From: Tricharina praecox
Lineage: Eukaryota
Direction of reading: 5' to 3'
Assembly (NCBI RefSeq): GCF_024521635.1
Contig: NW_026250424.1
Span: 434,001 to 498,000, forward strand
Length of the DNA: 64,000 nt
The position numbers and the translations under genes were made by a program. Under the pieces are notes generated by a model. That model did not search any database. It saw only the letters and a list, made by a program, of their open reading frames with translations, and was not told the origin of the DNA. Positions 1-64,000 of this stretch are shown piece after piece (positions within the stretch are counted from its first letter, which is position 1; the number at the start of each line of letters is the position of its first letter).

Positions 1-516
1 GAAGGTCGCTACAGCGTTCCGCGAGCTGCTAAGCAAATCCATCGAGGAAACTCTACCAAAAGAGGCCCACAGGAAGAATGATGAGATGGACGTGGATGGT
101 GGGGACGAGGCGAGAGAGTTTGCGCCCGTTGATGGAGAGCTGCGCGATGAGTTGGAGGAGGCGGGCGAGGAGGCGATGGAAGGCCTCAGGCTAAAGGAAC
201 TGCAGAGGGAGATGGTTAATGAGCTGGATCTGTCGAAGTGAGCTCTATCCCTCCCTCCCCAAGATCTTTGTTTGAATCCCTGGTTTGCTGACAAGATGAT
301 AGATATGAAATCCCCGCCGACAAAGGTGACTGGACAGAAGCCGAGAAGCAGATTCGGAAAGCGGCATCGTCGAAGTCGGAGGGACGGAGTACGATTGTTT
401 CGGTAAAGACGGGCAAGTCAGCTGCGAAACGGAAGGCTGGCGAGAGCGCGGCGGAGATCTATGAGGAGGAGGTGGAGAAGTTTAAGAACAAGAAGCCGAA
501 GAAGGGGAAGCGGTGA
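1..516 (+). CDS. KRE33: RNA cytidine acetyltransferase Kre33/NAT10, C-terminal part (gene starts upstream of the window)
   Basis: Frame 2 reads ...ELRDELEEAGEEAMEG...QREMVNELDLSK|YEIPADKGDWTEAEKQI...IVSVK...KRKAGESAAEIYEEE...KKGKR*, resembling the fungal Kre33 C-terminus. GT-AG intron ~238-302 with CTGAC branch point; stop TGA 514-516. Confidence 0.8.
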
Positions 517-770
517 TCTTGATTATAGAAGCATGACGAAAAGTTTGGGTTGGGATTTGCTTTTGCCTGCTCTCTTGTTTATATATCTTGTCCTTCGCCG
601 AAGGGATGTAATTACGTGATATCACGACTATTGCTAAGTGTGACCAGTTCTGTGATATGATGGTATGTATATGTGAAATATGTCTCTAAGCATCTACAAA
701 CAATGTGTACAGCGGATCAACATGCTCCGGTAAGGAAGAAAACTCCCAACTCCTTCAACTTCAGAAGCGT

Positions 771-2097
771 TTAGTACTCGATCGTCCTCTTGATTCCGTC
801 AAAGACCCCTGATACACAGTCATTAGCAACCATCCACTTCCGACGGTACGAGAGTACTGACTGGCAACGTCCGGAATTATCAGGTTCTCAAAAACCAACG
901 GCATGGGAACATCCCACCCCGTAACCCTCGTCACCGGTGCCTCCAGTCTCAGAAAACACCTCTCCTGAACTTCGGCACCGACACTCTCCCCAATCCCGCC
1001 CGTCCTCGAGGCCTCATGAACCACGACACACCTCCCCGTCTTATTCACACTCGCCACGACCGTCTCTTTATCCCACGGATGAACAGTCCTCAAATCGATC
1101 ACTTCCACATCCACCCCCAATTTCTCCTTCGCCGCTTTTGCCGCAGCCTCACACGTATACAGCATCGTCCCGTAACTGATCAGCGTCACATCCTTCCCCT
1201 CCTGCACCACCTGCGCTTTGCCAATGGGGAGTGTGTACTCCCCCACCGGCACCTCCTCCACCGCGCCACGATACAGAACCTTCGGCTCCATGAACACCAC
1301 CGGATCACCACACCTCGCCGCCGCGATGAGCAATCCCTTCGCCTGCGCTGGGCCACGGGGTATCACTACCTTAACCCCCTGCATTCCGAGGAAAAACCCC
1401 TCGGGGCTTTGGGAGTGGTATAATCCTCCGTGCCCGACCGCACCGCACGGCATGCGAATCACCAGATTCCCACTATTGAATCCCTTCGCGCCGCCGCTCC
1501 TGTACCGCCACTTACTCGCCTCGTTATGCAGCTGATCGAACGCGGGGAACAGATAGTCCGCGAACTGGATCTCTGGCAGCGCGGTGTACCCGGACGCGGA
1601 GAGGCCAATCGCAAAGCCCATTATTCCCTGCTCCGTCAGCGGCGTGTTGAAGACTCGCTGCGAGCCGAAGCGGTCGAGCAGTGTGGTCGTGCACCGGAAC
1701 ACGCCGCCGAAGGATACGTCTTCGCCGAAGATTAGCGATTTCGAGTCCGTTTCGAGGATCGTGGATAGGGCGTCGTTGATCGCGCTGTAGAGGTTCATCC
1801 GCTTGGTTTTCGTCGATTTGACGGCCGAGGAGAGCTCCGGCGATGAGAGGCATTGTTGAGGTGTGTGAGACAGGCTGTGAATGGCATGGGTCAATCATCC
1901 AATCGAGACGGTGTTAGGAACACTTACTAGCTGGAGGCATTGAACTCGATGGGATGGTTGAGCTTTCGCTTTCCGGCAGAGAGGGCGGAGGAGCTATAGC
2001 TGTTGCTTGAGGTGGATGCAAGTATCTTTGTAGCTCTCGCTAGAGGGAAGGACTGTCGTAGAACGCTCAACGAGCGGATGGATCGTATGGAATTCAT
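771..2097 (-). CDS. Branched-chain 2-oxoacid dehydrogenase E1 beta subunit, mitochondrial
   Basis: Motifs [54 protein letters not shown]. Arg/Ser-rich presequence from ATG 2097. Introns ~1875-1927 and ~812-862; last exon [12 protein letters not shown]. Confidence 0.95.
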
Positions 2098-2463
2098 TGT
2101 TTGAAGCCAAAAATGGTGCTCTACAGGTCGAAGGAAAAGAAGGGGCAATAGTAAGAAGAGCGGCGTGCTCTGCTCCAGGTGTTCAGGTGATGGGGTATCG
2201 TGGTCGCATACCCGCGCTTTGTATCGGCCGGCGGTTAGCTATGTGGAGTATCTCCCTAGGTACTTTACGGGGTACAAGTGTGGAGTAGCACCCATTGACC
2301 TTCTGGGGAAGCTGGGCAAGAGCGTGACCTGTCACGGCTGAGCGAGACGGGGGTGCTACGTGCTAGTGTATCTACGCCTGTGTCACCATCAAGCCTCCCC
2401 CACATTGGAGAATTAACTGATTCCATCATCACCATCGTCACCCAACTCAGCAATTCGCATGGA

Positions 2464-4093
2464 ATGGACACCCCTTTAGCAACCTCGCTCTTCCGCCAAC
2501 TTTTCCGGCATCGACCGTGCGTCCGGAACGCGAGACTGCTCCCCCGCACCCCAATAACCCCCCGGCGGCAGCAGCAATGCCGGACCATCTTTGCCGAGCG
2601 CGACGACGCAAAGGCCGCTGCCTCCGCCGGCGAATGGCAGCCGAAATCACCGTTCCTGCAGATTGACATGTCCGAGGAGTTTAAGCGGTATCCTATGGTG
2701 ACCGCCGCGCAGCTAGCGAATCGGAAGGAACGGCCGAGAAGAGTCAAGATGTTGGTGCGGGACTATATCGATGGTTGCCTGCCCCTCCTATCCTTCCTTC
2801 CTCCAACCCTCGCGCGGTAGCTGATAGGAGTGCGCGCGTGAGGAATATGTAGATGCGTTATACAATCCCCATTACGGCTACTTCTCGAAGCACGCGGTGA
2901 TCTTCGAGACGAAGGAGCCGTTCAACTTCCCCGCGATGAAAGACGAGATCGAGTTCCACCAGCAGCTGGCGGAGGAGTACACACAATTCGAAGATAAACT
3001 GGATGCCGAGGCACCGAATCCCCTACGGCAGCTGTGGCATACACCTACGGAGCTGTTTAAGCCCTACTACGGCGAGGCCATCGCGCGGTACCTCGTCACC
3101 AACTACAAACTGTCCCTATACCCGTACCGAGACCTGATCATCTATGAGATGGGAGCTGGAAACGGAACAATGATGTCCAACGTGCTCGACTACATCCGTG
3201 AAAGCGATCCAGAGGTGTACGCGCGCACCCGCTACAAGGTGATCGAGATCTCAGAGCACCTCGCAGGGCTGCAGCGGAAACAGGCGGACGCACAGGGACA
3301 CGCAGACAAGATCGAGATTGTGAACAAGAGTGTCTTCGACTGGGACACATACGTCCCTGATCCGTGCTTCTTTCTTGCCCTCGAAGTCTTTGATAACTTC
3401 GCCCACGACATGATCCGGTACCATCCCGAGACCGAGGTGCCGTACCAGGGAATAGTCCTCTGCGATCAAGACGGAGATTTCCACGACTTCTACACGCCGC
3501 ACCTTGACCCAGTCGCGGAGCGCTTCCTGCGCGTTAGGGATCATGTTGTCCAGGGCGACTACCAACACCCCCTCAACACCCCCAAGATCGTGCGGAGGCT
3601 CAAGCAGCTTCTCCCGTCATCTTCAAACCTCACTGTGCCAGAATACATCCCAACGAAGGCAATGATGTTCTTCGATGTCCTCCGCGAGCGCTTCCCAGCC
3701 CACCGCCTAGTCATGAGTGACTTCTCCAGTCTCCCCGACGCTGTCAGCGGGGTAAACAGCCCTGTGGTCCAGACTCGGTATGAGCGGGAGACTATCGCTG
3801 TCACCACGCCCTTCGTAAGTTCCCCCACTCCCGCCCTCCCTCCCGCCACGCATCCGCTAACTAACCACTCTCCGCACACTCAGGTCCAGCAAGGCTACTT
3901 CGATATCCTCTTCCCGACGGATTTCGACGTAATGGATGATATGTACAAGGCACTCACGGGGAAGCTGACGAGGGTCATGAAGCATGAGGACTTTATGAGT
4001 CGCTGGGCCTACCTCGAGGAGACGCAGACGAATTGTGGAGAGAATCCGCTGCTAGGGTGGTATAAAAACGTGAGCATGTTGAGTTCTGTATAA
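2464..4093 (+). CDS. NDUFAF7/MidA-family (DUF185) SAM-dependent methyltransferase, mitochondrial
   Basis: KMLVRDYID|DALYNPHYGYFSK, WHTPTELFKPYYGEAIA, IYEMGAGNGT, LALEVFDNFAHD. Introns ~2773-2852 and ~3815-3883; Arg-rich N-terminus. Confidence 0.88.
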
Positions 4094-4335
4094 AACCTGC
4101 GGTGGGCAGTGGACGAGGATGTATCATAGACTGAGAATGGGTGTTGTGTGGGTGAAAGAGAGGGGATGCAGATGCACACTGAGAGTATCTATGTAGCAAA
4201 TGCGAGATGTACTGGACTTCACCGTCCTATGTACCATTAACATCAGACATGATTGACGCCATAAGAAGTGGCCCGACCCCACTACTGGCTGTGGGACTTT
4301 ATTGATTCTGTGCGACAATATTCTGCTTTGCGGCC

Positions 4336-4536
4336 TGCGCGAAATGCTCAAACTGCGCAAACTGCGCAAACTGCGCAAACTGCGCAAACTGCGCAAACTA
4401 CACGAATTACACGAACTGCGCGACGTGCGGAACTTGCGTAAAATTCTATAAATCTGCTTCGCGAACTGCGCGAAGTGCGCGACCCGCTCAACGTGCGCAA
4501 ACTGCGCGGCGTGCGCGATCTGCGCAAACTGCGTGG
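4336..4536. repeat. 9-bp minisatellite (TGCGCAAAC)n with degenerate copies
   Basis: About five perfect units at ~4350-4398, then diverged units up to ~4536. Confidence 0.85.
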
Positions 4537-5096
4537 ATTACAGAGTCAGGACCCGTCACTCGGTCACGGCGAATACCCGCACGTTGATATGATGCGTTTT
4601 ATTGCCTGTTCCGGTGTCACTGCTACTTTTCTATGCCCTTTGTCCCTTTTGCATCGCCGCATACAGCCTTCATGGTCTGGATGGCTTCGTGGCTTGTTAG
4701 GATTGTCCCTGGCTTCTCACCAGAATAAGCCTCTAGCCCGAGTCCGGCGACGGCTACTATGTATCGCCGCATCCTCTGTCTACGGCTTCAGCTTGTGTAA
4801 ACAACGAGCTCGTTTCTCTTATAAGCAGTCTCCTTTCTCATCTTTCTCGTAGCATTACATCAATCAATTCAAGTTCTTTTCTCAGTTTCAATACAGCAGA
4901 GCTAAAGCAAGGCGTTTGAAATCCGGCCGGCAGCGTGCAACCGGGGGTCTAGACATCGGAACGAGCACACAGTTCACAAGCATCCATCCTCGGGGAACGG
5001 GAATGGTTTGTCTCCCTCCGAGCACTTCTTTCGTGAGGTACCGGTACATGCAGTCTATTAAAGATTCCCAAACGCCTGTAATACCAGCCAAACTCC

Positions 5097-7162
5097 CTAC
5101 GCCGCAGCAGCCAACTTCTCCGCCTCATCCAACGCACTCTCGTACTTCACGAGCGCCTTCTCAATTGCAACCAGCGTGGGCGCCAGCATCTCATCAACGA
5201 CCTTCCTGCCACCGCCAACCTCCATATCCTTCTTCTTCGGCTTTATACCAGTCTTTTTGTACTCCTCGTGCAGATCCCTCTTGCGTTTCACCCTCTCGAC
5301 CTCCTTCTGCTCCTCTGCAGTAATCGCCACAGCCTCAATTCTGTCTTTCGACTTGCGCAGACTGGAGACCATGCTGTTAATGTCTTTTGCGCGCTTCTCG
5401 TCGCCGGAGAGGAAGGCGAGCCAGAAGTGGTGGAGAAACTCGTTTGTGGTTGCGTGCACGGACTGGACGGACTCGAAGACTTCACGCGGCAGGCCGCCGG
5501 TGGTAGCGAATAGCGAGCTTGCGGTGCCGGCGGCCCCAACAGAGATCATCTGGGATGTGCGGTCCCGCACCGCCTCGGTCACCTGTTTTGTGGCGAGGTG
5601 GAAGCTGGTCTTCCGCGCCGTGGCTGTACCGTCCATGTCCTCCATGTCCTCGTCCTCCTCGTTCGGGAGGATGTCAGATATGTCGAAGTGGTTGGTTCCC
5701 AGGTCCCGGATCATGCCTTCCAACGCCACGGTGGCATCCATTCCTGCAAACTTGTTTTGGCCTTTACCCCCGTCATCTTGCTCGTTCGAGAAGAAGTTGC
5801 GTTGGTCTTGGATGTTCAGTATGATTCGTTCTTCTTCCATGTCCCCGCCGAGGTCGGCAAGCCTCTGCTCTTGGATATAGTGCTCATCCTGGTCTTCGTC
5901 TCTGTTTGGGTCTGCTCTGTTTTGAGGTTAGTAGGGTTAGTCATGGGCACGCGGCACGAGATACGTACGGGGCTACGAGGTCAACGAGTTTGTGGCTCAG
6001 ACTATTTAGGGTGCGTATAATAGGAGTGTTCTCCACTCGTGATGGCCGCATGGTCATGTCCGGAGCATTTCCCCTTCCCTACGTTTGTTAGCGTATGTTC
6101 ATGACTTATCCCTCGAGTCCAACAAACCTTGGTGATATTCTGTTCATTTCCTGCCAGATCGATGGTGAGTGGAACATAATCGATCCTTCTCCGCTTCCTG
6201 GAGTTATCTATTCATGTTTAACCATCCCATTCCATGTACCGTGAGCACCATAGCAGTTACCTTCATCGTCTCGATTAAGATATCGATCGAACAGCGTATC
6301 CGTCGGATCCGTCTGCAGCAGCTTATCACCCTTCAACTTTTTGAACAATCGACTCAGAAAGAACCTGCTCCAGAACTGGTCTTCCGACACTCTTGGGACA
6401 TTCTCATCGTACACAATTTTAACCAGCGGATGCTGCGAGAAAATATCCGCAATCTGTTCCCTCGAGAGCGAAATTCTAGCCACGCCATCCACCGTAGTGC
6501 TCCTAACAGCCGCCAGAACATTGTACGGCCCACGGATCTGGGACTTCTCGAGTGCGTGCGCGCGCAACAGATGTATCCGCGTGGACCAGAACTGCTCGCT
6601 CGTGACCGACCCGGACATGACCGCCTCCTTGAAAGTATTGCTCAGGGCGGAGTCAGATTTCAGCAGCGACATCTGCAGCGCCATGTCTTCCGCCAGGCGT
6701 GCCTCGCTCCACAGATCACTGCCGCCCGTTGTGGTTCCCGCGGTAGTCAATGCCATCATCGCGGACGACGCCCCGCCGGAGCCCAACGGTGTCTGCGCGC
6801 CGACCTTGTGCGCCTGGATCGCGGCGCCGAGGGCGTCCTTCATCGCGTCGGCTTCTGCGCGCGCGGTCGCGGCCGTAAAGCCGAATACGTAGGACTCGCC
6901 GCCTTCGCCCTTGGTGAAGATTTTGATCATCACTTTGGCGGAGGTGGCGGGCGTCGCTTGGAGATCTGCGCGGGATCAGTACTGCGCTCCATAGCTGGCT
7001 AGGGAGGTTCCAAAAAAAAGTACTCTCGATGTTGCCCACCTGGATCGTGACTGTGGGCGGCGAGTTCGCGGGCACGGAGGGGCTCCATGTTACGATGTCG
7101 CGGTTGAGCTGGAGGACCCCATCTTTCTTCTTGAAGGTTGTGGCGCCCTTGACGGTAGACAT
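5097..7162 (-). CDS. TFB1: TFIIH subunit Tfb1/p62
   Basis: N-terminal PH-like domain (FKKKDGVLQL...NLQATP), BSD domains (EQFWSTRIHLLRAHA, IFSQHPLVK..YDENVP...FWSRFF), C-terminal EFLHHFWLAFLSGD. Several GT-AG introns. Confidence 0.93.
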
Positions 7163-7547
7163 TCTAGAACGGGTGCGTGGGAAGTATGATTATTGACTGA
7201 GGTGGATGCTGGGAGCAATGCAACAGCTTCAGTAGATAGCTCACGGCTGCAGGGTAAACGAATACTACTAAATTTGGTGTGTACTCCGAGGGTAACCATG
7301 ACGGACTTGACCCGAAATGGGGAATTATCACGCGCTAAAGAAATCAACAACTGACAGCTTGCTGGAGCTTCCAGGATGAGTTTAAAGTTGGGTAATGTCA
7401 AATATAAAGAGTTCTAGACGACGGCAAGTTACTTCAAGGCAACATTTTATGGTGAGCCTCCAAACACAACCTACCTCGGCCTCACAAATCACCCGAAACT
7501 CAAGAACGGGCTTCAAATACAAACCACCAAATCAAAGGGCCGCGCAT

Positions 7548-8207
7548 TCAATCCTGCTCAATTTTCGGCCACAGGAAAGTCTTCCCTGACTCGGCATCAC
7601 CCTGTACCTCCGCCACAAACTCCCCCGGTTCAGTAGGCGCATCTACCGGATTTCCGAACACATCCCAATCATGTTTCGCGGCCCACAGCGCGGCCTCGAG
7701 GCGGTTCTTCCTCACGTCTTCGCGGGAGACGCGAGCTGGCTGGGGAATCTCCGACGGATCGACATCTGCGTCGTCGCGCTTCCTCTTGCGTTTTTTGGCG
7801 GCGAGCTCGTCTTCACGGCGTTTCTGTTCTGCGGACGTTAGGCTGTCTGCTGTCCGTTCAAGGTACTGAGCGAGGGACGGGGAAGTACTGACTCAAGAGC
7901 TGCTGGATCTCCGAGAAGCGGAACATGGCGACTTGCGCGTCCGTTAGCGTGCGCTTCACTCCGTCTGGATAGTAGACCAAGTCATCTTGTTCCTCCTGCT
8001 CCTCGAAGACCTCCTCCACATCACCGCTGTCGGCATCGCAGAGCGGCGAGCAGGTCGAGAAGTCGGCGCTTTGGCAGAGGTGGCTGTGGTGGAACGCGGC
8101 TAAGTCATGCTATCGCTTATCAGCAGCCGACCGAGGTCAATGGATGAAGAAGAGAGGGGGGCTTGGATGCTCACAATTGTCACAGTCGGGATCTGGAGTG
8201 CTTGCAT
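7548..8207 (-). CDS. DUF3807-family hypothetical protein
   Basis: Spliced product MQALQIPTVTI|DDLAAFHHSH...YYPDGVKRTLTDAQVAMFRFSEIQQLL|...KTFLWPKIEQD*. The YYPDGVKRTLTD motif is typical of DUF3807. Not recovered intact by the ORF track. Confidence 0.75.
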
Positions 8208-10816
8208 GGTTGGTTGTGCCGGGAGTGTAATCAGACGCGCCAGAGGTCTTAAGGCGCGGTAGCAACCTGCCAAGACGCTAGCGGTCGGAGAATCATGGCG
8301 AAGCACTCGACGATGAAATCTGGAGATAAAATTGCTTGTCATGTCACTCTGTCTACACAGCGGCGCCGCAGCGGACTGTATGGTACATAGTGGACCCTCT
8401 GTAGAGTGGGCAGGAAAGGCTTGGTTAAGTTGGTTCGTCATAGGTAGTCTAGAAATGCTGTATGCGAATAAATTGATGATCTCTCGCTCATAACACCTTG
8501 TCGGTTTTGTACACTATCGAACCTGCATGTGCAAATTGTTCGGAGACAGGCTAATATCACACTTGCAACGAACACCAAACTATTCCCACCTGAAGTTAAT
8601 GCGATCCAGATACATACTTCAGGCACTTCGTGGGTGTTATGCGACGATAAATTGACGTTCTCTCACTCTCTAACTTTCTGGGTGCTCCGGAGCCATGTGT
8701 CACGGAGTGAGGGGAACTCATGCACCTCCGGGTATTTTCTTCTTGCCTAAAGTACCGGGACTTTGTCGAGAAGTTGAATAACTGAATGGAAAATGGCAGA
8801 AGCCCTGACCACGGTTTTGGGCAGGTTTGGGCGGCTGAAGCGGCGAGAGCCCGAGTATCACGTTGCAAGAGGAGTGGAGATGGTGACGAGGTGACGATGT
8901 GCGGGCCCGGGTGTAGCGGCGAGCCCGTGGGCTGGTTGTCCCTGTCTACCCCCGCCGGATTATGTGTCCCTTGGAAAAGGTGAGTACATAATCCTACGTA
9001 ATGCTTGCTAGGGACTTCGAGGCTATTCTGACCGTGTTAGCACCAGAAGAACTCGAACTTCAAATCCTTCCAGAAGATAGTGCAAGCCAGGATACATGAT
9101 ATGCATGTTACATGGTCGGCGTATATGCAGGACACGACGCTGGGTATACCTTTATGACCCGGAAACACAGTCGGACTGCACTGCGGTGATATATATCGCT
9201 GCAGCGATGCCGTGCAATATTGGAGCTCTGCAAGAAGGAACCTTCACATACACATGTCTTAACGGCGCGGGTAGCCGCTGCCAGCCGTCGTCGGGTGAGA
9301 CATATTCTGGTATCGGGGGAGGGAGGAGAAGGAGGAGGAGGGAAGAAGGGTTTTCATCCATCGGGGCGGGGGTTGGGTAAGCACTTTCGCTTCGTTTTAA
9401 TTTTGTTGGGCGGGCGGAAGAAGCCCGGGAAAATCGGCGGCACTGGCTTCAGGGCTGGCGTGTCCAGGCCATCGGCGCGGAGATGTGGGCGCGCGGAGAT
9501 GTCGGCGCGGAGATACCGTCCATGTCGTAGCCATCCGACGACGATGTGAAATCGGGCAGAGCGGCCGCGGGTAGCGTGAGAGGCCTACTGCAAAGCTCGC
9601 CAGTGCAATGTGCCGAACTGGTCGGACAGCGTGCGTGGGCATGCCAAAACGCGTTGCATGATTTCACCGAACCATGCAGAATTTCAGCCTGGATCGTAAG
9701 AGGGAGGACAAGGGGAAGACCAACAGGTTTTGTGATGCGTGAGACATCGTGATACTCCACAGCGTTACGTTTGGCTATTAGCAGTCGCTGCCGGAATTCG
9801 GAACGAAAAATGAGGCGCTTCCGCTTCTATTCCCCCCTCTTATTGGGCTCGATACCCGCTCAGTTGTGGGGGTAGAAGCATTGCAGTCGACTCGGTGGTG
9901 GTGGTGGTGTTGATAGGTAGATACTCGGAATCGAGCTTCGTATTCATCAGTCGTCTACTACGGCGTTGAACAACGTTCCACAGCCATCGTGAAGATTGTC
10001 TCGACGGAAAGGTCACGACTGCCTAATCCATCTGGCTGTTTCCATTACGTGCGGAAATTCCTCGAGCTCGTGTTCTTGTAAATCGGTAGAGTCGCAGATT
10101 CCTGATCTCACGGAGTACGGCCATGGATGGTGGGGTTACGGCCAACGTCCGCATGTTCCACCACCACCAGCACCACCACCACCACCAGCAACACCAACAC
10201 CACAACAATCGCATACCGCCCTCCCTCCCTCACTCCCTCCTAGACCACCTACTCCAGCTATTGCAAAGTTGTTGGAGGAGGCCTGATGGAGTTACAGGAT
10301 AGAATAGATAATATTCATTCCGCTCCAAATTCGCTGCCGTTGAGGAGTTGGCTGGATGGCCATTGCTGGACTCGCCGGGATGCCGGTGCGCGACATCGGT
10401 CGACGATCGGAGTTCAGGCGGGTGGGCTTCTCGATTTATAAACAGAAAGGTCCAAGATGCAGCGCCGCGCCAAGTGCTTGAAACGCTGCTTGAATTCGTC
10501 AGGCTGATGAGCAACACGGAGTGGCCCTTTCTACGTTCCATTTAGCTTCTTGAGCCCCCCTCCCTCCGCAAAAGAAGTAGAAGAAACCCGCTCGCTCTGT
10601 CTTACCCCTCCTCCCCCTCCCCCTCCGCCTCTCCTCCCAACTCTGACGGCATCCACTTAACAACAAACCTTCCCTTAAGTTCCCAGAGTCTCTTTTCTTC
10701 TGCCACCCCCCGCCACCACCCACCTTAACTACCCGCTAAACAAATACAACGGAGGAACCTCCCCATTTAACACTACACCATAAAACAGAAGAGAAACGAC
10801 GAGACAGCGACCCAAG

Positions 10817-12942
<2,126 letters not shown>

Positions 12943-13576
12943 AAAATCAGCATAGCACAAGGCGCACACGGGTTTCGGTAGGGGCCAGTTAGAAGCCTCT
13001 GTTTTTTGTTTTCCTTCGTAATGTGAACTTTATTTCTCTGTGGCCCTTTTTAGTTTGCTCTTTTTCGTTTTCAATTCTTTTTTTATCGTAACGGTTGGCT
13101 GGAATCTGGAATCTTTCGTCTTCTTTGCAAGTGGTTTTTATTTTATTCGATGTTGATGTCTACTCTGTCTGCTCCGCGTCGCTCGTAAAAAAAATATTGG
13201 ATGGAATGGGACGAATGAGCGGTGGTGCGGATTGATTGCACGATCCTGCGTTCTCTGTGAAGCAGAGTATGCTGGTTGAGTGACAAAATGGGTTCGCGGT
13301 TTCGCCCACGTTGCCGGCGAGCTAAGCCCTACTGCAACGGACGGGCGGACAAGCAAACAGGCTTCCACTAGTCTTTGGTAACCTGCCGGCGGGTCCAGTG
13401 TGGGGTACATCTCACCAGGGACCAGGCACCAGACCGCAGACGCCTCATTGATCGGCGGAACATTCGTGGAAGAAAAAGTCGAACCAGTTCCCTAGATACA
13501 GCCATATTTTCCCCCCATATCCGCACTTCCGCTCGTCCACCCATCCACCCTGGCAAGCCATTCCCCCCAACGGTAT

Positions 13577-14294
13577 CTAATGGCAAGCAACACTCTTCTC
13601 GACACTCGCCTCGGCGCCCCAGACGAGGTATCCCAGCACCGCTCCGACCGCCACGCTGATCATCACCCAGCCATTGTACGTCATGAACAGCAGCATGATG
13701 AAGAAGGAATAGAACACCTGGGCGCCGTAGAACAGCGCCTTCGTTACGTGTCCGCGCGGGTTCCCGCGGCGCGTGGTGGTGGTGGCAGCGGTCGAGACTG
13801 TGGACGCGGGGAGCAGCGGTGAGCTTTCATCTCCGGCAACTGGGGAGGGCGACGGCGGGGGATTAGAAGGGGGTTGCGATATTCCTCCTCCTCCTTCCTT
13901 CTTCCCGGGAACTGCCTCACGGCAGAGGGGGGGCAGGGAGAGTGCTTACTGGATAATCCCGCGCACCGCGCTTCGTACCGTCGGCTGGCGAGGCGCAGGT
14001 ACTCGTAGCCCATGCCGAGCGCGACTACGGCGAGGAGCGAGAGGACGAGCGACAGCGGCCCGGAGACGTGCCACCACCGGAAGACCAGGCACAGGTCTTG
14101 CGTGTTCCATGTGAACAGCCTGGTTTTGCGGACACGTCAGCGAGGGAAGGGGAAGGGGGGAGCTGGGGAGCGGGGGAGCTGGAGGGAGAGACGCACATGG
14201 ACATCTGGCAGCGGTGTCCAGTGTTGGGCATGGACATCATTTCGTCGTCCATTCCTGCGGCGCTGGCGGCGTGGTGGTGTTGGGAGTGGTCCAT
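13577..14294 (-). CDS. CTR2: Ctr-family copper transporter, Ctr2-like
   Basis: His/Met-rich N-terminus, CQMSMLFTWNTQDLCLVFRWWH, MLLFMTYNGW (MxxxM motif), C-terminal ACH*. Two introns. Confidence 0.9.
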
Positions 14295-14811
14295 TTCTGT
14301 CGTCTGTCGTCTGTCGTTTTGCGTGCGGTCGAAGGCGAGTTGGGATACGGACCTCTTAACTATCCCCAGGATAAGGCGACGCGCGGTGGCATCTTATCGC
14401 TGACGCCCGGACCCCAAGTACCGGTAGGGGAAGACGACCGGGTAAAAAGTGAGGCAGATAGAGCACATTCTACTCTAGTTGGTTGGTTTGTTTTGCGGGG
14501 GTTTTGGGTGGTGATGGGGGGTAAGCTTGGGGTAGGGTGGGGGAATTGGTGGTACGACATGACAGCGAGGTGTGGGATTGTGCAGACGACACGAGGCGGG
14601 TGAGACGCTGCATTCGGGATGACGGCTGCAATCGGCGTAGGGTGATCAGTGCAGCAGTTTTGGGATATGATGGCATGGCCGAGGTTGATGAGCAATGAGC
14701 ATTCCGATTCTATGCAAAGCTGTGGGACAACTCCCTTTTTAGTTCCAGTCCAGCTCTCTTCCCAGACCCCGCCCCGCCCCCATAACTACCCCACACCCGC
14801 TCAGAGACAAG

Positions 14812-15498
14812 ATGCTGCTTTCGAAACCCCTCAACATCCCCGCCTGGTAACATTGCCCCGTCCCCGTCCCCTCCCTCTTGTTTCCACCACCTACCACTGA
14901 CTCCACCGTGCAGGTTGGAGAAGAACTCCCACCTCCTCCAGCCACCGATCAACAACTACTGCGTCTACGATGAACACATGACGGTGATGATCGTTGGCGG
15001 ACCGAACGCACGCAACGACTACCACATCAATGAGACGCCCGAGTGGTTCTACCAATACAAGGGGTCGATGCTTCTCAAAGTCGTTGACGACGGCGAGTTT
15101 AAGGATCTGTGGATCAACGAGGGGGAGATGTTTTTACTTCCACGTACGACACCGTCCTCCTGCTCCTCCTCCTGCTGCTCCTCGTCCCGCTCCCGCATGG
15201 TACTATTTATGTGCCGGTGCTGACACCGGGAAAAGCGAATACTCCGCACAACCCGGTCCGCTTCGCAGACACGGTCGGAATCGTCATCGAGCAGCCGCGG
15301 CCGGAGGGCAGCCTTGACCGCCTACGCTGGTACTGCCAAGGGTGCAAGAAGATTGTGCACGAGGCGGCGTTCCACTGCACGGATCTTGGTACGCAGATCA
15401 AAGATGCGGTCAACGCGTTCAAGGAGGACGAGGAGGTGCGAATGTGCAAGAATTGTGGGGAGGTGGCTGCCGCGGCGCCGCCGGCGGAGAAGAAGTAG
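14812..15498 (+). CDS. BNA1: 3-hydroxyanthranilate 3,4-dioxygenase (kynurenine/NAD pathway)
   Basis: [62 protein letters not shown]...CTDLGTQIK...CKNCG. Two introns. Confidence 0.96.
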
Positions 15499-15787
15499 AT
15501 TTTAGATACTTTGTGGGGTTTCGTCGGTGATGTCACCGAAGTGCGACGCTGGACTGAACTGAATGTAACTGCACTGGCAACTGGCAACCCCGCGGTCGCT
15601 AAGATTGGTGGGGGAATGTTCCCAATCACGCTAAAAAAATGAATGAGCGTCGTGCATCCATCAGTTCCAGTTTTAAAGCCAAATTCAGTTCCCCGCCGGG
15701 ACACCGAATACTGTTCAATTCCAGCTTCCGGAAAATCTTATACTCAGCCATAAGTCCAAATAATAGGTAGGCTTCACCAGAACTTTA

Positions 15788-16037
15788 GGGCCCGTTTGGA
15801 TGGCCTCAGTTTTAGCGAAAATTGTCAGTTTTTCGAGAAACTGAGCAAACAAGATTGTAACCCTGTTTGGATGGTACAAAAACCGAGAGAAAAAAACCGA
15901 AACTGTGCGGCTCCGGCGACGAAACGGGAACTGACCTCTGGAGGTCTTTTCTTCACTACCACCACTCAGTACCGCTTATATCTTCAACCATGGACTCCCC
16001 TTCCGACAAGTGATCATGAGTGCATCCAAACGGACCC
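15788..16037. mobile_element. Tourist-like (PIF/Harbinger) MITE, 250 bp
   Basis: TIRs GGGCCCGTTTGGATG (15788-15802) and CATCCAAACGGACCC (16023-16037) match at 14/15 positions. Flanked on both sides by TTA (15785-15787 and 16038-16040). Confidence 0.85.
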
Positions 16038-16594
16038 TTACTTTCCCACCCGAAAACAAAAACAGTAGATATGTAAATTCCAGAAAACGGCACATATAAT
16101 CAAGTTCCCCGTTGAACTGGAGCTGCACAGTGAGTGTGAGAAGCACGGCCGTTATTGAAAGTAATCAGCTCCGAAAGACGCACGAAAGGGATAGGTAGTA
16201 CGGTACCTGGGTCAAACTGCATAAAAGTGTTGTACATAACTGCAACAGAAGAATGGCCTATAGCCATTACAAGAATGTTCCACCGAACAGCCACATATCG
16301 TGCTATAGATAATCGAGAGGAACTTAAGTCGGAGGACGTTTTCAGTCGCTCACGTCACCCAATGATCCTGCACATACCGTACAACGTGTATGGCTGGAGG
16401 AATTGGGCTAATAGGGTTGGCCCTCGTGGTGAGCACAATGTGTAAGATTTAGTATCCCTCGATTCTTCTCTAAATACATTATACGGGCCATTGCAAGAGA
16501 AAGATTGTTTGCGAACGACTCCTTCGGCGTGAATTTTCTGCGTAGCTTCCTTCTTCGTAGGTAATACTCCAAAGCCTGACTGTGGTACATATCA

Positions 16595-17370
16595 TATCAC
16601 CGGAGACAGAGGCAAGGAGCTTCCCATCCGGTGGAAATGCCACTGCCTCGACCCAATGACAATGACCCTCAATGGCGCCGCGCGAGGCTCCGGTCGATGG
16701 ATCCCAAAGTCTGATGGTCTTGTTCCACAAAGCAGAAGCAAGGAGCTGGCCATTCGGTGAAAATCCCCTCTGCCGACCCAAAGCGAATGACCCTCAATCA
16801 CTCTCATATGTAGAGACGTCATTTGGCAATCCCTGAGCTGAGACCTTTGCAATCAATGCCGATGAACATGCTTCAAAAGCGCTGAACCTTCACTCGAGTT
16901 ATTGATGAAGCAATCATTCGTTTAGCCTTTTACCAAAGTCCTGATATTCTTGATATCGAGCTCTCTGCTAGTTGGGCACTCCGAAGAAAAAGAGTCCAAC
17001 GCATGACCTCAAGATAGCAATCGTTTTCCGTGCCTTCTAGGTAGGGGAGAAGCATTTGCGAGTGCCCGTAGATGCCCAGAATCAACACGGAGCGTTTACT
17101 TACTCAAAGGACAGTGAACGTTGTTTACCTACTTGATAAAAGACAATAACCGATATATATTATTGGACGGTAACCAGTAATATCTGTCCTGCTGTCGTTC
17201 GTTAGCCCGAGTTCTCAAGTTCGCTGTCAATTCATGCCTTTTCTGCTCGGGCACCATGCACATCATCCAAAGGCTATCTCGAGAATCCCCGAATAGGGAG
17301 GCTGGTAGATGTATGTAGTACGAGCACCGCGAAAGATAGAAGAACCAATGTAGTGCATGAAGATTCACAT
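16595..17370 (-). pseudogene. Decayed HET-E/NWD-type WD40 (fungal NLR) gene fragment
   Basis: IEGHSLWV..(frameshift ~16770)..FSPNGQLLASALWNKTIRLWDPSTGASRGAIEGHCHWVEAVAFPPDGKLLASVSGD, about 1.5 units of the 42-aa HET-E-like WD repeat. Upstream sequence is broken by stops; upstream extent is uncertain. Confidence 0.7.
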
Positions 17371-18158
17371 GTCACTGTAGAGACGCTCGAGATTGGTTGA
17401 GCCCGACGTGGCCAGTTATATCTCGCGGCTTTCGGTAGCGTATCGCGCGGCTATGGCGTATTGAGCGCTACTACAAGTGATGGACAAGCGGCAGTGCCGG
17501 CGCTGCACGGCGCGAATCCGCGAGACTGACGTATCGTTGAGCACTCCCGAGATCCTATGAATGCATGCAGACTGAAGGTGGAATAGAAGTTCAGGTCGCT
17601 ATCGGGCCTAAGGGCAAACCGTGTCTAACAAGAAATAATAGCCGATGTATAAAGGCACCGATGAGAAGGCGGGGTGGGGGGCTATCGGACCCGCTGTTGC
17701 TGTGTTGGTACTCTAGGAGGACTCATTGAGGCTGTCGTCACACGGTCCTGGGAGGAAGGTTAAAATCACTGCAAACGAAGAGGATACTGGAGATATTATG
17801 TCGGCTATAGAGCCGACAACGCAGTAAATATCGCATTGTCAAGGTGGTAGGATTCGCGCTGTGCGGACCGTGGTTTTCGTGTCATCTAGGCAGTAGTTGC
17901 TACTGTTATAGGTGTCGCTATCGCCTTGAACAGCCTTCAGGAGAGGTATATAATTTCGTCCAAAAGGCATTGCCTGGCTGCGTCGTCCCGTGAGGCATAT
18001 GCCATGACTGCATGCAACTAACAACCCCGCAGTCGCCAAGATATGATTGTGGGGGGTCTGTCCTCAATCGCGCTAAGAAAAAAAGCGAAAGAGCATCGTG
18101 CGTCGAGCACCCCTTCACATCACCGCGATCTCCATCCTCATTACCAGCACACGGCAAG

Positions 18159-19493
18159 ATGCACCAACCAATATCGCTCCTCTACTTCCGCGGGCCGGTC
18201 CTCCTCAAATCGCCGTTGTTCCTGCTCCGCGGCAGCGCCAAGCCCTTCGCCGTCGTGAACGAGATCCCGTTCCGTAACCGCATGCACCCATTGCACGCTC
18301 GCACAGTGGCCCGCTACGAAGCACGGCAGACACAGCTGAATCTCTACGTGGTCGTGGGCGTCGCGACCCACAAGTCCAACTGCGTTCGCGATCGCATACG
18401 GCGGCGGATAAGCGAGGCGACTCGACTGGCGCTGGCAGAGTTCGGGTACCGTGAGGATGGCAGTGCGCTCCCGGTCGCGAACCGGATGAAGGAGGGCGGG
18501 CGCGGGGGCATAGTCGGGACGTTGGTGTATCATCCCGTTTACAAAGTTGTCTCTGCGCCGTGGGAGGAGCTGATGGCAGAGGTGAAGAGGGGCGTCGACA
18601 AGTTCATGGTCCTGAAGGAGAGGGATGCCAAGAATGCGGAAATGGAGATGGAGGCGATGCTAGATGCGAGGGATGCGAGGAGGGCGTCCGTTGCAGATAA
18701 GATGCCATTGGCGTCGGCGGCGGCGCGGGAGAGGATTAGTTCACTCAAGGCGAGGGATGAGCAGGACATGAATGCTAGGCTTAGTCCTAAGGTGGAGGGT
18801 ACGAGGAGTTTTGTGGGCGATCGAAGAGGAGGCGGGGTTGCTGAGCTGCAGTGGAGACCGGCTCAGAGCTCGCACGGTGGTGACCGGAGGATCCCATCGC
18901 AATACCAGCAGAGCTCGTACGGCGGTGACCGGGGGGGCCCATCGCAAGATCGACAGAGCTCGCAAGGTGGTGACCGGAGGGGCCCATCACAAGATCGACA
19001 GAGCACGTACGGTGGTGACAGGAGGGGGCCGTCGCAAGATCAGCAGCGCACGCACGGTGGTGACCGGAGGGGACCATCGCAAGATCAGCAGCGCACGCCC
19101 GGTGGTGACAGGAGGGGCCCATCGCAAGATCAGCAGAGCACGCACGGTGATGACCGGAGGGGCCCATCTCAATATCAGCAGCGCACGCCCGGTGGTGACC
19201 GGAGAGGCTCATCGCAAGATCGACAGAGCACGTACGTTGGTGACCGGAGGAGCCCATCGCAAGATCAGCAGCGCACGTACAGTGGTGACCGGAGGGGCCC
19301 ATCGCAAGATCAACAGAGCACGCCGGATCACCAGCAACAGAGACAACCGCCAAACAGGGATGCGCCAACATGGCAGGACAGACCGCGGAAGGACAACCCA
19401 ACCGAGATGGCACCAAGGCAAACGGATAGGCCGCTGGCGTGGAGGCCCGCTACGCCGTCGTGGATGAGTCGGGGAAGAGGTGGAGTAGTGTAA
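18159..19493 (+). CDS. Hypothetical protein with an RnpA (bacterial RNase P protein)-like domain and a C-terminal 15-aa tandem repeat
   Basis: Intronless ORF, likely ATG 18159. LNLYVVVGVATHKSNCVRDRIRRRISEATRL resembles the RnpA RNR-motif strand-helix. Ten GGDRRGPSQDQQ-type repeats follow. Confidence 0.7.
   Translation: MHQPISLLYFRGPVLLKSPLFLLRGSAKPFAVVNEIPFRNRMHPLHARTVARYEARQTQLNLYVVVGVATHKSNCVRDRIRRRISEATRLALAEFGYREDGSALPVANRMKEGGRGGIVGTLVYHPVYKVVSAPWEELMAEVKRGVDKFMVLKERDAKNAEMEMEAMLDARDARRASVADKMPLASAAARERISSLKARDEQDMNARLSPKVEGTRSFVGDRRGGGVAELQWRPAQSSHGGDRRIPSQYQQSSYGGDRGGPSQDRQSSQGGDRRGPSQDRQSTYGGDRRGPSQDQQRTHGGDRRGPSQDQQRTPGGDRRGPSQDQQSTHGDDRRGPSQYQQRTPGGDRRGSSQDRQSTYVGDRRSPSQDQQRTYSGDRRGPSQDQQSTPDHQQQRQPPNRDAPTWQDRPRKDNPTEMAPRQTDRPLAWRPATPSWMSRGRGGVV
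18864..19313 (+). repeat. Coding minisatellite, 10 x 45 bp
   Basis: Units translate as QSSHGGDRRIPSQYQ / QSSYGGDRGGPSQDR / ... / QRTYSGDRRGPSQDQ. Confidence 0.95.
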
Positions 19494-19821
19494 TGGAATA
19501 CATCGGACTTCAAGCAGTTACGGGCAACAGTATTACACATATGTAGCTACCCACGGGCAAGCTGGAGGTGCTTAGAGTTAGGGGATCCAAGCATAGAATC
19601 CCCGTGGTCTCTCGGAATCATCACAGATAAGGGTCTGTTCAATAGGTGAGCCTGAGCGCATGGCGCCGAAGATGGTGATTGCAGCTTCACAGATAGTACA
19701 ATCGATATCACGCAATCACATGAACAAACACGAGGAGACCGTCTCGATTGAAATCCCAGAACAAGAACAAGAATCGTGAAACTGCTTTTCCCGAACACCT
19801 ATCTATCCGACGAGCCCACAT

Positions 19822-20586
19822 TTACAAGGCCGAAGGGTAGAGCATGACCCTCAATGTAGCTCCGAACGAAGCAGGAGGGAGGTTCTTGCGGAACCTAGAG
19901 AAGAAACATTAGCGTGCGAACATCATCGTGAGGACGATTGTTGGGGTCGTACTTGGCACGGACGAGACCGCTGTTGCCGTGTGGCCGAGTAACCTTGCCC
20001 CAGATCACCTATACCGAAGCATCCATCAGTCTCATATTCCTCCTTCCCCACAATTCAGCTCCCGGACAGAAAACCCACCCTAATCTTGGAGCCCTGCCTC
20101 TCGGTCTTGGCCCTGTAGACGAAAGCAACCCGCTTTCCAAGGTAGAAAGTGGCATCCTTGGGAGTCGCGACACCCTCAATCTGGACGAGAGAGGTGCTGG
20201 GGTTGGTGTTGCGCTTGCCCCGCTGGTACGAAAGGTGGCGAGCCTGAGTATCGAAGAAATCCACCATCAGTCTCCATCATTCCGCTTCCACTTCCTCCCA
20301 TTCTCCCGAGCCGAGCTTCCTCCCCAACCCAGAGCTCCTCCAAGCTTCCCCCCTCCCCCGATCACGCGACGCGTTTGGCCATGTCGATATTCCACCTCCT
20401 GATCAACCGCAAAAACCGGGAGAAGCTCGTCGGGGCTCATCGCTCATTCGGAAGAATCTCGAAAGTTGTGTGTGCTCACCTTAACGTATACTAAACAGCT
20501 ATCAGCACAAATTCCCACACACTCGAACCCCTCCATAGCCCTCCCCGAGTATAGGTAAACATACGTCTGTGGTTGGACTCCGGCAT
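19822..20586 (-). CDS. RPL33: 60S ribosomal protein eL33 (L35a)
   Basis: [26 protein letters not shown]...[14 protein letters not shown]...[26 protein letters not shown]...VMLYPSAL*. Includes an 11-nt microexon at 20480-20490 and a 5'UTR intron ~20597-20677. Confidence 0.96.
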
Positions 20587-20830
20587 CTTGGTAGGTCTAA
20601 ATATCGAAACAAAAATTTCTCGTCAACGATCTGTATTTTGGCGGGCGAGGGGGGCGCGGAGAGAGATATGAACTCACTGTCGTAGGGGGGGTGGTCGCTG
20701 GGTGGGTCGGTGTCGGTTTGCTGGGTTGTCGTTCGGCGTCGTCGTTGTTCGTTCGGCGGGAAGGATTTCTGGATTTGTGCGCTAGATTGGTTCGGATGCC
20801 CAAACCCGAATTGTGCGGGGGCTCAGAAGG

Positions 20831-20838
20831 CAGTCACA
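20831..20838. promoter_or_regulatory. Homol-D-like element CAGTCACA upstream of RPL33
   Basis: Exact match to the Homol-D box known from fungal ribosomal-protein promoters, ~150 bp upstream of the 5'UTR intron donor. Confidence 0.55.
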
Positions 20839-21501
20839 CACAGATGGGATCTGTGTGGGAAGGCTGGGCCGGGTAACCCACACACACCGTTGTTAGTGCG
20901 AGATGCGCAAGCTATGAAGCAGGAAAGATGGGAGAACGAAAGAAAGAGTCTTAATTCGTGCAAGACCGAGTGTTAGCTCGGTTGCATCGAATTATCACAA
21001 GGAGATATTCATCGCGATGGTGACGGTTAGCGATGGGTGGTGGATATTCGTATACCGGCCCCGCCTGGTAGATGTCGGTACCGACCCCACCGTCCGCTTC
21101 ACTCGTGTGGCCGACTCACAGTTCCCACCTCACAGAACGCTTCTATATCCATAACTACCAACTTTGGCCCACCGCGACCAGGTAATTCTTCAAGCGATCA
21201 GATCCAGTGTTTGCTGATCTTCCTTGATATAGAGGCAGAAAGGTGAACGCTCTCTCAAAGCAGCAACAGTTCCCCAGATCTAACTGCTACATACATGAGG
21301 GCAGAAACGCTTCTGTCAAGTAACACCTCCCCACAGACTCGAGAGCTTCAAGTGATTGCGCGTGCATAGGGCTGAGCACTAGCTAGCGCGGCCATTGTTG
21401 AAGATCATCACATCGCGATATGTATACAAACTGATCAAGATCATAACTCCATTATTGTACACCCGTCGAATCAAAACGCCTGACTGCAATACATCTCATC
21501 G

Positions 21502-22525
21502 TTACCAAGATCTAGTAGCGCCGGCAATCGCAGACCTCCACCCACTCGCGCTCCCAGCGATCACCGGCGGGGCGGCGGCTGCGCCTGTACTCCTCGATGC
21601 CGCCCCATCAGCAACAGCAACAGCAACATCCGCCCATTGTCTCCTTACTGCCCCTACAACATCCAAGCTGACCGCTACGAACTCCCCCGATGTGACTTCA
21701 AACATCCTTCTCTCGAGCTCGACCGCTTCGTCTCGGTTCTCCTCGCCCTCGTCTGAGTGGTTGTCATTAAGAAGCCGACTCAACTCCGGCGCTGGTGCGG
21801 GTGGAGGCCTGATCTCGCCACGCTCCTCGCTCTCTACATCTTGCGGTGGATCACCCGCCTCGTTGGTGTCTGGTGACGCCTCTTCCGGTGGTGGGCCGAG
21901 CTCTTGCTTCGTAATCACCAGGGTGAGCATCAACAGCTGCAGCAGGACGACGAGGATATCAACGTATATCAGTCGCCACTTGGATATGGGGCCCTCTGTT
22001 TCTCATTAGCCCAGCCGGCGGGAGGAAGCTGTAGGAAACAGTACTCTGCCCGATGAAATCTATGATCAACCCGCCGTGCAGGTACCCATGCGTCAACTCC
22101 CCCGCGGCGGGATTTGCCTCCCACAGATGCAGCAAGACACAAAGCGTAAACCCTCCAGCAATACCAATTACTGGCGACCGTGTTTGCGGCGGTAGCGGGA
22201 GGTTTATGATTTTCGGCGTCAGGAAGAGGAACTGTATCATGGCGCGCAGTGCGAAGCGAAGAAAGCTACAGCTGTTGGTCGGTGCGTCAGCAGCTAGCTG
22301 GGAGATGAGATGTGGATCCAGGGCACGGTACTCCATGAAGTATAGATATGATAGATGCGCGTATGTGATGATATCAAAGCTTCGAAGCATGTGGGTTAGA
22401 AACTCCTTGCGTTTCTGCGTGAGATGAGCCTTGTTGCTGTCGGCCGTGGAGATGTGCGGCGGAGCATCTGGGGCGACAGAGGAAGACGAGAAAGAGGAAG
22501 GGGAAGAGGCTTCGACATCGCTCAT
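21502..22525 (-). CDS. DUF1746 membrane protein (Dsc4-like, DSC E3 ligase complex)
   Basis: LRSFDIITYAHLSYLYFMDCSFLRFALRA...FLFLTPK, GYLHGGLIIDFIGQ..PISKWRLIYVDILVVLLQLLM. Two introns. Confidence 0.82.
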
Positions 22526-22818
22526 TGAATCATAGAGCTGTGTTATGTCTCTTTGCGTAGGAAGGGCAGTATTCGTGGTAGTGGGCGTCGTGGTGAACTC
22601 GGAGGGGACGGGACGAGGGAATCGGATGTTGGTGGTTGCGTAAGTATAGTACTTAGCTGCACGAGGGGAACGGATCCCTGCTTGTCAGTCTGTGGTCTCG
22701 CCAACAAGCGCGTCGTTGCAGCCCGTCGCGTCTACTCATTTTACTTCTATCACCACCACTACCACACTCTACCACCTCTTCACCACCACCTCCTCCTCAT
22801 CCAACATCAGCACACACC

Positions 22819-24104
22819 ATGGCCTCCTTTTTCGATCTCAAAGCACGGCGAGAAGCCGCCGCTGCTGCCGACAAAGACGCAGCCCCATCCACCGCCCCCA
22901 AGAATTCCGCCCGCCTTGTTCCCTGGGTAGAGAAATAGTGAGCCTCCCCTCCCAGTCCCATTCACATTCCCATTCACGTCTAACCATGCCCTGCACAGCC
23001 GACCCAAATCCCTCAGCGATGTCACGGCGCAAGACCACACGATCACGGTTCTCAAGCGCACGCTGCAATCCAACAACCTGCCGCACATGCTCTTCTACGG
23101 ACCCCCCGGCACGGGCAAGACGTCGACGGTGCTCGCACTAGCCAAAGAGCTCTACGGGCCCGAGCTGATGAAGACGCGAGTGCTTGAGCTCAACGCCTCG
23201 GACGAGCGCGGCATCTCGATCGTGCGGGAGAAGGTCAAGAACTTCGCGCGGACGACGGTGTCGACCAGCACGGCGCAGCAGAGCAGCGACTACCCGTGTC
23301 CGCCGTACAAGATCATCATCCTGGACGAGGCGGACTCGATGACGCAGGATGCGCAGGCGGCGCTGCGCCGCACCATGGAGACGTACTCGCGCATCACAAG
23401 GTTCTGCCTCATCTGCAACTACGTCACGCGCATCATCGACCCGCTGGCCAGTAGGTGCTCGAAGTTCAGGTTCAAGCCGTTGGACTCGATGAATGCGAAG
23501 GCAAGGATCGAGGAGATTGCGGCGCTCGAGGGCGTCAAGATGGAGGACGGCGTGGTCGATGCCCTCATCAAGGTGTCGGATGGTGATTTGCGGAGGGCGA
23601 TCACGTACCTGCAGTCCGCTGCGAAGCTGCATAATCCGGGGAAGTTTGCGGATGCGGAGGGTGATGTGGATATGGATAGCGGCGAGGAGAGCGCGGGTGA
23701 GGCTGTGTCCGAGGTGGTCACGGTTAGCTCGATACAGGAGATTGCGGGTGTGATTCCGGATGAGGTTATCGATCGTCTGCTGAAGGCGTGCGATCCGAAG
23801 GCTAGAGGGGGCGTGTATACCGGTATTGCGAAGATGGTGGAGGATATGGTGGCCGACGGGTGGAATGCTTCGCAGGTGGTGATCCAGGTTCGCCTTCACG
23901 CTCCGTCGTCAAGGGGATGATACCAACTGACTGGCTGGGTAGCTTTACAACAGATTGGTCTACGACGACGTGGTGACGGCAGATCAGAAGAACGAGATAG
24001 TACTCATCTTCTCTGAAATCGACAAGCGTCTAGCCGACGGCTCGGACGAGCATCTGCAGATTTTGGATCTAGCCCTGCGAATATCCAGCGTTCTCGCAAA
24101 ATAG
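22819..24104 (+). CDS. RFC2: Replication factor C small subunit (yeast Rfc2 / human RFC4 type)
   Basis: [84 protein letters not shown]. Two introns. Confidence 0.95.
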
Positions 24105-24233
24105 CAGATTATCACAATATCAGAGGAATACACAATGTAATTGTAATGTTGCAACGATCCCACGCTTTTTTAGATGCACACATACGCCAAGACCCACATT
24201 ATTCTATTTTGACCATGTCCCCGACTTTTTACT

Positions 24234-25517
24234 CTACGAATGGATGACCTGCGCACCCTCGTGGGCCGGCTCCAGCAGCTTCCAGTCGCAGGTGATGTTT
24301 TCCACCTTGAAGCGCGCCAGGATCTCGTTGGCGATACCCTCGAAGTTGTCGGTAGCCAGGGCCAGGATCGTGGGCCCGGCACCGGAAAGACATATTCCCA
24401 GGAGACCGGGGTGCGACTTGGGAGTGACCGAGGCCAGGATTTCTGGGAGCCCGGGGATCTAAGGGTACACCTGTAAGTGATCGATCGTCGGAGTGGGAAA
24501 GCGGAGACGAACCAGAGTCTTGCGGTAGGGCTGGTGCACCTTGTCCTGCATGGCCTGGTAGATCAGCTCGGCGTCTGGCGGGGAGCGGGTGAGTGCTGTC
24601 GTCAACACTGCCAATCGCTGTAGGTTAAAGATCTATCCCATGATGAGCCACTTTCCCGATCTACTAGCCGAGGAGAAGAAATACCATATCCTTTGCCGAG
24701 TACATCTTTGGCAGCACACTCCTACTAACCGCGGTGGAGACCTCGAACTGCGGAATGATCGCAATCGCCTTCACCTCCTTCGCCCACCCGAACTTGATGT
24801 AGTGACCGATGCCAACGGGGGGCTCCGGGGGCTCCAGTCCGGTATCCTCGCCGCCCGCCGGCTCCGGCAGCACCTCCGCAAGCGGGATCTCCTTCCTCTC
24901 CATATCCACCGGGTCGAGCTCGCGCAGGTACGAGCCCACGAACCCACCCATCATCGCCGCCATGACATTGTCGGGGTGCCGCTCGATCATGAGGCAGTAG
25001 TCCATCAGACGGTCCTTGTCAAGTCCGAGCTCACCCGTGATGTTGGCGAGCAGCACACCGGCGACGACCGCCGCGCCGCTGGATCCGAGTCCGCGGCCTA
25101 GCGGGATGGGATTGATGACGTGGACGCGGGTTTCGAGCGGGAACGCGCGCTGTCCGTGACAGCGCAGGACGTACAGCGCGGTGCGCGTAATCAGGTTGTG
25201 GTCCGCATCGAGCGGGACGTGGTCGGCGCCCTCGCCCTCGTAGCTGAGCTTGCAGTTGAGCGGGTAGGTGGACGCGGCCACGCTGCGGTCGTACGTGACC
25301 TGCAGCTCCAGCCAGATCGATAGACTTATCCCGAGGACGTCGAAGCCGGGACCTGGCGTGCTTGAGTTGGTTAGAGGTTCGCTGGCCCCCCGAAGCTGGA
25401 CTGGAGGGGTGGGTACCGATGTTGGCGGAGGAGCAGGGGACCTCTGTGGTTTCGCTCGCGTCAGTGACAGTTCCCAAAGGAGCAATGGCGGTGGGGAAAC
25501 ACACTTATAGTGATCAT
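24234..25517 (-). CDS. THR1: Homoserine kinase
   Basis: KVPCSSANIGPGFDVLG, NPIPLGRGLGSSGAA (GHMP motif), IERHPDN, AMQDKVHQPYR, GICLSGAGPTILA. Four introns. Confidence 0.96.
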
Positions 25518-26169
25518 CTTGAAGACAGCGCGGGGTGCTGAGGTTGCGATTGAGTCGAGAGAATCTTTCTGCAGGTCAGGTTGGTGGGGTCGCTTCTCAA
25601 AACTATGGGTCCCCTGTCTGCCTGCTGCCCGCCTTGCCTGTCCTGCCCCACCTCTAGCTCCGTTTTTTGACTACCGCCAAGCTGCAGCCCGAATTGGGTT
25701 CGGAGCTCAATCGCCGGGACGTCAGGACTGTACCTACACTTCATACAACACCTCCGTATCTCAGAGGCAAAGTATGCAAACGATGAGCCGGGCTTATCAT
25801 GCACGGTAGGCATTAGGTAAAAACTGAACTGGCGACTTCCGCCGTTTTATGCGCAACGCATCACTCATAATCTGAGGCCTCATCCGACCTGCCCGAGCTT
25901 ATTCATGTCTACACACGCCTTCTCAGTCTGGAAACGACATAGATTCCCTCACTGTGACAGGAGGTATCCACCATGAGGCGGGCGAAAGAAGTGAGGACAG
26001 ATAAGACCACTTAGAGTACATGCGCACCTGCAAAGCTGGAGCAGAGCACCCTCCCACCCTCTCTTCACAATAACCCAAAAACAATAAATTCGCCACCAAA
26101 CCGTAGTTACAAAAAGATTTTAAAGATTTAAACGCCCTCTATCCATCCATCCACCCTTCCCTTCCCATA

Positions 26170-28160
26170 CTATTGATACCCCGTCTTAAACCTGACCGTA
26201 TAATGTGCGGCGACGAGGGTACACACGCCTCCAATACCCATACACACAGCAATGGCGTTGACGCCGCCCTCGGGGGGCTCGATGGCTTCCTTGTCGTCCG
26301 AGAACTCGGGGCTCTTCCCTGGCTCCAGCAGCGAGAACACGATGAAGCTGATGAATGAGCCGACCATTTGCGGGAGGCAGGCGAAGATATTCAAGATTCC
26401 TAGGCTTGGGGGGTGTTAGTACACGAGTTCTTGGAAAGAGAGAGTGGGGTGAATACTAGACGCCGGACAACTCGTTGCTCGAGACGGATGCGGATTCGAG
26501 GTCGACGGGTCTTGCGAGGTGCGGCGAGCCAGAGGCGGAGGAGGGGCCTGTCATCTCGACAGCGTCGGCGTCCTCGTCCATGACCGCGACTGGCTCGTAC
26601 AGGCCTGAGCGCGGGCGGCGATGCGCGAGCCCGTCGCCACTCAGCCGCTGGATCTCCTCGCCGACGATCGAGAACGGCGCCCAGGTCATCAGCGCCCAGG
26701 CCACGCCGCTGAGCGCGACCAGGAACGTGGCGAAGCCGACGCTCGCCGCAAATAGCGTCAGGAACATCAGCCCTGCGAACGATACGTGCGCCCACACCCA
26801 GACCGATGTGAGCTCGGGTTTTCGCAGCTCGACCCAGCGCAGGAACCGGGCTACGGTGCTGTTGGAGGTCGGCACGGGCTTCTTGTGCAGTGTGTCGCTG
26901 GGAGGTGCCTCGATCACCCATGGGAGGGAGATGGAGGCGACCAGGGATACGCAGGAGAAGAGCACGAGCGCCATGGAGCCGACTCGCGCGATCTCGCCGA
27001 GTTTGTCGTCGGATGAGCCAGTGGATGTGTAGGAAGTGTCGTAACGCTTGAGAACCTCGCCCACGAAGGTGGTGCTATACACTTGGAAGGGAAACCAGCC
27101 TACCCAGGCCCAAAAGAGGATTATGCATCTACATCATCATTAGCAGTCAATCCACCTCTTCGTTCGAAGGGAAACTCACATGGCCCAGATATTCCTCGGC
27201 AGATGAAACATCGTGTTCCATATGACACGGAACATATGCACGACGCCCGAGCCCGTATCCCTTCTCGACAGCAGCACCCTCTCTGTAACGCACGCACACG
27301 TAATGCCGACACACAGCATGAGCAGGAACGCCGAGAGGACCATCAGCTGTTTAAACTGCGAGTCACCCAGGGCATTACCAAAGATACTGCGCAGATCGAT
27401 CATGCCGCTTCACCCATCCCATCAGCCAATGTCCACTTTCTGTAGATAGAGCAGAGGCACATACGCAAAATACCCCACGATATTCCCGACCGCGATCATC
27501 CTACTCGCCCACGCACTGCCATGCTGCTGACTCGTGACGGGCAGAGTATCCACAATGAGGGCACGACAGCACGCCTGGACGGCATTGATCGCAAAATCGA
27601 CCACGTAGATCATCAGCACCGCCATGATGATCGTGAGTGTATCCGCCGCGTCGCCAGCGGGGACAAAGAATCCCACGATCTCCCTGGTCCAGCCGAGGAT
27701 CAGCAGCGCGGCGGCGACACAGACACTCCCGATCACGAGCACGGGTCGGCGCCGCCCGAAGCGTGAGGTCGAACGGTCCGCGAGAACTCCTACGATCGGC
27801 TGGCAGATCATTCCGCTGATTGGCCCGACGTTCCAGACTAGAGACATGAGGGACTTCGTGAGGCCGAGCGAGAGGAGGTATGGTGCGCAGTCTAGGATAT
27901 CGGACATCGGACATCAGCATGAGGCCATCTCATCCTCCCCACCGGAACAACTCAATCGCGAAGGGGGAGCTCACAAGCCATCTCAATTCCCCAAACCAAT
28001 TGCACGCCCGTAAGACTTCCCACCACCACGTTAGCATGCCCGCCCATCAACCACCACCGCTAAAGACTCCGGAGTAGTTATACCTAATAGTCAACAACAC
28101 CATCCTCACCGCCTCCGTCGGACCTTTGATATGTGGCGCACCCGCCCATTTCGAGGACAT
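26170..28160 (-). CDS. General alpha-glucoside/sucrose-H+ symporter (Sut1-like, GPH/MFS)
   Basis: WAGAPHIKGPTE, GVQLVWGIEMAYCAPYLLSLGL, GPISGMICQPIVGVLADRSTSRFGRRRP, DFAINAVQACCRALIVD, WVGWFPF, SGVYLGILNIFACLPQ. Multi-exon. Confidence 0.9.
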
Positions 28161-31060
28161 CGTTGCCTGTCGTCCGCCGTGTCTATCTGCCCGTCGTGTC
28201 CGTCGAGTTATTCGTATAGTCCCTGTGTATCGTCGTATCTTCCGATAACTGCTTTGTAGGTCTTGAGGTATGTAGGATGTAGGTATTCAGATAAATGTGG
28301 CGACCGGATCGTCGGTGCGAGTCAAGAGTCAAGAGTCGAGAGTCGAGTCGAGAGTCGAGTCGAGACAGGAGCTGGGGAGCTGGGGAGCTGGGGTTACGGG
28401 TACGGTACGGTACGTGTACGCGTCAGTCCGATCAATCAATCACTCAATCAATTTATCTATTGCCCGTCCCCCGGGCCCCCTCCCCTCCCCCAACCCATCC
28501 CACCCCTTAACACGCGTATCTGGTGCCACACACGCGGCAGGTAATTTCGCAGGCAGGTGATAGTGACGTCATGTGCTACTATAGAGTAGTTACTGCTGCG
28601 GGAGCATGGGAGCATGGGAGCATGGGAGCATGGGAGCATGGCAGATCACCCGCCGGTGCCATTGTCACTCGCTTCTGGTTAGCTTCCTTCACAGATACAG
28701 TGGAAAAATGTGGAGTGCAATTGTTACGGGGAAAATACCGTGGTGGTTTTAATACATACCGGAGAACTACCAGATTTTGCTCACTGTGTATTGCTGCTTT
28801 TGGAAACGTCCTACGAACACGTATTTTCATCATACATAGCATTTCACCAAACATTTAGGTCCTTACAGATTACAATGCGATCTTTTGGAGTATCACGGGA
28901 CTTGGCACGTAGATGCAGCACCTACTACATAACACAACGGATTTGCAGACGGCTCTGTTGCAGTCTTGCAGAGCGATGGGAGAGCTGAAGTCTGTCGGCG
29001 AAAAGAGGCAGAAAGAGGAGGACGTACCGTATGTAACGCATGTGTCTGCGGGAGCCTGGAGGAAGCGAATGGGATTGGTATATTGGTAGGCAGCACCAGC
29101 GTCGGGGGGTCCAGCGGTGCCGACCGTATGCTCTCTTATGTATGCATATATAGCCTTCTGCTTCTGCTTATTCTCCTTCTTCTTATTCTCCTTCCCCTTC
29201 TTCTTCTTGTTCTTTTCATCATCATCATCATCATCCAGTTAGAACTTAGACGATCAACCCTCACGTGCACATCTTCTGGTTTCCTCCGTGTGAGTGCTTT
29301 CTTCTATACTAGGCAGTGTTCTACATACCTAAGTAGTCTAGTCCGTCCAGTCCGTCCAGTCCAGTCCGTCCGGAGGTGTCTGTCTATCTGTCTGTCTGTC
29401 TGTCGGACTGCCTACCTACCTACCTACCTCCTACTCCACCAGGAGAGTAAGTTCGGAACTTCGGACGGGACGGATTGCAGACTGCAGTCGACTGACTGCC
29501 AATTTCCAAGACCGGCAAAAACATTCATATCATAGCTGAGGCGACATGAATAACCAGAGAAATCTCCACGCGTATTATCGGTGGTTGTATGTAGTTGTAG
29601 TGGCTCAGGCTCGGGGAAGTATGAGTGTAGTATGAATGTAGTATGGGTATGTGTAGTATGGGTGCAGTATGAGCATGGACTGAAGATTACCTACCCTGCG
29701 GCGTTGCTGGTATCATACCTACTGGACGAAAGTGAATACACGAATTACGATAGTGGGAAATACTGTCATATGATAATGTATCTGGTGGGTGGGTAAGTGC
29801 CGAAAAGTGCACTTTTCTTTTTCACACCCGGACTGCGGCCCAACGGTCAACCCCGTCCAGCAAATTGGCGGACGGGACGGACTACCGTAGGTACTTTTAT
29901 CCCGTCCCCCGTCCTCCAAATGGCACGGAGTCACGGACAGGACGGGACTGGATTGTGGCAGTCCGTCCCGTCCATCCTGGGCCTCCGACCGGACTGGACT
30001 GTACTGTACTATATCTCGGCAGTCCGACTCGTCCCGTCCCGTCCGTCCGGACTACCTAGGTAGTCCAAAATGTTCGGAGGTGAGGACCGACTGCAGTCCC
30101 GACTGGACTACCTATGGAGAATACTGCTTACAACTCACCATCGAGACTCACCTTCTCGAGTCCAGACTCGTCACTCGAGACTCGACACTCAACACTCACC
30201 ACACACTCCCTTCACATCGACACCCACATCTCCCGAGAGTCCAAACAAGCTCATAACGAAACCAATTAAGCAATTAAGTACCTGTATCATAGAGAAACTG
30301 CCCAAGTAGTCCAGCCAGCTCCAGCTTTATACAACACCCTTCCCTCCCGCCCTCCCCCTCCTTCCAGCCCGCCCTCTTTCCATCAGTCCTCCATCAATCC
30401 TCCATCCATGCATCAGTCCTCCTTCCATCAGTCCTCCAGCCTTCCATCCAGCATTCATCAAAAGATCCAGATCCAGTCATCAGTAGGAAATCGACGGTAC
30501 ATAACGTATCTCAAAGTAAAGAAAAAAAGCAAGTAGGGCGTAAAGTGAATCCTGCAAAACAAGTTGACGACAACGACAGGTACGACAGAGTACATCGGAC
30601 GACTACATCGTATTATCTCGCAAAACAAACATACCTAGTGCAAACGAGCGAAAAGAAAGACAAGAAAGAAAGAAAAGAAAAAAAACTGGTATCAAGATTA
30701 AACCCATCCAGCAGAAACGAAGAAAAGAAAAGAAGCCATAAAACCACCACCACCACCGCCGACCCACCACCCAGTGCACCCACCAGTACCCACCGCACCC
30801 ACGCGCAATCCTGCCCTCGGTATCAAACTAAGACTTAAGTAACTCCGCTTGAACTCCTTGTGCAAAAAGTACAAATTACCCACCACACACCGAACCTGAA
30901 AATCCCAAAAGAGAGCGAAAAGAAAAAGAAAAAAAGAGTCAAGAAGAAAAAAGGCAAAGAAAAAAGGTCGCTATAACAGTAAAATCAGATCTAAATTGTT
31001 TTGCATGGGTCGGTGTTGTTTTTTTCTCTTTCGGTTCGTTGGTTTGTTTAGTTTATTGTT

Positions 31061-34000
31061 TTATATCATAGGAGGCCCTCTGCCTCGACCGGCACCTACA
31101 TCCTGCAGGAAGTCCTGCGGCGGTAGTCGTCCCTGCATCTGGGCCGACTTCTCGGCGCCAGACATTGTAGGCATGGGCACATATCCCTCCCTTGCACGTC
31201 GGATGCGCGATGCTATGACGCCGCCGACGACCAGGAGGAATACGAGTGCCAGGGCGATCGCGAGCGAGATCAGGATGACGTAGCCTCTAGCTAGTCGTGA
31301 CTTGCGCTTCGAGAACACGGGTTCGATCTGGGAGAAGAATGTGGTGATGGTGCCGGGGTCGCCGTTGGATTTCGACGTGAGCATGAACGGCTTCCAGTCC
31401 TTTCCGTCGTATGTGACGGCCGACGCATTGCCGAAACCAGACACCTTCAGGTCTCCAGTGATCAGGAGAATGTGCTCGCCCTGGAGGAAATCATTGTCGT
31501 CGTGCGTGCTTCTGCTCTGCAGGTTCAGAACCTGGATGTTGTGAATCGTAGCGTCTTCTTCAAACTGGGCCTCTGTGATCCGTTAGCACAGTGGTCAAGG
31601 ACTGAAAGCGGGCTGACTTACGCAGTGCAACAAACTTCTTGTTCTTGAGCTTCATCAGGTACGGACTGGTCCCATTCGTAGCGGTACCAGCGATGAACAG
31701 CGTATCGGAAGTATCCGAGTCCACAGCAATGCTGGTCACCGGTCCGGGGATGTTGCTGGCGTCGGCATCGACGGCCTTGTAGATTCCAAGCTGTGTGTCG
31801 TACAGAGCGAGATACATGGCGGTGCCGTTCAGATTCATGTCACCGGCAACGAGCAGATGGTCCTGGTCGACCCAGCGCATGGTATTGATCCGACCCGGGA
31901 CTTCTGGCGAGGCATCCACCCATCGTTGCGCATCATTCTGGTAGATGCAGAGATTGGCACAGTCCAATGATCCGGCAGTGGCGAATTCACCGGCCACATA
32001 GATATCATTAGTATCCGGACGCCTCGTGATGTCGAGCACCGTCACATTGTCTCCGTTCAGGGGCTGAGGCTGAGTAGCGGCCAATGCCATCTGATCCAAG
32101 TCCCAGATCGCAATGCCCCCGATGGTGCCGTTAGTGGTACCTTCAAGGGATCCGCCAACAAACAACAACTTGTCCAACACCTGCATGGCCAGGATTGTGC
32201 TTCCGGAAGCGAACTCGTCGGTAGCACCGTCCACCGCGTCGTTGTTGTTTCCATCGATAATGGCGAGGTTACGGATAGTGGTGTCGTTCTGTCCCTGGGC
32301 CTCAAAGTTGCCTCCGAGGATAGTCAAATTCTTACCATTATCGACATAGAACAAGCCGGTAACGACACCGGTAACGTTTTGCGGAGACACATCGCGCTTT
32401 CTCGAAGCGGTGTCCCGGGTCGTCACCATCTCGAGGGCAGACGGCGCAAGCGTGTTCCTGCTGACGTCCGAGTCCAAAAGATAAACCGCTCCCGACGAGA
32501 CCATGGTGTTTGATGCCATGGAACCGGCGTAGATAGGGATGTTATCCGCCGTGACAACGGCCGACAGAATACCGGAAAGCGAGATGACCCCATCCGTGGC
32601 TTCGAGCCACTGCTTCGTCGACGGAATCCAGACGGCGAAACCCTCCACTTCCACCGCATTCGCAGCATCGGTGTCAGGTCGAACGGCCGAAAAGTCACCG
32701 CTAATGGCAATGCACTCTTCGACTCCCGACGTAAGGTTGAGGCTGATCGGGACGATGTCACTGACGACGCCGTTGACACCCGCGCCGAGCGCCACCCAAG
32801 AGTTCTGCGCAGTATCGTATGCACCGATACCAGTCACACCCTTGATGGTGTCGTCCCTGGTCCCAGAGAAGGCCCCTCCAACGTAAATCAAATCTCCCGA
32901 TGCATGCATAATGTTGACCGCATCGTCGAGGCCGCCTTCGGGAACCGAGGGCAAAGCGTCGTTGTTCTTGTCGATGATGAAGAAGTGCTGGAAGTCACCG
33001 GTCGTCAGATTGCCACCGACATACGTAAAATCGCCCTTGACGACGATCGTAGCGATGGAGGCGTTATCGTTCAACCTCAGACCGGCAGCGTTGATGCGCG
33101 AATCGGCAGGGTCTGTCGTGCCGGTGGCCTGGGGATCGTACTCGTAGATGCCGTTCAACCCGGAGGATCCTGTGCTGGTCCCGCTGGGGGTCTCGCCTTG
33201 CTTGTTCTCGCTGATCAGTTTGAACTGCACTCTCTGGGCGACAATCCGAACGGTATCGGCAGGCTGATTCGGGGTGGGAGCAAGGGTGATGCGGGGTCGG
33301 AATGAACCGCTCGCGACATCAACGTCGCCTTCGTAAGCAACGTCGTACTTGTCGAAATCGTTGGTTTGAGCGAACTGCAGGTTGACCGTATTTCCATTCG
33401 AGGTGACGGTACCAGTGGCACTGGTCCTTCCACGGGTAGCGCACGAACCGTCCTGGACACACCCGGGGGTGAAGATGAGGATCTGGTACCTGCCACTCTG
33501 CTCGATGTGAGGCTCGAAGACGACCGATGTCGATGGGATGGTCGATGCATCAACGTCGACGGAAAGGTAATTGGAACTTCCAACAGCACTCATCTCGGTC
33601 TCGAACCAGGCACCGGAAGCGATTGAGGCCGATCGAGGGACGTCCGCCGCGGTACACGACGGTTCGTTCAGTTCAGGAATCGCAAAGGTGAAGATGTTGT
33701 CCTGGAAAAGCTGGACACTCGAAAGTCCTCCGCCGGCACCACGGTGGGACAGGATATCGATGCGGAAGGACTTCATCCCAACGACATCAATGAATTCAAA
33801 GTCCTGAGCCTCATCGATCGCAGCCAAGGGGCACGTCTCAGCACAGTGCTGCTCGTTTCCAGTCGAATCCGTGTAGGTGAGATTCATGATTCCTCCGAGA
33901 GGGAACGCCGTCAACCTGAAGGTCTCGGTGCTCCGGTCCTCAAAGTCCGAGTTTATGAGCCGCAGCTTCGTGGGGAAGAACTCGAAGCGGAAGGCAGCAG

Positions 34001-34793
34001 TCCACGATCCCCTCTGTCCATCGCGCACCAGCCACTGCGTTTCGGTGCCGTTGGTGCAGGTGATGGCGGCGGGGTCGTTGAAGCCAGCCAAGTCGGATGT
34101 CTGCTCCGCAGTAATCTCCGCAGACACGATGTTGAGCGTCTGGGCGTCCCTGATCGTGGGTGCCGAGAAATTCCTCAGTCCGTCAAAGTTCCCGCCGAAG
34201 AGGATGGTGTTGTTGTTGGACCTGGTGACGGTGTTGACAGGGCCGGTGAAGCCCTCGAACGGCAGATTCTTCCATTCGCCATCCTCCCAAGCAGCAGCAT
34301 TCTCCGACTGGTTCATGCTGAACATTCCCCCCACATACACCCTACTCGTGCCCTTGTCGCACAGCAGCGCACTGACCCGACCCTGGAAATCCCCCAAAGT
34401 CGTGATGCTGTCGTCGTCCGGGTTGTAAAGCGCGATTCCCTTAGCCTCGATGCCTCCCAGACTCGTGAAATTCCCTCCCACCACCACACCCCTCTGCGTC
34501 CCATCGCTCAACTCGTAGACACACATCGCATTGATGGCCTCGTCCGCCAGTCCCAGCGACGAAAACAGTCCATTCGGCAACTGCGTCAGCAAGCTCTGAC
34601 TCCCGTTGGTGAAGGGCGCCGACTGCGTCTGTCCCGTGTATTCATAGAGCGAAATCCCATCGAAATTTCCCGCCAGTCCCACCCGCCCTAAGTCATCGAG
34701 ATCGAATATTGGTTGCGACACCAGCGTTGGGGCAGTAAGCGCGCTCGCGAGCGAAACCGTGACTGCCACTGTTGTCCATATCGTCCACGCCAT
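31061..34793 (-). CDS. RAX2: Cortical polarity protein Rax2 (type I membrane protein)
   Basis: Signal peptide; DLGRVGLAGNFDGISLYEY, FTPGCVQDGSCATRG, QTNDFDKYD; single C-terminal TM (GYVILISLAIALALVFLLVVGG) and short tail. Intron ~31573-31620. Confidence 0.92.
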
Positions 34794-37700
34794 TTGAGGT
34801 CTAGAGTTCCGCGATGAGGAAACACACACACACACCCTCCTCGTGCGGGAGCGCTGGGTGCTGTGATACTACGTGATCGCGGCGGCGCAGATGTAGGAAT
34901 GTCGTTCAAGGCTGCGCGAGCGGGCTAACACGACAGCGACGGGGGGAAATGGATGCGTGTGTGTGGGTGGGTCGATGGATGATGGACTGCGGAACCGATT
35001 ATGTAGGGTGGGCGAGGCGCAACGAGAAACGGAACGGGGGGTGGGCGGCGGTAGGTATTAAAGTAGAGGTTGTTTCAATTGTTCATGCAAGGTGAGATAG
35101 AGTAGAGAGAGATGAACTGGCACCAGCCTACAGCAATACGCAGCACACAGGATCAGCACCCACCGCTACCACCACTACACCAGGGTACATTTACACAATG
35201 CAAAGACAACCGGTAGCACGCCGTTCCAGGCACAGAGGCGACCCACAACAGGCGCGCGCACGGAAAACTGCAAGGGACTAGGGCGGGAGCGGGAGCGAAG
35301 TTACCAAGCCGTTCGTGCGCTGCAGAAGTAGATGTCGTAAAGTACTAGTGAGTGATATTGAGAGAGAGTCGCGGGGTCGAAATCTATCGCGTGCTTTCTA
35401 TGCCGAGAGGATTGGGGGCGGTGAGTGAGTGAGTGTGGGAGCGAACGAGTGAACGAGTGAACGAGTGAATGAGTGGTTTGGTGGTGGTGGTGGGAGGTGT
35501 CCGAGTGGTATGCAAGTTGTGTGGGGGGTGTGTCGGAACGGGGCGGACGAGAGTGCGTGCGGTGGTCGGGATACGCTGGTCGGGATACGATGCTCGGACG
35601 GTAAGTGTGAGCGAATGGAATTTTTAAGGGGTGGCTGTGAGGATGTTGAACGCGGATAGATAATGAAGGTGAAGTGAGAAAAGAACAAGACGGGTTATTT
35701 TCAGGGTCTTGCTGCTGTGTTTCTTTCTTCTTTCTTTCTTGTGTTCTTTCTTTCCTATTTTCTTCCCCAGTATTCTTGCGGTCGACAACAAGCAGGGGAC
35801 AAGATCAAGAAAAGCGAAGGGAGCGTAGTTGGTGTTTAGACTGAAGTGTAAGAAACGTCGTAGCGAAGTATGTAGATGACGAAAGGAACGAAAGAGAGAA
35901 AAAGGAATGACAAAAAGCACGCAGCACGATTCGATATTGTTAAAAGAGTGGACAATCCGACGCTTTAGCGAAGGAAAAAGAGAGAAGCAGGCACTAAAGG
36001 GAGTACAGGTTGTGAGTATGTGAGTACGTGAGTACTGTGAGGAGGACGGGGCTGCGGACTCGAGCGACGAACGAACGAGCGAGTGAACGGAACCGAACGA
36101 GTCTCAGGAAGGGAGGGAGAGCGTTCGAAGAGGGCAGGGAGCGAGAGGGAGGGATGGAGGGAGGGATGGAGAGAGTGAGAGAGAGAGAGGGAAGGAAAAG
36201 CCGGTGAGAGGCGCTGAAGGTTGGCAGGGAGGGGTGGGGGATGGATAATAGTAATGCATTCGCACAAAATAACGATCAGCCAGGACAGCCCGGTTCCTCA
36301 TCTGCAGTTGACCGCCGACTACTGGCCGCTGAACCGTCCTCCCTCTTCCCCTCCAGCCAGCGAGGATCAGGTACTCTGCATACCGCGGTCGTGTGGGTGC
36401 GATGAGACGGCTAGGTGTGTCGAGCAAGTGGTATGCTGAGTATGAAGTGACATACTTGGGTGACACTACGGTATTATCCCCTCCACTGCCCTCATTCTCC
36501 GCTCGCAGGCGACAGGACACACACACATGCAGGCACACGCACTCACGCATGTGGGTGGGTGGGTGGGCCAGGCAGGCACTCTGGGTATGGCGATGTGATG
36601 GCACGCATGCGCAGGTATGCAGCGTACCTACTCTAGTGTCGTGTGGTTACTGGGTGCCTTCCACACAGATTCAGAATTCCGCAGCTGCGTACCTGGCTAG
36701 AGCGAGACGAGGCTCGAGTGGTGAGGCATCGGAGGTGCAGCGGTGCTGTGGAGATCCCGGCTGCGCGGCGTCGTCGGCGGCTGTGGTTGATAGGTGGGGC
36801 GGGGGGCGGCCGTGGCAGGCACGCAGGCAGGCAAGGTGGCGATGCAACTGGCTAGTTAGCTGGCTGACTGGCAGCACACCTTGACTCGAACGGTGCTGGC
36901 CCGACCAACGAGACGCGCACCCTCGCCCTCGCCCGGCGCCCAGCGGCCGCTCGTCTCCAGAGTCCACCCGGCACTCCAGGGAAAAAAAATGAAATTAATC
37001 GATTCGTCATCCGGCTGCCCGAAGCGGCCGGCGGATCCCAGCATCAAGCATCCCACAGCATCCCTCCACCGCAAAGCTCATCTCATATTGTCCCTCCTCT
37101 GGGCAGCGGGGAAGCGCTCGTGAAGGGAAGGGAAAAGCTCATCACCGCTTGGGTTTCACCAGATGGAGGGAGGAGAGAACGAGGGGACGGGGGGACGGGG
37201 GGACGGGGACGAGGTGTCGAGGTGTCGAGGGTTATGCGGTGTACCTACATTCAGTATGACCTATGAAGTATGTACCTGCTTAGACGGGAATGGGGACCTT
37301 GCATCGAGAAGGAGGTGGCACGGGTATGTACAGTACATGGAGCACAAGCGTCGAGCGCAGGCATCTTGAGCCCCCGTCACCACCCATCACCCGGAGCGTT
37401 TCTTCGGGCGTTCCGTGCACATCCACTGTCCAGGGCCAACAACGAAGATGCATGCCGAAGAAGCCTACTCTAAGCACATGCTCCCCTGGGGTGGCCCGCT
37501 AGGTAATCATCCGCTTGATGAATCGAGTTTGACGGTGCTATGTAGCCAATGCCTTCATCGAGCAGAGTCAGTAATACCATTGACTTTGCTATTCCACTCT
37601 GCTTCCACCATGGTTTCACCGGCTACAAATACTATCATAGTTTAGAAACCAATAGTAGGATGTAGTCACCATCGCACATACCTGATTCATGTGCCTATTG

Positions 37701-38804
37701 TTTGTTGGATATGCATCTCAAGCCACTCCCCACTGCCCGAACCCGGGTCCGCCATCCATCCAAGACCATCCATAATCCGCCGGGGCTATTAGCCGCGATG
37801 GGAATCTCCCATCTCCCATCTCCCTACCTACTCTATGTACATACCGTTCTAATGTGGCCATATGATAGTTACCCAGCCCGTCCATCGGATATCACTCACG
37901 AGGAACAGCGCGAGGATCCGTGCGTCCGTCCCGTCCTGCCATCGTGAATCGGACCGAACTTCGAAGTGACGCGGGCCGTCTTGCGACGGATAGATTTCGC
38001 AGTGGAGTACATTAGGTACCGATCGAGTGTATTTCATATTGTATGTACCGGTATTTAGAAATAGGAGTTCAAAGCTTCGGGGATATAGGGGATTTTCTTC
38101 GTTTATTCATTACTCCACTCTTATTTACAGCCTGTCAAGAGTCAAGATGCACTATCGAGCTATCCGACCTATATCCCATCTGCCGTCTGGAATCCGGATG
38201 ACCAGTTTCAGGCAGCGAACGATAGTATATAGAGTGATTTCCCGCCCTCCGCTTGAGCGCCCCTAATACTATCTATACCTATAGTTACAGCGAATCAGCG
38301 ATAGGTAGTGTAGGGATTGGGCTGTTTAGGAGTTTCTTGTCGTTGTATTATGGGTTATCATTGGTGCGCATGCTCGTCTGAGTTTTGTTTCCGATATACC
38401 AACTATACAGACGGACACAGACGGCCACATGAATGGATGAATGCCACTGAGTATGTGTAGATGATCCATGGGGACCCTCCTGATACGTTGAACAGGAGAT
38501 AACTGTTTACCGCCCGCTGGCACCTGCCCTCGGTATAGTGACTCGTGAGTGGGGTACACCCACCCTATATGTGGCGGGGTACACCTGGCGTGATAACTTA
38601 TAAGGGAGGGACGGACGTGCCAGGCCGCCGCATCGCCCGCGAGAAGTGCTTCTATATACTTCCGCCTCGTCGTTGGGTATGTAATTCTCGAGACGGGCAG
38701 CGTGTGTTTCATGGAATATCACCGCACCGCATGCCCATTGCCACCTCGGAACGCAACAACCGGTGTGGCACCGTACCTATCTGTCGAACTTCACGATCTA
38801 TCTA

Positions 38805-38807
<3 letters not shown>

Positions 38808-38863
<56 letters not shown>
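38808..38863. repeat. (CT)n microsatellite
   Basis: Uninterrupted TC run of about 55 bp. Confidence 0.95.
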
Positions 38864-38877
<14 letters not shown>

Positions 38878-39297
38878 ATTTCTTCCACCGTCAAGCCAAG
38901 CTCCAGACCCCCGCAATTACCTATATAGATATGCATGCCGGTACCGGCACCATCTTGAGACTTGGAGTCGGAGATATCCATGGCCCATGCAAGCCTCCGC
39001 TGGCCGCTGGCCGCTGGCGGCGTCTATAAATGTCTGAAACACGCTCTTACGCTGCACCGCTACAGCGCTACAGCGCTACAACGCTGCAGAATAACCCGGG
39101 AATTGCATGTGCTGTGCTCTAGGTATTCTACTCTATTTTGCTGTGGAAACGATTGTTCATGAGGAAATAGAAAGCCAGAGACTGGTTCGCCTTCTTACCT
39201 CAGTGCCTAGTCCCCACATTGTTTCACTCTCCCACTCCCTCGCAAACCGGGACCGTTATGTGTGTATAGGTAGTAAATCGCAGATGATCCTAGGTAT

Positions 39298-40847
39298 CTA
39301 AATCCCCCTTCTCCCCGCCGGCAACGGCCGACTTCTAGTCCTCGTTTTGACCCTTTCCGCCAGCGAAAACAGCTCTGCACCTTCCACTGCCTCCTCCAGC
39401 TTGACCTCTACCTTGACCTTTTTCTTGGTGACAGTTTCCTCCTCCTCCTCCTCCTCCTCCTCCTCCTCCTCCGGAGATACCTCGGCCTTTACCCTCTTCA
39501 ACCCCCGACTCTGCTCTTCCTCCTTCTTGATACAAACCGAGTACGCTTTCTCAAGCGCCTCCTTTTTTAGAGCCGCTGCTTGCCGCTTCGTGATCTTCTT
39601 GACCTTAGTTTCCTTCTTGACCTTAGTTTCCTTCTTGACCTTGACCTTCGTCTCCTTAAACGCGCTCAAATCGGCGGTGAACAGCACCTATGCATCACAC
39701 TCGGCGTTAGATGGTGTGAACGTGTGAACGTGTGAATGTGTGCGTGATGGAGACAGCGAACATACCGAATGCGCCCACCCGGCCTCCTTCCCCCACAGCT
39801 TCCGAAAATGATCTCCAATCTCGTCGTAGACCGCTTTGGTCAGCGACTTGTTCTTCGTCTTGCCGAAGCCGTAGTCTTTCTGCGCGATCTGCAGGACTGT
39901 TGTCCAGTTTAGCCGTGTATGTGAGCAGAAGAAGGAAGAGCACGAACGAACCGTGGGTGTCCACCGGCACCGCCTCCGCCTTATCCAGACTCATGAGACA
40001 CACGCAATCCGCAACCTTAGGTCCCACGCCAGGCAGCTCCAACAGGGCCTCATGGGCGTCCCTATACCCCTCCCTCCTCAGCCCTTCGAGCCACCCCACC
40101 CCGCGCTCATCCACAATCTTCGCAGTAGCGGCGATATACCTCGCCCTATACCCGAACCCCAGCTCCCTCAGCATTTTTTCCACACCGTCACCGGTGAGCT
40201 TGCCAGGCGGGGGGAAGTCGTGATACACGACGCCGCCCGCCTCCCCCAGCGCCTCCCCCCACGCACCGCACAGGCTCCATACCATACCACTGATCCGCGC
40301 GATGTTGTTGTTGCTGCTGCAGATGAACGATACCACGGTTTCCCACGGGTCCTGTCGCAGCATGCGCACGCCCGAGAGGCGCGCGGATTTTGATAGGAAG
40401 TTTGGGTCGGAGCGAGACCACTGCGTGTACAGTGTAGAGAGAGAGTGCGAGAGGTTGAAGTAGTCGTGCAGGAGCTCGGCTGTGTCGTCGTCATCGGAAG
40501 AGGAGGAGAAGGAGGAGGAGGCGGAGGAGGATGCGGGGAAGATGCTCCGGTAGTGAAGGTGCGTCGCGTCTTGCCGCAGCGTCAGGATTCGCCCCCGGAG
40601 CGCGCAGGTCCTGAGGGTGTGAGCGGGGGACTCTGGGGTTAGGGAATAGAGGGGGGAGGTACCATTCATCGCCCGATTGTCGCCATCTGTAGTAGGTAGT
40701 TCACGGTCAGCTAGGCCGCCCGCAGAGGGTAGTTACCGCGATCAATGCGTACCTGAATGACTGCCCACAGCGCAGGACAGTCGAGATGCATAGTTCGCTC
40801 AGTGGTACGGGAATTGACTTCCATACTGCGGGTGAAGAGGCGGACAT
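39298..40847 (-). CDS. OGG1: 8-oxoguanine DNA glycosylase/AP lyase
   Basis: ELCISTVLRCGQSFRW, RMLRQDPWETVVSFICSSNNNIARI, GFGYRARY, HhH motif LPGVGPKVADCVCLMSLD...VPVDTH, GWAHSVLFTADL, Lys/Glu-rich tail. Three introns. Confidence 0.95.
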
Positions 40848-41417
40848 TGTTGTGTTGGTGATGTTGGTGAGGAGCTTTTCGTCTTCGTGGGGAGGATCCG
40901 GGGAGGACGTGTATAGTATACCTAGTGAAAGGGGCGACGCGAGAAAAGGCTTGGGTGCGTGTGCCGTGTCTCGGACTGTTACTGGCGTAGTCTCGATCTA
41001 TGGAATGGTTCAACTAACGTCGATATCGTCAAATTTGTGGGGCAGTTCTTAAGAATAATTTTGAAGCTCTATATCATGATGTCGCAGCTTGAACTCTATT
41101 CCATTGGGGACAGGGATATAAACCCGCAGAGTATATAAATGAGGCTTCATGAAATCTCATTCGTTCGTCGATTCCGCAGAAACTTCTTCCTTGGTATTTT
41201 GTGTTTGTACATTGAAAATGCCAACCAACTCGCCCAAATGCACCTGTGCCGGGCTTTTGTATTGAGACTGTCCCCCAGGACCCAACCTATGAGCTTCGCC
41301 TCAGTCATTGATCTCTTGCGCTTCGCCGCTTTCACAGTGTTGTGGGGACAGTGACCACCCGACTTTACTAGTACTTTGTCGTGGGTTCGGAACTGCTATC
41401 TCAAATCGCATCTTCGG

Positions 41418-42398
41418 TCAAAAGCCGTGGACTTTGTCGAGATGGATATTGATATCCTTCTCGGCTATGCGCGCAGGACACACTGGACATTCCACCAAAA
41501 CCTCCGGCGGAGGCGACGGGTCCTTTGCCTTTGCCTTTGGCCGCTTATGATTCGATTTTTTACTTTCGCTCTCGCTGTCCGCCGGTAGTGCCCTCTTGCC
41601 GCTATGCCCACTGCCACTCTTCGCCGACCCCTCTTTCCTGACCCACTGATCGATCTTATTCTTCTGGACTGGCCCTGCCTTCGCGGGCTTGACCTTCGGC
41701 GGCGGCTCCGAGATCTTGACCCACATCCCGCCAGTACACCTGTTCCTATGCTCCTCAAACCAAGTATCACTCGGTCCAGGCGGTCTATTCATCGCTCTCC
41801 TAACGACGCCCCAAAACGGCGGCAGCTCCCTACAACTCCCAGTGCACTGCCACACATGTGTCTGATAGCTCTCGACCTCGTCATGGAAAGTGTGCGTAGA
41901 CGAGATGTCATACCCGCCATGTTCGTTGATCGCAAACGCCATACGCTGGAAGCCCGCTCCGTGACCCGTCGGATCGTCGCCGCGCACGTGACGTCCGCCC
42001 GCGATGAACAGGTATGCGTGGATCATCTCGTGCAGCAGTGTGTTCAGCGTGTCGCTGCGCGGGCGGAATTTGAGGAGTGGCTCGGAGAGGCGCACGGCGC
42101 ATTGCCGCGGGTCGTGCGGAAGCTTGGTGCTCTTGTCGATGAGGAGGGAACACGTGCCTGCGCAGGAGGTCATGCGGGTGGACCAGGCGAAGGTGGTGGT
42201 TGCTTGCAGGAGCGAGCGGAAGTAGAGGGTGGAATAGGCGGTGAAGAGGGTGGTTAGGTCCTCGACGAAGGGGACTTCGGAATCGAGCTGGGTTGCGATT
42301 GTGGCTATTGCTTCGAGCTGGGCGGGGGGTAGGCTAGTGTGCGAGAATGTGGCGATGGCGATGGTTGCGGCTTCGTCGTCTGAGAATGTTCGTGGCAT
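41418..42398 (-). CDS. SprT-domain metalloprotease, Spartan (SPRTN)-like, with C-terminal UBZ zinc finger
   Basis: WSTRMTSCAGTC, LSEPLLKFRPRSDTLNTLLHEMIHAYLF, GHGAGF, HTFHDEV, HVWQCTGSC..PPFWGVVRRAMNRPPGPSDTWF..H...CTGG, CPVC...INIHLD. Confidence 0.9.
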   Translation of the reverse strand: MPRTFSDDEAATIAIATFSHTSLPPAQLEAIATIATQLDSEVPFVEDLTTLFTAYSTLYFRSLLQATTTFAWSTRMTSCAGTCSLLIDKSTKLPHDPRQCAVRLSEPLLKFRPRSDTLNTLLHEMIHAYLFIAGGRHVRGDDPTGHGAGFQRMAFAINEHGGYDISSTHTFHDEVESYQTHVWQCTGSCRELPPFWGVVRRAMNRPPGPSDTWFEEHRNRCTGGMWVKISEPPPKVKPAKAGPVQKNKIDQWVRKEGSAKSGSGHSGKRALPADSESESKKSNHKRPKAKAKDPSPPPEVLVECPVCPARIAEKDINIHLDKVHGF

Positions 42399-42760
42399 TT
42401 TTGTGGTGACGAGTGGAGATGATCGACAGGTTCCATTTGGGCTGCTTCATATGTAGACTGGACGCGGCCGCACGTGGATCAAGATTCCTCGTGTCGCTTA
42501 GGTTAACCAGCCCGGCCTCTATTAGTCGGTGGAATTCACGTCCATCATTCCAAATTCCCTTGGTGCTGGCTTTGCTCCAAAGCAACACCCACCACTACTA
42601 GGCACCTCCTCTTCCTAAGAACATCATCACCACTACATTCACGCCTTCACCAATTCAACCAAATATACGACTTTCATCCGAGCACGCAATTCGTTCCTGC
42701 GACGCGCCCTGCGCTCGACCCGATACTTTACGCGACAAACACGTCCGCTGAGCACGCACC

Positions 42761-45481
42761 ATGGCGGTCATTACCACACCCCAACGCGCTCCCACCATCC
42801 CAACCGACAAGACCACACTGCGCAAGAGCATCAGCAAAGCGCCACGCACCAAGACGCCTCGCGTACCACTCACGAGCGCCGAGCTCGCCGAAAAAGCGCG
42901 CGAGAAAGCGAGCGCCGATGAGGAGCTCCTCCGCGAGCGCGAAGCCTGCGCTAGCCGTCTGAGGGAATCGTGGGAATTGATATTTGAAAAGTATGGGAAG
43001 GATTTTGACGGGTGCGCGGACGAGATTGATCTTGACACGGGAGAGCTCTTGGTGGATAATGGGTACATCCGAGGCATGGTCAGTGAGAGTGAGGACGATG
43101 ACGAGGAGAAGTTCCGGTGGGGAGAGCTACTGGCCGGGGATCTGTTGGCGGAGGGGCTGCAGCCGAAAGAGAACAATCAGAAGAAGCTCGCGAAGAGGAA
43201 GCGCGGTAAGAGCGAGGAGACTAGATCGAAGAAGAGTGTCAAACTGAGCGGGGATGGCTGTGAGGAGTGTCGGCTAGGACCCATTGCGGGCTGCTTGAGA
43301 TGTCCGCCGCTGTCGTTCAGCGCCATAAACGACTACTCGCCGAGCAAGCCAACTTGGTCGCCCGAAGAACAGCAGCCCTCGTTCCCTCCGATCCCATCGC
43401 CTTCTCCAAAGAAGCCAGCAGTAATTAAAGCTCGTGCGCCTCCTCCGAAGAAGCCAGCATCCATTCCAGCTCGTCCGCCTCCACGGAGTCGAGTGTTGGC
43501 CCCAACTCCGTCGCCTCCGAAGAAGTCAGTGTCGGAGCTGGTTTCGTTACCTTCTCCGGAAAAGCAAGCATCAGTCCCGGTTCCATTGCAGTCCCCAGAG
43601 AAGCCCGTATCGGTCCCGGTTGCGGTGTCTCCAAGGGAGCTGAGGTCGGCATCAGTCCCATCGCCTCCCTCAGCAAAGAAAATACCAACCCAATCTCCAC
43701 CACCCCCGAGGAAACAGACGCCAACCCTGGCTGCGCCGCCTCCGAGTACGAAGATCTCGGGCTCTGTCGCGTCAATCCCAACGGAGCTGGGATTTCTATT
43801 CTTTCCATCGCCTTCCCAAAGGAAGCAAGTATCATTTTCACCTCCCTCGCCCCCGAGGGAACAGATGCCGGCCTCCACTGCGCCGTCTCCGAGCAAGCAA
43901 ATCTTGATTCCCGTTACCACTTCCCCAAAGGTGTTGAGATTGGGCCAACCGCCGTCAGCTTCCCCGAAGAAACTACTGTCAATTCGAGCTCCGTCACTTT
44001 CTCCAGTGAAACCACTTTCAGTTCGAGCTCCGTCACCTTCCCCGAAGAAGCCATTGTCGGTTCGAGCTCCGTCACCTTCTCCAAAGAAAGACATATCGTC
44101 TACGAATTCCTCACCTTTGAGGAAGCAGACGTCGGTTTCCATCCCGTCGTCTCCCCCCGTACCTACTGCCAGTCTACCATCACCTGTAGCAGTATCCATC
44201 ACCAAGCCGGTATTGCCTTCGTCGCCTGTCTCGTTACCAAGCATCACCAATCTTATGCCCCCTCCGCCGACCCCATCACGACCGTTAGCTACGCCACAAA
44301 GGCTACCAAACTGGGCTACTAGCTCTCCAGCGAACCCCACCCCTTCAGGGTTGGTCAATATGAGGCGGAAGTCTATGGTCGTAACTATCCAGGACGATGA
44401 GATGGACGAGCTGTCGTCTCCAAGCGCACCGTCTCCATACCGAAGTTTCTCATCTGCATTGCGGACTTTCACGCCCAAATCTAAGCTCAGGGCACTCATC
44501 GTGGCCAGAAGGTTGTATCACACACCCAGCAAGACAAGTATGAAACGGAGCCATCCCTTCAGCTCCTTGTACGACAAGGACTCGGATGACGAGTTACAGT
44601 CATCATCCGCGCCGACGCTAACCCGTGGTTCAACACCGCTCACTTCCGAGACACTCCCAATCGCCCCATCGAGAATGGCACCCCCATCTTCTCCCATTAA
44701 CAGAAAACAGACACCAACTCTGAAAGCAAGTCGGAGTAAGAAAAAAGCTTCGAAGGAATCTTTCCAGAACAGAGGCCGAAACAGTTCTCCTCGTGCCAGC
44801 CGGGACCGACAAATCACCAATGTAGAAGTCATCATCCCCAGAAGAACAGCTGCACCGCTCAGCATCCCCAAAAGAACAGCTGCACCACCCAGCAAGACCC
44901 CGAAACCTGCCAACCCCTGGGCCGTTACCCCGGACGACCCCTTCTACAACCCCAAGTGGGACGACGAACACCCGGACGGAACACCAGCCGTATTTCCCAA
45001 GGCACCGCCTTTCACCCCATTCCTCACACCATCAATCCCGCTTGCCTCCGTTACCGCTCATCCGGCCGCTCAGAAGAAGCCCGCCGGGTTCACGACGACG
45101 CCGGCCAGACAGAACCGTACCAGTACTCCCAAATCCTCCGTCAGCACCGCAAAGAAGGCCGTCAAGAAGCAACCTCCAACGCCGGGATGGACCGCGACTC
45201 CCGCACGCAGAGGATCCGGCGTCCTCGACTACCTTGAGGAACTCGGCTCGGCGCCCGCCTTTTCGGTGGAAATCCCGCCTCGAGCTACCCCGCCGAAGTT
45301 CGGCAATGGAACTACTGCTTCTCCTTCTCTTTCCGCACGCCGCTCACCACGTAGCCGAAATGACAATCCCGACGTCCCTGAGGTTGTGGAAGCGCCGGTG
45401 GTCAAGATGGAAGAAGGAAAGTGTGGAGACGAGGGGTATACGTGCGGTAAACAGTTCTGCTTTGATTGTCTGAGTGATTGA
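42761..45481 (+). CDS. SCM3: Scm3-domain centromere protein (CENP-A chaperone-like) with a long Pro/Ser-rich region
   Basis: Scm3 motif RLRESWELIFEKYGKDFDGCADEIDLDTGELLVDNGYI; C-terminal Cys motif CGDEGYTCGKQFCFDC. Intronless, 906 aa. Confidence 0.8.
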   Translation: MAVITTPQRAPTIPTDKTTLRKSISKAPRTKTPRVPLTSAELAEKAREKASADEELLREREACASRLRESWELIFEKYGKDFDGCADEIDLDTGELLVDNGYIRGMVSESEDDDEEKFRWGELLAGDLLAEGLQPKENNQKKLAKRKRGKSEETRSKKSVKLSGDGCEECRLGPIAGCLRCPPLSFSAINDYSPSKPTWSPEEQQPSFPPIPSPSPKKPAVIKARAPPPKKPASIPARPPPRSRVLAPTPSPPKKSVSELVSLPSPEKQASVPVPLQSPEKPVSVPVAVSPRELRSASVPSPPSAKKIPTQSPPPPRKQTPTLAAPPPSTKISGSVASIPTELGFLFFPSPSQRKQVSFSPPSPPREQMPASTAPSPSKQILIPVTTSPKVLRLGQPPSASPKKLLSIRAPSLSPVKPLSVRAPSPSPKKPLSVRAPSPSPKKDISSTNSSPLRKQTSVSIPSSPPVPTASLPSPVAVSITKPVLPSSPVSLPSITNLMPPPPTPSRPLATPQRLPNWATSSPANPTPSGLVNMRRKSMVVTIQDDEMDELSSPSAPSPYRSFSSALRTFTPKSKLRALIVARRLYHTPSKTSMKRSHPFSSLYDKDSDDELQSSSAPTLTRGSTPLTSETLPIAPSRMAPPSSPINRKQTPTLKASRSKKKASKESFQNRGRNSSPRASRDRQITNVEVIIPRRTAAPLSIPKRTAAPPSKTPKPANPWAVTPDDPFYNPKWDDEHPDGTPAVFPKAPPFTPFLTPSIPLASVTAHPAAQKKPAGFTTTPARQNRTSTPKSSVSTAKKAVKKQPPTPGWTATPARRGSGVLDYLEELGSAPAFSVEIPPRATPPKFGNGTTASPSLSARRSPRSRNDNPDVPEVVEAPVVKMEEGKCGDEGYTCGKQFCFDCLSD

Positions 45482-47658
45482 TTGATTATGGCTTTTTGTT
45501 GTGGGTGTTTGTTTTGTGCTCTGGCTTTTTTTTTTTTTTTTGGGTTAGGGCCCGGGTGATCCTGTATGAAGTGGTGGGTTTTTGTTTGGCTTCTACTCTA
45601 CACAAATGCATGTCATACCTGCGCGGCACTTAGATTTTGATCGGTTTTTTTTTTCTTTTGAGCTCGCGTGGGAGTATGAATTGGACGTGTTGGGTCATGG
45701 TTGTGATTTGTTGGGGATAAAACTGTAGAATGAGTCGAGTGTGCTGGAGCTGAATGCTACAAATTTCCCAAAATTTCATGTCTCCTCAGTATCTACACAC
45801 ACTACCCAGTTTGTTTTGGTCAGATAACAGGATATATACACGGCATGTTGAAGAAGGAGGCGTGGAAGAACAGTAGCAGAAGCAGTATCAACAGCCAACA
45901 GGAGCACAAAGTAAGTAGTAGTATTACTATATAACTGTGAAGGTAACTTTTCAGGCACTTCAAAGCCTCAATCTTATCAATATAGTAAGTGACAGTCATC
46001 GGGATGATCCGCTTGCACTCAGAGAACACCCATTCTTATGTAGGTATCCAACACCCGACATGTGTCCTCGTCTGGATAACCTTCATAGAACATGCGTCCT
46101 TTCTGGACAACGCGGCTGGAATGAGGGAGCGAGTCCTGAAAGCTGACGTCAGTAGTTGAACGGGAGTATGCCATGCCAACTGCATTGTTTAGAACTCACC
46201 GACTGGGTACTTGTGGAAGAGGTGTGAGATTGGCCCGGTGGCCAGTGGGGGTGATGTCGAGGCTGCGGTATTTGGTGATGGAAACATGTTCGCCGCGCTG
46301 GAAATTGGCCTCACTCATGGTGATAACCATATATATGGAAGGCCCGCAGAACAGAAGATCATGAGCCGGGGTGTTGGGTGTCAGCCAGTGATGGTAGTTG
46401 TTGTATATTTGCATTGAGCGATGATGAGTGTTGTTGGAGGAAGCTAAGAGAGGGAAGTAAGAAGGAGGGAGAGAAGAATCCGAGAAACAAACGGCCTAGT
46501 GTTGAAGGTGGAAGTTCCAAGCCCTGCATAGAAGGATTGCAGGGTCGTAGGGTTCGCACCCCAATGAGGTTGATCATAATATCTGACTCGGAAGAATTTG
46601 AGCGGTGTACATACCTAGCCGATATCTTCGCGTGGAGTGAGATGGCCGTTCTTTAAGGCTACGGCCTCTACCGACATATCTAGACTAACTATGGAGAACT
46701 AAACCAGGTGAGCTTTCTACCCGGCCTGCAGAGGTTCGGAGTGGGACCCCGCTACCATCCCGCTACCACCCCGCCAGTTGCGGCACCACTGCATAACCAC
46801 CAATGAAAGAGAACTTTGTTCGCGCTGGTTCACTCCATCCCCTTGGCATCGTTGGGCCGAGACGAAGTTGAATGTTGGTCTGCGGTGTTGAGTCAAGCTT
46901 CAAGGCATGGTGGGATCAACAGCGCGGGTTGAAATCGAAAAGCAGGGTGAGTGGGTAAGGCTGAAGTGTGCGTCGTCGATCATATCTATCACGGCGGCTG
47001 GTCCAGCGCTAGGTACGTGTGATCAGGGCATGTTTTCTTGCGAGGTCGTCTGCTGAAGTATGAAGTCAGCGTGCAGGATTCGACTCTGCCGGCCGCGCAG
47101 ACGACACCTGCATAGAGTATTTCGCCCACGAAATTACCGCAAGGTAGGGCGTGATGCCTGAATGGAGAAGAACTTCGTCAGCCCCGACCATGGCCCCGGG
47201 GCACTGACATGGCCGGTAACTCCTCGGCGGCTGCAGGTCCGTGGTCCGTGGTCATCAGTCCAGTCCTGGACCCTGAAGAGTACTCTACACACGAGCAATC
47301 GCAAGAAAGCAAGGAAGTAGACAGCCCGTTCTCACTTGACAACCGCCAATGAACTACATGCATGTTTCGGCTCATCTCAGCCGCGTAAGTCCTCCAGCGC
47401 AATCAGGTGGCTGCCTGGAACCAACCCAACCCGCCACCCCCAATCGTACCACCAGACATGCGCACGCCGCATGCACTGTCCAGTGACCACCGTCCACCGT
47501 CCAGTCATGTGCATTGTGGATAATTGCACTCCATCCAATTCTCTATAATTAGCCCTCACCTAGACCCCTAGAGCACTTCCAAGTTTCCCCTCATCACTCC
47601 ACCCCCAGAGCTCGAGCTCCATCTCCATCTCCTCCATACTACACGTCTACAGACAGCC

Positions 47659-48011
47659 ATGAACACCGAGACCGAGCCCCCCATTACGAGCCCGACCACC
47701 TTCGTCGCCGAGCTCGCGGACACCCAAGTCGCTGCCGAGACGGTGCAGGCACATAAGCGGCCTTCTGTACGTGCCGTTCTCCCTCCACCAGCTACGTGCG
47801 GCGGCTAATTGCGGGTACGCGGTAGAAATCGAACGTCACGAAAGTGATGGACCAGGTATGCATTGTCTACGCTTTACGATAGATAGCACGTACACACGTT
47901 GAACATGACGTTCTGTGGGAGGGACAGGACCTGGCGAATTTGAAGGATAGGAAATTGAAGGATCCCGCGGTTTTGGTTAATGTTTGTCACGCTCCTCCTC
48001 CCCGAGGCTGA
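47659..48011 (+). CDS. Small three-exon hypothetical protein (73 aa)
   Basis: Exons 47659-47766, 47826-47855 and 47928-48011. Both introns are phase 0 (GTACGT...CTAAT...TAG and GTATGC...CAG). Start context GCCATG; TATAAT at ~47545. Confidence 0.65.
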
Positions 48012-48376
48012 TGGATCAAGACTGATGATGCGACCATAGCTGCCCGACTCGCCGGCGCCGCATGTAGGTCCCCGAGATTGGAAGTTGGCGTGGACAGAAG
48101 CTGATTGTAATAGGATTTAGAGGTTGCGCAAGGGTATTTCGATGAGGAAGTACGGTGAGCGGTCGATCAGTCGGTTGGTCGGCCGGTCGGTTGGTGAATG
48201 TGGTGGGATGAGTTGTTACTGTAGATTTCGACGATGCGGCCGGACGTGCGAAAGAAGTAATGAATAACGAACGGAACAGATGAAGCAGGGCATATTCGCA
48301 GGAGCCAAAGACCAATGAAGAAAAACACATAAAACGATGTTCACCCCGTGCATTCCCTTCCCCTCATGGTGTCCGT

Positions 48377-48748
48377 CTAGTTTATCCGCTCCAAGGCCTG
48401 TCCACTCATCAGCATCTATCCATCCATCCCATCCCATCCAACCCTCCTATCCAATCTTCAGGAGCGAGGTCAAGTTACCTCCAGCATAACTACGGAATTT
48501 CCCCGAATAACCACGGTCCCAATGCGGACCTTCTCACCGCCGTCGCGCTCCTCAACCGCGTCGTCCAGAACGATATTCAGGAACACATCGTAGCCGCGAA
48601 GGACGCCGATGACTTTGCGCGAGCCGTTGAGTTGCACGAAGAGGCGCTTGTCGAGGTACTTTTCTCAGAAGCGTCTTGTTAGCTGAATGAAAGGAGGAGG
48701 CAGAGCTGGAGGACTTGCCTTCTTGAGTTCGGGTTGGGCTTGAGGCAT
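48377..48748 (-). CDS. SMX2: Small nuclear ribonucleoprotein SmG
   Basis: MPQAQPELKK|YLDKRLFVQLNGSRKVIGVLRGYDVFLNIVLDDAVE...IGTVVIRGNSVVMLE|ALERIN*. First intron is GC-AG. Confidence 0.95.
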
Positions 48749-49192
48749 TATTTCGTTGTTGAGAGGTGATTAGGTAGGATGGTGGAGGAGTCGTGTGGTG
48801 GTGAACGAGAGTGAGGTTCGTGTTGCTGGCCCGCAGCGTGAAGGGTGGATTTGGAGGCTTGGCGCGCGTGCATATCACCCTAACGTTAACTGTGTGGCCA
48901 GTGACGACGGCGGTGGAGTTTTGACAACGATAGAAATATCCGGAAAATGGCAGGAATCTATGGCCACGATTTACTGTGGCTGGACTCGAAGGTCAACACG
49001 ACTCCCCGGAGGTTTGTCAAGATAGAGAAGCACCAAATGGTTTTTTTGGAGGATGCTTGAAGGTGTACCTCTAAACGGCCCCGAAGATCGCGCCAAGCGA
49101 TTTGGTAACACACGATAGTTACCGGAGCTCTTACTTTCTCTCATTCTCACCTCACCACCACCACCCGACCCAGCACAGAAACAATACACACA

Positions 49193-50554
49193 ATGAGCTT
49201 CGCCGCCCGCCGCGCAAAGCCGCGCAAAATCGCCGTCGCAGCTTCAGACAGCGATTCATCCGACGACAGACCCAAGCGGCCGACGTCCCTCTCCGTGCGC
49301 AAGAAACTCGCCGTCAGCACCAACACGAGCACCGCTGCGGCGGCAGCGGCAGCAGCAGCGGCGGCGGCAGCCGAATCCTCCGCCGAACCCGCGCCTCTCG
49401 CGTTCCCCCGCCCCCGCAAAAAGCCCACGGTTGCCACACGCCTCTCATTCGGCGGCGACCCTACAGACGCCGATACCTCCGAGCCAGCGTTCACGCCGAA
49501 GAAGTCCGCTTTAAGCCGCAAGGCCATCGAGCGCAATGCGGCCAAACGCGCGCTAGGACTCGAGAAGCTGTCAATCTCCCCCGCGGAGCGCGTGACGTAT
49601 AGTAAAGAGTACCTGGAGGAGCTACGGAGTGCACAGAAGGTTGCTACGCCGGATCTTCCAACCACCGATGATGACGCGGTGATGGTTGATCTGGACGAGG
49701 CGCAGGCGGCCGATGTCGATATGGCTGAGGTTGGTAAGTCGAGTGTGCTTACGGTTGTGGGGGGAGGAGGAGGAGGCGGCACTGGGATTATGGATGAGGG
49801 ATTGGTACGCGTTATGAAAGCTCGCCGGAAGGAACGGGCGGCGGCAGCGAAAGCGGGGGATTTCATCTCGCTACATGATGACGCGTCGGACGAGGACGGA
49901 AGGAATGAGATTATGCTACGTCCCAAGAAGAAGAAAGAGAGTCGCTTGGCCCGTCCGGATGATTTCAATGACGACGATGAGATCGCCAATTATGTGGATG
50001 ATGAGGAGAGGGTGCTACTTACGAATAGTAAGTCGGCGAGAAGGGAGCAAGAGCGCAGGAGGAAGCAGGCGATCAGGATGACTATCGCTGAGGCCGAGGG
50101 CGCGGACGACGAGGGTGCTGAGTCGGATTTGTCGAGGGATAGCCTGGTGGAGGAGTGGGAGCGGGATCAGATCCGGAAGGGGGCGTTCTCAAACAATGAG
50201 CATGCAGCGAAGGGACTGGAGGGAGAATTGGAGGCCCTGGCGAGAAACCCGCCTACTGCTACCGCACTGCCGGATATCGAAGATGTGGTTGCGCGGCTGG
50301 TGGGCACATTGCGGGCGATGGAAATCAGGAAGGCGCAGACGGCACGACAGATTGAGGTCTTGGTGCTGGAGAAAAGGCAGATCAAAGAGAGGGAGGAGAT
50401 GGTGCAGACCAGGCTCAAGGAAGCGGCGGGCCAGTACGAGAAGCTGCGGAAGGAGACGGGCATTGGCGGCGGTGGTGCGGGCCCGGAGGGGATTGCCGAT
50501 AGGGGATTGGAAAGTTTCGGCAATACGCCGATCAGGGCAACGGAGGAAGAATAG
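49193..50554 (+). CDS. NTR2: Nineteen-complex-related protein Ntr2 (spliceosome disassembly)
   Basis: YSKEYLEELRSA...TP, KARRKERA...DFISL, KKESRLARPDD, WERDQIRKG, C-terminal coiled coil ending in RGLESFG. Confidence 0.82.
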   Translation: MSFAARRAKPRKIAVAASDSDSSDDRPKRPTSLSVRKKLAVSTNTSTAAAAAAAAAAAAAESSAEPAPLAFPRPRKKPTVATRLSFGGDPTDADTSEPAFTPKKSALSRKAIERNAAKRALGLEKLSISPAERVTYSKEYLEELRSAQKVATPDLPTTDDDAVMVDLDEAQAADVDMAEVGKSSVLTVVGGGGGGGTGIMDEGLVRVMKARRKERAAAAKAGDFISLHDDASDEDGRNEIMLRPKKKKESRLARPDDFNDDDEIANYVDDEERVLLTNSKSARREQERRRKQAIRMTIAEAEGADDEGAESDLSRDSLVEEWERDQIRKGAFSNNEHAAKGLEGELEALARNPPTATALPDIEDVVARLVGTLRAMEIRKAQTARQIEVLVLEKRQIKEREEMVQTRLKEAAGQYEKLRKETGIGGGGAGPEGIADRGLESFGNTPIRATEEE

Positions 50555-50760
50555 TTCTGAAATAATACTGTACCTATATTTACATGGACAAACGGCGTTA
50601 TGGTGTTAGTGTTGTATGAAGTATCTAGATGCCACGGATTGGAACCCTGGCTATCAATCTATGACGTGCATTGCGTGGTGTGTGCGGCTTTTCATGCTGG
50701 CGGATATCGCTAGAGTAGTTTTTTTCTCCCAAACCCACCCCACCACCCCACCACCTCACA

Positions 50761-61500: not shown

Positions 61501-64000
61501 GAGAGCGATGTTGTGCGTGTGAGGGAGCACAACCCACATTATAATTCTCAGATGGCGGTACGGCGTATGGCGCATCCCACGAGACGGGATCATGAATCAT
61601 GAATGCGCATGCAGACATGCCGACATCCAGACATCCAGACATCCAGAGGAACCGGGGGGCCGATCGGGCGCGATCAGGCTGCTGGATGGATGGGTTTGTT
61701 TGCTGCAAGGTCTGCAGGTTTGCATGGAGGATATACCAAGTGCCGACTGAATACGGTAGATAATAACTACCACCAGATACCTACTCTACTCCTCTGCGCT
61801 CAACAGCAAATACGATGGGCAACTAGGTACTACCTGGTATACCCTACCTGACCACCGGCGAATACCGCTGTCCGGTACGGAATCTTCAATCGCCGCTGCT
61901 CTCGCACAAGACAAGGAGTGGCATATACCGTACGTACGGATTCTACGTACGGAGCCTCCGCGACTGAAAGCTGAAACCGTGAGCACTAGGTGCGTGCACC
62001 GCCGCCTCCCACGGAAGCAGTTATGTACATACTAGGTAGCAACGCGTGGCTTGCACCTAACTAATTGTATGCCTCTTTACCCACTCGCCCCATCTACATA
62101 TTATATGCACCCCGTGCGCCGATATTATGGCTGGAATGTAGTTATGTATGTATCTGCGGCTATGTACTTGGGTAGCATACGTATTCCTAGTAGACATGAG
62201 ACCCCCCCAGCGTGTTTTGATTGTTTCACGCTGTCGACGGATGGTGGATGGCGGGGGGGATCGACTAGTGGATAAGTAGAGTACATAGGACCACGTGGGG
62301 AAGGGAGAGATTTATTGGAGATCGTTACTTTGCGGGTGCCAGGTGGGTATATAGAGTAGGTTTATCGAGGCAGGGTTGGCTACTCGAATAGAGTATCATA
62401 GGCATGTAACTGGAGGCGGAGTGGAGTGGGGTGAAGTGGAGTGGAGTGGAGTGAAGTGGAGTCACTGGAGTGGAGTAGGCATGTAGAGTATGTGTGTATG
62501 TGTGTATGCGTGCGTGCCAAGTGTGTCGGGTGGAGACATCGTCGATATATGTGCATGAGGAATACCGTGACGATGAGTTTGGGTTTGGGCGCGTACGGGT
62601 ATGTACGTGACGTTCAAGCATCCGATCGATCCCTACCACAGGCGAGTGCCATGTCAGGAGTCAGGACTCAGACGGTCCAGTCTACCGGGCGGATATGGCC
62701 GGTTGGAGAACAGCGGCCTACATACGGTACCGGCATATACTCCAGCTGAGTTGCGGCATGCCGGCGGTAATTACCTTCCTACGCCTCACGCCACCCCGAT
62801 GCCCGGGCCGAGAAGGGTTGCCGTGCAGAATAGAGTATCTACAATACCGTACCTACCTGGCAGTCGAACGTTCTCGGCCGCAAACTCCTTGTAAGCAATG
62901 AGCATTGCAGGGTTGCAGTAAAGTACTGTCTATGTAGGCGGTAAGTCGATATTATACCTGCCTACGGCGGTAAGGAAGTAAACACCCTGAAGGAAACTTT
63001 TGCTCATTCCTCAGCAGTCTTCCGTAACTCCTTTTCGTCGACAGGAGATGCAAGTACAATACATACACACGCAGGTACCTTAGGTACCCAGGTACTTGAC
63101 CCCTCCTCAGCAGTCTCCCGCGACTCCTTTCCGTTGACAGGAGTTGGAATTGCCCCGGCACGAGTTTCGGTATGAAGGATGGGATAGGGCGGTTGTTGGT
63201 TAACGTACCGGCACCTATCCTTGTGGGTGCGGGATATCGAAGGAGAAGAAGACTAAGAAGAAGCAAGATGGAATGGGTGGAATAACCAACTTTGCCCGAT
63301 CTATGAAAGGAGCCCGTGATGCTCTCCAACCCGTCCAACTCTCCAACCCGTTCAGCTGGTTCAGCTCATTCAGCTGAATTCTACTCTCCTCCGAGCTCGT
63401 GTGGTTTGCTCGTGCTCGATCGTGAAGTCGCTCAGTCGCTCGGTTCGTCGGGAAAAATCGCTCACGACGCTGCCTGCCTGCCTACTTGCATACATCCCTC
63501 ATGCATTACATACTCTACACAGGCACGACCACACGATAACTACATACATACACTTTAACCAACCTACATGCGGCCCCGGTCCTGACATATGGACCTGGTG
63601 GAACTGGTGGAACTGTCAACGTCACCATGCTGCTGCCACTGGCGATGCTCATTGCGTTGCTGGGAGTTTGATTCGATCCCACGCTCGGCTTAGCTGCGTT
63701 ACATAGCAGGTAGTACTGCCGCCAGTCAAGTGCCTCCACAGATGCATGTCATCCTACCTATGTATGAGGGATCTTGCAAAGGGGGAGGAAAGGGGGAAGT
63801 GGTAAAGGGGGCGGATCTGTAGAGTATGCAGAGTAGAGTAGGATTGGATACCGGTTGACGGTAGAGTAGGTAGCTCTGGCTGTGTGTGGGTTGTGTAGGA
63901 TTCCTCACGGGAGCCCCATCATCCGTAGTCTATATACAGACATGTTGTTGTGTTCTTATTGTTAAGGAAGGAAGTTGATGTCGTTTAATTAAGCGTTGGA

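Follow-up and report, generated by a model that had tools for sequence, protein, structure and literature searches.

In bacteria, the RNA enzyme RNase P is aided in tRNA trimming by a small protein, RnpA, in which an arginine-rich helix of the RNR type docks onto the RNase P RNA and aromatic residues lining a central cleft hold the pre-tRNA's 5' leader. To our knowledge, no further function of RnpA is widely accepted. Among eukaryotes, nuclear-encoded RnpA of the bacterial type has been described for the prasinophyte Ostreococcus tauri (Lai et al. 2011, as cited in PMC4919922 and PMC7050145) and for the jakobid Andalucia godoyi (PMC7050145), and the O. tauri protein reportedly functions together with P RNA and complements E. 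coli (PMC4919922). In many fungi the RNase P RNA is encoded in the mtDNA, according to a 2012 review, which names Rpm2 as the one protein to have been identified for an RNA-based RNase P of any organelle, gives it as restricted to budding yeasts, and lists for the mitochondrial RNase P of Aspergillus nidulans seven polypeptides that were never identified (PMC3790967). Rpm2 of yeast is described as a PPR protein (PMC6097661), and PRORP has been reported missing from fungi (PMC10941002). We found no description of a fungal RnpA in the literature.

Here we describe a fungal gene that codes for a homologue of RnpA (C5 protein), the bacterial RNase P protein, from which this homologue has diverged strongly. 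The gene lies in the window, by which we mean the whole stretch of 64,000 nucleotides that was analyzed, as follows:

18159..19493, + strand: RnpA-like gene, full coding sequence in a single exon, 444 codons plus stop (ORF list and translation)
18012..18158, + strand: in-frame 5' extension from an alternative ATG, 49 codons (ORF list; not conserved)

The gene is nuclear and intron-less, and comes from a Pezizomycete-like ascomycete. Its 444-residue product (P0001), read from one unbroken ORF, is colinear with the homologues P0002 and P0003 from the first methionine to the C-terminal RGRGGVV, with 80% and 78% identity, respectively, across the first 200 residues. Because these closest homologues begin at the position of ATG 18159, we prefer this start to ATG 18012, the homologue starts being themselves gene predictions with unmapped start sites; the extension upstream of ATG 18159 is, judging from the sequence comparison, probably non-coding. 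Gap-free contigs from two sequencing runs, spanning 18113-19567 and 18213-19611, are colinear with the ORF and between them take in the whole of it, while the stretch 17351-18052 has contig coverage in neither run. One of the runs looks transcript-derived, since two introns of eL33, a neighbouring gene, are spanned by one of its contigs, and we take the contigs covering the ORF as a hint of expression.

An earlier, sequence-only reading had placed the RnpA-like protein at 18159-18610 on the strength of two quoted segments. Both segments are present in the translation (LNLYVVVGVATHKSNCVRDRIRRRISEATRL, residues 59-89; GTLVYHPVYKVVSAPWEELMAEVKRGVDKF, residues 120-149), but this interval holds only residues 1-150 of the 444-residue ORF, and the description overlooked an RG/Q-rich repeat tail and two conserved insertions, both of which distinguish P0001 from bacterial RnpA. 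The likeness to RnpA lies in the N-terminal part of the protein:

18159..18653, + strand: RnpA-like domain, residues 1-165, S5-domain-2-like fold (AlphaFold2, VIA-align, hhalign)
18246..18329, + strand: insertion 1 as compared with bacterial RnpA, helical hairpin bearing H43-P44-L45, at about residues 30-57 (hhalign gap, conservation, model)
18378..18440, + strand: RNR-type helix, residues 74-94, motif C-V-R-D-R-I-R-R-R-I-S-E-A (PF00825, hhalign, model helix 74-94)
18441..18515, + strand: insertion 2 as compared with bacterial RnpA, residues 95-119, loop G-Y-x-x-D-G ... ahead of G120-T-L (hhalign gap, conservation)
18561..18701, + strand: amphipathic C-terminal helix of the fold, extended as one long helix, residues 135-181 (model helix 135-181)

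The AlphaFold2 model of this domain has a mean pLDDT of 89 and a pTM of 0.77, with means per 10-residue block of 92-98 for residues 11-100 and 121-170. Its elements (strand 60-64, helix 74-94, strand 120-126 and helix 135-181) agree with the layout of strand, RNR-like helix, strand and C-terminal helix that had been proposed from the letters. A structural match to RnpA, on which the sequence-only reading had staked its assignment, was found with this model by both search programs used. In VIA-align, run against 48,161 chains, RnpA occupies ranks 1-3 (Z 9.9, 8.8 and 8.5; rmsd 2.8-3.3; 98-102 residues aligned) and the next fold follows at Z 6.5; the best match, to Thermotoga maritima RnpA, aligns 98 of 109 residues with the model range 4-153 at an rmsd of 2.8. 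In Foldseek, RnpA takes all of the ranks 1-5, with Staphylococcus aureus in three rows that stem from two entries and with E. coli and T. maritima, at probabilities of 0.96-1.00. Thus bacterial RnpA/C5 (PF00825, TIGR00188; T. maritima 1nz0, S. aureus 6d1r, E. coli 2ljp) has the same fold as the fungal domain, at Z 8.5-9.9, whereas the RNase E 5' sensor, RNase W, EF-G domain IV and RNase PH/exosome subunits have the fold class in common with it at Z 4-6.5, clearly below RnpA; furthermore, when sequences were searched, the RNR-type helix had no match in such other RNA-binding modules of the S5-domain-2-like kind. Pop5/Rpp14, a protein of nuclear and archaeal RNase P, also has an RnpA-like fold. 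Its family, PF01900, is absent among the 13 Pfam families listed for 29 members of the fungal family at E<=10, and no Pop5/Rpp14 chain is among the best 50 VIA-align matches listed.

The sequence searches, too, point to a relationship with RnpA, and Pfam and NCBIfam family matches, hhalign with its controls, Foldseek and VIA-align together back the earlier view of an RnpA relative with an S5-domain-2-like fold. Of 36 homologues, 24 have PF00825 (Ribonuclease_P) as their best Pfam family at E<=1 and 14 at E<=0.01, two homologues exceeding the 22.3-bit cut-off (P0013 with 24.2 bits, P0014 with 23.4 bits), and PF00825 is matched in 20 of the 29 family members at E<=10. The window protein itself has no PF00825 match in Pfam at E<=10, giving only a spurious match to CHASE (E 0.17), and scores 12.3 bits with TIGR00188 (rnpA), below the curated cut-off of 38.35 bits; this model is nevertheless the top NCBIfam match in all three proteins scanned (E 0.15 for the window protein, 0.077 and 0.022 for the other two). 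When the alignment of the fungal domain, of whose 29 rows the program retained 27, was compared with 29 proteobacterial RnpA sequences by hhalign, the probability was 94.2%, with P 1.2e-7 and a score of 47.9. In the 21 controls, the fungal alignment scored 19.3 when reversed, and 20 column shuffles scored no more than 17.2. Single sequences and PDB searches gave less. The fungal alignment A1 compared by hhalign with E. coli RnpA alone aligned the RNR stretch only (E 0.015, probability 2.9%), and phmmer with the first 200 residues found nothing among PDB sequences except 40S S3 (E 0.31). Against the same PDB sequences, the full-length A1 profile placed RnpA at E 0.23 amid low-complexity Q/R-rich matches (FAM155A, TBP, huntingtin), and the domain-only A2 profile ranked RnpA first at E 0.32, by the RNR motif alone. 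The stretch matched from sequence alone, which surrounds the RNR helix, is only about 35 residues long, and the confidently alignable core comprises about 36 columns. In an ESM Atlas search counted over named clusters only, PF00825 was the family set in 29 of 30 hits. We conclude that the likeness is not due to chance and that the protein is homologous to RnpA.

The RNR-type helix forms the core of all PF00825 matches in the family (profile positions about 38-76), and hhalign pairs it with the RnpA consensus Av.RNRIKR..RE; V76-R77-D78-R79-I80-R81-R82-R83, a variant form of the RNR motif, falls opposite v-R-N-R-I-K-R. V76, R77 and R82 are invariant and R83 is nearly so in alignments of 29 and 19 sequences, which, nearest relatives aside, share no more than 23-51% identity with the query. 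In the clade of the window protein, Asp takes the place of the central Asn of RNR, while many members have RNR and others have S, Q, H or other residues. Bacterial and fungal proteins thus have in common an arginine-rich helix of the form V-R-(N/D)-R-I-(K/R)-R-...-E, a similar core size and a strongly basic domain, the net charge of residues 1-165 being +10. Moreover, the first part of helix 135-181 pairs with the last helix of RnpA in both VIA-align and hhalign. An almost invariant F21 and two more hydrophobic positions fall opposite a conserved F/L/F at the N-terminus of RnpA, though only where the hhalign alignment is of low confidence.

There are also differences. The fungal protein is eukaryotic, nuclear-encoded and monocistronic, and has no rpmH neighbour; RDR replaces RNR; the last helix is lengthened to about 47 residues; and the domain is interrupted twice, by conserved insertions of about 12 residues and about 19 residues. 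At insertion 1, where the low-threshold hhalign alignment leaves the RnpA profile gapped opposite residues about 35-46, P44 is invariant and H43 and L45 are almost so, and the AlphaFold2 model has helices at 35-39 and 46-57. At insertion 2, gapped in the same alignment opposite residues about 104-122, G96, G101 and G120 are invariant across the family, and the pLDDT is lower (10-residue block means of 78 and 75).

In addition, the fungal protein carries about 280 residues that bacterial RnpA lacks, including a 10-copy RG/Q-rich repeat:

18864..19323, + strand: 45-bp tandem repeat, 10.2 copies, encoding a 15-residue unit GGDRRGPSQDQQ(R/S)T(H/Y) (Tandem Repeats Finder)
19458..19490, + strand: conserved extreme C-terminus SWMSRGRGGVV (comparison with relatives)

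The repeat copies match at 85%, without indels, and residues 231-444 consist of 17% R, 17% Q, 14% G and 11% D. The tail that follows the domain is disordered, RG/Q-rich and fast-evolving: the tandem repeat is missing in the closest homologue, P0002, and P0003 has a different repeat in its place, while P0001-P0007, P0024 and P0032 all end in (R/H)G(G/M)[VIL][VI], behind tails that cannot be aligned. RG-rich tails are commoner in nuclear and nucleolar RNA-binding proteins, which counts against the mitochondrial role proposed below.

As to function, we propose, with a probability of about 50%, that the fungal RnpA relative is the protein cofactor of an RNA-based mitochondrial RNase P. The protein would be imported into mitochondria by means of its acid-poor, Ser/Thr/Leu/Arg-rich N-terminus, its RNR helix would bind the rnpB RNA encoded in the mtDNA, and the 5' leaders of mitochondrial pre-tRNAs would be held in the cleft in the manner of RnpA; the insertions and the basic tail may add RNA contacts that offset the reduced size of the mitochondrial P RNA. 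The N-terminus had been described as basic and nearly free of acidic residues, and it is so: residues 1-34 contain four Arg/Lys and no Asp/Glu, the first acidic residue being E35. Across 29 fungal members, the roughly 36 residues ahead of the HPL motif contain on average 4.2 basic and 0.69 acidic residues, with no acidic residue at all in 13 of the 29, compared with 7.1 basic and 2.1 acidic residues in the corresponding region of 29 bacterial RnpA sequences. From its composition it is plausible that this segment resembles an import signal. However, residues 14-26 form strands of the fold and are modelled by AlphaFold2 at high confidence, so that a cleavable presequence would cost part of the domain, and any signal would have to remain uncleaved. 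The RNA component that such a protein would need has been reported for a relative, as the mtDNA of Morchella conica, a species with a homologue in our set (P0033), is described as having two rnpB genes (PMC7782166).

The proposed logic, a nuclear gene for a bacterial-type RnpA, is that of the prasinophyte and jakobid proteins, which are caught by standard RnpA domain models (for Andalucia, COG0594, as reported in PMC7050145); the fungal protein, in contrast, falls below the cut-offs, has diverged further, and differs from them by its insertions and its long tail. The proposed role is also that of yeast Rpm2, a nuclear-encoded partner of a mitochondrially encoded RNase P RNA, although Rpm2 (105 kDa) is unrelated to the fungal 444-residue protein in both sequence and size, and no Pfam match to the PPR family was obtained in the window protein or in 29 members.

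The same protein could be a true descendant of RnpA that now binds RNA outside RNase P, either in mitochondria, where it could serve RNA stability, the assembly of ribosomes or the processing of mRNA, or in the nucleus or nucleolus, where its RG-rich tail might act like an RGG box; we consider this possible, though on the doubtful side. It would account for insertion residues that are invariant or nearly so and foreign to bacterial RnpA (H43-P44-L45, G96, G101, G120), for the change of RNR to RDR at a position that varies across the family, for an N-terminus that belongs to the fold, and for the long RG/Q-rich tail, whose short end motif, conserved in close relatives, suggests a new partner. 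The taxonomic leads from the ESM Atlas bear on it as well, some of them lying in Basidiomycota, where mitochondrial rnpB is reported to be uncommon and patchy (PMC3942027, PMC10113387); should the Basidiomycota with relatives prove to be those without rnpB, a strict pairing of RnpA with rnpB would fail. On the other hand, the strongest conservation falls exactly on the helix with which RnpA binds P RNA, no protein partner is known, as far as the cited literature goes, for the mitochondrial rnpB of a relative, and no nuclear RNase P/MRP family was matched among the 13 families mentioned above. We retain a role in mitochondrial RNase P as our main reading.

A separate question, which fits either function, is whether the gene was acquired from the mitochondrial endosymbiont or by a later horizontal transfer from a bacterium. 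An exhaustive phmmer search gave only 28 clusters at E<=0.001, of which 27 can be aligned as a single family, made up of the 26 in A1 and of P0024, a fragment left out of the alignments; P0031 (E 9.2e-4), a repeat protein, was judged a false positive and likewise left out. The named relatives are Pezizomycetes and one Dothideomycete, two word-indexed homologue searches with 15 and 6 hits having contributed few of them, and the ESM Atlas provides leads to relatives in Ascomycota, Basidiomycota and Zoopagomycota, the range as a whole resting mostly on cluster representatives and these leads. That eukaryotic RnpA is rare and patchy, being reported only from prasinophytes and a jakobid in the literature cited, speaks for a late transfer. 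Nevertheless, we regard such a transfer as unlikely, for the family is deeply diverged within fungi (23-51% identity, with leads across three phyla), none of the 28 phmmer clusters is a close bacterial relative or an RnpA-sized protein with bacterial features, and all members have the two insertions in common, which favours one old acquisition.

Finally, that the protein is unrelated to RnpA, having another S5-domain-2-like fold with an arginine-rich helix that became RNR-like by convergence, is disfavoured and in our estimate very improbable: the window protein does lie below both curated cut-offs, the Foldseek E-values are modest (best 1.2e-2), and many S5-domain-2-like proteins reach Z 4-6.5 among the VIA-align matches listed, with Z<8, by that program's own note, possibly indicating a common arrangement only, but the RnpA chains stand 2-3.4 Z units above all other folds with 98 of 109 residues covered, and both the PF00825 matches in the homologues, which are independent of structure, and the profile-profile comparison with its clean controls argue against it.

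With homology to RnpA established and a mitochondrial role favoured, we suggest more tentatively, at somewhat short of an even chance, a fuller history in which the family is the missing cofactor of mitochondrial RNase P outside budding yeasts. The rnpB and RnpA of the alphaproteobacterial endosymbiont would both have been kept into opisthokont mitochondria, the protein gene would have moved to the nucleus, and the insertions and an RNA-binding RG-rich tail would have been gained, assuming structural functions as the P RNA shrank.

Because its product is a relative of bacterial RnpA, this gene makes a good candidate, in filamentous fungi, for the protein that partners mitochondrial RNase P and has so far been missing, and a conserved nuclear RnpA relative provides a concrete gene with which the composition of the fungal enzyme becomes directly testable. 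If the proposed role is correct, the known cases of endosymbiont-derived RnpA would extend from prasinophytes and jakobids to opisthokonts, and the family would offer a natural series for how protein additions offset the reduction of RNA in a ribozyme. Under the fuller history, presence and loss of the family would track the patchy distribution of mitochondrial rnpB in fungi, and Rpm2 would represent a late replacement in Saccharomycetes.

The RnpA-like protein of the window is encoded by a single open reading frame (ORF), and the genes around it are ordinary fungal nuclear genes:

13580-13945, minus strand: Ctr copper transporter (PF04145, by Pfam)
14789-15498, plus strand: 3-hydroxyanthranilate 3,4-dioxygenase (PF06052, by Pfam), split over two frames, so that an intron is probable
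16482-16793, minus strand: isolated WD40-repeat fragment (PF00400, by Pfam)
from 18012, plus strand: in-frame alternative ATG, adding 49 residues (from the ORF list)
18159-19493, plus strand: the ORF, 444 codons (by translation)
18864-19323, plus strand: 45-bp tandem repeat, 10.2 copies, 15-residue unit GGDRRGPSQDQQ(R/S)T(H/Y) (by repeat analysis)
19458-19490, plus strand: C-terminal SWMSRGRGGVV (by translation)
19755-20276, minus strand: ribosomal protein eL33/L35Ae (PF01247, by Pfam; E 5.6e-20 on its first exon), directly downstream on the opposite strand
21962-22684, minus strand: DUF1746 protein (PF08508, by Pfam)

The translation of residues 1-150 (18159-18610) is identical to the segment quoted in the sequence-only reading; the extent given there holds through residue 150, but the ORF runs on through a long helix, then the 45-bp tandem repeat, to the terminal SWMSRGRGGVV. 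The 49-residue extension from the ATG at 18012 lacks conservation, and the predicted starts of the closest homologues fall at the position of the ATG at 18159. Upstream of this likely start are a TATA-like TATATAA (about 17949-17955) and, in the 18012-18258 region, an out-of-frame ORF of 71 codons beginning at 18043 (plus strand); if transcribed, the latter and the frame opened by the ATG at 18012 would serve as upstream ORFs. The G+C content of the region is about 55-59%. No functional tie to RNase P is apparent for the copper transporter, the dioxygenase, the WD40 fragment or the DUF1746 protein.

Colinear contigs from two public sequencing runs (X1 and X2, kind unrecorded) extend over 18113-19567 and 18213-19611; they show a single change, which is synonymous: position 18221, the third position of codon F21, is T in X1, the source of which is a very close strain or species, and C in the window. 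As a contig of X2 bridges, at very high depth, two short eL33 introns (19893-19950 and 20006-20075, GT..AG on the minus strand), X2 looks transcript-derived and the RnpA-like ORF unspliced, which is a hint, rather than proof, that 18159-19493 is transcribed.

We consider the window protein a true homologue of bacterial RnpA, with a probability of about 0.9. The AlphaFold2 model, built from the 29-sequence fungal alignment, has a mean pLDDT of 89 and a pTM of 0.77, with pLDDT of at least 90 in 152 of 200 residues. In Foldseek searches of the PDB, the five top-ranking chains were all RnpA (three from S. aureus, from two entries, and one each from E. coli and T. maritima; probabilities 0.96-1.00, E 0.012-0.049), none of them reaching E<=0.001. 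In VIA-align, which compared the model with 48,161 representative chains, the top rank went to T. maritima RnpA (Z 9.9, with 98 of 109 residues aligned at an rmsd of 2.8 A), followed by the S. aureus (Z 8.8) and E. coli (Z 8.5) proteins and, after a gap, by S5-domain-2-like modules at Z 6.5-4 (RNase W, the RNase E 5' sensor, EF-G domain IV, exosome/RNase PH, GHMP kinases, MutL and GyrB). Thus, the structural match to RnpA that had been named beforehand as a check was found by both methods.

At the level of single sequences, the window protein alone matched no Pfam family, and its best NCBIfam family, TIGR00188 (rnpA), lies far under the cut-off for it (E 0.15) as for two homologues (P0004, E 0.077; P0006, E 0.022). 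Family-wide, the signal is consistent. PF00825, which is present in all 61 sampled genomes of the phylum of E. coli, was matched at E<=10 by 20 of 29 members; among 36 homologues it ranked as the best family in 24 at E<=1, and in 14 at E<=0.01, the remaining 12 being without a PF00825 match, and the gathering score of 22.3 bits was passed by two (P0013, 24.2 bits; P0014, 23.4 bits). Almost all of these matches fall at profile positions ~38-76, which comprise the RNR helix and the strand preceding it. We compared the fungal domain alignment with 29 aligned bacterial RnpA segments from 30 loci of that phylum (one locus, L112, was excluded as it gave no phmmer hit). In hhalign this yielded a probability of 94.2% (P 1.2e-7, score 47.9, 36 core columns). 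The controls, in which the fungal alignment was reversed once and its columns were shuffled 20 times, reached 19.3 and 8.1-17.2, respectively.

With residues 1-200 as the query, exhaustive phmmer searching of 1.84 billion representatives returned 28 clusters at E<=0.001, 16 of them at E<=1e-10; the 28 include one fragment (P0024) and one false positive, P0031. We rejected the latter (E 9.2e-4) as a chance match: it is a 556-residue protein of ~50-residue repeats with ...YPW.EIS.KME.RS..., six short stretches of which match query residues 123-144 (PWEEL...). Word-indexed searches added a few homologues and were the sole source of organism names: Sphaerosporella brunnea, Morchella conica, M. snyderi, M. 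sextelata, Terfezia boudieri, T. claveryi and Tirmania nivea among Pezizomycetes, and Zopfia rhizophila among Dothideomycetes, every one annotated as a hypothetical protein. ESM Atlas neighbours, which are leads and not alignments, comprise three unnamed clusters from Ascomycota (55, 61 and 159 members), a Basidiomycota cluster of 98 (PF00825 in 18%) and a Zoopagomycota cluster of 77 (PF00825 in 82%); among named clusters only, the PF00825 family set was reported in 29 of 30 hits.

In both the full and the domain-only alignments, an N-terminal domain of ~150-165 residues is conserved across the family, with F21, H43, P44, L45, V76, R77, R82, R83, L92, G96, G101 and G120 (nearly) invariant. The domain differs from bacterial RnpA, the profile of which is gapped in an extended hhalign comparison opposite residues ~35-46 and ~104-122. 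The model predicts two fungal insertions absent from RnpA: a helical hairpin (35-39 and 46-57) with the invariant HPL motif, and a loop with the invariant G96, G101 and G120. The bacterial RNR triplet is R-D-R in the window's clade and RNR, RSR, RQR or RHR in other members, and the last helix is extended to residue 181.

The tails behind the domain are of low complexity, mostly R/G/Q/E-rich, and not alignable; residues 231-444 of the window protein are 17% R, 17% Q, 14% G and 11% D. Of two close homologues, P0002 (80% identical) carries about one repeat unit and P0003 about eight units of a different repeat, KNAP(K/T)WQD. By sequence comparison, this disordered tail evolves via lineage-specific tandem repeat expansion. 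Although the tails before them cannot be aligned, short C-terminal motifs are conserved (compared in the window protein, P0001, and homologues P0002-P0007, P0012, P0014, P0016, P0024, P0027, P0032, P0036-P0038 and P0041): (R/H)G(G/M)[VIL][VI] is retained in the window's clade, ...RRF in another, and ...TTGGF(R/Q/S)(I/V)RR in Terfezia/Tirmania. These may be docking motifs.

Our literature search, beyond the reach of which lay Lechner 2015 and Seif 2003 and 2005, found no published description of a fungal RnpA, and the accessible parts of reviews and of the S. pombe mitochondrial transcriptome paper do not mention one. As some fungal members evidently carry PF00825 in public databases, the family is already visible there and lacks only a description.

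The sequence-only reading had proposed a candidate mitochondrial RNase P subunit. Against such a role, the modelled N-terminus lies inside the folded domain (strands 14-17 and 21-26, high pLDDT), so that an import signal could only be one that is not cleaved off. RG-rich tails, moreover, are commoner among nuclear and nucleolar RNA-binding proteins, which also disfavors it, as do the Atlas leads to Basidiomycota, where mitochondrial rnpB is patchy, with reports from Microbotryum, Schizophyllum, Ustilago and a single Malassezia species (PMC3942027, PMC10113387). The role is favored, however, by the established function of RnpA as cofactor of RNase P RNA (PMC4919922), by the reported absence of PRORP from fungi (PMC10941002), and by the limitation to budding yeasts of Rpm2, described as the only protein to have been identified in an RNA-based RNase P of any organelle (PMC3790967). 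In A. nidulans, the mitochondrial enzyme has seven polypeptides whose identity was never established (PMC3790967). Further in favor of the role, Morchella conica has both a family member and a mitochondrial rnpB (PMC7782166), and nuclear-encoded organellar RnpA is known in prasinophytes and Andalucia (PMC4919922, PMC7050145). The ~36 N-terminal residues of the fungal family (n=29) contain few acidic residues (0.69 on average, next to 4.2 basic ones, with zero acidic in 13 of 29; the matching part of bacterial RnpA has means of 2.1 and 7.1), which also favors the role, and many of the N-termini read like presequences. The helix equivalent to the bacterial P RNA-binding helix is strongly conserved in the family. 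We give even odds that the window protein would act in mitochondrial RNase P.
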